Assembly: GCA_945897565.1 (NCBI GenBank)
Contig: CAMDFN010000003.1
Location: forward strand, 48,508-112,507
From: Chryseobacterium gleum
GTDB lineage: Bacteria > Bacteroidota > Bacteroidia > Flavobacteriales_D > Crocinitomicaceae
Length of the DNA stretch: 64,000 nucleotides
Direction: 5' to 3'
Positions 1 to 64,000 of the stretch are shown piece after piece. The notes under the pieces are model-generated. The model was not told the origin of the DNA. It was given only the letters and a program-made list of their open reading frames with translations, and did no database searches. The translations under genes and the position numbers were made by a program. Numbering within the stretch: position 1 is the first letter of the stretch; every line of letters starts with the position of its first letter.

Positions 1-662
1 ACCTCTGGCCAACCAACCTTCAGCAAGCCAATACGCCGCGGAGTAACCTTCCTTTGATGGATATCGACGGCAACGTTGTCTTTACCTATTTAGAAGGCCG
101 CGTGGGCTACAGTGGCAACCAATTGGTCTATGAGCCACGCCCAGAGCAAAAAGGAAACGCTGCACGTTCTATTTTCTATATGGCCACTTGCTACAACGGC
201 CAGGGCGGCAATACTTGGGAGCTTCCGGCTACCCAAAGTCAAGAATCACTCAAAACATGGCATTTCGCAGACGCTCCAGACAACTACGAAATCGCGCGTC
301 ACGAATATGTAGCTGTGCTACAAAATAACCGCAACCCGTTTATCGATTCGGCTTACTTTGCTTGCCATATCAACTTTTCCAACATGAGCTATTTGAACTG
401 CGACATGGGTCTTTCAGAAAAATTAGATCAAAATTTATCGGTCTTCCCGGTTCCTGCGTCTCAGACACTCTATGCGCAAGTAAATGGTCTTGACATCCTC
501 GGTTATCAAATTCAAGACATCCAAGGACGTCAGGTAAGTAGCAACCAAAACCTCCAACTTCCTGTTTTGGCCTTGCCTATTCAAGAATTCAAGGCGGGCG
601 TATATTTCATTACCGTTCAAACCCAATATGGTCAAGTCAAACGCGAGTTTGTGATAGAATAA
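1..662 (+). CDS. Endonuclease I family extracellular nuclease with T9SS-type C-terminal sorting domain (5' end outside window)
   Basis: The frame of ORF 54..662 stays open back to nt 3. The translation has endonuclease I signatures (GNAARSIFYMATCY, LQNNRNPFIDS). The C-terminal ~75 aa (VFPVPAS...GVYFITVQTQYGQVKREFVIE) resemble a Por/T9SS CTD. Confidence 0.7.
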   Translation, partial: LWPTNLQQANTPRSNLPLMDIDGNVVFTYLEGRVGYSGNQLVYEPRPEQKGNAARSIFYMATCYNGQGGNTWELPATQSQESLKTWHFADAPDNYEIARHEYVAVLQNNRNPFIDSAYFACHINFSNMSYLNCDMGLSEKLDQNLSVFPVPASQTLYAQVNGLDILGYQIQDIQGRQVSSNQNLQLPVLALPIQEFKAGVYFITVQTQYGQVKREFVIE

Positions 663-1360
663 TGATTAAAAGTATTTGGTATATCATGATCGGAGCAAGC
701 CTAATGGCTTGCTCTGCTCGTTTTAACCCTACTTTCCATATCGCTTATCAATCGGTAGTTGCGACCACTCAAGATTCAACTCTACTGAGGCAACTCGAAC
801 CTTACCGAGATACTTTAGTTCAAGAATTCAGCGCCTATGTGGCAAGCGCACCTTCAGATTTAGTCATCAGCAGGCCTGGATCAAACCTCATGAACTGGTG
901 CGCCGATGCCGTTTTGAGTTCACAAACCGCCAACAAGCGCTTCAGTGAACCTGTCATTTGTTTGCTCAACACCGGAGGCTTGCGCAGTACTTTTGGCGCA
1001 GGAAAACTGACTTTAGCTGACTTTTACAAACTGATGCCTTTCGATAATCGGGTTGTATGGATCCATTTACCTGTTTCTAAAATCACCGACATCGAAAAAT
1101 ACCTTACAAAGAGCGGCGGCGAACCAATGGCCAATTGCATTTTTCAAGATGGAAAGTTAGCGATACCAAGTTTGTTGCCAAGTCACCAATATATTTGGGT
1201 GCTCACCTCAGATTTTCTAGCCAACGGCGGCGATCAAATGACCTTTTTTCTAGGTCTTGAAAAACAAGAAACAACAATTTTGCTGCGCGATATATTTATA
1301 GAGACAGCAAAAAATCAAGGCGAGTTAATGCTCGATGCACAACCTAGATACATCAAATGA
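662..1360 (+). CDS. 5'-nucleotidase C-terminal (substrate-binding) domain lipoprotein
   Basis: 232-aa ORF with a lipoprotein-like signal (IGASLMAC). It resembles the C-terminal domain of UshA-type 5'-nucleotidases (SDFLANGGD). Its stop overlaps the next start (ATGA). Confidence 0.65.
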   Translation: MIKSIWYIMIGASLMACSARFNPTFHIAYQSVVATTQDSTLLRQLEPYRDTLVQEFSAYVASAPSDLVISRPGSNLMNWCADAVLSSQTANKRFSEPVICLLNTGGLRSTFGAGKLTLADFYKLMPFDNRVVWIHLPVSKITDIEKYLTKSGGEPMANCIFQDGKLAIPSLLPSHQYIWVLTSDFLANGGDQMTFFLGLEKQETTILLRDIFIETAKNQGELMLDAQPRYIK

Positions 1361-2259
1361 AAATTACGCGTAGAAATCTTTTTCAAAAATTTGGGATCTT
1401 ATCCTTTGGTGTGCTTATGCCCAAATGGTTAAGTGCTCAAACAAGCAGAAAAAATACGCCAAAACTCGTCATTCTGCATACAAACGATACACATTCGCAA
1501 ATTGACCCTTTGCCAGCCAATCATCCGAAATTCCCCAACCAAGGTGGAATTATGGCACGTGCAGCAATGATCGACAAATACCGCAAAGAAAATGATCATG
1601 TTTTGTTATTAGATTCCGGCGACTTCTTTCAAGGCACACCCTATTTCAATCGCTTCCAGGGTGTACTCGAAATGAAACTCATGAGTGCGCTTGCTTATGA
1701 TGTTGTCACCTTAGGAAATCACGACTTCGACATCGGTGTAGATGGTTTCATGAATGCACAACAACATGCGAATTTTAAGTTTGTGAACGCCAATTACGAT
1801 TTTGGTCAAACGGCTATGGCGGCAGTGGTTCAAGCTTATCAAATCATCCAAAAAGGACATTATAAAGTTGGCATCTTTGGTTTGGGTATTGATATAAACG
1901 GCCTTGTGCCCGCAAGTAATTTTGAAGGTATTCGTATCAAAGATCCGTTTGAAAGTGCTTCCGTAGTCATTCAAGAATTAAAGCGACGCAACTGTGACTT
2001 GATCATTTGCCTGTCGCATTTGGGATATCAATACGAAGATAAATCCAAACCCAGCGATCTTTTACTTGCTGAGAAAGTTGCTGGCATCGACCTCATTTTA
2101 GGCGGGCACACCCACACATTTATGGAGGCGCCTACAAAAGTAACGAATGCAGCAGGCCAAGACGTTTGGATCCACCAGGTAGGCTGGGCCGGCGTGAGAC
2201 TCGGTGCCATTGAGGTTACGGAGAAAAAGTTTAACTTTCTTCAAAAAATCATCCATTGA
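1357..2259 (+). CDS. Metallophosphoesterase, 5'-nucleotidase N-terminal catalytic domain protein
   Basis: 300-aa ORF with calcineurin-like phosphoesterase motifs (HTNDTHS, DSGDFFQG, GNHDFD, SHLG, GGHTH). The N-terminus is twin-arginine-like (TRRNLFQKF). Confidence 0.75.
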   Translation: MKITRRNLFQKFGILSFGVLMPKWLSAQTSRKNTPKLVILHTNDTHSQIDPLPANHPKFPNQGGIMARAAMIDKYRKENDHVLLLDSGDFFQGTPYFNRFQGVLEMKLMSALAYDVVTLGNHDFDIGVDGFMNAQQHANFKFVNANYDFGQTAMAAVVQAYQIIQKGHYKVGIFGLGIDINGLVPASNFEGIRIKDPFESASVVIQELKRRNCDLIICLSHLGYQYEDKSKPSDLLLAEKVAGIDLILGGHTHTFMEAPTKVTNAAGQDVWIHQVGWAGVRLGAIEVTEKKFNFLQKIIH

Positions 2260-3200
2260 TCAAGTACATCTTAGGCTTATTCGCAGTGCTGCTCGGTTTT
2301 TTTTCTTGCACCAAGCCAGTACAAATAGACCTGCCACAATTACCGCCGCAATTAGTGGTCGATGGCAATATTGAAGCCGGTTCCTACCCAATTGTGCTTT
2401 TGAGCATCTCACAACCCGCAGCAGATACGGTCAGCTTGCTCACTTACCTGAATAGTGTGGTGAGCGATGCGCAAGTAAATGTGATCAACGCAACAGATAC
2501 CTTTGCACTCACACCTACTTTTATTCAGCAACTACCTCTCGAAAGTCAGAAACGAGTAGCTGAAATGCTCAGGCTTGAACTAGAAGAAGTGCTCCTTTTG
2601 CCGATTCAAGTCTACACCTCAACAGCGCTTATAGGTGAGCCAAATCACACCTATGCCTTACATATTCAGTACAAAGACAAAACCTTCACCGGTAGTACTT
2701 ATCTTCCTTCACAAGCCCCGCTAGACACCCTCTATTGGAAACGAGAAACCGCCGCAATAGAATACGGCTTCAGTTGGGCGCGCTTAACAGACCCAGCTTC
2801 AAGCTCAGATGCCTATCGTTGGGAAGTAAGAAGAATAGATCGAAATGAGCAAGGACAAGATCTTGACCCTATATTTAGAAGGGCACGAGGTGGAATTTTC
2901 AGCGACGAATTTTTCAATGGTCAAGCGATAGAATTCTATTTTCAAAATCCTTTAAAAAGAAAAGACAGCACCCACTTGAAAGCCTACCGACGGTATTATC
3001 GCTTCGGCGACAGTGTGGTGGTCAAACTCTCCAAAATGGACCCTGCTGTTTATCTCTATTACGACCGCATGGACGCCCAGCTTGATGCAAATTCGAATCC
3101 TTATGCCACACCAATCAATATTCCCTCAAACATGAAAGGTTGTCTCGGCATTTGGGCAGGCTTTAGCCCTTGGTATGATACCCTTATTTGTATAGATTAG
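2256..3200 (+). CDS. DUF4249-like lipoprotein (function unknown)
   Basis: 314-aa ORF with a TTG start overlapping the upstream TGA and a lipobox (LGFFSC). The N-terminal pattern DLPQLPPQLVVDGNIE..PIVLLSIS resembles my memory of the Bacteroidota DUF4249 family; this is not verified. Confidence 0.45.
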   Translation: MIKYILGLFAVLLGFFSCTKPVQIDLPQLPPQLVVDGNIEAGSYPIVLLSISQPAADTVSLLTYLNSVVSDAQVNVINATDTFALTPTFIQQLPLESQKRVAEMLRLELEEVLLLPIQVYTSTALIGEPNHTYALHIQYKDKTFTGSTYLPSQAPLDTLYWKRETAAIEYGFSWARLTDPASSSDAYRWEVRRIDRNEQGQDLDPIFRRARGGIFSDEFFNGQAIEFYFQNPLKRKDSTHLKAYRRYYRFGDSVVVKLSKMDPAVYLYYDRMDAQLDANSNPYATPINIPSNMKGCLGIWAGFSPWYDTLICID

Positions 3201-3299
3201 AACAGTAATTGTATAAACAGGAATCTGCATGACCATGAATTCTTTTAATGTCATTTTGTATTTTCCTATTCGAACATTCACTGCGTTTTGGTGTTGATA

Positions 3300-4724
3300 A
3301 TGCACAAAACTCATCTTATGTTTCGCGTCATTATATCCCTATTTATAAGCTCAGTTTGTTTTCAATTTGTTGCCCAAACCACCGTTTCGGGTGGTATCTA
3401 TCAAAACACCACTTGGAGCGCTTCCGGTAGCCCCTACCTCATGACGGGCTCAATGGTTGTATTTCCGGGTGTAACGCTCACGATAGAACCTGGTGTAGAA
3501 GTGCGCGTGACGCCAGATTACTCGTTTAATACGGGTAACTTGCGGTACTTGGAAGTAAGAGGAACGCTTGTAGCAGTTGGAACCGATGCAGCGCCGATTA
3601 CCTTCAAAACAACAGACGCTAGTATCCTAGGACAACAAACCTGGTATGGCATCAACATCAAAGGATCACAGGGTGGCAATGTGCAGCTAGACCGCTTCCG
3701 CTTACACGATAGCTGGCAAGGTATTGCTAATGATATTTCCCAACCTGGGGTAAGTTATAATTGGACGAACTGTCAGTTCAAAAACAATAATTACAGCATC
3801 CAACTCAATGCCGACATGTCTTATAATGGTTGCTTGTTTGAAAACAACGGCGTAGGGCAAGCAGCACAAATTTTGTATGGTTCCCTCACCGCCGATAATT
3901 GTCAGTTCATCAATAATTTTTGCTCTTTTACGTGGTCAAACAACATCAACGTAAATAACTGCTTATTCGAAGGCAATGTAAATAATATCATTGGCTCACC
4001 AGGAACGGTCAGCAATTGCCAATTTATCGACAACGATTTTGGCTTTGCAGAGGCTTATGGCCACACCATCCAAAATTGTTATTTCGAGGGCAATGGAGTA
4101 GCTATTGACAACTCTGGTGGGGCAAATATCAGTAACAACACCTTTGATAGTAATGTTTTAGCGGTTCGTTTAGGCGACGGCAGTTCACTCACCAATAATA
4201 TCATCACCAACAACGGTGTCGGTGTAGCCGTTTTGGCCTACAGCCCCAATTCAACGCTCATCGAAAACAATACCATTTGCTACAACACGGACTACAACCT
4301 TCAAAACCTGACAGATAAAAACTTTCAAGTCAATGCCAATTGCTTTTGCTCACAAGATTCCACATACATCGAGAACCTCATCTTAGATGGTTATGATGAC
4401 ATCACCAAAGGATTGGTCAACTACGCCATCTACGACGACTCCTGCGCCAATGTCCTGGACTACGTCGTTAAAATCAATCTTGATGGAGGTGCAGGTCTTG
4501 CAACGCTTCAGCCCAACTCCTGGCGTTTAAAAGGTCAAGATGCCAACACAATCTATATTGAAAGTGCGCAAGTGTTTCAACTTGAACTCATGAATTCTAT
4601 CGGGCAAGTTCAAAAAGAAATTATGCTTCAAAAAGGCGAAAATAAAATCTCAACAAATCACTTTCCGAGTGGCCTCTATTTTCTAAAAAATGAATTTGGC
4701 AGCACTCAGAAAGTGCTGCTTTGA
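3300..4724 (+). CDS. Right-handed parallel beta-helix repeat protein with T9SS C-terminal sorting domain
   Basis: The ORF-track start is GTG 3288. ATG 3300 gives a signal peptide (MHKTHLMFRVIISLFISSVCFQFVAQ). Asn/Gly-rich ~22-aa periodic repeats recur (NCQF.NN, NNxI.NN). The C-terminal tail GLYFLKNEFGSTQKVLL looks like a T9SS CTD. Confidence 0.6.
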   Translation: MHKTHLMFRVIISLFISSVCFQFVAQTTVSGGIYQNTTWSASGSPYLMTGSMVVFPGVTLTIEPGVEVRVTPDYSFNTGNLRYLEVRGTLVAVGTDAAPITFKTTDASILGQQTWYGINIKGSQGGNVQLDRFRLHDSWQGIANDISQPGVSYNWTNCQFKNNNYSIQLNADMSYNGCLFENNGVGQAAQILYGSLTADNCQFINNFCSFTWSNNINVNNCLFEGNVNNIIGSPGTVSNCQFIDNDFGFAEAYGHTIQNCYFEGNGVAIDNSGGANISNNTFDSNVLAVRLGDGSSLTNNIITNNGVGVAVLAYSPNSTLIENNTICYNTDYNLQNLTDKNFQVNANCFCSQDSTYIENLILDGYDDITKGLVNYAIYDDSCANVLDYVVKINLDGGAGLATLQPNSWRLKGQDANTIYIESAQVFQLELMNSIGQVQKEIMLQKGENKISTNHFPSGLYFLKNEFGSTQKVLL

Positions 4725-4730
4725 ACAAGT

Positions 4731-5114
4731 TTACATCCACTTGGCCAAGAAGACATTGAATTGAGCTCTTAATTGCGCAAAATTCTTTTCGAAAAAGGCC
4801 ATAAAGTCAGTCTCTGCGTCGTGGCTTTCTACTTTTCGGTGATCAACAGCAACCGGGTTGTGCTCGATTTCCTTCACTAATAAATTTTCATTGACTTTGA
4901 TCTGATGGGCCAACTCATCCACATGATTGCGCTGAATCAAAAATTGATTCTGAAAATGCTCCACTGATTTTAAAAAATCGGTATTGGTATTCTTCGAAGT
5001 GACTTCTTGAAGTCGTTCTCGTAAGATGGTCAGTTCCTCTTTGTAAAAGTCTAATCTTTTGAGCCAATCTTGATTTTCTAGATGTTGGTCGTAAATGAAT
5101 AATTTAGTTGTCAT
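4731..5114 (-). CDS. Hypothetical helical protein
   Basis: 127-aa ORF that fits exactly between neighbouring genes. No family recognised. Confidence 0.5.
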   Translation of the reverse strand: MTTKLFIYDQHLENQDWLKRLDFYKEELTILRERLQEVTSKNTNTDFLKSVEHFQNQFLIQRNHVDELAHQIKVNENLLVKEIEHNPVAVDHRKVESHDAETDFMAFFEKNFAQLRAQFNVFLAKWM

Positions 5115-5202
5115 GATGTTTGATTTTAAACAAAGTTCTGCCTATTTCGCGGACCAAAACATGATAGAGGTCAATTCCTAACTTGATTCTTTTACAAATC
5201 AC

Positions 5203-5210
5203 TATCTTTG
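5203..5210 (+). promoter_or_regulatory. Bacteroidota -7 box (TATCTTTG) upstream of gltX
   Basis: Matches TAnnTTTG 21 nt before ATG 5231. A TTG lies at 5183-5185 in roughly the -33 position. Confidence 0.5.
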
Positions 5211-5230
5211 CAGCCTATATTATTCTTCTT

Positions 5231-6760
5231 ATGTCTTCAGTACCTGTTCGCGTTCGCTTTGCCCCCTCACCTACTGGCCCGCTCCATATGGGAGGTGTGC
5301 GCACTGCACTTTATAACTACCTTTTTGCGCTCAAGCACAATGGTACCTTTCTGATCCGCATCGAAGATACCGATCAAAACCGCTTTGTGCCTGGCGCGCA
5401 AGACTACATTATGGATGCCCTTGATTGGTGCGGTATCATGCCCACAGAAGGTCCGGGTTTAGGTGGCAACTACGGCCCTTACGTGCAGTCTGAACGCAAA
5501 GAAATGTACAAGCCTTACGCCGAACAACTCATCGCCGAAGACAAAGCTTACTACGCTTTTGACAGCTCCGAAGACCTCGATCTCATGCGCGACCAAGCCA
5601 AAACCATGGGCATGCCCAATTGGCAATACAACAGCGTGACGCGCAGCAGCATGCGCAACTCCCTCACCCTTCCTCAGTCTGAAGTGGAGCAACTGCTCGC
5701 TGCAGGCGAACCTTATGTCGTCCGTATGAAAATGCCGCGCAACCGCGACATCCGCTTCCACGACCTCATTCGTGGTTGGGTTGTGGTCAATACCAACAAC
5801 CTAGACGACAAAGTTTTATTCAAAAGCGACGGCATGCCAACTTATCACTTGGCCAATATCGTCGATGACCACACCATGGCCATAAGCCACGTCATCCGCG
5901 GCGAAGAATGGTTGCCCTCCGCACCGTTGCACGTGATGCTCTATGAAGCTTTTGGTTGGGCTTGCCCTGAGTTTGCACACCTCCCACTTTTGCTTCGTCC
6001 AGATGGCAATGGCAAACTTTCCAAACGAGATGGCGATCGCCTAGGTTTTCCTGTTTTCCCGACCAACTGGCTTACTGCAGAGGGCGAACTTTACTCTGGC
6101 TACCGCGAAAAAGGCTATCTACCGGGCGCTTTCATCAATATGCTAGCACTTTTAGGTTGGAACCCCGGTACTACACAAGAGATCTTTACCCTTACCGAAC
6201 TTATTGACGCTTTTACACTCGAGCGGGTCAGTAAGGCCGGTGCCAAATTCGATCCTGAGAAAACCAAATGGTTTCAGCAACAATATTTGCGTGCGCAATC
6301 AGAAGATGCGCTTGCTTCACAACTGCGTCAACTTGCAACCATTGAACATTCAGATGCCGAGCTTCAACAAATTTGCGGCCTCATGAAAGAACGAGCCACC
6401 TTTGCGCAAGACATCCTTACCGACGGCGCATATCTTTTTGGTCGTACCACTGAATTCGATGCCGAAACCATTCACAAAAAATGGAAGCCCGAAACAACAG
6501 CGTATATCCAAGAATGGAGAAATATCGTGAGCAGCCTCAAAGAATTTTCTGCCCAAACCATTGAAGTCTCTTTCAAAACTTTCTTAGCAGAAAAACAACT
6601 GGGTATTGGCGCCGTACTTCTTCCTTATCGCCTCGTGCTAACTGGAGTTGGAGCTGGCCCTGGCATGTTCGAAATTTCTGAGTTTCTCGGCAAAGAAGAA
6701 GTGCTTTCTCGGATTGATCTCGGTTTAGCTGCTATAGAAAAAATCCTTCATGAAGCATAA
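5231..6760 (+). CDS. gltX: Glutamate--tRNA ligase
   Basis: Class I aaRS motifs are present: HIGH-type PSPTGPLHMGG and KMSKS-type KLSKR. The start is moved to ATG 5231 because the track start (TTG 5183) lies upstream of the promoter box. Confidence 0.95.
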   Translation: MSSVPVRVRFAPSPTGPLHMGGVRTALYNYLFALKHNGTFLIRIEDTDQNRFVPGAQDYIMDALDWCGIMPTEGPGLGGNYGPYVQSERKEMYKPYAEQLIAEDKAYYAFDSSEDLDLMRDQAKTMGMPNWQYNSVTRSSMRNSLTLPQSEVEQLLAAGEPYVVRMKMPRNRDIRFHDLIRGWVVVNTNNLDDKVLFKSDGMPTYHLANIVDDHTMAISHVIRGEEWLPSAPLHVMLYEAFGWACPEFAHLPLLLRPDGNGKLSKRDGDRLGFPVFPTNWLTAEGELYSGYREKGYLPGAFINMLALLGWNPGTTQEIFTLTELIDAFTLERVSKAGAKFDPEKTKWFQQQYLRAQSEDALASQLRQLATIEHSDAELQQICGLMKERATFAQDILTDGAYLFGRTTEFDAETIHKKWKPETTAYIQEWRNIVSSLKEFSAQTIEVSFKTFLAEKQLGIGAVLLPYRLVLTGVGAGPGMFEISEFLGKEEVLSRIDLGLAAIEKILHEA

Positions 6761-7103
6761 AATCTTCGTCAGCGGTATTCAATGTTATGCTTACCACGGC
6801 TGTTTGCCTGAAGAAGGCCGTATCGGAGGGCATTATATTGTCGATATCGAACTGCACACAGACTTCAGTATGGCTGCCGAGCACGATACCCTAACCGATA
6901 CCATAGATTACGTTGACGTCAACCGCATCGTGACCGAAGAAATGGCCATCCGTTCCAAACTCATTGAGCATGTTGGTCAACGCATTATCCACAGGATCAA
7001 AACTGAGTTAAAAGGCATTCATTTGCTACAAGTCAAAATCACTAAGCTTAGCCCTCCAATCAACGGAGACGTGCAGTCTGTAGCCATCTTGATTGAAGCC
7101 TAA
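6750..7103 (+). CDS. folB: Dihydroneopterin aldolase
   Basis: 117-aa ORF with a FolB-like pattern (IFVSGIQCYAYHGCLPEEGRIGG...DTIDYVDV). It overlaps the gltX stop by 11 nt. Confidence 0.8.
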   Translation: MKHKIFVSGIQCYAYHGCLPEEGRIGGHYIVDIELHTDFSMAAEHDTLTDTIDYVDVNRIVTEEMAIRSKLIEHVGQRIIHRIKTELKGIHLLQVKITKLSPPINGDVQSVAILIEA

Positions 7104-7681
7104 CTAACCTTCGCTTTCAGAAATTCTAGAAACTGAGCCATTGCTCTGGCCCGATGGCTAAACATGTTTTTCTCGGCAAGTGGCATCTGAGCAAAAGTCT
7201 TATGTTGATCTTCTGGTATGAATATCGGGTCATAACCAAAACCTTCGGTTCCTGTCTTTTCATTTGAAATCACGCCCTTTACCACACCCGTAAATTGCTG
7301 TTGCATGAGGCCATCGCAATAGGTCATCACGGTTTTGAACTGGGCGCGCCGATCAGAGGCCTGCTGAAGAGCTGCCAATAGTTTATTCATATTGGCAACG
7401 TCGTTGCGCTCGAGGCCTGCATAACGCGCAGAATGCACCCCAGGCGCGCCGTTTAAGGCCAAAACTTCTAGGCCTGTGTCGTCTGCAAAGCACGGCAAAC
7501 CAAAACGCGCTAAAACCCAGTTGGCTTTGAAAGCAGAATTGCCCTCAATAGTAGCTTCGTTTTCTGGAATTTCTTCGTGAAGATCGAGGTCGTGAAGGGT
7601 CAAGAGCGTCATGCCTGAAGGTAATATAGACCGGATCTCTTCTGCTTTCTTTTGATTATGACTTGCAAATACGATTTTCAT
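7100..7681 (-). CDS. rdgB: Non-canonical purine NTP pyrophosphatase (RdgB/HAM1 family)
   Basis: 193-aa ORF with motifs FASHNQKK, EENGxTxEGNS-like, DDTGLEV, GAPGVHSARYAG and GFGYDPIF. Confidence 0.9.
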   Translation of the reverse strand: MKIVFASHNQKKAEEIRSILPSGMTLLTLHDLDLHEEIPENEATIEGNSAFKANWVLARFGLPCFADDTGLEVLALNGAPGVHSARYAGLERNDVANMNKLLAALQQASDRRAQFKTVMTYCDGLMQQQFTGVVKGVISNEKTGTEGFGYDPIFIPEDQHKTFAQMPLAEKNMFSHRARAMAQFLEFLKAKVS

Positions 7682-7684
7682 GAG

Positions 7685-9319
7685 CTAAAAATAGGAAATA
7701 TAGCCCACGTGCAATTTACCTGCATTTAATTGTAGGCCCTTTCCTAGCGCAGCACCCAAGCCATAACTCAATTTGAACTGGCCATTGTCGGAACCTATTA
7801 CCAAACCCAAACCAAGTGCATAGACAGTAGTTTGTGTATTGTTGAGCACTTTATTCTCAAACCAAGACCAATCAGAAAAAACCAAAAAATGAGCATATTC
7901 ATCGAGTAAAAAACGATACTCTAAGCCTGCAAAAACAATAGTGGAAGCAAAAAATGCTTCTTCATCAAAACCGCGCATGCGTTCTAAACCACCAAAACGA
8001 TAGAGCTCATTGGCATAGAGGTTGGCGGCCTGAATATGGTCAAATTCTTGGCTCAAACACAAGACCTGCCGCTTTGTAAGCGGCACAAAATAGCGCTGAG
8101 ACAATTCCACACGCCATGTGAGCTGTTCTTCCACGACCTTTTTATTACCGACTAAATACAGCGCTTTAAGCTGCATGCCTTTTCTCGGATTAGGCATAAA
8201 ATCAAGCTGCTGTCTTTGCAAGCCAATACCATAGGCAAGTGTGCTAAAATCAACTAGATTGTTTATGGACGTGGAAGACAGCAACGTATTTGAACGCCAA
8301 TAATCTAGTTGCGCAAGGAGTTGCCAATTATTGGAAAACAAATAGGTCAAAGCTAAATTTCCTTTAACTTCTAAGAAAGAGGTGTCCCGGCGATAGAGCG
8401 CAAAGCCCGAGCTTAAACCGTAGGGCGAACCTCCGATATATGGCCAACTGAGCGAACTTTTCAGCATTTGGGTTTGTGGTGCAATACTTCGCCAATGCAG
8501 CAAAAATTTCTCATTTTTCTGAAACGTATTTTGAAGTTGCAAATTGAATTCACCCACCAAAGCTGTTTTTTGGTTTGTCGGGTTTTGTTGCAAGCCCATG
8601 ATGCCCGTTGCTGAACTCATTTTGATTCTTTCGATAAAAAAATAGAGCTCTGCACGCTGATCAATATAGGCCCATTCCGGGGCGCGCAATAACTTAAAAG
8701 GCAGCTGACCTGCCAGTTGGCTTTGTACTTGTAGAAGTTTTGCTTCGCTAAAAAGAGCGCCAGTTTGGATTTGCAGCAGGTTTGAAAGTACTTTTTCTTG
8801 GATGATGCCCTCCGGCTTCACTTGCAGTTGGCCCCACCGCACTTCTGGCCCCTTAATAGTTTGCATTTCTAGCGAGGGCTGCACGCCCGAGCTAAAATGA
8901 AGGCGCACCTGACCAAAAGGATAGCCGTTATGGAGCAGCTGATTCAAGGAGTCTTGTACCATTTTTTGCAGTTCCTTAGCTTGAACCCATACAAAAACGC
9001 CAATTCCGTTGTCTTGGGTATGCAAAGAAATACCCTCAAAAAAAGGCCCAGGACTGATTTGAAAATAAGAAACGGAATCGCTTGACTTGGATGGAATGAC
9101 CGCAAAAAGAAAATACCCCGCATCCAGTGCCTGCGCCTGCCAATCGTTGGTTTTTTTCTGCCAATTGACAAGATTATACAATACAGCGGTATCAATTTGT
9201 ATGATTGAAAGTGCCTTAGGGAGTGACTGTTGGAGCGGGTCTATAGCAAACTGAGGCTGCTGCGCATTGAATTGCAACACCCAACCAACCATAAATATCA
9301 ACTTGATGACAAACTGCAT
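7685..9319 (-). CDS. Outer-membrane beta-barrel protein, Omp85/surface antigen-like
   Basis: 544-aa ORF with an N-terminal signal. The C-terminal half has alternating beta-strand-like segments and ends in an aromatic residue (HVGYISYF), as OMP barrels do. Confidence 0.5.
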   Translation of the reverse strand: MQFVIKLIFMVGWVLQFNAQQPQFAIDPLQQSLPKALSIIQIDTAVLYNLVNWQKKTNDWQAQALDAGYFLFAVIPSKSSDSVSYFQISPGPFFEGISLHTQDNGIGVFVWVQAKELQKMVQDSLNQLLHNGYPFGQVRLHFSSGVQPSLEMQTIKGPEVRWGQLQVKPEGIIQEKVLSNLLQIQTGALFSEAKLLQVQSQLAGQLPFKLLRAPEWAYIDQRAELYFFIERIKMSSATGIMGLQQNPTNQKTALVGEFNLQLQNTFQKNEKFLLHWRSIAPQTQMLKSSLSWPYIGGSPYGLSSGFALYRRDTSFLEVKGNLALTYLFSNNWQLLAQLDYWRSNTLLSSTSINNLVDFSTLAYGIGLQRQQLDFMPNPRKGMQLKALYLVGNKKVVEEQLTWRVELSQRYFVPLTKRQVLCLSQEFDHIQAANLYANELYRFGGLERMRGFDEEAFFASTIVFAGLEYRFLLDEYAHFLVFSDWSWFENKVLNNTQTTVYALGLGLVIGSDNGQFKLSYGLGAALGKGLQLNAGKLHVGYISYF

Positions 9320-9362
9320 CCTTTAAGATTAAAGAATTAACGCGCTAATTTTCCAAAAATTG

Positions 9363-9370
9363 TAACTTTG
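9363..9370 (+). promoter_or_regulatory. Bacteroidota -7 box (TAACTTTG) upstream of small lipoprotein ORF
   Basis: TAnnTTTG match 43 nt before ATG 9414, in an otherwise empty intergenic region. Confidence 0.4.
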
Positions 9371-9413
9371 TACAACAACCGCCGTTAAAAGCAGCAACAA
9401 CAAAACAAACACC

Positions 9414-9557
9414 ATGAAAACAAAATCAACATTTATCCTTGCGGCATTTGCTACATTACTTGTATTAGCATCTTGTGGCGCTGGTCGCAAAGCAAGCTGC
9501 GATGCTTATGGAAGTCTTGAGCAAACAACACAAAACGCAGATTTAGCTACCCGCTAA
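9414..9557 (+). CDS. Small (47-aa) putative lipoprotein, absent from ORF track
   Basis: Read by hand as MKTKSTFILAAFATLLVLASCGAGRKASCDAYGSLEQTTQNADLATR*. It has a signal peptide with lipobox LASC and its own upstream -7 box, and it fills the 9320-9563 gap. Confidence 0.5.
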   Translation: MKTKSTFILAAFATLLVLASCGAGRKASCDAYGSLEQTTQNADLATR

Positions 9558-9563
9558 ACCCAT

Positions 9564-10379
9564 TTAAATTTCGAAGCGCTGAACATGCAAAGCCATTTGA
9601 GCTTGCATCTTCAGCGCTTCTTCTTTTGCAGCAACTGCAAAATCTTCGCCATCGCTGGCGTATATAATAGCACGTGAAGAATTGACAAGCAAACCGCACT
9701 GCGCATTTGCACCGTATTTGACTACCGTATCTAAATCCCCACCTTGCGCGCCAACTCCCGGCACCAAAAAGAAATAATCTGGTGCCAAAGCACGAACTCT
9801 AGCAATATCTTCTGCGCGCGTAGCACCTACAACATACATCATGTTTTCCGGAGTTCCCCACTCGGCTGATTTTTCTAAAACAGTTTCGAAGAGCGCTTTA
9901 CCATTCAATTCCATCAATTGGAAATCTTTGGCGCCTTCATTGGAAGTAAGTGCAAGTAAAATGACCCATTTATTTTCAAATTGCAAGAAGGGCTGGACTG
10001 AGTCAGAGCCCATATAAGGCGCCACCGTTAACGCATCTGCTTGCAGGTGCTCAAAAAATGTTTGGGCATAATAAGTTGAGGTGTTGCCGATATCACCGCG
10101 CTTGGCATCAGCAATGACCATACATTCTTTTGGAATATAGGCCATGGTTTTGCGCAGTGCTTCCCAACCTTTAGCGCCGTGGCACTCAAAAAATGCTGTA
10201 TTGGGCTTAAATGCAACGGCAAAAGGATGTGTGGCATCTATAATGGCCTTGCAAAATTCAAAAAGAGGGTCTTCGGTTTGTAGTAAATGGGGCGGTATTT
10301 TGGCCAGATCTGGATCGAGCCCAATACATAAAAAACTTTCTTTAAGCTTGATTTGCTCAATGAGTGCGGCTTTGGTCAT
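9564..10379 (-). CDS. pyrF: Orotidine 5'-phosphate decarboxylase (long type)
   Basis: 271-aa ORF with OMP decarboxylase motifs ([20 protein letters not shown]). Its start overlaps the prfA stop. Confidence 0.9.
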
Positions 10380-11455
10380 GCGGTTTCTCCTTTTAATTTT
10401 TCGGCGTTTTCCGCCATTTTAAGGGCATCGAGCATTTCTTGCACATCTCCATTCATGAACGCGCTGAGATTGTACATGGTTTTGTTGATGCGGTGGTCTG
10501 TGATGCGGCCCTGCGGATAGTTATAGGTACGGATTTTTGCGGAGCGGTCTCCGGTGGAGACAAGGGTTTTTCTTTGGGCAGCGCGCTCGTTATGAATGCG
10601 GTCCAGCTCTTGTTGATACAAGCGCGAACGCAATACAGAAATGGCTTTCTCTAAGTTTTTGTGCTGAGAACGGCCATCTTGACACTCCACTACCACACCT
10701 GTAGGAATGTGCGTGAGGCGAATAGCAGACTCCGTTTTGTTGATGTGCTGCCCTCCTGCACCCGATGCTCGGAAGGTGTCTTTTCGAACATCGTTCATGT
10801 CGAGCTCAAAATCGACTTCTTCTGCCTCTGGCAAAATGGCAACCGTAATAGCTGATGTATGCACGCGGCCTTGCGATTCAGTTTCCGGTACGCGCTGTAC
10901 GCGATGCACACCCGACTCAAATTTCAAGGAACCGTATATACCGGTGCCTGTAATTTCCATAGAAATTTCTTTGTATCCTTTGACAGAGCCTTCTGAGGAA
11001 TTGAGTACATCTACGCTCCAGCCCATAGCTTTGAAATACATAGTGTACATGCGGAAGATGTCTTCTACAAAGATACAGGCTTCGTCTCCGCCCGTACCTG
11101 CGCGCAATTCGATGATTGCGTTTTTGTCGTCTTCGGGGTCTTTTGGAATGAGCAATAATTTGATTTCTTCCTCTAAGAGCGGGCGGGCTTGCTCTAGCTC
11201 GTCAATTTCTGCCTTGGCCATTTCGCGCATTTCTGGGTCCTGCTCTTCTTCGAGCAAGGCTTTTGCGCTGTGGAGATTGCTGAGTAAAAGTTTGAAGCGC
11301 AGGTAGACTTCATCTAGCACGTCGAGGTCGCGGTATTCTTTGTTGAGTTTGACGTACCGACTCATGTCCGAGATGATATCGGGATCTGTGATCATTTTGC
11401 CGACTTCAATGAAGCGAAAATGAATGGCTTCTAACTTATTCAGTAAATCTGACAT
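10376..11455 (-). CDS. prfA: Peptide chain release factor 1
   Basis: 359-aa ORF with the GGQ motif ([14 protein letters not shown]) and the RF1-specific PxT tripeptide (VPETESQGR). Confidence 0.95.
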
Positions 11456-11472
11456 GCGGCAAAGATAGGCAT

Positions 11473-11497
11473 AAAAAAACCACCCGAAGGTGGTTTT
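11473..11497 (-). terminator. Rho-independent terminator after the prx-trx-84-aa gene operon
   Basis: On the minus strand: AAAACCACC-UUCG-GGUGGUUUUUUU. This is a GC stem with a cUUCGg tetraloop and a T-tract, directly after the stop at 11501. Confidence 0.7.
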
Positions 11498-11500
11498 AAG

Positions 11501-11755
11501 TCAGTTAATCGATCCGGTGACGCGTTTCATGAAGCCATTTAAGGCATCTCGTTTGGGTACACCATTCTGGATTTCTTTGTGCACCTCAAGTGCGCCAGAG
11601 AAATTAGAAAGTAATTCGCCAATGACGTCGAGTTCTTCGTCTTTGATGCCTGGGGCCTCAATGAGGCACTCGAGCGTCTCCATGGTTTCGTTGATGTAAT
11701 CTTCGTCGTTTTGTTCGATGAACTCTACGAGGTGTTTAATGACTGGTAAGCGCAT
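11501..11755 (-). CDS. Small acidic hypothetical protein (DUF6952-like by memory), co-operonic with thioredoxin
   Basis: 84-aa ORF whose ATG lies 20 nt inside the 3' end of the thioredoxin gene. A terminator follows. Confidence 0.55.
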   Translation of the reverse strand: MRLPVIKHLVEFIEQNDEDYINETMETLECLIEAPGIKDEELDVIGELLSNFSGALEVHKEIQNGVPKRDALNGFMKRVTGSIN

Positions 11756-12050
11756 CTAGAACTTCTTGAATGGTTTCTATTTTATTTCCTTGTGCTTCCG
11801 ATACCAATTTGCCGCCTTCAAAGGAGGCAAACGTAGGCAAGTTACTCACATTTGCAAACTGACGCGCATTCGGATAGTGTTCTGCATCTACGTATACAAA
11901 TGCGATGTCTGGATGTGTCTCGGCCAAGCGCTTGAACTTTGGCTTGGTAATTTTGCAATTGCCACACCAGCCTGCGCCGTACTGTACCATTACCTTAGTA
12001 TTGGCAGCAAGAACTTGATCTAGGGTGTCAGCAGTGAGGTCGCTAAACAT
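11736..12050 (-). CDS. Thioredoxin family protein
   Basis: 104-aa ORF with the CxxC active site WCGNC in thioredoxin-fold context. Confidence 0.8.
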   Translation of the reverse strand: MFSDLTADTLDQVLAANTKVMVQYGAGWCGNCKITKPKFKRLAETHPDIAFVYVDAEHYPNARQFANVSNLPTFASFEGGKLVSEAQGNKIETIQEVLDALTSH

Positions 12051-12054
12051 GCGC

Positions 12055-12678
12055 TTAGTGTTTGCTGAGGTAATCTGCTACACCAGTGCGCGTAGCGTTC
12101 ATGGCATCTTTTCCTTCTTCCCAGTTGGCCGGGCATACTTCACCGTGTTTTTGAACGTGTGCAAAAGCATCGATCAAGCGGATGAATTCATGTACATTGC
12201 GCCCTACTGGGAAATGGTTGACAGATTCGTGAAATACCATTCCGGTTTCGTCTAATAAGTATGTAGCACGGTAAGGTACGTTGTCGCCAGCCATGTTGTC
12301 TTCATCGAACATGTCGTAATCTAAGATACCTAACTCTTGTGCCAATAAACGCGTGGAGTCAGCGATCAAAGGAAAACGCACGCCTTCGATGCCACCGTTG
12401 TCTTTTGTTGTACTCAACCATGCAAAGTGTACTTCTGCGGTATCGCAAGAGGCGCCAATGACGATTGTGTTGCGCTTTTCAAACTCAGCAGCAGCTTCTT
12501 GAAAAGCATGGATTTCTGTTGGGCAGACGAAAGTGAAGTCTTTGGGGTACCAAAACAAGACCACTTTTTTATTGTTGTCTACGGCTTGTTGTAATACGTT
12601 CAATTGAAAGGCATCGCCCATTTCGTCGATGGCCTTTACGGTAATGTCTGGGAATTTTTTTCCTACTAAAGTTGACAT
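12055..12678 (-). CDS. Typical 2-Cys peroxiredoxin
   Basis: 207-aa ORF with the peroxidatic Cys motif FTFVCPTE and the resolving Cys motif GEVCPANW. Confidence 0.9.
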   Translation of the reverse strand: MSTLVGKKFPDITVKAIDEMGDAFQLNVLQQAVDNNKKVVLFWYPKDFTFVCPTEIHAFQEAAAEFEKRNTIVIGASCDTAEVHFAWLSTTKDNGGIEGVRFPLIADSTRLLAQELGILDYDMFDEDNMAGDNVPYRATYLLDETGMVFHESVNHFPVGRNVHEFIRLIDAFAHVQKHGEVCPANWEEGKDAMNATRTGVADYLSKH

Positions 12679-12712
12679 ATTTTTTTGTTTTAAGGATTAC
12701 TAATTTATCCAA

Positions 12713-12720
12713 CAAAGATA
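12713..12720 (-). promoter_or_regulatory. Bacteroidota -7 box (TATCTTTG, minus strand) upstream of peroxiredoxin
   Basis: The reverse complement of caaagata matches TAnnTTTG, 34 nt before ATG 12678. Confidence 0.45.
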
Positions 12721-12765
12721 CTGTGCTTTGGTTGGAGAAGTGTTATAATTTATTTCAATTTATTT

Positions 12766-12773
12766 TATATTTG
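12766..12773 (+). promoter_or_regulatory. Bacteroidota -7 box (TATATTTG) upstream of oxyR
   Basis: TAnnTTTG match 16 nt before ATG 12790. Confidence 0.4.
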
Positions 12774-12774
12774 T

Positions 12775-12789
12775 ATAGATTCTTTCTAT
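12775..12789. promoter_or_regulatory. ATAG-N7-CTAT dyad (LysR T-N11-A / OxyR half-operator-like)
   Basis: ATAGattctttCTAT lies between the -7 box and the oxyR ATG. Only one dyad is present, not the full four-element OxyR site. Confidence 0.35.
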
Positions 12790-13719
12790 ATGATTTCCAT
12801 CCAACAAATGAACTACATCGTTGTGCTCAGCGAAGAATTACTCTTTCAAAGGGCCAGCGAGCGCTGTTTTGTGACGCAACCCACGCTTTCCATGCAAATC
12901 AAAAAAGCAGAAGAAACATTGGGTTACCCCATCTTTGACCGCGATAGCAATCCGTTGCAGCTCACTCCGTCGGGAGAAAAACTCATTCCTATACTCCGAG
13001 AAATTCTCGCAGAAACCGACAAAATCAAACTGCTTTCAGATCAACTCAAAGGACAGGTCAAAGAAGAGATCCGCATTGGAATTATCCCGACAATTGCCGC
13101 CTACATGCTTCCCGACCTTTTCAGTACATGGATTGCAGATTTTGGCAATATCAAACTCAAAATACGCGAACTCAAAACAAGCGATGTGTTGGAAGCGCTA
13201 GACCGAAAAGAACTCGACATGGCAATTATAGCCGGGCCACATCTGAACCCCCGTTTGAGAACGGTGCCACTCTATTTAGAAGAGATTAAAGTGTATTGCC
13301 CCGAAGTTCAAGAAGAGGTAATACATTTTGAACAAATACAACAAAAACATCCTTGGCTGCTCAATAAAGGGAATTGCTTGCGCACGCAAATGTTGCATTT
13401 CTGTCAAATAAAAGACGACACAAATTTACAAGATTGGGATTACGAAGGCGGCAACTTGCCACTGCTCATTGAAATGGTCGACAAAAATGGAGGTTATACG
13501 CTGCTTCCTTCTCACTACAAATTAAAAGCAGCGCAAAATATAGGCATCAAAAACATAGCAGATTTACAAGCAGCTCCGGCTAGGGAGGTTATTGCGATTG
13601 TGCCGAATAGAAGCATGAAAATGCCACACCTAGAAGCCATGATCAGGCAAATACAGCATTTTTATGGGCATAAAAAAACCAACAAAAATTTGTTGGTTTT
13701 AGATTGGGATGTCGCTTAA
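12790..13719 (+). CDS. oxyR: LysR-family hydrogen peroxide-responsive regulator OxyR
   Basis: 309-aa ORF with an N-terminal LysR HTH. The redox pair C-x8-C sits in OxyR context (GNCLRTQMLHFC, versus E. coli GHCLRDQAMGFC). It is divergent from the peroxiredoxin gene. Confidence 0.85.
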   Translation: MISIQQMNYIVVLSEELLFQRASERCFVTQPTLSMQIKKAEETLGYPIFDRDSNPLQLTPSGEKLIPILREILAETDKIKLLSDQLKGQVKEEIRIGIIPTIAAYMLPDLFSTWIADFGNIKLKIRELKTSDVLEALDRKELDMAIIAGPHLNPRLRTVPLYLEEIKVYCPEVQEEVIHFEQIQQKHPWLLNKGNCLRTQMLHFCQIKDDTNLQDWDYEGGNLPLLIEMVDKNGGYTLLPSHYKLKAAQNIGIKNIADLQAAPAREVIAIVPNRSMKMPHLEAMIRQIQHFYGHKKTNKNLLVLDWDVA

Positions 13720-13759
13720 TGAGCTGTTTGAAAGAACAGTTCAAAAACAAGCAAAATAA

Positions 13760-15103
13760 TTAGGCTTGTGCCAAGGCAACGAAGTCGTCGTAGGCCAATT
13801 CTTTCTTAGCTAAAGATACTGTGCTTTTGAAGTAAGCAGTAAGTTTGCCTTCTGCCAAACGGTCATAAATGCCATTGGCTTGCTCTTTGTTTTGCAACAA
13901 ACGTTGAGCTGTTTCGGTGAGTTCGGCGTCGTCTGGAGCTGGAAGCCCGTATTGCGCGTAGTTGCCGATCACTAAAGATTTAGTGAAGTTGATCACTTCT
14001 TCGTTGGTCAGTTGGATCTTGTTGTCTTTGAAAATTTTGGTCTGAATCAATTGCCACTTAAGGGAATTGAGATAAGCGTCGAACTCGCGCTCGAGGTCTT
14101 GTTCTAAAACAGGCTTTTCTGAAGAAGATTTGATCCATCTTTTTAGGAAGGCTTCTGGAAAAGTCATTTTGGTTTCGGCCAGGAGCATATCGAATACGCG
14201 TTTAGTGAACAAGCGGTCGGAGTCCTCTTCGAACATGCGCGCGAGGTCTGCCTCGATGCGTTGGTTCATTTCGGCTTCGGTTTTTACTTCGTCACCGAAT
14301 AACTTTTGGAATAGCTCCTCATTGAGTTCGGCCATTTCCATGCGCTTGATGTCGTTGACTGTAAATTGAAATGTAGAATTCAGCTCAGCATATGCTTCAG
14401 CAGAAATGCCCAACATAGCAGCGGCATCTTCCGGACCTTTAGAAACAAGCGCAAGGTCGAGTTCAAAAGCATCGTTGATTTTCTTGCCAATCAATAGGCT
14501 GCTGCCTTTTTTGTTTTCGAGAAATTCAATTGAGATGGTTGTAGCGTGATGGATACCACCTTCTTTTACGCCATTGGCGTCTAGTTCTTCGAATTTCCCC
14601 ATGACCATGTCTTTGTCGCTCACTTCTGCTGAAGAAATGAGTTTGCCATAACGGCGGCGGAGGTCTTCTGTTTGTTTGTCGACGAGTTTTTTGTCAATTT
14701 TGACGGTATTGTATTCCATTTTCGTGTTGGCTGAAATAGGGAGCTCAAATGATGGGCTGTAGCCAATTTCATAACTAAATGTAAAGTCTTGAGGCGCATC
14801 GAAACTGCCTTGAACACCGTTTTCTATGGGAAGCGGATTGCCAAGGAGATCGAGTTTTTCGTCGAGGACGTAGCGATACAAAGCATCGTTGGTGATTTTG
14901 TTGAGCTCTTCGAGCAACACGGACTTGCCATATTGTTTTTGAATGAGGCTCGCAGGTATATGGCCAGGTCGGAAGCCAGGAATTTTGGCTGTTTTACGGT
15001 GTTTATCGAGTGCAGCTTTGACTTTGTTTTGGTAGTCAGTTGCTGCAATTTCTACTTTGAGTACGCCATTTTGGGCATCGATTTCTTGACGTGTAATTTT
15101 CAT
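13760..15103 (-). CDS. tig: Trigger factor
   Basis: 447-aa ORF with a ribosome-binding signature in the N-terminal domain (GFRPGHIP) and trigger-factor length and architecture. Confidence 0.9.
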   Translation of the reverse strand: MKITRQEIDAQNGVLKVEIAATDYQNKVKAALDKHRKTAKIPGFRPGHIPASLIQKQYGKSVLLEELNKITNDALYRYVLDEKLDLLGNPLPIENGVQGSFDAPQDFTFSYEIGYSPSFELPISANTKMEYNTVKIDKKLVDKQTEDLRRRYGKLISSAEVSDKDMVMGKFEELDANGVKEGGIHHATTISIEFLENKKGSSLLIGKKINDAFELDLALVSKGPEDAAAMLGISAEAYAELNSTFQFTVNDIKRMEMAELNEELFQKLFGDEVKTEAEMNQRIEADLARMFEEDSDRLFTKRVFDMLLAETKMTFPEAFLKRWIKSSSEKPVLEQDLEREFDAYLNSLKWQLIQTKIFKDNKIQLTNEEVINFTKSLVIGNYAQYGLPAPDDAELTETAQRLLQNKEQANGIYDRLAEGKLTAYFKSTVSLAKKELAYDDFVALAQA

Positions 15104-15130
15104 GCGATCGTTTTGTTTAGCCTAATATTT

Positions 15131-15165
15131 AAAAAAAAAAAGGCCTCGTTGAACCAACGAGACCT
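15131..15165 (-). terminator. Rho-independent terminator after tRNA-Leu
   Basis: On the minus strand: AGGTCTCGTT-GGTTC-AACGAGGCCT followed by eleven T. Confidence 0.75.
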
Positions 15166-15168
15166 TAG

Positions 15169-15250
15169 TGCGGATGGAGGGACTCGAACCCGCACACCTC
15201 TCGGCACCAGATCCTAAGTCTGGCGTGTCTACCAATTTCACCACATCCGC
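15169..15250 (-). tRNA. tRNA-Leu (anticodon UAG)
   Basis: Folded by hand: acceptor GCGGATG/CATCCGC, D-arm GTG..CAC, anticodon stem CCAGA/TCTGG with loop CTTAGGA, a long variable arm, and T-loop TTCGAGT. There is one U.C mismatch in the T-stem and no encoded CCA. Confidence 0.8.
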
Positions 15251-15298
15251 AAATTTGTGTATGCCTTACGCCGTTTGCATAAGACCCCAAAGGGGTTG

Positions 15299-15306
15299 CA
15301 AAGATA
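15299..15306 (-). promoter_or_regulatory. Bacteroidota -7 box (TATCTTTG, minus strand) upstream of tRNA-Leu
   Basis: The reverse complement of caaagata lies ~48 nt upstream of the tRNA 5' end. Confidence 0.4.
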
Positions 15307-15353
15307 AGAAAGAAATCAATAATACAATAAGAGAATTGAAAAAAATTAGCTGA

Positions 15354-16121
15354 TTACAACGCTTTTTTTTGGAGTTGTGTGCGTATTTCTTTCATGAAGG
15401 AAGAGGCATAAACGAAACTTTCAATCTCTGGATTGGTTGCGTTGATAATGGAATGACGATCGCCCTCCCACCATTTTTTGCCTTGATGAATGAACAGGAT
15501 GTGGTCTCCGATTTCCATGACGCTGTTCATGTCATGGGTGATCACAACGGTGGTGATTTTGTATTCCTTGGTAATGTCTTGAATGAGTTTATCAATGACA
15601 AGAGATGTTTTGGGGTCTAGGCCAGAATTGGGCTCATCGCAAAATAAATAGCGCGGATTCATAGCAATTGCTCTTGCTATACCCACACGCTTTTGCATCC
15701 CGCCACTGCACTCAGAAGGAAGCAGTTTGTTGCGGCCAGCTAAATTGACGCGCTCCAAGCAAAAATCTGCTCTGGTCTGAATTTCGGCTTTGGTCATGTT
15801 GGTAAACATCTGTAGTGGAAACATGACGTTTTGCTCTACGGTCATGGAATCAAAAAGAGCTGCGCCCTGAAAGAGCATGCCAATTTCTTGGCGAATGCTA
15901 CTGCGCTGCGCGCGATCCATTACCGTAAAATTGCGCTGATCAAAAAGAATTTCGCCCTCCTCTGGTTCATAAAGCCCTACAATACATTTAGCTAAAACAG
16001 ACTTGCCCTGACCCGATTGCCCAATAATGAGATTCACTTGGCCCTCCTCAAACACATGATTGATGTCAAAAAGCACTTTCTGGCCATTGAAGCTTTTAGA
16101 GATGTTCTTGACTTCTATCAT
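15354..16121 (-). CDS. ABC transporter ATP-binding protein (MlaF-like)
   Basis: 255-aa ORF with Walker A GQSGQGKS, ABC signature CSGGMQKR and Walker B YLFCDEP. Confidence 0.85.
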   Translation of the reverse strand: MIEVKNISKSFNGQKVLFDINHVFEEGQVNLIIGQSGQGKSVLAKCIVGLYEPEEGEILFDQRNFTVMDRAQRSSIRQEIGMLFQGAALFDSMTVEQNVMFPLQMFTNMTKAEIQTRADFCLERVNLAGRNKLLPSECSGGMQKRVGIARAIAMNPRYLFCDEPNSGLDPKTSLVIDKLIQDITKEYKITTVVITHDMNSVMEIGDHILFIHQGKKWWEGDRHSIINATNPEIESFVYASSFMKEIRTQLQKKAL

Positions 16122-16861
16122 GAGAGGAGCATGAGTTGGGTAAGAATAAAATTGGCAATGAGAATAGCAACGCTACTGCTCACGACCGCTTGCGTAGAAG
16201 CCTTCCCTACATCTAGCGAGCCGCCTTTTACGTAGTAGCCATAAAAGGAGGATATACTCACAATTAAAAAACCAAAAACGATGGTTTTGGTGAGCGCATA
16301 AGTAATATGGAACGGATTAAAAAAGGAGCGAACTCCTAAAATGTAGATTTCGGTGGTGGTGAGGTTTGAAACCAATAAAGCCAACCAGCCGCCGAACATG
16401 GAAAGCGCCATAGAGAAGATGACCAAAACAGGGAAAAATACTAAGGCGGCTGTAATTTTGGGCAACACTAAGAAATTTAAGGAATTGACACCCATGATTT
16501 CCAACGCATCTATTTGCTCAGACACCCGCTTGGTGCCAATTTCTGAAGCGACATTTGAACCCACCTTTCCTGCCAAAATAAGAGAAATGATGGTTGGTGA
16601 AAATTCTAAAATGGTACTCGATTGGGTAATGAAACCAACGGTGTACTCGGGCAACAACGGGCTTTCCATACTAGATGCGGTTTGCAAAGCGATAACGGCC
16701 CCCATAAAGGTGGACATCAGGGCAACAATTGGCAAAGAGTTGATGCCGATTTGTTCAATTTCTAAAAGCGTGTGTTTCCAGTAAAAACGCCAGCGATCAG
16801 GTCTAGAAAAGACGACACTGAGCATGAGGATGTATTTACCGAACTGTCTGAGAAGATTCAC
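16118..16861 (-). CDS. ABC transporter permease (MlaE-like)
   Basis: 247-aa polytopic membrane ORF whose stop overlaps the ATPase start. It resembles the MlaE/YrbE family (EQIDALEIMGVN). Confidence 0.75.
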   Translation of the reverse strand: MNLLRQFGKYILMLSVVFSRPDRWRFYWKHTLLEIEQIGINSLPIVALMSTFMGAVIALQTASSMESPLLPEYTVGFITQSSTILEFSPTIISLILAGKVGSNVASEIGTKRVSEQIDALEIMGVNSLNFLVLPKITAALVFFPVLVIFSMALSMFGGWLALLVSNLTTTEIYILGVRSFFNPFHITYALTKTIVFGFLIVSISSFYGYYVKGGSLDVGKASTQAVVSSSVAILIANFILTQLMLLS

Positions 16862-16891
16862 TACGCTAAATTAAACATTATTTTTGTGGTC

Positions 16892-17512
16892 ATGCAGTCT
16901 AAAAGACAACACTTCATTGATACCCTTCAAAAATTTGTGCCCGCAGATTTTGCGTCCTATTTAGCAGATTGTATTTTAGCAGCTGGCGTTCAGTTTAAAA
17001 TTGTGCCCGGACGCAAAACCAAGCTCGGTGATTTTCGCTCACACCCGCTCCAAAGAAAGCCCATCATTACCGTCAACGGCGACCTCAATCCCTATAGCTT
17101 TTTAATAACCTCTTTACACGAAATCGCTCACCTCGACACCTACCGTCAATACGGTTGGAAGGTACCCGCGCATGGGCTCGAATGGAAAACAGCATTTCGA
17201 CTGCGCTTATTGCCCGTATTAGAAAGCCGTGCCTTGCCTCCAGAACTACACCAAGTGCTCGAAAGAAGTTTTGTCCGACTCAAGGCCTCTAGCGGGGCTG
17301 ATGTCCAACTCAGCCGTGTCTTAAAGACTTTTGACCAAACCGACGAAATCACTTTAGAATCGCTGGCTAAAAACACGCATTTTCTCTTGAACAACAAGCA
17401 CTTCATTAAAGGTGAACTCCGCAGAACTCGTTATCTTTGTACCGAATTTGACACCAAGCGCATTTATTTAATCCATGCGCTTGCTGCCATAACACCACTC
17501 TCACATGAATAG
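16892..17512 (+). CDS. SprT-like zinc metalloprotease domain protein
   Basis: The start is moved to ATG 16892, because the track start 16772 overlaps the mlaE-like gene. A HExxH motif (LHEIAHL) is present. Confidence 0.55.
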   Translation: MQSKRQHFIDTLQKFVPADFASYLADCILAAGVQFKIVPGRKTKLGDFRSHPLQRKPIITVNGDLNPYSFLITSLHEIAHLDTYRQYGWKVPAHGLEWKTAFRLRLLPVLESRALPPELHQVLERSFVRLKASSGADVQLSRVLKTFDQTDEITLESLAKNTHFLLNNKHFIKGELRRTRYLCTEFDTKRIYLIHALAAITPLSHE

Positions 17513-18572
17513 CAAACATACCTATGGCCTCATTATGGCTGGCGGCGTCGGAAGCCGATTTTGGCCGCTTTCAACTGCCGAAAACCCAAAGCAATTTTTA
17601 GACGTTCTGGGTATTGGCAAATCACTGCTCAGACTCACGTTTGAACGCTTGCAAAAATTCATTCCTGCAGAACACATTTACATCCTCACCAACACTTCTT
17701 ATGAAGCATTGGTGCTAGAACAACTTCCCGAACTCACCAGCAGTCAGGTATTGTGCGAGCCAGAGCGCAAAAACACCGCGCCCTGCATTGCTTACGCAGC
17801 AGCCAAAATTCAGGCCATTGACCCTACTGCAACGCTGCTTATTTCTCCTGCAGACCACCTCATTATCAATGAAGCCCGTTTCGAAGAAATCATCCGCACC
17901 GCATGGCAAACCGCCCAAGAAGACCAACTCGTTACACTCGGCATAGAACCAACTAGGCCCGATACAGGCTATGGCTATATTGAGTTTGAAAAAACGGCGC
18001 AAACCCAAAAAGGTAGCGCTTGTTCGGTTTTACAATTCAGAGAGAAACCAAACTCAGCCACTGCTGAAGCATTCCTTCGTGCGGGCAACTTCTACTGGAA
18101 TGCAGGTATTTTTGTTTGGAAAGCCGCAGTCATTCTCGAGGCGCTCAAGCAACACCAAACAGCTATTTACAATATCTTCACCGCTCAGCCATCCGTTTAT
18201 GGCAGCCCCCAAGAAACCGCTTTCTTAAAAGATGCGTTTGCGGCATGCCCAGATATTTCTATAGACTTTGCAGTTATGGAAAAAGCACAAAATGTCAGCA
18301 TGGTATTAGCCGACTTCGACTGGAGTGACCTCGGCACATGGGGCAGCCTTACAACACATCTACATAAAGACACACAGCAAAATTCAATTATCGGCCAAAA
18401 TGTATTTGCCTTTGACTCCAATAATTGTTTGGTCAATGTACCACAAGCAAAAACAGTGCTGCTCGATGGCCTTCAAGACTACATCGTTATAGACACCGAC
18501 GACAAACTAATGGTGCTCAAACTGAGCAACGAACAAAAGCTCAAAGAATACCTCAAAGCAATGGGGCTCTAA
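17505..18572 (+). CDS. Mannose-1-phosphate guanylyltransferase (nucleotidyltransferase domain only)
   Basis: 355-aa ORF with the sugar-nucleotidyltransferase N-terminus (LIMAGGVGSRFWPLS) and a GYGYIE motif. Confidence 0.8.
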   Translation: MNSKHTYGLIMAGGVGSRFWPLSTAENPKQFLDVLGIGKSLLRLTFERLQKFIPAEHIYILTNTSYEALVLEQLPELTSSQVLCEPERKNTAPCIAYAAAKIQAIDPTATLLISPADHLIINEARFEEIIRTAWQTAQEDQLVTLGIEPTRPDTGYGYIEFEKTAQTQKGSACSVLQFREKPNSATAEAFLRAGNFYWNAGIFVWKAAVILEALKQHQTAIYNIFTAQPSVYGSPQETAFLKDAFAACPDISIDFAVMEKAQNVSMVLADFDWSDLGTWGSLTTHLHKDTQQNSIIGQNVFAFDSNNCLVNVPQAKTVLLDGLQDYIVIDTDDKLMVLKLSNEQKLKEYLKAMGL

Positions 18573-18585
18573 ATTGTAGCAAAAG

Positions 18586-19578
18586 ATGGTAAAAATTCGC
18601 AATATCGAACTCGGCGATTTCCCGCTGCTTTTAGCACCCATGGAAGACGTCAGTGACCCGCCTTTTCGGGCGCTCTGCAAGCAATACGGTGCAGACCTCA
18701 TGTACACCGAGTTCATCTCTTCAGAAGGTCTCATTCGAGACGCAGCAAAAAGCGTTCAAAAACTCGATATTTTTGAATACGAACGTCCTGTCGGTATCCA
18801 AATCTTTGGTTCCGAGACCGAAAGCATGGTGCAATCTGCACAAATCATTGAGGCTGTAAAGCCCGACCTCATCGACATCAACTACGGCTGCCCTGTCAAA
18901 AAAGTAACTTGCAAAGGTGCCGGAGCAGGCTTGCTTCAAGACATCCCCAAAATGGTAAGACTTACCAAGGAAATCGTCAATGCGACGCATCTTCCAGTTA
19001 CTGTTAAAACACGCCTCGGCTGGGATGAAGACACCAAAAATGTCGTTGACGCCGCAGAACGACTTCAAGATATCGGCATAGAGGCCATCTCTATTCACGG
19101 CCGCACCCGCAAACAAATGTACAAGGGAGAGGCAGATTGGACATTAATTGCAGAGGTCAAGAACAATCCGCGCATGCGCATACCTGTTTTTGGCAATGGC
19201 GACATCGATAGCCCAGAAAAAGCGCTTATTTATAAAAACCGTTATGGGGTCGACGGCGTCATGATTGGCCGCGCATCCATTGGCTACCCCTGGATATTCA
19301 GAGAAATCAAGCATTTTGTAGCTACAGGAGAGCGAATGGCCGGCCCAACGCTAGCAGAACGCGTTTTGGCCTGCAGAGAGCATTTACTCATGAGCATCAG
19401 GTGGAAAGGCCCAAAGCTTGGCATTGCCGAAATGAAGCGCCACTACACGAATTATTTCAAAGGTATTTCACATTTCAAGGAGTACCGTACCCGTTTGGTA
19501 ACAACCGCTGAACTCGATGAAATTTTGAGTATTCTTTCTTACATTGAAGAACACCAAGACGAATTTATTTTTGCTTGA
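18586..19578 (+). CDS. dusB: tRNA-dihydrouridine synthase
   Basis: 330-aa ORF with Dus family motifs (LAPMEDVSDPPFR, INYGCP, catalytic Cys context). Confidence 0.9.
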   Translation: MVKIRNIELGDFPLLLAPMEDVSDPPFRALCKQYGADLMYTEFISSEGLIRDAAKSVQKLDIFEYERPVGIQIFGSETESMVQSAQIIEAVKPDLIDINYGCPVKKVTCKGAGAGLLQDIPKMVRLTKEIVNATHLPVTVKTRLGWDEDTKNVVDAAERLQDIGIEAISIHGRTRKQMYKGEADWTLIAEVKNNPRMRIPVFGNGDIDSPEKALIYKNRYGVDGVMIGRASIGYPWIFREIKHFVATGERMAGPTLAERVLACREHLLMSIRWKGPKLGIAEMKRHYTNYFKGISHFKEYRTRLVTTAELDEILSILSYIEEHQDEFIFA

Positions 19579-19589
19579 TTCAGCGCTTA

Positions 19590-20918
19590 CTAGATCAGTT
19601 TATTGCGTCTGAGGATAGATCGAACGGGCACTTGAAGGCTGCCGAAAATTTCATAGCGTGTCAGTTGATCAATTTTGAAATAATACTTGGTGCCTTTGTA
19701 TTTCCACAACACCTGATTTTGCTTGCTGCGCACCACACGCGGTGAAATCGCTGTCGAAAAGTATTGGTAGTAAGGGCCAGATTTTTGGAAATGCAATAAG
19801 GGCGAAAACAAAAAACGATAGCCATTTTCATCTTCGCGCAGCAATCCTTTTTGCACCAACTTACCGATAAATTGAGGAGCTGATTTATTCAAAGAAGCCA
19901 AGACCGAAAACCCTGGTACGGTATCGTAGCGCAGGCGTTCAACTTCTGTCTCATTGAAGTCGTCGTCTAGAATGGTTTCAATATAACGCACTTCCTGAAT
20001 TTGCTTGCCGCCTTCTTGATAAACGAGATCACCGTTCCAGGCTGCCATAAAGCGTTCAAATGGAAAGCCAATTTTTCGGCTCAACTGAGCGAGCTGCACA
20101 TAAACCGAATCTTGTTTTTGCTGCTTGAATTCGCGGACATCTAGATGCATATCGATGAGGCGGTCGGTTTGAAGATCGCCCTTGTAACTCAAACCTGAGC
20201 GCTTGAGCGAAAAATAAAGTGGCGTTCGCTTTTTGATATAGCTTTTAAGGCGAAAACCAAGCGAATCGCTGTCGTGGGCAAACATGGCGGTCTGGATATC
20301 AAACCGTTTCAATTTAGGCCAATTGGCGTAAATGACGAGGTGTTCGTTTTTGAATTGTTTCTGTTTCAAAAACTGCCTCCATACTTTTTGCTGAGAGCCG
20401 TAATGCGCCGAGACCACATGATTGAGGGTGCGAATAAAGTCGTTTCCTTGATAAATAAGTGCGTAATCTTTGCCATAGTGCAAATACGACTTCTCTTTTT
20501 GGATGTAATAAAATTTGTTGCCGCCAACCGTGGAGTCTTGAAGTGCAGCAAACTTTGACAAACGCTCCATTCCTAGTTGAACTTTGGAGGAGTCTGTAAG
20601 GCGAATAAGCGCACCCCAATTGCCATTTTCGTTGGCAAAAAGATAGAGATTCGACTCCAAATCTATGCCGTATTGTTTGCCTTGTCCTAGGAGGAACTCA
20701 TAGGTGGTGAAGTCTCGCATGGAGAGCTTGTTGTACTGAAGCAAAGAATTGGTTTCTTTGGCAAGCTCTAAAATATTGGCCTTTGCCAAGAAATCGGCAC
20801 TCGGAAGCCGATCTAGCAAGCGCGGAGTTTTGGGTTGCTCAAACAAAAAGGACTTGACAAATAATACCAACCCTAGACTACCGGCGATCAAGACGAGTGT
20901 CAGAAACTTGCGATACAT
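19590..20918 (-). CDS. Membrane-anchored/secreted hypothetical protein
   Basis: 442-aa ORF with an N-terminal hydrophobic anchor (FLTLVLIAGSLGLVLFV). It lies 3 nt downstream of the 621-aa ORF. Confidence 0.6.
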   Translation of the reverse strand: MYRKFLTLVLIAGSLGLVLFVKSFLFEQPKTPRLLDRLPSADFLAKANILELAKETNSLLQYNKLSMRDFTTYEFLLGQGKQYGIDLESNLYLFANENGNWGALIRLTDSSKVQLGMERLSKFAALQDSTVGGNKFYYIQKEKSYLHYGKDYALIYQGNDFIRTLNHVVSAHYGSQQKVWRQFLKQKQFKNEHLVIYANWPKLKRFDIQTAMFAHDSDSLGFRLKSYIKKRTPLYFSLKRSGLSYKGDLQTDRLIDMHLDVREFKQQKQDSVYVQLAQLSRKIGFPFERFMAAWNGDLVYQEGGKQIQEVRYIETILDDDFNETEVERLRYDTVPGFSVLASLNKSAPQFIGKLVQKGLLREDENGYRFLFSPLLHFQKSGPYYQYFSTAISPRVVRSKQNQVLWKYKGTKYYFKIDQLTRYEIFGSLQVPVRSILRRNKLI

Positions 20919-20921
20919 TGC

Positions 20922-22787
20922 CTAAGGATTCAATGTGTAGATGAGGTAGAGCGAGTTGACGAGGTCAAGAAGGTGCTTTCCGGTAGACTCCGTGCCTTCA
21001 TAGCTGTAACTCATTTTAAAGGTGGTGTGTTCGGTATTGGTTTCAGATGAGGTAAGAACCAACTGACCTGACTTGCCTTTTAAGGAAGAAACAATTTCGG
21101 CATTGCGGGGCGTGAGCACCTCTGTAGGGAAGCCATCGAGAGTTTTGGGGATATCCACAGAGCCGTACATAAAGCCGCTTTGACGGGCCAGTTTGCATTG
21201 CTTTTTACCCAATGCACCTTTGCCGTAACCTTTCGGGTGCAATCTGGCGAGGTCTTCGTCGTTGGTAAAAATAAGGAGCTTTCCTGTATTGATGATATAA
21301 AGCGGAGCAGCATCTAAAATGGCGTTGTCTATGCGCCAGTAATTTTCAAAACGTTGGACGCGAGAACTCAAACGCGCCATGTGTTTGAGCACTAACTCAG
21401 GTACGTCGGCACGCGCTGTAGAGAATCCGAGGGTGAAAATGGGCATTTCTGCTTCTGTTTCGGTTTCGACTTCAGTGTAGGCAAAAGTTTCGTCGTAATC
21501 AAATACAATTTTTTTGATTTTGACTTTTTTGATGCCGTTGAAAGTGCCAAACATACTGCCTTTGTAGGTATCGAATAAAGCCTCTTTATTGATGAATTCA
21601 TTGAGAAGCTCTAGCGTAAGCACGTTCATCGCAATTTGCGCGTTTTTCTCATCGCTGAGCAAAGGGAGCAACACTTTATAAGCCTGCTCGTAAGCTTGTT
21701 CTAGATTGATGTTGTACGTAAAATAAGCCGGGCTTTGCGCAGGGATGTAAGCCAATACATTCTGATCAAATTTGGCATCGTTCATTTGCGCATAAACACT
21801 ACCGAGTGCGGGGCCATATTGGGCCTCCACCTCAAAATCTACTTTGTTGTCTCTTAGAAAGAGATCGCCAAGAATGACGTTCCCGGCATAAAGTTCTTGG
21901 ATGTCTTTGTAAAGCGAAGGTAAAACGGTCTGAAAATACCACAAACCTTCAGATTTATCTAAATTTCTAGCGTTGTCTAGATAGAATGCACCTTCTGCAT
22001 TATGCGTAAGTTGAGCCGCAAAACGAGGGTCATAATTATACAGATTGATACCTTGCACAAATATTTCGTCAATGACGCGCGCCAATTCTGCTTGTTGGAG
22101 CATGACCTGAACGCTGTCGCGGAGTTCGTAGTAATTTTTAACGGCCGGATTTTCGGTCGCCTCAGGGAAAACATTGGTATTGGGGTTGTCTTCGTAGGTT
22201 TGTTCATTGAGTATTTGCTCTTCTTGCGGTGCCTCTTCAAAAAAGTCAAATGGCATTTCATTACCTCTTGCATACCAGATGGAGTCTGTAACGGCATCGA
22301 TGTGTTCCATGGTGGGCTCAATGCGAATGAGGATTGCTTTGTTGTCTTTGATCAGTAATTGATTGAAGAAAGTACCATAGATTTCTAATCCTGCTAAAGG
22401 GCTCGGCACAACCTGGAAATCGTCAAAGACTTCGAATAAAGCAGTTTTGTCAGTAATACCAAACGTAAAGCCGGTAAGCTCGTGTGTATTGGATTTTCCG
22501 TAGAAGAGATTCAAGCGCTGGTTGAAGTCTAGGCCGGCATCTTTGAGGGTTTTGCCCGAAGTAGAGCCATCGAAAAGTTCTTGGTGTACCTCTGACATGA
22601 ATTCGTAGTTAACGAGTTCATCCATAGATATTTTTTGCAGCAAACTGATGTTGTTGATACTGAAAACTGTTACGGCATCTTTGGGTAGCAATTGCTCAGA
22701 TTGTACTTGCTGTAATTGGGCTTGGGCAGTGGTGGTGATGAGGGTGGCAATTACCAAACCCAGGACGATCTTGAAAAGTTGACTCAC
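20922..22787 (-). CDS. Secreted hypothetical protein
   Basis: 621-aa ORF with a GTG start and a signal peptide (KIVLGLVIATLITTTAQAQ). No family recognised. Confidence 0.6.
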   Translation of the reverse strand: MSQLFKIVLGLVIATLITTTAQAQLQQVQSEQLLPKDAVTVFSINNISLLQKISMDELVNYEFMSEVHQELFDGSTSGKTLKDAGLDFNQRLNLFYGKSNTHELTGFTFGITDKTALFEVFDDFQVVPSPLAGLEIYGTFFNQLLIKDNKAILIRIEPTMEHIDAVTDSIWYARGNEMPFDFFEEAPQEEQILNEQTYEDNPNTNVFPEATENPAVKNYYELRDSVQVMLQQAELARVIDEIFVQGINLYNYDPRFAAQLTHNAEGAFYLDNARNLDKSEGLWYFQTVLPSLYKDIQELYAGNVILGDLFLRDNKVDFEVEAQYGPALGSVYAQMNDAKFDQNVLAYIPAQSPAYFTYNINLEQAYEQAYKVLLPLLSDEKNAQIAMNVLTLELLNEFINKEALFDTYKGSMFGTFNGIKKVKIKKIVFDYDETFAYTEVETETEAEMPIFTLGFSTARADVPELVLKHMARLSSRVQRFENYWRIDNAILDAAPLYIINTGKLLIFTNDEDLARLHPKGYGKGALGKKQCKLARQSGFMYGSVDIPKTLDGFPTEVLTPRNAEIVSSLKGKSGQLVLTSSETNTEHTTFKMSYSYEGTESTGKHLLDLVNSLYLIYTLNP

Positions 22788-22830
22788 ACGATAGAAATTA
22801 TAGGACGAAGTTACGCATAATCCGCGATTA

Positions 22831-23496
22831 TCATCTCGGGGTTAGTACAATTGTGTTGTCTAGTAAATGTTGGTTTTCTTTGAGTTCAAAGGTATTGGTA
22901 CGGACCATTACCGCCATTTGATTTTTGCTAAGGGTTCCCAACTTATTTTCAAAAGAAGCAACGGGGCGTTCAAAGCGGGCGATGGAGGTATACATCCCTT
23001 CTTTGAGCAGTTCTTCATCTTCTAATTTGTAATTCTTGATTTGTTGGGTAATGTAAGACGGGATGCTGCGCACCAAAGTGTTGCCATCCCAACTCAGCCA
23101 AAATTGATCGGCGACAGTCGTTATTTTATCGTTGGAAATTTGAGCGATACTCAACTTGATGCCGTCTTGCAAATTTCTAATACTGCTGAAATCACAGGAA
23201 AACTTAAAGATAAAATCGGTGTAATTTTCCTCTACCAAAACATTTGAAATACCAACTTGCGCATCCAATATGCGCACAAACTCATTGATTTTAGCACTAA
23301 TTTGTGCTTTGCTAGGAACAGGTCTGCCGTCTAGGCTATCCAAGGCTAAAATTGAATTGACTTTGACTTTACTAGCACTTAAATTGATTTTGTAGCGCAG
23401 CGTGCCCGAACCATCGTTGTTGAGGGTGAGGTCATCGGAAATTTCTATGCAAGCTGAGAGCAGTCCGATCAATAAAAAAGCAAGGATATATTTCAT
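22831..23496 (-). CDS. Hypothetical lipoprotein
   Basis: 221-aa ORF with signal peptide and lipobox (LLIGLLSAC). It is the first gene of a three-gene minus-strand cluster. Confidence 0.6.
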   Translation of the reverse strand: MKYILAFLLIGLLSACIEISDDLTLNNDGSGTLRYKINLSASKVKVNSILALDSLDGRPVPSKAQISAKINEFVRILDAQVGISNVLVEENYTDFIFKFSCDFSSIRNLQDGIKLSIAQISNDKITTVADQFWLSWDGNTLVRSIPSYITQQIKNYKLEDEELLKEGMYTSIARFERPVASFENKLGTLSKNQMAVMVRTNTFELKENQHLLDNTIVLTPR

Positions 23497-23522
23497 GTTT
23501 GTGCGCTATGCAATTGTGATGC

Positions 23523-23530
23523 CAAAGTTA
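23523..23530 (-). promoter_or_regulatory. Bacteroidota -7 box (TAACTTTG, minus strand) upstream of lipoprotein cluster
   Basis: The reverse complement of caaagtta lies 26 nt before ATG 23496. Confidence 0.4.
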
Positions 23531-23563
23531 GTCAAATAAGCCCTTTTGTTCAGGTAAATTGTT

Positions 23564-23592
23564 GCAAAAGAAAGCCACCCGAAGGTGGCTCT
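23564..23592 (-). terminator. Second rho-independent terminator downstream of groEL
   Basis: On the minus strand: AGCCACC-UUCG-GGUGGCU followed by TTTCTTTTG. Confidence 0.6.
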
Positions 23593-23625
23593 ATATTGAC
23601 ATTTCTCGCTATCCGTTCAAACGGG

Positions 23626-23658
23626 AAGAAAGAAATGAAAAAGAGCCCGAGGGCTCTT
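23626..23658 (-). terminator. Rho-independent terminator immediately after groEL
   Basis: On the minus strand: AAGAGCC-CUCG-GGCUCUU followed by TTTTCATTTCTTTC, 8 nt after the stop codon. Confidence 0.65.
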
Positions 23659-23665
23659 GTAATCA

Positions 23666-25315
<1,650 letters not shown>

Positions 25316-25321
25316 TTAAAA

Positions 25322-25597
25322 TTAAAAAATACCGTAGATGTCTGATTCTCGCATGATGAGGAAATTGTGCCCGTCGATTTTGATTTCGGTACCAGCGTAT
25401 TGACCATAAAGAATAGAATCGCCAACTTTCACTGACATGGGTTCATCTTGTTTGCCAGATCCAGCCGCTACAACAGTACCGCGCAAGGGTTTTTCTTTTG
25501 CTGTATCTGGAATGATGATTCCGCTTGCTGTTTTTTGCTCTGCTGGCGCAGGTTCTACCAGAACTCTGTCTGCCAAAGGTTTGAAATTTACTGACAT
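25322..25597 (-). CDS. groES: Co-chaperonin GroES
   Basis: The start is moved to ATG 25597, giving [16 protein letters not shown] (91 aa). It lies 18 nt upstream of groEL. Confidence 0.95.
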
Positions 25598-25674
25598 AAA
25601 AAATATTTTTAGTTGCATGCTCTCCTTCGAAAAACATGCCAATTGCCGTTTTGCGTCAAAATTGCATGAAGGAC

Positions 25675-25712
25675 AAAAAAAATGTCAGTATGCGTGACAT
25701 ACTGACATTTTG
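25675..25712 (-). terminator. Rho-independent terminator after secG
   Basis: Perfect 11-bp inverted repeat ATGTCAGTATG / CATACTGACAT with a 5-nt loop. It is flanked by an A8 run (a T-run on the minus strand) and TTTT. Confidence 0.7.
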
Positions 25713-25732
25713 TAATGTTGAAAAAAAATGGG

Positions 25733-26059
25733 TTATTGTCCTTGGCTCTGGCCTTGATTTTGGCCTTGTCCTTGGTTTTGACCTTGACCTTGGTTAGGTG
25801 CTTGTTGTTGGGTTTGTGGCGCCACTGGTTTTGGTGGCTTAGGTTGGCTCAAAGAGATGCTAAGGCTAAGCACTACAATAACAGCTGCCAAGCCCCAAGT
25901 GAGTTTGTCGATGAGCTCGTTGGTGCGTTGAACGCCTCCTAATTGAGCAGCTCCACCGAAATCAGCACTTAAGCCCCCACCTTTTGGGTTTTGAACATAA
26001 ACAACGAGAATCAGCAATGCGCTGGCTACGATGATTAAAAAAGAAAGTATTCCTGTCAT
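25733..26059 (-). CDS. secG: Preprotein translocase subunit SecG with Q/G/N-rich C-terminal tail
   Basis: 108-aa ORF with two TM segments and the SecG loop motif (NPKGGGLSADFGG). Confidence 0.8.
   Translation of the reverse strand: MTGILSFLIIVASALLILVVYVQNPKGGGLSADFGGAAQLGGVQRTNELIDKLTWGLAAVIVVLSLSISLSQPKPPKPVAPQTQQQAPNQGQGQNQGQGQNQGQSQGQ
25736..25795 (-). repeat. Hexanucleotide-type low-complexity repeat encoding the (QG/QN/QS) tail of SecG
   Basis: The plus strand reads ttgtccttggctctggccttgattttggccttgtccttggttttgaccttgaccttggtt. Confidence 0.7.
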
Positions 26060-26061
26060 GA

Positions 26062-26931
26062 TTAAGCGTTGAGGTTTTTCTTGAGTACTCTAATTTGATT
26101 TGCAAAGAAACTCTTTTTTTCCGGATTAAGCAAAATTAATTGTTCATAAATCCCAATTGCTTTGGTTACTGCGCCTTGCATCGCGTAAATTTTTGCCAAG
26201 GTTTCTGAAACCGGTATTTGATCGGCGCTTAAACTTTCTTTGGCTTTTTTAGCGGGTGAATAAAAATCTTGCTTGGTTTTTTCAATTCGGAGATACGCTT
26301 TCTGTTGTTCATCTGCAGGTTCGTCAGAAATATGCAGCCATTGCGAAAAAGTGAAGCGTTCATTTTGCTCTGACGGAGCAATTTCAGGTTGCGCAAGCGG
26401 CGCTTTTGAAGGCTCAGACGCTTTTTCATCCATGGATTTGAGCTCTTCGGTGTAGGTGATGTCTACATATGCAGCATTGATCAGGCTGGCCCTTAACAAT
26501 TGATCGAGTTCATCGGGGGCCTTTATGTCGTCTTCTTGAAAAGAGATAGCTTCTGTATTAGCCTTCTCTACAACCTCTTCAATGATTTTTTCATCTTCTA
26601 AAACTTGAATTTCTTCAGCAATAACTTCTTCAATAACTTGAATCTCTTCAGCAATAACTTCTTCAACAACTTGAACTTCTTGGATTTCTTGCTTTAGGCG
26701 CTCGTTGAGCAATTCGTAGAGTACAACACGGTTTTGAATAGCAAAGGCTTTTTGTTCAAGGGCTTTGGAAAGTCGGACATCTTGTTCTTTAGCGAGCGTT
26801 TTGAGGTAGAGAATCGAAAAACTTGTTGCATAGGGATAATCCAACTGAAGATCTTCTAGATCAGACAGGTGAATACCCGAACAATTACTCGGGTTGGCGA
26901 TTTGCAAATGAAGTTGTTCTTTACTTAACAC
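26062..26931 (-). CDS. Hypothetical protein with acidic 11-aa tandem repeat and C-terminal TPR-like motif
   Basis: 289-aa ORF with a GTG start. It contains the repeat EEVIAEEIQV(I/L) and a C-terminal AKIYAMQGAVTKAIGIYEQLILLNPEKK motif. Confidence 0.6.
   Translation of the reverse strand: MLSKEQLHLQIANPSNCSGIHLSDLEDLQLDYPYATSFSILYLKTLAKEQDVRLSKALEQKAFAIQNRVVLYELLNERLKQEIQEVQVVEEVIAEEIQVIEEVIAEEIQVLEDEKIIEEVVEKANTEAISFQEDDIKAPDELDQLLRASLINAAYVDITYTEELKSMDEKASEPSKAPLAQPEIAPSEQNERFTFSQWLHISDEPADEQQKAYLRIEKTKQDFYSPAKKAKESLSADQIPVSETLAKIYAMQGAVTKAIGIYEQLILLNPEKKSFFANQIRVLKKNLNA
26602..26688 (-). repeat. 33-nt tandem repeat (~2.6 copies) inside the 289-aa ORF
   Basis: Units 26602-26634 and 26635-26667 differ at 2 of 33 nt. 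A degenerate partial third unit follows. Confidence 0.8.
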
Positions 26932-26940
26932 GGTGCTAAT

Positions 26941-27453
26941 TTACCAATTACTGTACAACTTATTGATGAGGTCTTGGACCATTTGAGCTGAGATTTCTGC
27001 AAATAGTTTTTGCTCTACATCGGCCAAATTACTAGCGGATGAGAAATCGGCAAAACGCGAACTCACCAATTGCCATTCTTCTTCTTTGGGCGCTTTGATC
27101 TTGATCTTGAGAGCGAGTGTCATGGTGAGTCTGTTGCTACTGGCGTTGTCGGCTCCTTGTATGGCAACGGGCTGAACTTGGTAGTTGGTAATGGCTCCTT
27201 CTATGTTGACTTCCCCTGCTCCTTGTTTGGTGTTGAGCACGAGGCGTGTGTTGTTTTGAACGCCGTCTTTGAGTTGTTCGGTGAGCAAGGGCGCAAAGGA
27301 AAGCGGACAATTAGGCGCTGTATTTTCCAAATTTTGGATCGTAAAACTCACCCATTCTGGTGCCATACCGCCGCTGTCTCGAAAAGAAAAACTCTCGGGC
27401 CAACAGGCGCTCAGTGCAGACGCAACTAAAATATAGCAGATCCAGCGCCTCAT
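26941..27453 (-). CDS. lptE: LptE-like LPS-assembly lipoprotein
   Basis: 170-aa ORF with a lipobox (ASALSAC). Its size and its position between a sigma-54 activator and secG match the Flavobacteriia LptE family as I remember it; this is not verified. Confidence 0.55.
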
Positions 27454-28700
27454 TCCGCTAATTGAAATTCTTTGATTTTGCGATAGAGCGTGCGCTCGGA
27501 GATGCCAAGTTCTTGCGCTGCATATTTGCGCTTTCCGCGGTGCTTTTCGAGTGCTTTTTGAATGAGCTCGCGCTCGCGGTCTTCTAAGCTCAGAGATTCT
27601 TCGAGTTCAATATGCGCCTCGTATTCGTCGTGGTCTGGGTTGCGCTGGTTAGAGGGCAACTCGACATGAACGCTTGGTGCAGGCAAAATGCGTGTGGAGT
27701 TGCTTGGCTCTTCATAAACCTCTTGGTAAAGTCGGGATACCGCAGCAGACTGATCGGCACTTAAATTGATGTTTTGTGTGCCGTTGGCAATATCGATGAC
27801 TAATTTTTTGAGCTCGGTGAGGTCTTTTTTCATGTCAAAAAGAAATTTGTACATGAGTTCTCTTTCTGAGATGGCGTCTTGACTTTGCTCATTGCGCTGC
27901 AGGCCACTTGTCTTTTCAGTAATGGGCGTAAGGTAAGCATTGAGCGTGAGCGCATCTATTTGGCGGGCAGTTTCAATGACGGAAAGCTGTTCGACCAAAT
28001 TTTTGAGCTGGCGGATATTCCCGGGCCAAGGATAACTGAGCAAAAGTTCTACAGCTGCTTCGGTAAGTTTGATGGCAGGCATGCGGTATTTGTCGGCAAA
28101 ATCATTGGCAAATTTTCTAAACAGCAGATGGATGTCTTCGGCACGCTGACGCAGTGCAGGCAAAGGAATGGGTACGGTGCTAAGGCGATAGTAGAGGTCT
28201 TCGCGGAATTTGCCTGAAGCGATTGCTTTTTGCATGTTTTCGTTGGTAGCAGCTACTACGCGCACGTTGGTTTTGAGTGGCTTAGAAGAGCCTACACGGA
28301 TGTATTCGCCGGTTTCGAGCACACGCAGCAAGCGCACTTGAGTCTGCATAGGAAGTTCCGCTACCTCATCTAAAAAAATAGTACCGCCATTGGCCACTTC
28401 AAAATAACCTTGACGACTACCTTGTGCACCGGTGAAGGAGCCTTTCTCATGACCAAATAATTCTGAATCGATGGTGCCTTCTGGGATAGCGCCGCAGTTT
28501 ACAGCGATGTATTCGCCATGTTTGCGCGCACTCAGTTGATGGATCACCTGCGGGATAATTTCTTTACCGGTTCCGCTCTCGCCAGTAACCAATACTGAAA
28601 TGTCTGTGGGCGCCACTTGCATCGCGATCTCCAATGCGCGGTTGAGCAAAGGTGCTGAGCCAATGATGCCGAATCTTTGTTTGATTTGCTGAACATCCAT
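27450..28700 (-). CDS. Sigma-54-dependent transcriptional activator (AAA+ plus Fis-type HTH, no N-terminal sensor domain)
   Basis: 416-aa ORF with Walker A GESGTGKE at about residue 40, a GAFTGA-type loop (GSFTGA), Walker B (IFLDEV) and a C-terminal HTH ([19 protein letters not shown]). Confidence 0.85.
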
Positions 28701-28716
28701 AAATTCAAACTAGCAG

Positions 28717-30144
28717 TTACAATTCAATTTCACCTTTTAAGGTGGCTGAAGTACATTCGGAGATGCGCACATTGACGTAGTCTCCTTTTTTAAAATTGAG
28801 TTTCGGGAATACGACCATGGCATTGCTGCCGGTACGCCCGCACAGCTGCTCATCTGAGCGCTTAGATTTTCCTTCGATGAGCACTTTTTGTACGGTGCCA
28901 AGCATTCGTTGGTTGGATGCTAAGGAATGAGCCAATTGCTTCTCGATGATTTCATTGAGGCGTCGACCTTTAACTTCTTCCGGGACGTCGTCTGTAAAAC
29001 GGCGTTCTGCTAGCGTTTTTGGTCGCTCAGAGTATTTGAACATGTAGGCAAAATCATATTGCACTAAATCCATTAAGCTGAGGGTATCTTGATGCTCTTC
29101 TTCGGTCTCGCCACAGAAACCGGTAATGATATCCGTAGAAATAGCACAACCCGGAATAATGCGTTTGATCGCGGCAATGCGCTCGAGGTACCACTCGCGA
29201 GAATAACCGCGGTTCATGCGGTAGAGCACGTCTGAATGACCAGACTGAACAGGAAGGTGAATATAAGGGCAAATGTTTTCGTATTTAGCCATCATTTCCA
29301 AAACCTCATCGGTCATGTCTTTGGGATGAGAAGTGCTGAAGCGCACGCGCAGCAATGGCGATACATGAGCCACCATTTCCATGAGTTGGGCAAAATTAGT
29401 AGTGGGCTCGTCTGCGTGTTTGATTTCGCCTTTAGAGCTGATGTTCCAACGGTAAGAATCTACGTTTTGGCCCAATAAAGTTACCTCGCGGTAACCTTTT
29501 TCAAAGAGATCGTGACACTCCGCAACAATAGTCTGCGGATCGCGAGAGCGTTCTCTGCCTCTGGTGAACGGCACCACGCAAAACGAACACATGTTGTCGC
29601 AACCACGCATAATGGTTACAAAAGCGGCGATACCGCCCTGATCTAAACGAACAGGTGAAATATCGGCGTAGGTTTCGTCTCTTGACAACAACACATTGAC
29701 CGCTTTTTGGCCTGTTCCTACTTCGTCTATGAGATTGGGAAGATCGCGGTAGGCATCTGGGCCCGCCACTAAATCGACTAATTTTTCTTCTTCGAGTAAA
29801 TTCTTTTTGAGGCGCTCGGCCATGCAGCCCAAAATACCGACAACTAACTCAGGATTGCGTTCCTTTTTGATTTTGAACTCCGTGAGGCGGTTGCGAACGC
29901 GTTGTTCTGCATTTTCACGAATAGAGCAAGTGTTGAGCAATATGACATCGGCGTCGTCGATGTTGCGGGTAGTTTGATAGCCTTGATCAGAAAGTATGGA
30001 AGCTACAACCTCGCTGTCCGAGAAATTCATTTGGCAGCCATAACTTTCGAGATATAGTTTTTTGGCCTCAGAATTGCCCTGAGCGGGCAAGTCGAGGGCG
30101 GTGCCTTGAAGTGCTTCGTCTATTACTTTGTTTTCGTATTCCAT
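28717..30144 (-). CDS. miaB: tRNA-2-methylthio-N6-dimethylallyladenosine synthase
   Basis: The start is moved to ATG 30144 (MEYENK...). It has a radical-SAM cluster motif ([11 protein letters not shown]), an N-terminal UPF0004 Cys pattern (GCQMN) and a C-terminal TRAM-like domain. Confidence 0.92.
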
Positions 30145-30160
30145 CGTGCGTATTGAACTG

Positions 30161-30168
30161 CAAAAATA
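30161..30168 (-). promoter_or_regulatory. Bacteroidota -7 box (TATTTTTG, minus strand) upstream of miaB operon
   Basis: The reverse complement of caaaaata lies 16 nt before ATG 30144. Confidence 0.45.
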
Positions 30169-30300
30169 AGGTAAATTCAAACTACTGACAAATTGGCAGC
30201 ACAGTAAGTTATCAAACCAAATAAAAAATATAACCATAGGTTAAGGAAAAATCTGAAGAAAAATGCAACAAACAAGTTGAGCTATGAACTGTTTTCCTTT

Positions 30301-30308
30301 TACATTTG
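30301..30308 (+). promoter_or_regulatory. Bacteroidota -7 box (TACATTTG) upstream of topA
   Basis: TAnnTTTG match 16 nt before ATG 30325. Confidence 0.45.
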
Positions 30309-30324
30309 TCCCCAAAATCTCCTT

Positions 30325-32649
30325 ATGGCTAAAAATCTTGTTATCGTCGAGTCTCCTGCAAAAGCAAAAACCATCGAAGGCTACCTCGGCAAAGACTTCA
30401 TTGTGAAGTCCAGCTATGGCCACGTTAGAGACTTAGCCAAAAAAGGCATTGCTATTGACATAGATGCGAATTTTGAGCCTCAATATGAAGTGAGCCCAGA
30501 CAAAAAACAGATTGTCGCAGAACTTAAAAAATTAGCCAAAGCAGCCGACACCATCTGGCTAGCGACCGATGAAGACCGCGAAGGAGAAGCCATCTCTTGG
30601 CACTTATACGAAACTCTTGAGCTCCAAAAAAAAGACACCAAACGCATTACTTTCAACGAAATCACCAAAACGGCGGTTATAAGAGCCATTGAAAACCCCA
30701 GACAAATCAATCAAGAACTTGTCGATGCGCAACAAGCACGCCGTGTACTGGATCGCATCGTTGGTTTTGAACTCTCGCCTGTACTTTGGAGAAAAGTGCG
30801 TCCGAGCTTGTCAGCAGGCCGCGTACAATCTGTAGCAGTAAGGCTTATTGTAGAGAGAGAACGCGAAATCAATCAGTTCAATACCGAAGGATTTTACCGT
30901 GTTCAGGGGCAATTTTTAACGGAAAATGGCGTGCTCAACGCAGAGCTCAACCAACAACTTTCCGATAAAAAAGCGGCGCTGCAACTTCTAAACGAAGCAC
31001 AAACAGCCCATTTTACCGTAGAAGACGTTCAGCAAAAACCAGCCACTAAGAGCCCTGCAGCGCCTTTCACCACCTCAACTGTCCAACAAGAGGCCAGTCT
31101 TAAGCTCGGTTTTTCGGTGAGCAAAACGATGAGTGTTGCTCAAAGACTTTACGAAGCCGGGCACATCACCTATATGCGTACCGATTCTGTCAATTTATCG
31201 CAGACCGCTCTTGATGCCGCAAAAAGCGCGATCACCAGTCTTTACGGCGCCGAATACGCAAAGCCTACCAAATACAGCACGAAGAGCGCTGGTGCACAAG
31301 AAGCCCACGAAGCCATTCGCCCCACTGATTTTACGCGCTCAAGCATTCAAGCCGAACGCGACGAAGAACGCTTGTACGAACTCATTTGGAAGCGTGGCAT
31401 CGCCAGTCAGATGGCACATGCCCAACTCGAAAGAACGACCATCAAAATCAAAGGACTGAGCCATCCTTATTATTTCCAAGCCAAAGGTGAAGTCTTGATT
31501 TTTGATGGCTTTTTGAAAGTTTACTTGGCCGCAAGTCTAGACGACGAACTCGAAGAGAACAACGAAACAGAAGGCCTTTTGCCTAAAGTAAGTGTCGGCG
31601 CACCCCTTACACTGCAAGAAAGCACCGCAACGGAGCGCTTCAGCCGTCCGCCATCGCGCTACGTAGAAGCCTCATTGGTCAAAAAGCTTGAAGAACTGGG
31701 TATAGGCCGACCTTCCACCTACGCGCCAACAATCTCCACAATTCAAAAACGCAATTACGTCGAGAAACAAGAACGAGAAGGCGCCATTCGCAAATACGCA
31801 CAACTCATCTTGGATGCAAACGGCATTCAAGAAATAGTAAAATCAGAAACCACAGGTAAGGAGAAAAACAAGCTCTCCCCTACCGATATTGGCATTGTAG
31901 TCACCGACTTTTTGGTGGCCAATTTTGAACAAATCCTCGATTATCAGTTTACGGCAAAAGTAGAGGCCTCTTTTGATGAAATCGCTAATGGACAGCTCAA
32001 CTGGACAGACATGCTACAGTCCTTTTACGGTCCTTTTCATTCGACGGTAGAAAACACCCTCGAACACTCCGAACGCGCCACAGGCGAACGAGAATTGGGT
32101 ACAGATCCTAAAAGTGGACGCAAAATGATAGCCCGCATTGGTCGTTTTGGTCCAATGATTCAAATTGGCGACGAAAAATCGGACGGCCTTAAACCACAAT
32201 TTGCCTCCTTACAGGGGAATCAATCCATCAACAACATTACACTCGAAGCAGCGCTCAAACTTTTTGAATTGCCGAAAGTACTTGGCGAGCACAACGCTGA
32301 AGTCGTGAAGGTGAACATCGGACGCTTTGGGCCTTATGTGCAGGTTGGCAAGCGTTTTTGCTCAATTCCAAAAGAAGAAGACCCAATGTCTATCAGCCTG
32401 GAAAGAGCCATCGAACTCGATGCGATCAAGCAAGATGAAGCAGCCAAAGCGGTCATCAAAACTTTTGATGAAAACCCGGATGTCCAATTGCTCAACGGCC
32501 GGTACGGTGCATATTTAAAGATTGGCAAAGACAACCTTAAACTTCCAAAAGACTGTAAACCAGAAACCCTGAGCCTAGCCGACTGCATGGAAATTGCAGC
32601 CAATCAGCCAGCAAAAAGCGCTAAAAAGCGCCCTATTCGAAAAAAATAA
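30325..32649 (+). CDS. topA: DNA topoisomerase I
   Basis: The start is moved to ATG 30325 (MAKNLVIVESPAKAKTIEGYLG, a TOPRIM domain). The active-site Tyr region is ITYMRTDS, and the C-terminal domain is basic. Confidence 0.95.
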   Translation: MAKNLVIVESPAKAKTIEGYLGKDFIVKSSYGHVRDLAKKGIAIDIDANFEPQYEVSPDKKQIVAELKKLAKAADTIWLATDEDREGEAISWHLYETLELQKKDTKRITFNEITKTAVIRAIENPRQINQELVDAQQARRVLDRIVGFELSPVLWRKVRPSLSAGRVQSVAVRLIVEREREINQFNTEGFYRVQGQFLTENGVLNAELNQQLSDKKAALQLLNEAQTAHFTVEDVQQKPATKSPAAPFTTSTVQQEASLKLGFSVSKTMSVAQRLYEAGHITYMRTDSVNLSQTALDAAKSAITSLYGAEYAKPTKYSTKSAGAQEAHEAIRPTDFTRSSIQAERDEERLYELIWKRGIASQMAHAQLERTTIKIKGLSHPYYFQAKGEVLIFDGFLKVYLAASLDDELEENNETEGLLPKVSVGAPLTLQESTATERFSRPPSRYVEASLVKKLEELGIGRPSTYAPTISTIQKRNYVEKQEREGAIRKYAQLILDANGIQEIVKSETTGKEKNKLSPTDIGIVVTDFLVANFEQILDYQFTAKVEASFDEIANGQLNWTDMLQSFYGPFHSTVENTLEHSERATGERELGTDPKSGRKMIARIGRFGPMIQIGDEKSDGLKPQFASLQGNQSINNITLEAALKLFELPKVLGEHNAEVVKVNIGRFGPYVQVGKRFCSIPKEEDPMSISLERAIELDAIKQDEAAKAVIKTFDENPDVQLLNGRYGAYLKIGKDNLKLPKDCKPETLSLADCMEIAANQPAKSAKKRPIRKK

Positions 32650-32673
32650 CTATTATTGATTGAAAAATATCAA

Positions 32674-33114
32674 ATGAACGGCAGTGTCAACAAAGTTATT
32701 TTAATCGGAAATCTGGGCAAAGACCCAGACGTCCGACGCTTGGAAAATGGCGCAGTAGTTGCCTCATTTCCACTTGCTACCTCAGAAAACTACACTGACA
32801 AACAAAGCGGTGAAAAGAAAGAAATTACCGATTGGCACGACATCGTTCTTTGGCGCGGGCTTGCTGAGGTTGCCGATAAATACCTGCGCAAAGGCAGTAA
32901 AATTTATGTCGAGGGCAAACTCAAAAAAAGATCCTGGACCGACAAAGAAGGTCAAATACGTTATGCAACTGAAGTCATAGGAGACGAACTCACCATTCTC
33001 ACCCGCGCCGAGCAAACAGAGCGCCCCAGCAATTACAGCAACGAAGGAAAGCCCAACAACCCATCACCAATGAGCGGCCTTGCCTCAGATGCAGCCGACG
33101 ACCTCCCATTTTAA
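32674..33114 (+). CDS. ssb: Single-stranded DNA-binding protein
   Basis: The start is moved to ATG 32674 (MNGSVNKVILIGNLGKDP, an OB fold). The C-terminal tip is acidic (DDLPF). Confidence 0.93.
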   Translation: MNGSVNKVILIGNLGKDPDVRRLENGAVVASFPLATSENYTDKQSGEKKEITDWHDIVLWRGLAEVADKYLRKGSKIYVEGKLKKRSWTDKEGQIRYATEVIGDELTILTRAEQTERPSNYSNEGKPNNPSPMSGLASDAADDLPF

Positions 33115-33117
33115 ACC

Positions 33118-34455
33118 ATGAACTCAGCCATAGAACCTCCGAGTCTCGAAGCATCGCTTTTTGATATCCATTTCCAAATTAGCGATGCAAGCTACCTATA
33201 CCTTTTGATCATCCTCTTGCTGCTTTTATTTTCAGCATTCGCATCTGGCTCTGAAAGCGCCTATTTTTCTCTTAAACCCAAAGATAACGCAGCCCTTAAA
33301 GAGAACCCTTCGTTAAGAGCCAAAATGATTTTAACACTTTTAGCGAAGCCACAAGAGCTCTTGGCTACCATCCTTATTTTCAACAATTTTGTGAATGTCG
33401 GGATTGTCATCCTATCATCTTTCATCTTAAGCGACCTCTTTCCGTCAAACGGCGAATTCGCTGTGTGGCGTTTTGTTGTTGAAGTCATCGGTATTACCTT
33501 AATCATTTTGCTTTTTGGCGAGGTCATTCCTAAAATTTTTGCCAATCGAAATGCCTTAAAAGTAAGCTTACTTGCGGCATACCCACTGCGCTTCATCAGT
33601 AAAATGCCACCAGTTTCTTGGCTCAAGCATATTTTGGTTTGGGGCACAAACTTTATCCAGAAATTAGGCAATAAAGGCGCTACGATCAATCAAAACGAAC
33701 TCGAACAAGCCGTAGCCTTGACCAAAACCGATGGCGGATCCATTGAAGAACACAAGATTTTAGAAGGCATCGTGCGCTTTGGTAAAACCGAAGCATCAGA
33801 GATCATGACCCCGCGCGTAGAAGTTGAAGATATCGACGCCGCAGCTCCTTTTGATGTGGTTTTGAACAAAATTATCGAGGTTGGCTATTCGCGGATCCCC
33901 GTTTTTAGCGAAAGCCCCGATAACATCATCGGAATTCTTTACATCAAAGATTTGTTACATCATTTGGATCAGCCTGCTCATTTTGAATGGATAAAAGTGC
34001 TGAGAAAACCATATTTTGTGCCCGAAAACAAAAAAATCAACGACCTCTTACAAGAATTTCGCAACATGAAAATGCACATGGCCATTGTTGTGGATGAATA
34101 CGGCGGCGCAGGAGGCATCATTACCTTGGAAGATATTCTCGAAGAAATTGTAGGCGATATCACAGACGAATTTGACGACACAGAAATTCAATATACCAAA
34201 CAAGCAGACAACACCTATCTCTTCGAAGGGCGAACTTCTCTAAATGACCTACTCAAAATCATAGGAGAGCAGCACGAACAAACCATTGAAGACGCAAGAG
34301 GAGAAGCAGAAACCCTAGGCGGTTTAGTGATTGAAGTAGCGGGGAGGATCCTTAAAAACAATGAATATGTCGTGTTGGGGCCGCTCAAACTAATAGTAGA
34401 ATCTTCCGACAAAAAACGCGTTAAATCTGTAAAAGTTTGCATAGATGAAAATTAA
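33118..34455 (+). CDS. gldE: Gliding motility-associated protein GldE (CNNM/CBS-pair/CorC-HlyC family)
   Basis: 445-aa ORF with an N-terminal DUF21-type TM domain, a CBS pair and a C-terminal CorC_HlyC-like domain. It lies immediately upstream of a GldD-like lipoprotein gene, as in Flavobacterium. Confidence 0.75.
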   Translation: MNSAIEPPSLEASLFDIHFQISDASYLYLLIILLLLLFSAFASGSESAYFSLKPKDNAALKENPSLRAKMILTLLAKPQELLATILIFNNFVNVGIVILSSFILSDLFPSNGEFAVWRFVVEVIGITLIILLFGEVIPKIFANRNALKVSLLAAYPLRFISKMPPVSWLKHILVWGTNFIQKLGNKGATINQNELEQAVALTKTDGGSIEEHKILEGIVRFGKTEASEIMTPRVEVEDIDAAAPFDVVLNKIIEVGYSRIPVFSESPDNIIGILYIKDLLHHLDQPAHFEWIKVLRKPYFVPENKKINDLLQEFRNMKMHMAIVVDEYGGAGGIITLEDILEEIVGDITDEFDDTEIQYTKQADNTYLFEGRTSLNDLLKIIGEQHEQTIEDARGEAETLGGLVIEVAGRILKNNEYVVLGPLKLIVESSDKKRVKSVKVCIDEN

Positions 34456-35023
34456 ATTACTTCTCGCTTATTTGGGTTTATGGCTGCTTGCCGCTTGTGG
34501 CGAATCCAACCCGGTTCCAAAACCGAGTACTTTTTTACGCCCTGAATTTCCGGCTCATGCCTACCGCAACTACACCAGCCCCAACGCTTTTCATTTCAAG
34601 CTAGCCAATGCCTTTATGCCGAAGAAATTTTCGCAATCCAAAAACAACTACAGCGTACAAGAAATCGATCTAGGCCCGCTCAACGGCACCTTGTTTTTAT
34701 ATTACTTGCGCTTCCCGTCCAAAGATTCACTGCCCGAGATCATCAATTTTGCAAACGACAAAGTAGATGAGCACAAAATCATGGCCGACAAAATTGACTT
34801 TGAGCAAATCATAGCGCCTCAAAAACGCGTATTTGGTACGTTTTTCGAACTCAAAGGAAATGTAGCCACCAATTTCCAATTTTACCTCACCGACTCTACC
34901 CAACACTTTCTGCGCGGGGAGGTCTTGCTCAATTGCAGACCTAATTACGACTCTCTACGGCCAACATTACAATACCTGAAGTCAGATTTACAAGAACTCG
35001 TGCATAGTTTTAAATGGAATTAA
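34445..35023 (+). CDS. gldD: Gliding motility lipoprotein GldD
   Basis: 192-aa ORF with a lipobox (LLAAC). The motif FQFYLTDSTQHFLRGEVLL..PNYDSL resembles GldD as I remember it. It overlaps the gldE stop. Confidence 0.7.
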   Translation: MKIKLLLAYLGLWLLAACGESNPVPKPSTFLRPEFPAHAYRNYTSPNAFHFKLANAFMPKKFSQSKNNYSVQEIDLGPLNGTLFLYYLRFPSKDSLPEIINFANDKVDEHKIMADKIDFEQIIAPQKRVFGTFFELKGNVATNFQFYLTDSTQHFLRGEVLLNCRPNYDSLRPTLQYLKSDLQELVHSFKWN

Positions 35024-35445
35024 GCGGCAATAATAGGGTGGTGCTTGCCTTCGGCTCTAATTTGGGTGACAAAGAAGCAAATATTCAAAAAGCCATCGAT
35101 GCACTTTCACAATCATGTGGAAAGGTAGTAGAGGTTTCTCCTTATTATCGCAGTGCTCCCGAAGGTTTTGTTTCTGACAATGAATTTGTAAACGGTTGTT
35201 TGCTTTTGTTGACTGATTTGAATCCGTACTTGTTACTAAATGAACTAAAGGAGATCGAAAAAAAGCTGGGTCGCAAGCAGCATTCGGCTCATTACGAAGA
35301 CCGCTGTATTGATCTAGACATCATCTTCTACGAAAATCTGTGCATACAAAGCCCTGTTTTGCAATTACCTCACCCGCGTTATCAAGAACGCGAATTTGTT
35401 TTGGTCCCGCTCCAATCGTTGAAATTAGACTTTATTCCAATTTAA
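35014..35445 (+). CDS. folK: 2-amino-4-hydroxy-6-hydroxymethyldihydropteridine diphosphokinase
   Basis: 143-aa ORF with HPPK motifs (AFGSNLGD, IDLDIIFY, LPHPR..ER.FVL.PL). Confidence 0.85.
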   Translation: MELSGNNRVVLAFGSNLGDKEANIQKAIDALSQSCGKVVEVSPYYRSAPEGFVSDNEFVNGCLLLLTDLNPYLLLNELKEIEKKLGRKQHSAHYEDRCIDLDIIFYENLCIQSPVLQLPHPRYQEREFVLVPLQSLKLDFIPI

Positions 35446-35502
35446 TTTTTCAAAAATTCAAGATCTTAGTCTTAATAAAATGAGGAAGTTAAATTTATTC
35501 CC

Positions 35503-35510
35503 TAATTTTG
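35503..35510 (+). promoter_or_regulatory. Bacteroidota -7 box (TAATTTTG) upstream of 564-aa lipoprotein
   Basis: TAnnTTTG match 24 nt before ATG 35535. Confidence 0.45.
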
Positions 35511-35534
35511 CAAGGTATCATAAAAATTATACTC

Positions 35535-37229
35535 ATGAATTTCACTCGCTTAAACGGAACCTTACTCATCGGAACTGCGGCGTTTTTTGTCGCTTCTTGC
35601 GACTTAGTAAAAGACATCACTTACAGTGTAAGCCCGAATCCACTAGAAATGCACGGTGATTCCGTGAAAGTAAGCATTACGGTTAATGTCCCTGAAAAAG
35701 GCATTCAAAAAAAGGTGAAAGCTGAAATCACACCAAAAATTGGCGCAACTGCAGTTGGCACTTGGTATATCAACGGCTCCAAAGTCACAGGAAACGGCAC
35801 CACCATCGATTTCAAAACAGGCGGTACTGCAACTTTCGATCAAACGTTAGCCTACGACCCGTCAATGGAAGCAGCTGATTTAGTGATCACTGGTAAACTA
35901 TACAAACAAACCAAAGAAAAAGGTGTGTTGCCCGAAACCAAAATTGCCGACGCAACCATCATTACACCTTACCTCGTTGACAAAACCTTCAAAGTACTTA
36001 CTGAGCAAGACGCATTAGTCCGTCAGTTTGACAAATCAACATCAGCAACCTTTAATTTTGAAAAAGGCAAGTCTGATGTCCGTGCCAACGAAATTAAAGA
36101 CGCAGATATCCTTGCACTCATGTCTTGGATGCAAGCAGCTCAAACCAATCCAAAAATCAAAATCACAGGTATCGAAATCAATGGTTATGCTTCTCCTGAC
36201 GGTGAAGTTGCCAAAAACGACAACCTTTCATCTGATCGTACGGTTGCCGCGCGCAAGGCCCTCACCGACCTCATGACAAAAGCCAACCTCACTGCTTATG
36301 CAGATACCAACGCTTATGCCTTGGCAAAATTTGGTGAAGATTTCGAAGGTTTTAAAAATCAATTGGCTGCCACTACAACAATTCCAGAAGCAGACAAAAA
36401 TTTGTTCATCCGCATCCTCGAAATGACCAAAGACGCTGAGCAACGCGAAAAAGACATGGTGAACCTTGGCAAGGCATATATTGAGCTTGAGCGCGATGTA
36501 TTCCCTATGATTCGCCGCGCAGTTATTGTCGTTAAATACACCGAATTCGGCCTTACCGACGATGAACTCCGCACCGCAACCGTTCAAAATCCAAACAGTC
36601 TATCAGTTGAAGAATTGCTCTTTACAGCTGGTAAATTAACTACCGATGCGAACGAAAAAGCACGCATTTACGGTATTGCAGCAGCCAACTATTCAGCTGA
36701 CTTCCGCACACACACCAATCTAGGCGCTACACTTTTTGAATTAGGCAATACAAAAGATGCTGCTGTATCTTTCAAAAAAGCAAACGAAATCAAAGCAAAT
36801 GCTGTATCGGACAACAACCTCGCAGCAAGCTTGATTTTAGAAGGCAACCGTGCTGCTGCCAAAAAATTACTAGCGAAGTCTAAAACAGCTGTTTCTGGCT
36901 ACAACTCAGGTATCATCGATATCATGGAAGGTAATTACAGTGCGGCAGAGAAAAATATCAGTCAAGACAGCTACAACAAAGTGCTTGTACTTATCCTTAC
37001 CAACAAACTAGATGCCGCGAAAAAAGCGAGTGCAGGCCTCACAGAAACAGCAGAGTTAGCCTACCTCAAAGCAATCATAGAAGCCAGAAGCGGTGCAAGC
37101 GCAGACGCAGTAGTTGCTAAATTGAAAACAGCCATCTCCAAAAACGCTGCACTCAAAGAAAAAGCGAGTAAAGACCGCGAATTTATCAAATTAATGAACG
37201 ACGCTACTTTTATCGATTTGGTGAAATAA
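35535..37229 (+). CDS. Lipoprotein with OmpA-like peptidoglycan-binding segment and C-terminal TPR-like repeats
   Basis: The start is moved to ATG 35535, giving a signal peptide plus lipobox (FFVASC). A central segment is OmpA-like (INGYASPDGEVAKNDNLSSDRTVAARKAL). The C-terminal half is Ala-rich and helical-repeat-like. Confidence 0.5.
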   Translation: MNFTRLNGTLLIGTAAFFVASCDLVKDITYSVSPNPLEMHGDSVKVSITVNVPEKGIQKKVKAEITPKIGATAVGTWYINGSKVTGNGTTIDFKTGGTATFDQTLAYDPSMEAADLVITGKLYKQTKEKGVLPETKIADATIITPYLVDKTFKVLTEQDALVRQFDKSTSATFNFEKGKSDVRANEIKDADILALMSWMQAAQTNPKIKITGIEINGYASPDGEVAKNDNLSSDRTVAARKALTDLMTKANLTAYADTNAYALAKFGEDFEGFKNQLAATTTIPEADKNLFIRILEMTKDAEQREKDMVNLGKAYIELERDVFPMIRRAVIVVKYTEFGLTDDELRTATVQNPNSLSVEELLFTAGKLTTDANEKARIYGIAAANYSADFRTHTNLGATLFELGNTKDAAVSFKKANEIKANAVSDNNLAASLILEGNRAAAKKLLAKSKTAVSGYNSGIIDIMEGNYSAAEKNISQDSYNKVLVLILTNKLDAAKKASAGLTETAELAYLKAIIEARSGASADAVVAKLKTAISKNAALKEKASKDREFIKLMNDATFIDLVK

Positions 37230-37250
37230 GCTGATCCTTCAAACCCTTTT

Positions 37251-37281
37251 AAAATCCTGAATCCGTTCAGGATTTTTTTTT
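37251..37281 (+). terminator. Rho-independent terminator after the 564-aa lipoprotein gene
   Basis: AAAATCCTGAA-TCCG-TTCAGGATTTT followed by a T-run. Confidence 0.75.
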
Positions 37282-37316
37282 GAAAAAAAGTAACGCAATA
37301 AGCCAACCTTTATCAC

Positions 37317-37324
37317 TAAATTTG
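37317..37324 (+). promoter_or_regulatory. Bacteroidota -7 box (TAAATTTG) upstream of clpP
   Basis: TAnnTTTG match 20 nt before ATG 37345. Confidence 0.45.
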
Positions 37325-37344
37325 AGACTCTAAATTAAAAAAAG

Positions 37345-38010
37345 ATGGACAGCAACGAATTTCGCAAATACGCCACTAAACACATGGGCATTAGCAGCAT
37401 GAACGTGGACCACTATATCGAGTCTTCCATGACTCCCTACATCATAGAAGAGCGCCCATTGAACATGACCCAAATGGATGTTTTTTCACGCCTCATGATG
37501 GACCGCATTATTTTTCTTGGTACCGGCATCAACGACCAAGTTGCCAATATCATCAACGCACAGCTCTTATTTTTAGAGTCCGTTGATGCCAAAAAAGACA
37601 TTCAAATTTACCTCAACTCTCCGGGTGGCTCTGTATATGCTGGTTTAGGTATTTACGACACCATGCAGTATATCCGTCCTGACGTTGCTACCATTTGTAC
37701 TGGAATGGCCGCTTCTATGGGCGCAGTTTTGCTTTGTGCAGGCGCTGAAGGCAAACGCAGCGCACTCAAGCACTCGCGCGTCATGATTCACCAACCACTC
37801 GGCGGAGCGCAAGGCCAAGCCTCAGACATCGAGATCACTGCCCGCGAGATCCAAAAATTGAAAAAAGAACTCTACGATATCATCGCCACACACAGCAAAC
37901 AAGACTACGACAAAGTTTGGGCCGACTCCGACCGCGATTACTGGATGACCTCCGAAGAAGCGAAAGCCTACGGCATGGTTGATGAAGTTTTATTGCGCAA
38001 TCCAAAATAA
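37345..38010 (+). CDS. clpP: ATP-dependent Clp protease proteolytic subunit
   Basis: 221-aa ORF with catalytic Ser context GMAASMG and His context VMIHQPLGG. Confidence 0.95.
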   Translation: MDSNEFRKYATKHMGISSMNVDHYIESSMTPYIIEERPLNMTQMDVFSRLMMDRIIFLGTGINDQVANIINAQLLFLESVDAKKDIQIYLNSPGGSVYAGLGIYDTMQYIRPDVATICTGMAASMGAVLLCAGAEGKRSALKHSRVMIHQPLGGAQGQASDIEITAREIQKLKKELYDIIATHSKQDYDKVWADSDRDYWMTSEEAKAYGMVDEVLLRNPK

Positions 38011-38013
38011 AAC

Positions 38014-39246
38014 ATGGCCAAAAAAGAAACAACTTGCTCATTTTGTGGCTCGCCGCGTTCTGGTGTCAATATGCTCATTGCGGGCATCAATGGCCACATC
38101 TGCGACTCCTGCGCCAATCAGGCCAGCAAAATTGTGCAAGAAGAACTTACCCTTTCTCCAAGTGCAACAAGTGCTGCTTTTCAAGGGCTCAACTTGCTCA
38201 AACCACAAGAAATCAAAGCCCACCTCGATGAATACGTAATTGGCCAACAAGATGCCAAAAAAGTATTGGCTGTTGCCGTCTATAATCACTTCAAAAGGCT
38301 CAAGCAAAAGACCACAGAAAACGAAGTAGAAATTGAAAAATCTAACGTCATCTTAGTTGGTCGCACGGGCACGGGCAAAACCCTGCTTGCTAAATCGATT
38401 GCCAAACTACTCAATGTGCCATTTTGTATTGCCGACGCCACCGTTTTAACTGAAGCAGGTTATGTGGGTGAAGATGTAGAAAGTATCCTATCTCGTCTCT
38501 TACAAGCTGCCGATTACAACGTAGACAACGCACAAATGGGCATTGTCTTCATCGATGAGGTCGACAAAATTGCCCGTAAAAACGACAACCCAAGTATTAC
38601 CCGCGACGTTTCTGGTGAAGGCGTACAACAAGCCTTGCTCAAACTGCTCGAGGGCGCAACGGTCAATGTGCCGCCACAAGGCGGCCGCAAGCACCCCGAG
38701 CAAAAAATGATTTCCATCGATACCAAAAACATCTTATTTATTTGCGGAGGTGCCTTTGACGGTATAGAAAGGCTCATTGCCAATCGCATCAACCGACAAA
38801 CCATCGGTTTTTCATCAGCAGCCGAACAAAGTATCGAACAAGACTCCCTACTTAAATACATCACGCCAACCGATATCCGTACCTTTGGTCTCATTCCAGA
38901 GCTCATTGGTCGTTTCCCGGTGCTCACCTACTTAGAACCACTCAAAGAAGCCGATCTCAAACGCATTCTCACCGAACCCAAAAACGCCTTGGTAAAGCAA
39001 TATACCAAACTGTTTGACATGGACGGCGTGAAGCTCGACCTCGATCAAGAAGTACTCGATTTCATTGTAGAAAAAGCCATGGAATTTGGCTTAGGTGCCA
39101 GAGGGTTGCGCTCTATCTGCGAAGCCATCCTCACCGATGCCATGTTTGAACTTCCAGGTTCTTCCAAAAAATCATTATCTGTCAATCTCGACTACGCCAC
39201 CAAACAATTTGGCAAATCAAAAATCGCAACACTTAAAGTAGCATAA
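38014..39246 (+). CDS. clpX: ATP-dependent Clp protease ATP-binding subunit ClpX
   Basis: 410-aa ORF with an N-terminal C4 zinc finger (CSFCG...CDSC), Walker A GRTGTGKT and Walker B IVFIDEVDK. Confidence 0.95.
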   Translation: MAKKETTCSFCGSPRSGVNMLIAGINGHICDSCANQASKIVQEELTLSPSATSAAFQGLNLLKPQEIKAHLDEYVIGQQDAKKVLAVAVYNHFKRLKQKTTENEVEIEKSNVILVGRTGTGKTLLAKSIAKLLNVPFCIADATVLTEAGYVGEDVESILSRLLQAADYNVDNAQMGIVFIDEVDKIARKNDNPSITRDVSGEGVQQALLKLLEGATVNVPPQGGRKHPEQKMISIDTKNILFICGGAFDGIERLIANRINRQTIGFSSAAEQSIEQDSLLKYITPTDIRTFGLIPELIGRFPVLTYLEPLKEADLKRILTEPKNALVKQYTKLFDMDGVKLDLDQEVLDFIVEKAMEFGLGARGLRSICEAILTDAMFELPGSSKKSLSVNLDYATKQFGKSKIATLKVA

Positions 39247-39271
39247 GCATTTATAGTTTCTGACTTATTTG

Positions 39272-39279
39272 TAATTTTG
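39272..39279 (+). promoter_or_regulatory. Bacteroidota -7 box (TAATTTTG) upstream of pdhB
   Basis: TAnnTTTG match 20 nt before ATG 39300. Confidence 0.4.
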
Positions 39280-39299
39280 CTAATTGTAAAAATGACACT

Positions 39300-40277
39300 A
39301 TGAAAACCCTACAGTTCCGAGAAGCCCTTAGAGAAGCCATGTCCGAAGAAATGCGCAGAGATGAAAGCGTATTTTTACTCGGAGAAGAAGTAGCCGAATA
39401 CAACGGTGCTTACAAAGTATCTCAAGGCATGCTCGACGAATTTGGCCCAAGACGCATCATCGACACGCCAATTGCCGAACTTGGTTTTTCAGGTATCGCT
39501 GTTGGTGCAGCCATGAACGGCTTGCGCCCAATTGTAGAGTTCATGACCTGGAACTTCGCTATTCTTGCCGCCGATCAAATCATCAATTCTGCTGCTAAAA
39601 TGCTTCAGATGTCTGGTGGTCAGTACGGTTGTCCTATTGTATTTCGCGGTGGCAACGGCCCAGCTGGCCAATTAGCAGCCACGCACTCTCAAAGTTTTGA
39701 GGCTTTTTATGCGCACGTTCCTGGCCTAAAAGTCATCACACCTTCTAACCCAGCCGACGCAAAAGGTCTTTTAAAAGCCGCCATCCGCGACAACGACCCC
39801 GTTGTCTTCTTAGAATCAGAAAAAATGTACGGCGACAAAGGCGAAGTACCTGAAGGAGAATTCATCATTCCTATCGGTGTTGCCGACGTCAAAAGAAAAG
39901 GTACAGATATCACACTCGTTACCTTTGGTAAGATTATCAAAGTGGCTCAAGAAGCCGCAGACGCATTAGCCAAACAAAACATCAGTGTCGAAATCATCGA
40001 CTTGCGAACTATCCGCCCAATTGATTATGGTTGTATTGTTGAATCCATCAAGAAAACTAACCGTTGTGTGGTTGTCGAAGAAGCATGGCCTTTGGCGAGC
40101 ATCTCTTCAGAAATCGCATACCACCTCCAGCGCTATGCTTTTGACTACCTAGATGCGCCAGTGCAACGTGTTACCCAAACCGACACCCCATTTGCTTTTT
40201 CACCAACCCTCATCGAGGAAGCTTTACCAAATGTAGAGCGCATCGTAAAAGCCGTCAAAACAACACTCTACAGATAA
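39300..40277 (+). CDS. pdhB: Pyruvate/2-oxoacid dehydrogenase E1 component beta subunit
   Basis: 325-aa ORF with a transketolase-like pyrimidine-binding domain and C-terminal domain (REALREAMSEEM, GEEVAEYNGAYKVS, IDTPIAE). Confidence 0.85.
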   Translation: MKTLQFREALREAMSEEMRRDESVFLLGEEVAEYNGAYKVSQGMLDEFGPRRIIDTPIAELGFSGIAVGAAMNGLRPIVEFMTWNFAILAADQIINSAAKMLQMSGGQYGCPIVFRGGNGPAGQLAATHSQSFEAFYAHVPGLKVITPSNPADAKGLLKAAIRDNDPVVFLESEKMYGDKGEVPEGEFIIPIGVADVKRKGTDITLVTFGKIIKVAQEAADALAKQNISVEIIDLRTIRPIDYGCIVESIKKTNRCVVVEEAWPLASISSEIAYHLQRYAFDYLDAPVQRVTQTDTPFAFSPTLIEEALPNVERIVKAVKTTLYR

Positions 40278-40316
40278 CTGAATTGATCTCCCAATAGGTG
40301 ATTTTTATTCACATTT

Positions 40317-40349
40317 AAAAAAGGAATCCGCTTGGGTTCCTTTTTTTTT
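40317..40349 (+). terminator. Rho-independent terminator after pdhB
   Basis: AAAAAAGGAATCC-GCTT-GGGTTCCTTTTTTTTT, with one G.U pair in the stem. Confidence 0.7.
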
Positions 40350-40412
40350 GAAAATCAGGCCAAAAATAGCCGATTATTTTTCAAACGCTCTTGGATTATA
40401 AAAATAAATAGT

Positions 40413-40420
40413 TATCTTTG
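40413..40420 (+). promoter_or_regulatory. Bacteroidota -7 box (TATCTTTG) upstream of rpsL (start of ribosomal protein cluster)
   Basis: TAnnTTTG match with a TTG at 40391-40393, 19 nt upstream. It follows the pdhB terminator. Confidence 0.55.
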
Positions 40421-40476
40421 CACCCCTCAAAGTGCGTTTGAGGGTTATTATTTATTATTAAAAACAAGAGTATTTT

Positions 40477-40854
40477 ATGCCAACTATTCAACAATTAGTT
40501 CGCAAAGGAAGAACTGCGGTAGTCAAGAAAAGTAAGTCTGCTGCGCTTGATTCATGTCCACAACGCAAAGGTGTTTGCGTTCGTGTGTACACGACAACTC
40601 CTAAAAAGCCGAACTCGGCCATGCGAAAGGTAGCGCGTGTACGTTTGACCAATGGAAAAGAAGTCAATGCTTACATCGGTGGCGAAGGCCACAATCTTCA
40701 AGAACACTCATTAGTACTTGTGCGAGGAGGAAGGGTAAAAGATTTACCTGGGGTACGTTACCACATTGTTCGTGGTGCAGAGGATACAGCCGGAGTACAA
40801 GGCCGTAGCCAACGTCGTTCTAAGTATGGTACAAAACGTCCAAAGCAGAAATAA
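40477..40854 (+). CDS. rpsL: 30S ribosomal protein S12
   Basis: 125-aa ORF with [12 protein letters not shown] and [10 protein letters not shown] motifs. Confidence 0.97.
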
Positions 40855-40870
40855 TTAATAGCTAGACATC

Positions 40871-41341
40871 ATGAGAAGAAGAAAAGCGAAAAAAATTGCG
40901 ATCCTACCGGATCCAAAGTTTCAAGAAGTAGTTGTCACTAAATTTGTGAACAACCTCATGCTAGACGGTAAAAAAAGTTTAGCATTCCGTATTTTTTACG
41001 AAGCATTAGAAATCGTAGAAAAGAAAATCGAAGAGTCCAATGGTCTCGAAACCTGGAAAAAAGCCATCGAAAACATTACGCCAAGTGTAGAAGTACGCTC
41101 ACGTCGCGTCGGTGGTGCTACTTTCCAAATCCCTACTCCTGTTCGCGAAGAGCGCAAGGCATCGTTAGCTATGAAATGGTTAATCGGTTACTCACGCAAA
41201 CGCAACGAGAAAACAATGGCCCAACGTTTGGCCTCAGAAATCATCGCCGCTTCCAAAGAAGAAGGCGCAGCTTTCAAGAAGAAAGAAGATACGCTTCGCA
41301 TGGCTGAAGCTAACAAAGCATTTTCACACTTCAGATTCTAA
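40871..41341 (+). CDS. rpsG: 30S ribosomal protein S7
   Basis: 156-aa ORF in the rpsL-rpsG-fusA order with uS7 motifs (LPDPKF, GKKSLA). Confidence 0.95.
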
Positions 41342-41344
41342 GAA

Positions 41345-43438
41345 ATGGCTAGAGATTTAAGATTCACAAGAAATATTGGTATTGCAGCACACATCGATGC
41401 TGGTAAAACCACTACAACTGAGCGTATCCTTTATTATGGTGGTGTAAGTCACAAAATTGGTGAGGTTCACGACGGTGCAGCCACTATGGACTGGATGGAG
41501 CAAGAACAAGAGCGTGGTATTACCATTACCTCTGCTGCTACCACCTTAGATTGGAACTACCGCGGTCAAAAATACCACGTTAACATCATTGATACCCCAG
41601 GACACGTTGACTTTACCGTAGAGGTAAACCGTTCCCTTCGCGTACTTGACGGATTGGTATTTTTGTTCTCTGCAGTTGATGGCGTTGAGCCTCAGTCAGA
41701 AACCAACTGGCGTTTGGCTAATAACTACAACGTTCCACGTATTGGTTTTGTAAACAAAATGGACCGCCAGGGTGCAGACTTCTTAATGGTTTGTCGCCAA
41801 GTTAAAACAATGTTGGGAAGCCAAGCGCTTCCGCTTCAAATCAATATCGGTGAAGAAGATAACTTCAAAGGTGTGGTCGACTTGATCAACTGGAGAGGTA
41901 TTGTTTGGAATGAGCACGACATGGGAATGACTTTCCAAGAAGTAGAAATTCCTGCTGATATTGTCGATGAAGCACGTCAATTGCGTTCAGAACTACTCGA
42001 AGCAGTAGCCGAATTCGACGAAACCCTCATGGAGAAATTCTTCGAAGACGAAAACTCTTTGACAGAACGCGAAATCTTAAGTGCTTTGCGTCAAGCAACC
42101 ATCGCTGGAAAAGTTGTTCCAATGATGTGTGGCTCTTCTTTCAAAAACAAAGGCGTACAAGCAATGCTCGACATGGTAATGGAAATCCTTCCTTCACCAA
42201 TGGATGTTGAAGGCATTACCGGTATCAACCCTAAAACCGATCAAGAAGTGACGCGCAAACCATCTTACGATGAGCCTTTCGCTGGTCTTGCATTCAAAAT
42301 TGCAACAGACCCGTTTGTAGGTCGTTTGTGTTTCGTTCGTGCTTACTCTGGTAAACTTGAAGCAGGTTCTTATGTCTTGAACACGCGTTCAGACAACAAA
42401 GAGCGTATTTCTCGTATCTTCCAAATGCACGCCAACAAACAAAACCAAATTCCTGAACTAGGAGCTGGCGATATCGGTGCCGTTGTAGGATTTAAAGACA
42501 TCAAAACTGGCGATACCCTTTGTGCAGAAAATGCACCAATCATTCTTGAGTCCATGGACTTCCCAGATCCGGTTATCGGTTTGGCAATTGAGCCTAAAAC
42601 GCAAGCTGACACAGATCGTCTATCAATTGGTTTAAATAAACTTTCTGAAGAAGATCCAACTTTCCGCGTCAACACAGACGAAGAAACAGGGCAAACCATT
42701 ATCTCAGGTATGGGTGAGCTTCACCTCGAGATCATCATCGACCGTTTGAAGCGTGAGTTTAAAGTTGAAGTCAACCAAGGTGCTCCACAAGTAGCTTACC
42801 GCGAAGCCATCACAGGCCGAACAGATCACCGTGAAGTTTACAAAAAACAAACAGGTGGTCGCGGTAAATTTGCAGACATCAACGTTAAAATTTCAGCTCA
42901 AACGAACGAAGAAAAAACGGGTCTTGAATTCATCAATAGCATTAAAGGTGGTAACATTCCACGTGAATTTATTCCTTCAGTCGAAAAAGGCTTCAAAGAC
43001 TCCATGAAAAATGGTGTATTGGCTGGCTTCCCTATCGACGCTTTGGTTGTCGAATTGATTGATGGTTCATACCACAACGTCGACTCCGACTCACTATCAT
43101 TCGAATTGTGTGCAAGAATGGCTTACCGTGCAGCATTGAAATTATGTAGCCCAATTCTTCTTGAACCAATCATGAAATTAGAGGTGGTTACACCAGAAGA
43201 AAACATGGGTGACGTCGTTGGTGACCTCAACCGTCGTCGTGGCATGATGAAAGGCATGGATGACCGCAATGGTGCTAAAGTGCTCAAAGCTGACGTTCCA
43301 TTATCTGAAATGTTTGGATATGTTACACAGCTGAGAACCATCACATCTGGACGCGCAAGTTCTTCAATGGAGTTTTCTCACTATGCTGAGGCCCCAAGAA
43401 ACGTCGCAGAAGAAGTAGTAGCTAAAGCAAAAGGTTAA
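41345..43438 (+). CDS. fusA: Elongation factor G
   Basis: 697-aa ORF with GTPase motifs [17 protein letters not shown] and NKMD. Confidence 0.97.
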
Positions 43439-43462
43439 GTCACAGCATAAAAAGTTAAGCAG

Positions 43463-43768
43463 ATGAGCCAAAAAATCAGAATCAAATTAAAATCTTACGA
43501 TCACAACTTGCTCGATAAATCAGCAGAGAAAATCGTAAAAACAGTGAAGTCTACAGGTGCTGTGGTAAGTGGTCCTATTCCACTTCCAACACACAAAAGA
43601 ATTTACACCGTACTTCGTTCACCACACGTGAACAAAAAGGCGCGTGAGCAATTCGAATTGTGTGCCTACAAGCGTTTGATGGATATCTATAGCAGTTCTT
43701 CAAAGACTGTTGATGCCCTCATGAAGTTGGAGCTTCCTAGTGGAGTTGACGTAGAAATCAAAGTGTAA
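43463..43768 (+). CDS. rpsJ: 30S ribosomal protein S10
   Basis: 101-aa ORF starting [14 protein letters not shown]. It is the first gene of the S10 block. Confidence 0.95.
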
Positions 43769-43785
43769 TTTTTAACAACTAGTAT

Positions 43786-44400
43786 ATGCCAGGAATTATT
43801 GGACGCAAAATCGGGATGACTAGCATCTTCAGTGCTGAGGGCAAATCAATGCCATGCACAGTCGTAGAAGCTGGTCCTTGTGTTGTGACGCAAGTCAAAA
43901 CACAAGACAGGGATGGTTACGATGCAGTTCAGTTGGGATTCGGTGCTCGCAAAGAGAAAAACACCCCCAATGCATTGAAAGGCCATTTCAAAAAATCAAA
44001 CACGGCTCCTAAAGCCAAGTTGGTTGAATTCAAAGGATTCGACTCAGCTAATTTAGGAGACACCATTGACATCAGTGTCTTCAGTGAAGGTGAATTTGTC
44101 GATGTAACCGGAACCACAAAAGGTAAAGGTTTCCAAGGGGTTGTTCGTCGCCACGGATTCGCCGGCGTTGGACAAGCTACACACGGTCAGCACAACCGTC
44201 TTCGTGCACCAGGTTCTATCGGTGCTTGTTCCTATCCAGCACGTGTATTCAAAGGAATGCGCATGGCGGGTCAAATGGGTAACAAAAGACGCAAGCAGGC
44301 CAACCTACAAATTTTAAAGGTAATTGCAGACAAGAATCTAGTGATCATTAAAGGATCGATTCCAGGTGCAAATGGTTCAACCGTAACAATTGTCAAGTAA
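43786..44400 (+). CDS. rplC: 50S ribosomal protein L3
   Basis: 204-aa ORF with [13 protein letters not shown] and GKGFQGV motifs. Confidence 0.95.
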
Positions 44401-45023
44401 TGAAACTGAAGATCTACGATTCAAAAGGTGCAGCTACTGCTCAGTCAGTAACCCTTGCAGACGAGGTGTTTGGAATTGAACCAAACAACCATGCAATTTA
44501 CTTGGATGTCAAACAACATTTAGCGAACAAACGTCAAGGTACTCACAAATCTAAAGAGCGCAACGAGATTGCTGGTTCTACCAGAAAAATCAAGCGTCAA
44601 AAAGGTACTGGTGGTGCACGTGCGGGTTCAGTTAAATCTGGTACACGTGTAGGTGGAGGCCGTATTTTCGGACCACGCCCACGCAACTACCACTTCAAAT
44701 TAAACGTGAAGTTGAAACGTTTGGCACGTAAGTCTGCTTTTGCTTTCAAAGTGAAAAGCGACTCTCTAATGGTCATTCAAGACCTTCACATGGAAGCAAA
44801 AACAAAAGACTTTAAAGCGCTTTTATCTTCGCTCAACCTTGAAAACCAAAAAGTACTTTTTATCCTCGGTGACAAAACGGACAGCGTATACTTAGCTGCG
44901 CGTAACCTTGGACGTGTAAAAGTCGTAACAGCAGATTCCTTTAACACTTACGACGTGCTCAACGCAGCAAAAGTGATTTTGGCTGAAAGCTCTATTGAGA
45001 AAATTCAAACGATTCTTAACTAA
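44400..45023 (+). CDS. rplD: 50S ribosomal protein L4
   Basis: 207-aa ORF with a TAATG overlap with rplC. Assignment rests on operon position and the RQKGTGGAR motif. Confidence 0.93.
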   Translation: MKLKIYDSKGAATAQSVTLADEVFGIEPNNHAIYLDVKQHLANKRQGTHKSKERNEIAGSTRKIKRQKGTGGARAGSVKSGTRVGGGRIFGPRPRNYHFKLNVKLKRLARKSAFAFKVKSDSLMVIQDLHMEAKTKDFKALLSSLNLENQKVLFILGDKTDSVYLAARNLGRVKVVTADSFNTYDVLNAAKVILAESSIEKIQTILN

Positions 45024-45028
45024 GCGTT

Positions 45029-45325
45029 ATGCAAACTATTATCAAGAAGCCGGTCATTACGGAAAAAGCGACAAAACTAAGCGAGCTTTCTAATCGCTTT
45101 ACTTTTGAAGTCGACCGTAAGTCCAACAAAATCGAAATTAAAAATGCCATCGAAAAGATGTATGGAGTACATGTCACAGATGTTCATACATTAAACTATG
45201 GTGGTGGGGTATCCTCTGTGAAGTACACGAATAAAGGCATTGTTGAGCAAAAAAGCAAACAATGGAAGAAGGCTGTAGTAACGATAGCAGATGGTGAAAC
45301 CATTGATTTATTTAACAATTATTAA
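45029..45325 (+). CDS. rplW: 50S ribosomal protein L23
   Basis: 98-aa ORF assigned by operon position between rplD and rplB. Confidence 0.9.
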   Translation: MQTIIKKPVITEKATKLSELSNRFTFEVDRKSNKIEIKNAIEKMYGVHVTDVHTLNYGGGVSSVKYTNKGIVEQKSKQWKKAVVTIADGETIDLFNNY

Positions 45326-45334
45326 TGTTTAACC

Positions 45335-46159
<825 letters not shown>

Positions 46160-46166
46160 TTAAGGT

Positions 46167-46445
46167 ATGAGTCGTTCATTAAAGAAACCACCGTTTGTTC
46201 ACTATAAGCTGATGAAACGAGTTGACGATGCTCAAGAGTCAAGCAGTAAGGCTGTCATAAAAACATGGTCAAGAGCATCCACGATTACTCCAGAATTTGT
46301 TGGTTTGACCTTCGCTGTTCACAACGGCAATAAGTTCATTCCAGTATTTGTTACGGAAAACATGGTAGGTCACAAACTAGGAGAATTTTCTCCTACCCGC
46401 AACTTCCGTGGCCACGCCGGTAATAAAAAAGATAAGAAACGTTAA
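46167..46445 (+). CDS. rpsS: 30S ribosomal protein S19
   Basis: 92-aa ORF with [11 protein letters not shown] and GHKLGEF motifs. Confidence 0.95.
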
Positions 46446-46459
46446 GAATTATTACAGTC

Positions 46460-46855
46460 ATGGGAGCTAGAAAACGCTTAAGAGCTGAAGAGCTAAAAGA
46501 GAATAAAAAGTCAATGGCCATCGCGCGCTTGAATGATTCACCTATTTCTCCTCGTAAGATGAGATTAGTAGCTGATTTGATTCGTGGTGTTGAAGTCAAT
46601 AAAGCTTTGAACATCCTCCACTTCAATAGTAAAGATGCTTCTACAAGCCTTGGTAAACTTCTCCGTTCTGCAATTGCAAACTGGGAACAAAAAAACGAAG
46701 GTGCAGACATCAGCCAAGAAACACTCGTAGTGAGTCGTATTGAAGTAGGTTGTGGAACAATGCTCAAACGCATTCAACCAGCACCGCAAGGTCGTGCACA
46801 CAGAATTAGAAAAAGATCGAACCACGTGACGATCGTAGTTGATGGCACTAAATAA
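46460..46855 (+). CDS. rplV: 50S ribosomal protein L22
   Basis: 131-aa ORF assigned by operon position, with [14 protein letters not shown]. Confidence 0.93.
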
Positions 46856-46864
46856 CTAGAAGAA

Positions 46865-47590
46865 ATGGGACAAAAAACGAATCCAATTGGAAATAGACTT
46901 GGTTACATCCACGGATGGGAATCAAATTGGTACGGTGGCAACGACTACAAAGATAAAATCATCGAAGACGATCAAATCCGTCGTTACCTAAACGCTCGTT
47001 TGGCTAAAGCAAGTATTGCTAAAATCATTATCGAGCGCACTCTCAAACTAGTTACGGTCACTATCAATACTGCACGCCCTGGTGTCATCATCGGTAAAGG
47101 TGGTCAAGAAGTTGACAAACTAAAAGAAGAATTGAAAAAGTTGACGAAAAAAGAAATTCAAATCAACATCTTCGAAGTAAAGCGTCCAGAATTAGACGCA
47201 CGCTTAGTGTCTGATGGTATTTCTCGTCAATTAGAAGCCCGTATTTCTTTCCGTCGTGCCATTAAAATGGCCATCGCCGGATCTATGCGCATGGGTGCTG
47301 AAGGGATTAAAGTTAAAATCTCTGGCCGTTTGAACGGAGCTGAAATGGCTCGTACAGAAATGTACAAAGACGGACGTACACCATTGCATACATTCCGTGC
47401 AGACATCGACTACGCAGTATCTGAAGCACACACTACATACGGACGTATCGGTGTAAAAGTGTGGATTTGCCGCGGTGAAGTATATGGTAAGCGCGACCTC
47501 GCTCCTAACATCGGCATGAATACCGGTGCAGGAAACAGCAACCAAGGAGGCGACCGCAAACCTGCGTCGTTCAAAAGAAAAAAGAAGTAA
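46865..47590 (+). CDS. rpsC: 30S ribosomal protein S3
   Basis: 241-aa ORF starting [13 protein letters not shown], with a KH-domain motif (GIIIGKGG-like VIIGKGGQ). Confidence 0.96.
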
Positions 47591-47610
47591 GACAGTTAAA
47601 TTGACAGGAA

Positions 47611-48036
47611 ATGTTACAGCCTAAAAGAACAAAATTTAGAAGAGTACAGAAAGGAAGAAACCGTGGATTGGCCCATCGTGGCTCAACAATCGCGTTCGGA
47701 TCTTTCGGATTAAAGGCTTTGGAACCAGCATGGATTACTTCACGTCAGATTGAAGCTTCTCGTATCGCCGTTACTCGATACATGAAGCGTGAAGGAAAAG
47801 TTTGGATCCGAATATTCCCAGACAAGCCGGTTACCTCAAAACCAGCTGAAGTACGTATGGGTAAAGGTAAGGGTGCACCTAGCCACTGGGTTGCCGTGAT
47901 CAAACCAGGAACGATCATGTTTGAAGCAGATGGTGTCGCTTACGACATTGCAAAAGAAGCAATGCGCCTTGCCGCACAGAAGTTGCCTGTGAAATGCAAG
48001 TTCATTGTTCGCAATGATTATGTTTTACCAGTTTAA
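47611..48036 (+). CDS. rplP: 50S ribosomal protein L16
   Basis: 141-aa ORF starting [16 protein letters not shown]. Confidence 0.96.
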
Positions 48037-48045
48037 TCGATAAAG

Positions 48046-48240
48046 ATGAAACAAACAGAAATCACAAATCTATCTACAGCGGATTTACAAGGCCGTTTGG
48101 AAGACTTCAAAGGTCAATTGACTAACTTGAAGTTGACGCACAAATTGGCTCCAATTGAAAATCCATTGCGCATTCATCACATGCGCAAACTGGTAGCAAG
48201 ATTGAGTACAGAGTTAACTAAACGTTCAAATCAGGCTTAA
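48046..48240 (+). CDS. rpmC: 50S ribosomal protein L29
   Basis: 64-aa ORF assigned by operon position after rplP. Confidence 0.9.
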   Translation: MKQTEITNLSTADLQGRLEDFKGQLTNLKLTHKLAPIENPLRIHHMRKLVARLSTELTKRSNQA

Positions 48241-48255
48241 TCCTGAGATAAAAAA

Positions 48256-48519
48256 ATGAACATGGAAAAACGAAATTTAAGAAAAGAAAGAATTGGTGTC
48301 GTAACCAGTGACAAAATGGAGAAATCCATTGTCGTTTCTGTTGAACGTAAAGTGAAGCACCCGAAATATGGTAAGTTCGTTAAGAAAACTACCCGTTTTG
48401 TTGCTCACGACGAAAACAACGATTGTCATATTGGTGACACCGTTCGCATCATGGAAACACGTCCTTTGAGTAAATCAAAGAACTGGAGAATGGTAGAAAT
48501 TGTAGAACGCGCTAAATAA
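48256..48519 (+). CDS. rpsQ: 30S ribosomal protein S17
   Basis: 87-aa ORF with the [14 protein letters not shown] motif. ATG 48262 is an alternative start. Confidence 0.92.
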
Positions 48520-48528
48520 TCGGATAAA

Positions 48529-48897
48529 ATGATACAAACAGAATCCAGACTATCAGTAGCAGACAACTCAGGAGCAAAGGAAGTATTGGTCATCCGCGTT
48601 TTAGGCGGTACAAGAAGACGCTATGCTTCAGTTGGTGACAAAATTGTTGTTGCCGTTAAAAGTGCAATGCCCAACGCAGCCGTCAAAAAAGGTTCAGTAG
48701 CAAAAGCAGTTGTAGTAAGAACGAAAAAAGAAATTCGTCGCGCAGACGGTTCTTACATTCGTTTTGACGACAATGCGTGTGTGATCCTCAACCAAGGTGG
48801 TGAAATGCGTGGTACGCGTATTTTCGGGCCAGTAGCTCGTGAATTGCGTGAAAGCAACTACATGAAAATTGTTTCACTAGCACCTGAGGTGTTATAA
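48529..48897 (+). CDS. rplN: 50S ribosomal protein L14
   Basis: 122-aa ORF starting [17 protein letters not shown]. Confidence 0.97.
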
Positions 48898-48908
48898 ATC
48901 ATTGAGTA

Positions 48909-49223
48909 ATGCAAAAGAAATTACACATCAAGATTGGCGACACCGTGAAGGTTATTTCCGGTGAATCCAAAGGTCGTGAGGGCAAAATTGCCACCATAGA
49001 CCGCGAGAAAATGCGTGCAACTGTTGAAGGTGTTAACATGGTTAAAAAACACAACAAGCCAAGCGCAACAAATCCTCAAGGTGGCATCGAAGAAAAAGAA
49101 GGTTCGATTCACATTTCTAACCTTATGGTCATGAGCAACGGTGTTGCCAGCCGTATCGGAAGAAAAGAGGTAGAAGGTAAATTAGTACGTTACTCCAAAA
49201 AATCAGGGGAGGTGATTAAGTAA
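48909..49223 (+). CDS. rplX: 50S ribosomal protein L24
   Basis: 104-aa ORF with a KOW motif ([18 protein letters not shown]). Confidence 0.93.
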
Positions 49224-49774
49224 TGAGTTACACGCCAAGATTAAAAGAAAAGTACAGGAACGAAATCAAGCAAACGCTTCAAGAGCGTTTCAATTACAAA
49301 TCTGTAATGAGCGTTCCTAGGTTAGAAAAAATTGTTCTCAGCCAAGGTATGGGTGAGGCGGTTGCCGACAAGAAATTGATCGATAATGCAGCTGCTGACT
49401 TATCTCGTATCGCTGGTCAAAAAGCAATTACTACAATTTCTAAGAAAGATATCTCCAACTTTAAGTTGCGTAAAGGGATGCCAATTGGTACAAAAGTGAC
49501 CCTTCGTGGTGACCGCATGTACGACTTCCTAGATCGTTTACTTGCTGTTGCATTGCCAAGAACACGTGACTTCCGCGGAATCAACCCCAAAGGATTTGAC
49601 GGTCGTGGTAACTTCAACCTCGGTATCAAAGAACATATCATTTTCCCAGAAATTGATATTGACAAAGTAAACCGAATTTTAGGTATGGATATCACCTTCG
49701 TTACATCAGCAGCTAGCGACGAAGAGGCAAAAGCATTGTTGGATGCATTTGGTTTTCCATTTATTAAAAAGTAA
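49223..49774 (+). CDS. rplE: 50S ribosomal protein L5
   Basis: 183-aa ORF assigned by operon position, with the [14 protein letters not shown] motif. Confidence 0.95.
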
Positions 49775-49779
49775 TAGAA

Positions 49780-50094
49780 ATGGCTAAAGAATCAATGAAA
49801 GCGCGTGAGCGCAAAAGAGAAAGGTTAGTAAACCGTTACGAAAAGAAACGTGCGGAACTCACCAAAATTTTGAAGTCGACAGATGCATCTGAAGAAATTC
49901 AGTCTCTCAAATGGGACGCAATGATGAAATTGCAAAAATTACCAGCAAACTCCTCCAAAATCAGAAAACACAATCGCTGTGGCTTAACTGGTCGTCCGAG
50001 AGGTTACATGCGTCAATTTGGTATCTCAAGGGTAACTTTCCGCGAGATGGCTTTGGCTGGTAAAATCCCCGGAGTTAAGAAAGCAAGTTGGTAA
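49780..50094 (+). CDS. rpsN: 30S ribosomal protein S14 (long, non-zinc form)
   Basis: 104-aa ORF with [19 protein letters not shown] and a C-terminal KKASW. It has a single Cys, so there is no CxxC zinc ribbon. Confidence 0.93.
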
Positions 50095-50113
50095 TTAAGA
50101 AAAAACTAAAGAA

Positions 50114-50512
50114 ATGAATACAGATCCAATAGCAGACTTTCTCACCCGCATCAGAAATGCGAGTGCAGCAGGCTTGAAGACCGTAGATATCCCAAGTTCA
50201 AACATTAAACGTGCAATGACACAAATTTTGTTTGATCAAGGGTATATCCTCAACTACAAATTTGAGGAAGACAACAAACAAGGTGCCATCAAAATCGCCT
50301 TGAAATACAACATGTCTACGCGTGTACCAGCCATTACTAAATTGCAACGTGCTTCACGTCCAGGACTTAGAAAATATAGCAGTGCCGAAGAAATGCCACG
50401 CGTTTTGAATGGTTTAGGTATTGCCATCGTTTCTACCTCTCGTGGTGTGATTACAGATAAGGAAGCACGTCACCAAAAAATTGGTGGTGAAGTTCTTTGT
50501 TACGTTTACTAA
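50114..50512 (+). CDS. rpsH: 30S ribosomal protein S8
   Basis: 132-aa ORF starting MNTDPIADFLTRIRNA. Confidence 0.95.
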   Translation: MNTDPIADFLTRIRNASAAGLKTVDIPSSNIKRAMTQILFDQGYILNYKFEEDNKQGAIKIALKYNMSTRVPAITKLQRASRPGLRKYSSAEEMPRVLNGLGIAIVSTSRGVITDKEARHQKIGGEVLCYVY

Positions 50513-50524
50513 AAATTAAGAGCA

Positions 50525-51079
50525 ATGTCAAGAATTGGAAAAGCACTTATAACAATCCCAAGTGGCGTCGAAGTGACGTTCAAAGATGCCGTGTTCACGG
50601 TAAAAGGGAAAAAAGGCGAATTAACACAACACATTGATGCTTCGATCAGCGTAAGCATCGAAGACAACATCATTACTTTTGCGCGTGCTACTGACGCACC
50701 AGATCACCGCTCAAAGCACGGTTTATACCGCTCTTTGGTTTTCAACATGATCCAAGGTGTATCAGTAGGATTCAAAAAAGAGATGGAAGTTATTGGAGTT
50801 GGTTACCGTGCAACAGCAACTGGTCAACAACTCGAATTAGCCCTCGGATTTTCACATGCCATTATTTTGGAAATCCCGAAAGAAGTGAACGTTACCACTA
50901 CAACTGAAAAAGGTAAAGCTCCTGTGGTCTCTCTTGAGTCTCACGACAAGCAATTACTCGGACAAGTTGCAGCCAAGATTCGCTCTTTCAGAAAACCTGA
51001 ACCATACAAAGGAAAAGGTATCCGCTTTGTAGGTGAAGAAATTCGTAGAAAAGCTGGTAAGTCAGCAGGTAAAAAATAA
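50525..51079 (+). CDS. rplF: 50S ribosomal protein L6
   Basis: 184-aa ORF with MSRIGK and the [10 protein letters not shown] motif. Confidence 0.95.
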
Positions 51080-51090
51080 TCGAAAGAATT

Positions 51091-51444
51091 ATGGCACTAA
51101 ATAAAGTCTTAAGAAGAGCAAAAATCAAGCGAAGAATCAGAAAAAAACTTTTCGGTACTTCAGCTATTCCACGTCTCACTGTTTTTAGAAGTAACAAGCA
51201 AATTTATGCGCAAGTAATAGACGACAACACAGGTCGTACACTTGCCTCTGCTGGTTCACTGAAAATGGACGATGCGCAAAAAGTCAATAAAGTTAATCAG
51301 GCAGCAGTTGTCGGAAAGAAAATCGCAGAAGTTGCTCAAAAAGCAGGTGTAGAACGCGTCGTTTTTGACCGCAATGGTTACTTGTATCATGGTAGAATTA
51401 AATCCTTGGCTGATTCAGCTCGCGAAGGAGGACTCAAATTTTAA
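51091..51444 (+). CDS. rplR: 50S ribosomal protein L18
   Basis: 117-aa ORF assigned by operon position, with [11 protein letters not shown]. Confidence 0.94.
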
Positions 51445-51449
51445 GAAAA

Positions 51450-51968
51450 ATGGCAGCTCAAATCGTAAACAGAGTGAAATCAGCTGATATCGAGTTAAAA
51501 GACAAACTCGTTGCAGTGAATCGTGTTACCAAAGTAACCAAAGGTGGTCGTACGTTCAGTTTCTCAGCTATTGTTGTAGTTGGTGACGAACACGGCGTTG
51601 TTGGTCATGGCCTTGGTAAAGCGAAAGAAGTTACCGAAGCCATTACTAAAGGCATCGACGACGCTAAGAAAAACTTGATCAAAGTTCCTATTCTTAGAGG
51701 TACTGTTCCGCACGAACAAAAAGGTAAATTCGGTGGTGCTGAGGTATTCCTCAAGCCAGCAACTGAAGGTACTGGTGTAATCGCCGGTGGTGCAATGCGC
51801 GCAGTACTCGAAAGCGTTGGCGTACACAATGTATTGGCAAAATCTCAAGGATCATCTAATCCACACAACGTAGTGAAAGCAACTATGGTCGCACTATCAA
51901 ACATGCGCGATGCAGTTGCAGTTGCTCGTCAACGTGGAATTTCCCTTGATAAAGTATTCAACGGTTAA
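51450..51968 (+). CDS. rpsE: 30S ribosomal protein S5
   Basis: 172-aa ORF with the [12 protein letters not shown] motif. Confidence 0.95.
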
Positions 51969-51979
51969 AATATTCAGCA

Positions 51980-52159
51980 ATGAGCTCAATCAAAATCAAA
52001 CTAGTGAAAAGTGCGATCAAGCGTCCAGCTGATCAAAAAGCTACAATCCAAGCTTTAGGTTTTCGTCGCTTGAACCAAGTTATAGAAAAAGAGGTAACTC
52101 CTCAAATTATGGGAATGGTGAATAAGGTAAAACACCTTATTCAAGTAGTGGAACAATAG
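51980..52159 (+). CDS. rpmD: 50S ribosomal protein L30 (absent from ORF track, 59 aa)
   Basis: Translated by hand as MSSIKIKLVKSAIKRPADQKATIQALGFRRLNQVIEKEVTPQIMGMVNKVKHLIQVVEQ*. It occupies the expected slot between rpsE and rplO. Confidence 0.9.
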   Translation: MSSIKIKLVKSAIKRPADQKATIQALGFRRLNQVIEKEVTPQIMGMVNKVKHLIQVVEQ

Positions 52160-52171
52160 ACTAAGAAAGAA

Positions 52172-52618
52172 ATGGAATTACATAATCTTACACCAGCAGC
52201 AGGCTCGATCAAAGCAGAAAAGCGTATCGGTCGTGGTCAAGGATCAGGACGCGGTGGTACCTCCACACGTGGACACAAGGGTGCAAAATCTCGTTCTGGT
52301 TACAAAACCAAAATTGGTTTTGAAGGTGGACAAATGCCTTTGCAGCGTCGCGTACCTAAATTTGGTTTTAAAAACATCAATCGTGTTGAATACAAAGCCA
52401 TTAATCTCGACATGATCGAAAACTTAGCCAACGTAAAAGGCATTCTGGACATCACTCCTGAAGTCATGCGTGAGAACGGTCTTTTATCGAACAACCAACT
52501 CGTCAAAGTACTTGGTCGTGGTGACTTGAAAGCGAAAGTAAACATTTCCGCCAACGGATTTTCAACCACAGCAATTGCTGCAATTGAAGCCTTAGGTGGT
52601 ACATGTACAAAAATCTAA
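52172..52618 (+). CDS. rplO: 50S ribosomal protein L15
   Basis: 148-aa ORF with the [18 protein letters not shown] motif. Confidence 0.95.
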
Positions 52619-52619
52619 C

Positions 52620-52627
52620 TATCTTTG
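52620..52627 (+). promoter_or_regulatory. Bacteroidota -7 box-like motif (TATCTTTG) in the rplO-secY spacer
   Basis: Exact copy of the box seen at gltX, rpsL and the flippase gene, 11 nt before the secY ATG. No clear -33 element. Confidence 0.3.
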
Positions 52628-52638
52628 CACGCTTTTAG

Positions 52639-53985
52639 ATGAAACGATTCATAACCAACCTGCAAAATATCTGGAAAGTTGAAGAGCTGCGCAAGCGCAT
52701 TCTCCTAACACTTGGCCTTATTCTTACTTACCGAGTAGGATCCTTCGTGATTTTGCCTGGTGTCAAATACGACGCCCTGACAACCACGGCTACAGACCAA
52801 AACTTTCTAGAAAGTATCCTCTCCGTGTTTTCGGGTGGAGGATTCTCCAATGCTTCGATTATGGCGCTTGGCATCATGCCTTACATCAGTGCCTCCATCA
52901 TCATGCAATTGTTAGGAATGGCTGTTCCAGCGGTTCAGAAATTGCAAAATGAAGGAGAATCAGGCAGAAAGCAAATCAATAACTACACGCGTCTTTTGAC
53001 CATCGTTATTTGTGCTTTACAAGCCCCTAGTTACCTTACGCTTTACGTAAGTAACAAAAATGCAATGCCCGATGATCCAAGTACCTTTTGGTGGACACAA
53101 ACCATCATGTTACTCATCGCAGGCTCTATGTTTGCAGTATGGTTAGGTGAACGCATCACTGAGCGCGGCATTGGCAACGGTATCTCTTTACTCATTACAG
53201 TCGGCATCCTATCTCGCCTACCTGGTGCATTCTTTGCAGAGTTTGGTAAATCTTTAGAAGCAGGCAACCTCATCCGCTTGGTTTTAGAAATCGTTATGTT
53301 CTTCTTGATCATCATGATCACCATTCTTATTGTTCAAGGCGTTAGGCGCATCCCGCTCAATACAGCGAAGCGCGTTGCCGGAGCAAGAGCAATGGAAGAT
53401 GTAAACGGCGCACGCAATTACTTGCCTATCAAAATCAATGCAAGTGGCGTAATGCCGATCATCTTTGCCCAAGCGATCATGACCATTCCAATCATGGTAT
53501 ACCAAGGAGTGACGCAGGAGCAGAACGCCGGATGGTTAACCAAGACCCTCGGAGATCCATACGGTTTTAGTTACAACCTTCTTTTGGTTGTTCTTATCGT
53601 GGTATTTACCTACTTCTACACCGCTATCATGATCAACCCAAACAAAATCGCCGATGACCTCAAAAAGAGCGGTGGTTTTATCCCAGGTGTTCGTCCAGGT
53701 GAAGAAACGGCAGAATATGTCGATCAAGTTGTATCTCGCATCACCTTTCCGGGATCATTATTCCTTGCCCTAATTGCTATTTTACCTTCTATTGCAAAAC
53801 TAGCAGGTGTAAATGACAGCTTTGCCATGTTCTTTGGTGGTACTTCCATTTTAATCATGGTGGGTGTAGTTTTAGACACCCTACAACAAATCGAAACTTA
53901 CCAACTCAACCGCAACATGGATTCACTCATGGACGGCACACGTGTAAGAGGTCGTAGAGGTGCTAACGAATTATCTGGAATGTAA
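52639..53985 (+). CDS. secY: Preprotein translocase subunit SecY
   Basis: 448-aa polytopic ORF in the spc-operon position with a SecY motif ([15 protein letters not shown]). Confidence 0.96.
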
Positions 53986-53989
53986 TAAG

Positions 53990-54208
53990 ATGGCTAAACA
54001 AACCTCCATAGAACAAGACGGAACAATACTCGAAGCGCTGCCCAACGCAATGTTTAGAGTAGAGCTCGAAAACGGACATGTCCTTACTGCTCATATTTCA
54101 GGCAAGATGCGCATGTTTTACATTAAAATACTTCCAGGAGACCGCGTAAAAGTAGAAATGTCTCCATATGATTTAACAAAAGGTAGAATATCTTTTAGAT
54201 ACAAATAA
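53990..54208 (+). CDS. infA: Translation initiation factor IF-1
   Basis: The start is moved to ATG 53990 ([30 protein letters not shown]), giving 72 aa. Confidence 0.95.
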
Positions 54209-54216
54209 CTAGAATT

Positions 54217-54333
54217 ATGAAAGTCAGAGCATCAGTTAAGAAGAGAACTGCAGATTGCAAGATTGTGAAGCGTAAAGGTAAAATTTACGTGATCAACAAG
54301 AAGAATCCGAAATTAAAACAACGTCAAGGATAA
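54217..54333 (+). CDS. rpmJ: 50S ribosomal protein L36 (non-zinc form; absent from ORF track, 38 aa)
   Basis: Translated by hand as [38 protein letters not shown]. It occupies the expected slot between infA and rpsM. Confidence 0.9.
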
Positions 54334-54343
54334 TTATAAGTAT

Positions 54344-54718
54344 ATGGCACGTATTGCAGGTATAGATTTACCAAAAAACAAAAGAGGAGTCATTGGCTTA
54401 ACTTACATCTACGGAATTGGTAGAAGTAAAGCTAAGATGATTTTGAACACAAACGGTATTGATGAAAACATCAAAGTCCAGGAATGGAATGATGACCAAT
54501 TAGCCGCTATTCGCAACACCGTTAATGAAATCAAAACGGAAGGTCAGTTGCGCTCAGAAGTTCAGTTGAACATCAAGCGCCTCATGGACATCGGATGTCA
54601 GCGCGGGATTCGTCACCGTTTAGGTTTACCGCTTCGTGGTCAAAGAACCAAAAACAACTCTCGCACACGTAAAGGAAAACGTAAGACTGTTGCGAATAAG
54701 AAAAAAGCAACGAAATAA
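54344..54718 (+). CDS. rpsM: 30S ribosomal protein S13
   Basis: 124-aa ORF starting [10 protein letters not shown]. Confidence 0.96.
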
Positions 54719-54736
54719 TAATTAGTTCCCAATAAA

Positions 54737-55123
54737 ATGGCAAAAGCAAATCAAAAAAAGAAGAAGAACGTTAAAGTTGATGCTGCCGGAGAAGCGCATA
54801 TTCAAGCGAGTTTCAATAACATCATCATTTCTTTAACGAACAATGCCGGACAAGTGATCTCTTGGTCATCTGCAGGCAAGATGGGCTTCAAAGGTTCTAA
54901 AAAGAACACGCCTTATGCTGCACAAATCGCAGCAGAAGACGCATCAAAAGAAGCACATGACTTCGGACTACGTAGAGTGCGTGTTTATGTAAAAGGCCCA
55001 GGTGCTGGACGCGAGTCTGCCATCCGTGCACTTCACAATTCAGGTATTGAAGTAACAGAAATCGTTGACGTGACTCCAATGCCACACAACGGTTGTCGTC
55101 CTCCAAAAAGAAGAAGAGTATAG
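54737..55123 (+). CDS. rpsK: 30S ribosomal protein S11
   Basis: 128-aa ORF with [11 protein letters not shown] and the C-terminal [16 protein letters not shown]. Confidence 0.96.
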
Positions 55124-55197
55124 TTTTTTTTAACCTGCGGGCTTAGTGTCATCGAAGGAATGCCTTAATTCATGACGCCTGCACAATATTTTATATA

Positions 55198-55806
55198 ATG
55201 GCAAGATACAGAGGTCCTAAATCAAAAATTGCGCGTCGTTTCCGCGATCCAATTTTTGGCCCAGACAAATCCTTGGAAAGAAGAAATTACGGACCAGGAC
55301 AACACGGCCCATCTAAAAGAAGAGGTGGCAAGCAATCTGAATATGCGGTACAATTAGGTGAAAAGCAAAAAGCGAAGTACACTTATGGTATCCTTGAGCG
55401 TCAGTTTGCGAATATGTTTGAGAAAGCATCACGCATGAAAGGAATTACCGGTGAAGTCTTATTGCAACTTTGCGAAGCACGCTTAGACAATACAGTTTAT
55501 CGCTTAGGTATCTCTCCTACACGTCGTGGAGCTCGTCAGCTTGTTTCTCACAAACACATTACAGTAAACGGTGAAGTTGTAAACATCCCTTCTTATACTT
55601 TGCGTATTGGTGACGTCGTAGGCGTTCGCGAAAAATCAAAGTCTTTAGAAGCAGTTACAGGTTCCCTTACGGCTAGTAACAAAACATATGATTGGCTTGA
55701 TTGGGATTCATCAAGTATGAGCGGTAGATTATTAAGCCTACCAGCAAGAGAAATGATCCCAGAAAATATTCGCGAGCAATTGATCGTCGAATTGTATTCT
55801 AAATAA
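55198..55806 (+). CDS. rpsD: 30S ribosomal protein S4
   Basis: 202-aa ORF starting MARYRGPK, with an S4 RNA-binding domain ([10 protein letters not shown]). Confidence 0.96.
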
Positions 55807-55822
55807 CCCTAAGCGATAGAAA

Positions 55823-56815
55823 ATGGCAATATTGGATTTTCAAAAACCTGACAAGGTTATCATGCTCAACTCCGATGATTTCAACGGTGAATTTGAGTTT
55901 CGTCCGCTAGAACCGGGCTACGGAATTACTATTGGTAACTCCCTGCGTCGAATTTTGCTTTCTTCCTTAGAAGGTTTTGCAATTTCGTCTATAAAAATTC
56001 AAGGTGCAGACCATGAATTCACTACCCTCAAAGGTATCGTAGAAGACGTTACAGAAATTGTTCTAAACCTCAAGCAAGTGCGCTTCAAGCGTCAAATCGA
56101 AGGAACAGACGCTGAAACTGTAATCGTTTCAGTGAGCAATCAACAACAACTCACAGCCGGTGATCTTGGTAAATTTACAAGTGCGTTCCAGGTGTTAAAC
56201 CCTGACCTCGTTATTTGTAATATGGAGTCTTCAGTTAAATTTGAAATGGAGCTTACGATTGTTAAAGGTCGTGGTTATGTGCCAGCAGATGAAAACAAAT
56301 CTGCAAACGCTGCTTTCGGAACTATATGCATTGACTCTATTTTTACACCAATTGTCAATGTACAATACAGTATCGAAAACTACCGTGTTGAGCAGAAAAC
56401 CGACTATGAGAAATTGGTATTCCACATCAAAACAGATGGATCTATTCATCCTAAAGATGCATTGAAAGAAGCTGCTAAAATTTTGATTCACCACTTCATG
56501 TTGTTCTCTGATGAGCGCATCACTTTAGACAGTGAAACCAAAGCTGAGTCAGAAGAATTTGATGAAACGTCACTACACATGCGTCAATTGCTCAAAACCA
56601 AATTGGTGGATATGGACCTTTCAGTTCGTGCCCTCAATTGCTTGAAAGCTGCAGATGTAGAAACCCTCGGTGACCTCGTATCCTATGCCAAATCTGATTT
56701 ATTGAAATTCAGAAACTTTGGCAAGAAATCATTGACTGAGCTAGAAGACCTCGTCGATAGCAAAGGCCTGACTTTCGGTATGAATGTCGCAAAATATAAA
56801 TTAGACAGAGATTAA
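55823..56815 (+). CDS. rpoA: DNA-directed RNA polymerase subunit alpha
   Basis: 330-aa ORF with an N-terminal dimerisation domain ([11 protein letters not shown]) and a C-terminal HhH domain ([10 protein letters not shown]). Confidence 0.96.
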
Positions 56816-56826
56816 GATTTTAAGTC

Positions 56827-57285
56827 ATGAGACACGGAAATAAAGTAAATCACTTAGGAAGAAAGACCGGCCACCGCAAAGCAATGCTTCAAAATATGGC
56901 TTGTTCTTTGATCGAACACAAGCGCATCAATACCACTATTGCAAAAGCAAAATCTTTGCGTGTATTTGTTGAGCCATTGCTCACCAAATCAAAAACCGAT
57001 TCTACACACTCGCGTCGTGTTGTCTTCTCTTACCTTCAAAGTAAAGAAGCCGTTACCGAATTATTTAGAGAGGTTGCGCCAAAAATTGCAAACCGCGAAG
57101 GTGGTTACACACGCATCATCCGCACTGGTTACCGTTTAGGTGACAACGCCGAAATGTGTATGATTGAATTCGTTGACTTCAATGAAATATACAGCAACAA
57201 CGAAAGCAAGAAAACAACGCGTCGTTCACGCCGTGGTGGAAAAGCTAACGTAGGGGTTAGCGCAACTACTGTTGAAGCAACGTGA
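56827..57285 (+). CDS. rplQ: 50S ribosomal protein L17 (as terminated by TGA 57283-57285; see finding on in-frame tail)
   Basis: 152-aa ORF starting [21 protein letters not shown]. It is the last gene of the alpha operon. Confidence 0.93.
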
Positions 57286-57447
57286 GTTGCAGAAGTTGTT
57301 GAAGAAGCTCCAGTTGCAGAAGTTGTTGAAGAAGCTCCAGCGGCAGAAGTTGTTGAAGAAGCTCCAGCGGCAGAAGTTGTTGAAGAAGCTCCAGCGGCAG
57401 AAGTTGTTGAAGAAGCTCCAGCTACAGAAGTTGTTGAAGAAACACCA
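57286..57447 (+). repeat. Six tandem 27-nt units ((V/A)AEVVEEAP in the rplQ frame)
   Basis: Units 1-2 are identical (gttgcagaagttgttgaagaagctcca). Units 3-5 are identical (gcggcagaagttgttgaagaagctcca). Unit 6 is diverged (gctacagaagttgttgaagaaacacca). Confidence 0.95.
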
Positions 57448-57524
57448 GCTACAGAATCAACTGAAGAAGCAGGTTCTGCGACTGAAGAAGAGAAAACAGA
57501 AGAATAAATTGACAATATGTTGAT

Positions 57525-57553
57525 AAAAAAGGCGGACAATGTCCGCCTTTTTT
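57525..57553 (+). terminator. Rho-independent terminator of the ribosomal protein/alpha operon
   Basis: AAAAAAGGCGGAC-AAT-GTCCGCCTTTTTT, located 18 nt after TAA 57505-57507. Confidence 0.8.
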
Positions 57554-57586
57554 GTTTTTATACCCCTCCTATTTTGACAAAGTCCT

Positions 57587-57594
57587 TAATTTTG
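57587..57594 (+). promoter_or_regulatory. Bacteroidota -7 box (TAATTTTG) upstream of carA
   Basis: TAnnTTTG match 14 nt before ATG 57609. Confidence 0.4.
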
Positions 57595-57608
57595 AAGAAA
57601 ATTTTTAA

Positions 57609-59998
<2,390 letters not shown>

Positions 59999-60436
59999 TT
60001 GGCTCGCTTTAACCTGCGTGTTTACGCCTTAATCATCAACGAATTCGACGAGATTTTACTCTCTGATGAATGTCGGTTCGGAACTTTCTTTACCAAATTT
60101 CCTGGTGGAGGTGTTGAAGCTGGAGAGGGCATCAAAGACGCTTTGTTTAGAGAGCTTCAAGAAGAACTCGGGTTGGTACAGACAGCCGCTGATTTCTTTT
60201 ACGTCAATGAATTTCATCAGCTTTCCGCTTTTGACCAAAGCAATTTAGTGGCCTTTTACTACCTCATCAAATTGAAACGAAATGTGCTTCTTTTTGATGA
60301 AAAATATCAAATTCCTTTTTCGGAAGAACAAGAAAAGCAACGCTGGGTGAGACTTCAAGAACTTGAAACCACCACGCTTACTTTTCCGATTGATCAGATG
60401 GTGTTGGAGAAACTAAAAGTAGATTTTACTTCTTGA
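59999..60436 (+). CDS. NUDIX hydrolase
   Basis: 145-aa ORF with a TTG start directly after the eno stop. A Nudix box is present (GGGVEAGEGIKDALFRELQEELG). Confidence 0.75.
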   Translation: MARFNLRVYALIINEFDEILLSDECRFGTFFTKFPGGGVEAGEGIKDALFRELQEELGLVQTAADFFYVNEFHQLSAFDQSNLVAFYYLIKLKRNVLLFDEKYQIPFSEEQEKQRWVRLQELETTTLTFPIDQMVLEKLKVDFTS

Positions 60437-61316
60437 AATTTGGCGCCACAACAAGATCTTTGGTGCCGTGTGCCCAGGCATAAAAACCTTCACCCGACTT
60501 CACGCCTTTTTTACCTGCCATGACCATATTGACCAATAACGGACACGGTGCGTATTTTGGATTGCCAAAACCGTCGTGCAAGACCTCTAAAATGGCCAAG
60601 CAGACATCCAGACCAATGAAATCGGCCAATTGAAGCGGCCCCATTGGATGGGCCATTCCGAGTTTCATGACGGTATCGATTTCTTCTACACCCGCCACAC
60701 CTTCAAATAAAGTATAAATAGCTTCGTTGATCATCGGCATAAGGATGCGGTTGGCTACAAAACCTGGGTAGTCATTGACCTCAACCGGAGCTTTAGACAA
60801 ACTGCGCGAGGTTTCCATGATGAGTTGCGTGACCTCATCTGATGTGGAATAACCGCGGATGATTTCGACTAGTTTCATGACCGGAACCGGATTCATAAAG
60901 TGCATGCCAATGACTTTGTCTGGTCGGTTGGTGACAGCCGCAATTTTGGTGATAGAGATAGAAGAGGTGTTGGTCGCGAGAATAACTTCTGGCGCTGTAA
61001 ACGCATCGAGGTCTTTGAATATCTGAAGTTTGAGCGCTACATTTTCTGTAGCCGCCTCAACTACTAATTCTACGCCTTTTACGCCTTCTGACATATTGGA
61101 AAAAGTAGAGAGGTTTTGAAGCGTTTGGGTTTTTTGGGCTTCCGTGAGGCTTCCTTTGGCTACTTGGCGGTCGAGGTTTTTAGAAATGGTACCGATAGCG
61201 CGTTCGAGGGCGGCCTCTGAAACATCGATCAGGTTGACGTTGTATCCAAATTGGGCAAAGACGTGTGCGATGCCGTTACCCATGGTGCCTGCACCAATTA
61301 CTGCTACGTTTTTCAT
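60426..61316 (-). CDS. 3-hydroxyacyl-CoA / 3-hydroxybutyryl-CoA dehydrogenase
   Basis: It has a Rossmann motif (VAVIGAGTMGNGIA) and a 3HCDH C-terminal domain. ATG 61316 is preferred over the track start (GTG 61334), which overlaps a -7 box. Confidence 0.88.
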   Translation of the reverse strand: MKNVAVIGAGTMGNGIAHVFAQFGYNVNLIDVSEAALERAIGTISKNLDRQVAKGSLTEAQKTQTLQNLSTFSNMSEGVKGVELVVEAATENVALKLQIFKDLDAFTAPEVILATNTSSISITKIAAVTNRPDKVIGMHFMNPVPVMKLVEIIRGYSTSDEVTQLIMETSRSLSKAPVEVNDYPGFVANRILMPMINEAIYTLFEGVAGVEEIDTVMKLGMAHPMGPLQLADFIGLDVCLAILEVLHDGFGNPKYAPCPLLVNMVMAGKKGVKSGEGFYAWAHGTKDLVVAPNFKK

Positions 61317-61333
61317 TTTGTTGAAAGTTTGCA

Positions 61334-61341
61334 CAAATATA
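61334..61341 (-). promoter_or_regulatory. Bacteroidota -7 box (TATATTTG, minus strand) upstream of the 3-hydroxyacyl-CoA dehydrogenase gene
   Basis: The reverse complement of caaatata lies 17 nt before ATG 61316. Confidence 0.4.
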
Positions 61342-61388
61342 CTGCTCCTATGTTATTTGCGCTAAAAATGAATACATTTTGATTTGAT

Positions 61389-61396
61389 TATCTTTG
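61389..61396 (+). promoter_or_regulatory. Bacteroidota -7 box (TATCTTTG) upstream of flippase-like gene
   Basis: TAnnTTTG match 16 nt before ATG 61413. Confidence 0.45.
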
Positions 61397-61412
61397 TAGT
61401 CTGAGCTTACTT

Positions 61413-62687
61413 ATGTATCAACGAATCCGCCAATATTTTTCCAACTCCGGACTGCTTCGCAATTCAGCGACCTTAATTATTGGTACCGTATTCGCTCAAC
61501 TCATCCCCATTCTATTTCAGCCCCTACTCCGGAGAATGTTCACTGCTGAAGAATTTGGAACTGCCGCGCTATATGTAACCGCCGTAGGCATGCTCGTTGC
61601 CATCGCCAATCTCAAGTATGAGAGTGCTATTGTGTTGCCAGAAGACGACCGAGAAGCCAATCATTTAGTTGCCGGAGGCGTCTTGATTACAGCTGTTATT
61701 GCATTGATTCTATGGTTTATTGTATTTCTAAATGAATCCTGGATTGTCAAACGCTTTTCCTTGAACGCAGACGAAGCTTGGTATCTCCATTTATTGCCAT
61801 TCAGTATTTTTTTGGTCAGTAGTTTTCAGTGCTTTAATTTATACCTGATCCGAAAAAAGGCCTTCAAAGATGCGGCTAAAAATAAAGTCTACCGCAGAAC
61901 CACAGAAGCGGCTGCACAGAGCGCAAGTGGCTATTTTGGCAGCAGCACGGGTTTGCTTTTCGGAAATCTAGTAGGTGATATCATCAATTTTTTTGGTGGG
62001 TTTTGGCAGGCCAAAAGAATGGGACTCAATTTTGCTTTTCGCCTCCAAAATATCATTCCAACGCTTCAAAAGTATTGGCGCTTTCCAATTTACCATGCCT
62101 TTCCTTCTCTGCTCAACACCATTAGCCTGACACTTCCAGTTTTTATTGTGAATGCCGCCTTTGGAAAAGCACAAACGGGGCAGTTTGACCTCAGTAGAAT
62201 GGTGCTATCCTTGCCCATGGCGCTCATTTCAATTTCGCTTTCTCAAGTATATTTACAGCACCAGGCAGAGCGCATTCGCAAGCAGCAGGCCATTGTACCC
62301 GACTTTAAAAAAGTGAGCCTGACACTTCTATTATTGAGCATGCCACTCGCCGTTTTTTTACTACTTTTTGCCACTCCCCTATTCGCATTTGTTTTTGGAG
62401 CTGAGTGGCGCCTCGCCGGTCAGCTCACCGGCGTACTGATTTTTGGTCAGACCCTCAAATTTGTGGTTTCACCCTTGAGCTCTACCTTGGTAGCACTCCA
62501 AGAAGTTCGCTTCAGTGCCATTTGGCAAATCCTTTACTTTGCCGCCATGCTTTGGCTATATTTGAATCCGGGACAGCGTATTCAAGATTTTGTGTGGCGT
62601 TATTGCCTCGTGGACCTCATTGCTTACAGCTTATATTACGCGCTGATCTACAACCGAGTCAGGCACTACGAAAAAAGTCGGGTATGA
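61413..62687 (+). CDS. Polysaccharide biosynthesis protein, Wzx-like oligosaccharide flippase (MOP superfamily)
   Basis: 424-aa ORF with many predicted TM segments. The N-terminal pattern (LLRNSATLIIGTVFAQLIPILFQPLLRRMF) resembles the Polysacc_synt family. Confidence 0.65.
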   Translation: MYQRIRQYFSNSGLLRNSATLIIGTVFAQLIPILFQPLLRRMFTAEEFGTAALYVTAVGMLVAIANLKYESAIVLPEDDREANHLVAGGVLITAVIALILWFIVFLNESWIVKRFSLNADEAWYLHLLPFSIFLVSSFQCFNLYLIRKKAFKDAAKNKVYRRTTEAAAQSASGYFGSSTGLLFGNLVGDIINFFGGFWQAKRMGLNFAFRLQNIIPTLQKYWRFPIYHAFPSLLNTISLTLPVFIVNAAFGKAQTGQFDLSRMVLSLPMALISISLSQVYLQHQAERIRKQQAIVPDFKKVSLTLLLLSMPLAVFLLLFATPLFAFVFGAEWRLAGQLTGVLIFGQTLKFVVSPLSSTLVALQEVRFSAIWQILYFAAMLWLYLNPGQRIQDFVWRYCLVDLIAYSLYYALIYNRVRHYEKSRV

Positions 62688-63853
62688 AACAGCTCGCTGC
62701 CTTCATAAAGGAACATCCGTATTTGACGAGTTATATTTTCGTATTTGGCTTATTGCAAATCGGACTCATTTCAACATCTGGTCTGCGCTACGCCCCATCG
62801 TTATGGCTGCTTTTTTTGGTGCCCTTTTTGTTGTGTTATTATTTAGTGAACACCCAACAAATGTCAGTTACGCTACCCAAACTAGCGCTCAAACATGTTG
62901 AATGGTACTTATGCGCTTTTGCCATTTTGGTGATTTTTCTGCATCTTTTGTGGCTGGGTAAAATCCCGTTTATGGAGGCCTGGCAAGCCTCTAAACTCTC
63001 ACAAGCCAATATGATCCGCAAAATGAGTTCTGCCGGTTTACCCAAATGGCTACATTATGCCAGCACGTGGTCCATTAGAGCCATTCTACCCACAACAGCC
63101 TTGTTATTTCTCATTCGAAAAAATAAAAAAGGATTTATTTTTATTTTTGGCATTGGCTGTCTTTACGGACTCGCACTCCTGCAAAAGAGTTTGGTCTTGT
63201 GGATGACCTTACCTATTCTGACCTATCTACTGCTCAATCGCCAATGGTGGAAAGCAAGCTTCATTGGTGGCATAACTGTGCTATTGTTTGTCACTGCCAT
63301 CTTTGCGAACAATCCGCAATTGCACGGCGGAAAGCACGACCTCAAACCCACTTTAGAAAAAAAAAGCAGCGCTAATGTTGTGTCGGAAGGGATACTCAAA
63401 CGGATTTTTATCGTACCAGGTAAAACAATGAGCATGTGGTTTGCGCATGTCCCCAAAGACAAGCCCTATTTATATGGTCGTGATTTTGGACCCTACACCA
63501 AACTCACCGGGCAAAAAACCGCCGACTACAACCTCGAGCTTTATGCACTTTTCTACCCCGACTACGCACAACAGGGCATTCAAGGTAGCGTCAATACAGC
63601 GCATTTTATGCGCGCATATGCCAATTTTGGTTGGTGGGGACTGCCTGTTTCGGCTGTATTTCTTGCCTTTTTCTTTCAACTTTTAAACATTGTCCATAGG
63701 GAAACTGCTGCCACATTGGCCTTTTCCTTGCAGATTTTCCCACTACTTTTACTCAGTTCAGGATCTCTGCTCACTTTGCTATTTAGCGGTGGTTGGGGCC
63801 TGATCTTACTGCTGTTATTGTCTAGCCCAACTAAGGAGAGCTCACATGTCTAA
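62684..63853 (+). CDS. Polytopic membrane protein, possible Wzy-type polymerase (function unverified)
   Basis: The start is moved to ATG 62684, an ATGA overlap with the flippase stop. It encodes 389 aa with about 9-10 hydrophobic segments and one large hydrophilic loop. Confidence 0.5.
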   Translation: MKQLAAFIKEHPYLTSYIFVFGLLQIGLISTSGLRYAPSLWLLFLVPFLLCYYLVNTQQMSVTLPKLALKHVEWYLCAFAILVIFLHLLWLGKIPFMEAWQASKLSQANMIRKMSSAGLPKWLHYASTWSIRAILPTTALLFLIRKNKKGFIFIFGIGCLYGLALLQKSLVLWMTLPILTYLLLNRQWWKASFIGGITVLLFVTAIFANNPQLHGGKHDLKPTLEKKSSANVVSEGILKRIFIVPGKTMSMWFAHVPKDKPYLYGRDFGPYTKLTGQKTADYNLELYALFYPDYAQQGIQGSVNTAHFMRAYANFGWWGLPVSAVFLAFFFQLLNIVHRETAATLAFSLQIFPLLLLSSGSLLTLLFSGGWGLILLLLLSSPTKESSHV

Positions 63854-64000
63854 ACAACTTCGCATTTGTCACTTAACGAGTGTTCACCTCGACGGCGATA
63901 TCCGTATCTTTCACAAGATGGCCAAAACAATGGCGCAAGAATTTGAGGTGCATATGGTGGTGCCTAATACCAACACGCGGCTTCAAGATGGCGTACACAT
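63846..64000 (+). CDS. Glycosyltransferase (GT4-like), 3' end outside window
   Basis: Read by hand as MSKQLRICHLTSVHLDGDIRIFHKMAKTMAQEFEVHMVVPNT... The N-terminal pattern ICHLTSVH..D.RIF is typical of group 1 glycosyltransferases in polysaccharide loci. Confidence 0.55.
   Translation, partial: MSKQLRICHLTSVHLDGDIRIFHKMAKTMAQEFEVHMVVPNTNTRLQDGVH

Follow-up and report, generated by a model that had tools for sequence, protein, structure and literature searches.

A probable strain-level nonsense polymorphism separates ribosomal protein bL17 from its acidic repeat tail in a Crocinitomicaceae lineage

A stop codon between bL17 and its tail

We analysed a 64-kb stretch of DNA, hereafter the window, in which the ribosomal protein gene rplQ ends at a TGA. 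We think it probable that this TGA is a recent nonsense polymorphism at the level of strains. Termination at UGA would then release a functional bL17 that lacks its tail, and any full-length protein would be scarce and unselected. The tail is ancestral, a single base separates the stop from a sense codon, the change is restricted to one lineage and the L17 core is intact. We infer that the truncated protein works and, only from the assembly of the strain into contigs of 128–143 kb, that it is tolerated. Readthrough of the rplQ UGA would be no more than basal. The features concerned are listed in Table 1.

Table 1. Position of rplQ, its former tail and neighbouring features in the window
Feature	Position	Strand	Details	Source
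rpsK	54737-55123		operon-end gene	
rpsD	55198-55806		operon-end gene	
rpoA	55823-56815		operon-end gene	
rplQ	56827-57285	+	operon-end gene; 152-aa bL17 ending at TGA 57283-57285	ORF list, translation
Ribosomal_L17 domain, complete	56884-57174	+	codons 20-116	Pfam PF01196
Private missense GAA->GTA, E142V	57250-57252	+	T at 57251; haplotype shared with the stop	
TGA stop	57283-57285	+	from TCA (Ser153), C-to-G at 57284	
Six 27-bp units, (V/A)(A/T)EVVEE(A/T)P	57286-57447	+	3' of the TGA	TRF, unit-by-unit comparison
Non-repeat end of ancestral tail, ATESTEEAGSATEEEKTEE, plus TAA	57448-57507	+	conserved in relatives	
Intrinsic operon terminator	57522-57556	+	GC stem 57531-57547, U-tract from 57548	fold

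The window encodes a complete L17 core followed by an open acidic frame

The rplQ gene is the last of an rpsM-rpsK-rpsD-rpoA-rplQ cluster, and its product is identifiable as bL17. The match to PF01196 scores 124.9 bits (cutoff 27), with residues 20–116 covering profile positions 1–97 of 97. Residues 1–152 align to bL17 of F. johnsoniae (7jil_N, 163 aa; E = 1.7e-64), one of 72 PDB sequences matched. A second Bacteroidota-like chain has 160 aa and the E. coli protein 127 aa. Hence, with a complete domain that aligns to the F. johnsoniae protein, the truncated 152-aa product is normal-sized for a Bacteroidota bL17. Judged by sequence, it should assemble into ribosomes.

Beyond the TGA, the frame stays open for 73 codons (57286–57504) and closes with TAA at 57505–57507. 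These coordinates had been given by a first-pass annotation of the window, and both the ORF list and translation confirm them. The tail comprises six acidic 9-aa repeats and a 19-aa end piece. The repeats run VAEVVEEAP (twice), AAEVVEEAP (three times) and ATEVVEETP, ahead of the end piece ATESTEEAGSATEEEKTEE. At 57288–57456, Tandem Repeats Finder detects 6.3 copies of a 27-bp unit (95% matches). The 73 residues are strongly acidic, including 26 Glu and one Lys. As no Lys or Arg comes before the closing ...EEEK, trypsin would yield a peptide of about 85 residues across the stop, too long for standard proteomics. Within the tail codons there is no in-frame ATG, GTG or TTG. Codon counts also bore out an earlier remark that the tail uses codons favoured by its ribosomal neighbours. 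Thus, the preferences of 26 neighbouring ribosomal protein, fusA and rpoA genes recur in the tail (GAA 25/26, GTT 14/14, CCA 6/6).

The terminator lies after the tail rather than after the TGA, as had been noted. It consists of GGCGGAC-AAU-GUCCGCC and a U-tract (57531–57553), with pairing that extends over 57522–57556. The folding energy is -22.3 kcal/mol (z = -5.6) and none of 200 shuffled sequences was equally stable. A simple consensus pattern scan for terminators missed this hairpin and, from the TGA to the TAA, listed none on the + strand. The next gene, carA, starts at 57609, past the rplQ terminator. The terminator is kept in L002, a contig from a more distant relative (94.7% identity), where only two loop-proximal bases differ.

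Two further reading frames cross the repeat. One is an 83-aa Lys/Leu/Gln-rich ORF with a TTG start (57272–57523, + strand). The other is a 136-aa Ser/Thr/Ala-rich antisense ORF (57129–57539, - strand). We considered both as genes and judged them to be, probably, frame by-products of the GAA/GTT-rich repeat.

Same-species relatives carry a serine codon in place of the stop

Eleven same-species contigs, from eleven samples, cover codon 153. Nine of them (L003–L011, nine samples) have 98.0–99.7% nucleotide identity to the window over 1.4–6.1 kb. The other two, L036 and L037, are 99.4–99.8% identical over 11–12.6 kb. All eleven read GCAACGTCAGTTGC whereas the window, and one further contig (L001), read GCAACGTGAGTTGC. 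Briefly, GCAACG-TCA-GTTGC in 11 of 11 relatives is GCAACG-TGA-GTTGC in the window. Hence, a single C-to-G transversion turns a serine codon into the stop. The flanks do not differ between the window and the TCA relatives. At greater distance, L002 has CCA (Pro) at codon 153 and other species have CCA or ACN.

Full-length proteins tell the same story. P0125 (226 aa), P0123 (244 aa) and P0130 (280 aa) are 98% identical to the conceptual product of the window and read ...VEATSVAEVVEE... across the site. These proteins and the eleven contigs have the same repeats and end piece as the window, and same-species full-length loci share its gene order (rpsD-rpoA-rplQ-terminator-carA-eno). They differ from it in their number of repeats and at two codons: codon 153 is TCA (Ser) rather than TGA, and codon 142 is GAA (Glu) rather than GTA. 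The codon 142 change lies 33 nt upstream of the stop change. Position 57251 is A in all 9 same-species contigs that cover it but T in the window and L001. L036 and L037 also have GAA at this codon.

A sense codon is thus one mutation away from the stop, and the DNA downstream is homologous to coding sequence in relatives. Both are marks of a nonsense polymorphism. Going by its codon-for-codon homology with the translated tails of relatives, the open frame beyond the TGA is no chance event.

Comparison with L002 alone, which shows four clustered differences from the window in the region of the stop, had suggested an origin by template switching at a quasi-palindrome (hairpin GCAAC-GUGA-GUUGC in the window). 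We dropped this idea because same-species relatives read GCAAC-GTCA-GTTGC, with one base different.

The tail is uninterrupted in related bacteria

To describe the tail in relatives we used two queries. With the conceptual readthrough product, we recovered L17 proteins of 197–282 aa with matching repeats and a ...ATEEEKTEE end, all unbroken. The second search used the 152-aa core alone and so had no bias towards tailed proteins. Its best 120 cluster representatives (84–97% identity) were all, 120 of 120, between 181 and 241 aa long. Nine other 90% clusters contributed 114 more listed members, of 184–256 aa apart from 2 contig-end fragments. The window's own 152-aa protein falls in a 39-member 90% cluster, in which the other complete members listed have 192–280 aa. 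Taken together, these searches give over 230 related L17 proteins of 181–282 aa with an uninterrupted tail, from Crocinitomicaceae-like bacteria of fresh water. The relatives are labelled as Crocinitomicaceae or Cryomorphaceae MAGs, and record and sample names suggest that they come from freshwater.

The tail varies in length by whole repeats. Same-species tails with 98–99.7% nucleotide identity have 6, 8 or 12 units. Within clusters, protein lengths step by 9 aa (190, 199, 208, 217, 226, 235, 244) and, across Crocinitomicaceae-like freshwater bacteria, tails have about 3 to 13 nine-residue units. Differences between units, in relatives with 6, 8 and 12 of them, are mostly synonymous (GCG/GCT, GAA/GAG). 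The end piece ATESTEEAGSATEEEKTEE and its TAA are nucleotide-identical across same-species relatives, and the end piece is conserved at the protein level family-wide. Since variation is biased towards synonymous changes, and the end piece is conserved across the family, relatives evidently translate the tail and keep it under constraint. The plasticity of copy number suggests, from sequence comparison, that constraint on tail length is loose. We found no description of an acidic repeat tail on bL17 in the literature searched.

These data answer the first-pass annotation on several points. It had called for an alignment of rplQ from relatives, and orthologues do carry an uninterrupted acidic tail. 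It had also allowed that orthologues might end at the equivalent of 57282, with unrelated DNA downstream. This is not so: they have a sense codon at the site and read straight through. Its second explanation, a nonsense mutation in an L17 with an ancestrally long tail, agrees with the uninterrupted tails and with the TCA to TGA change within the species.

Side observations arose from the same searches. In related clusters, protein length runs from 184 to 282 aa in 9-aa steps with the 19-aa end piece conserved. In NCBI, 'MAG: Sphingomonadales bacterium' is the label of P0022 and P0117, two long-tailed L17 proteins with 75–85% identity to the window's Flavobacteriales-type protein. The labels probably reflect mis-binned contigs.

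The TGA allele is present in two assemblies

The TGA might be a consensus, base-call or assembly artefact, in which case the organism would have TCA and make a normal 226-aa bL17. The source is a short-read metagenome assembly, with contig names in the k141 style of MEGAHIT. The site is 3 nt from a 27-bp tandem array and differs from eleven relatives by one base. However, position 57284 is in unique sequence, outside the array. Consensus errors are also rare at the coverage needed for assembly, which counts against an artefact.

The allele also recurs. The exact 152-aa product is recorded only in contig k141_5285804 of assembly ERZ27280258 (L001, 128 kb) and in the NCBI copy of that contig. 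L001 begins at approximately 48159 in window coordinates, and another contig of the same assembly (L038, k141_986627) ends at approximately 48299. The window spans this break. From the two ERZ27280258 contigs it differs at 6 sites in about 17 kb, one within 6,459 nt and five within 10,689 nt. Given the different boundaries, the break that is spanned and the differing sites, the window is not the same assembly contig as L001. Hence, TGA and E142V occur together in two separate assemblies of near-identical strains. Both sequences may share a study or sample, or come from related samples, and to that extent an artefact could be shared.

The surrounding haplotype is coherent. Compared with all other same-species contigs, the window lineage has 18 private substitutions in 6.7 kb, of which 14 are synonymous. 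L001 shares every one that it covers, except at 57183. Private substitutions that are mostly synonymous are what a genuine strain, diverged and under purifying selection, would show. The TGA is linked to E142V on this haplotype, which argues against an isolated error. We found no further TGA alleles in JGI metagenome contigs or GTDB species representatives using a degenerate 35-nt pattern, which matched only CCA-type repeats. The first-pass annotation had listed base-call or assembly error as its third explanation. The two assemblies and coherent haplotype weaken that explanation and, though we keep it in view, we now consider it unlikely.

Termination and possible readthrough at the rplQ UGA

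Long ORFs in the window (n = 72) end with TAA in 54 cases, TGA in 11 and TAG in 7. The TGA stops include ATGA stop-start overlaps, such as that of carA and eno, and all three that the first-pass annotation had cited to argue that TGA is an ordinary stop here. The preference for TAA in highly expressed genes is strong, in a genome of 43.9% GC. The window has approximately 27 ribosomal protein, fusA and rpoA genes, and of these rplQ alone ends with TGA. This exception is explained by the stop being new. As a side observation, the ~26 such genes upstream of rplQ (40477–56815) end with TAA, save rpsK (TAG).

A second alternative to nonsense polymorphism is that UGA readthrough is selected. Programmed or regulated readthrough would generate short and long bL17 isoforms and, consequently, heterogeneous ribosomes. 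UGA is the leakiest bacterial stop codon. The A1 read-through protein of phage Q-beta is an example of leaky UGA termination or programmed readthrough. As in the window's rplQ, a UGA is followed by an open in-frame extension on one mRNA. Further features of rplQ fit: the tail's frame is intact, its codons are optimal and it lacks a start codon, the terminator comes after the tail, and rplQ alone of the ribosomal cluster ends with TGA, as a leaky design would choose.

However, programmed cases show joint conservation of stop and extension, whereas in rplQ the stop is found in one strain and the extension is ancestral coding sequence. No other lineage has a stop at the site: we saw none in over 230 related proteins, and pattern scans of JGI metagenomes and GTDB genomes gave none either. 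The two sequences that do combine a TGA with an open tail frame, the window and L001, are nearly identical and would look alike whether or not selection keeps that frame open. The flanks are as in TCA relatives, which means that evolution has added no stimulatory element. The context is UGA-G, whereas the weakest UGA contexts reported for E. coli are UGA-C or UGA-A. Local RNA structure at the stop is no better than in shuffled sequences (z = 0.3), and this is so for the TGA and TCA alleles alike. A permissive E-value scan of 55500–58000 gave no match to an Rfam recoding element or SECIS. The Rfam matches that it did give were sub-threshold sRNA models which overlapped the terminator, except for RAGATH-8 across the repeat array (15 bits, E = 0.46). 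A nonsense mutation of very recent date would, moreover, be just as likely to show every feature in favour of selected readthrough. The first-pass annotation had proposed programmed readthrough and two isoforms as its first explanation. With a sense codon at the stop site in orthologues, that proposal goes unsupported and we regard it as very unlikely.

We also considered the GCAAC-GUGA-GUUGC hairpin, or a GNRA loop, as a signal for readthrough or termination. This candidate was rejected: the stability of the hairpin does not exceed that of shuffled sequences and the TCA allele folds alike.

Decoding of UGA by a dedicated system (selenocysteine, an opal suppressor tRNA or a reassigned code) is scarcely credible, given that 10 other ORFs of the window end with TGA, ATGA overlaps among them, which is at odds with code tables 4 and 25, that a tRNA scan of the 64-kb window found tRNA-Leu as the only tRNA, with no suppressor tRNA or tRNA-Sec, that there is no SECIS-like match or stable hairpin 3' of the UGA, and that orthologues have Ser or Pro at the site, not Cys.

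Predicted consequences of tail loss

A recent nonsense polymorphism, as we favour, would act as follows. A C-to-G transversion would have turned codon 153 of rplQ from TCA into TGA in a single lineage of a Crocinitomicaceae species from freshwater. Ribosomes would terminate mainly at this UGA to yield a 152-aa bL17 with the whole L17 domain and a basic linker. The 73-aa acidic tandem-repeat tail, normal for the species and family, would be lost. Its former codons would become an approximately 240-nt 3' untranslated stretch before the unchanged terminator. Since no gene follows rplQ in the operon, a polar effect is not expected. On this account the mutation is so recent that the tail has had no time to decay, and it remains intact and codon-optimised. 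Some full-length protein, in a small and unselected amount, may still arise by near-cognate decoding of UGA.

The open frame, optimal codons, absent start and late terminator look like design. They are also the look of a very young nonsense mutation, for all were inherited from an intact tailed gene. A truncating allele in a natural population is familiar and involves no new mechanism. If real, the allele amounts to a natural knockout of the bL17 acidic tandem-repeat tail, in a strain abundant enough to give contigs of more than 100 kb. This suggests, again provided that the allele is real, that the tail can be dispensed with in some conditions at least. Complete loss might nevertheless be costly, given the family-wide upkeep of the tail and its 19-aa end.

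There is only a slim chance that readthrough of the UGA in this strain is frequent enough to matter biologically, with a minority of ribosomes carrying the tail near the periphery of the exit tunnel. If that were so, a single point mutation would have created natural ribosome heterogeneity and a natural dosage series for the bL17 tail. In E. coli, bL17 is near the vestibule of the exit tunnel and contacts trigger factor (PMC12752688). By analogy, and speculatively, the tail could plausibly influence factors that act co-translationally.

Long tails of low complexity are a known kind of feature of bL17, as structures of actinobacterial ribosomes illustrate. The proteins of 5O60 (chain O, 199 aa), 5V7Q (chain N, 180 aa) and 8CRX (chain m, 187 aa) have low-complexity C-terminal extensions. 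In a phmmer search, actinobacterial chains of 174–199 aa aligned as far as query residues 181–198, into the tail. Unlike the protein of the window, these belong to another phylum, and the two sets of tails are likely to be of independent origin. The protein of F. johnsoniae (7JIL chain N) is of the Bacteroidota type and has a basic extension of ~35 aa past the 120-aa core. It differs in having a short Ala/Glu/Pro-rich end, without 9-aa tandem acidic repeats. The paper that describes the F. johnsoniae 70S ribosome mentions bL17 only in a table (PMC7797042).

Other variation around rplQ

Three minor observations concern sequence variation in the region. First, at 57183 the window has T, while L001 and all relatives have C; this is the sole difference between the window and L001 over 6.4 kb. 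Private substitutions are denser at 57183–58534, from the end of rplQ through carA (10 in 1.35 kb), than in the preceding 3.35 kb (2) or following 2 kb (6). The cluster may be a recombination tract.

Second, a break just after rplP/rpmC (about 48159–48299) is common to contigs of at least two short-read assemblies. L038 and L001 overlap by approximately 141 nt at the break, and contig L041 of ERZ27280238 ends at 48294. This suggests a segment that is repeated or variable between strains.

Third, L037 lacks approximately 33 nt at the rpsN/rpsH boundary (3856–3865 of that contig, compared with 50057–50099 of the window). Its S14 gene is called at 98 aa with no Pfam match, compared with 104 aa elsewhere. 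This is possibly another strain-level C-terminal variant or else an assembly flaw.
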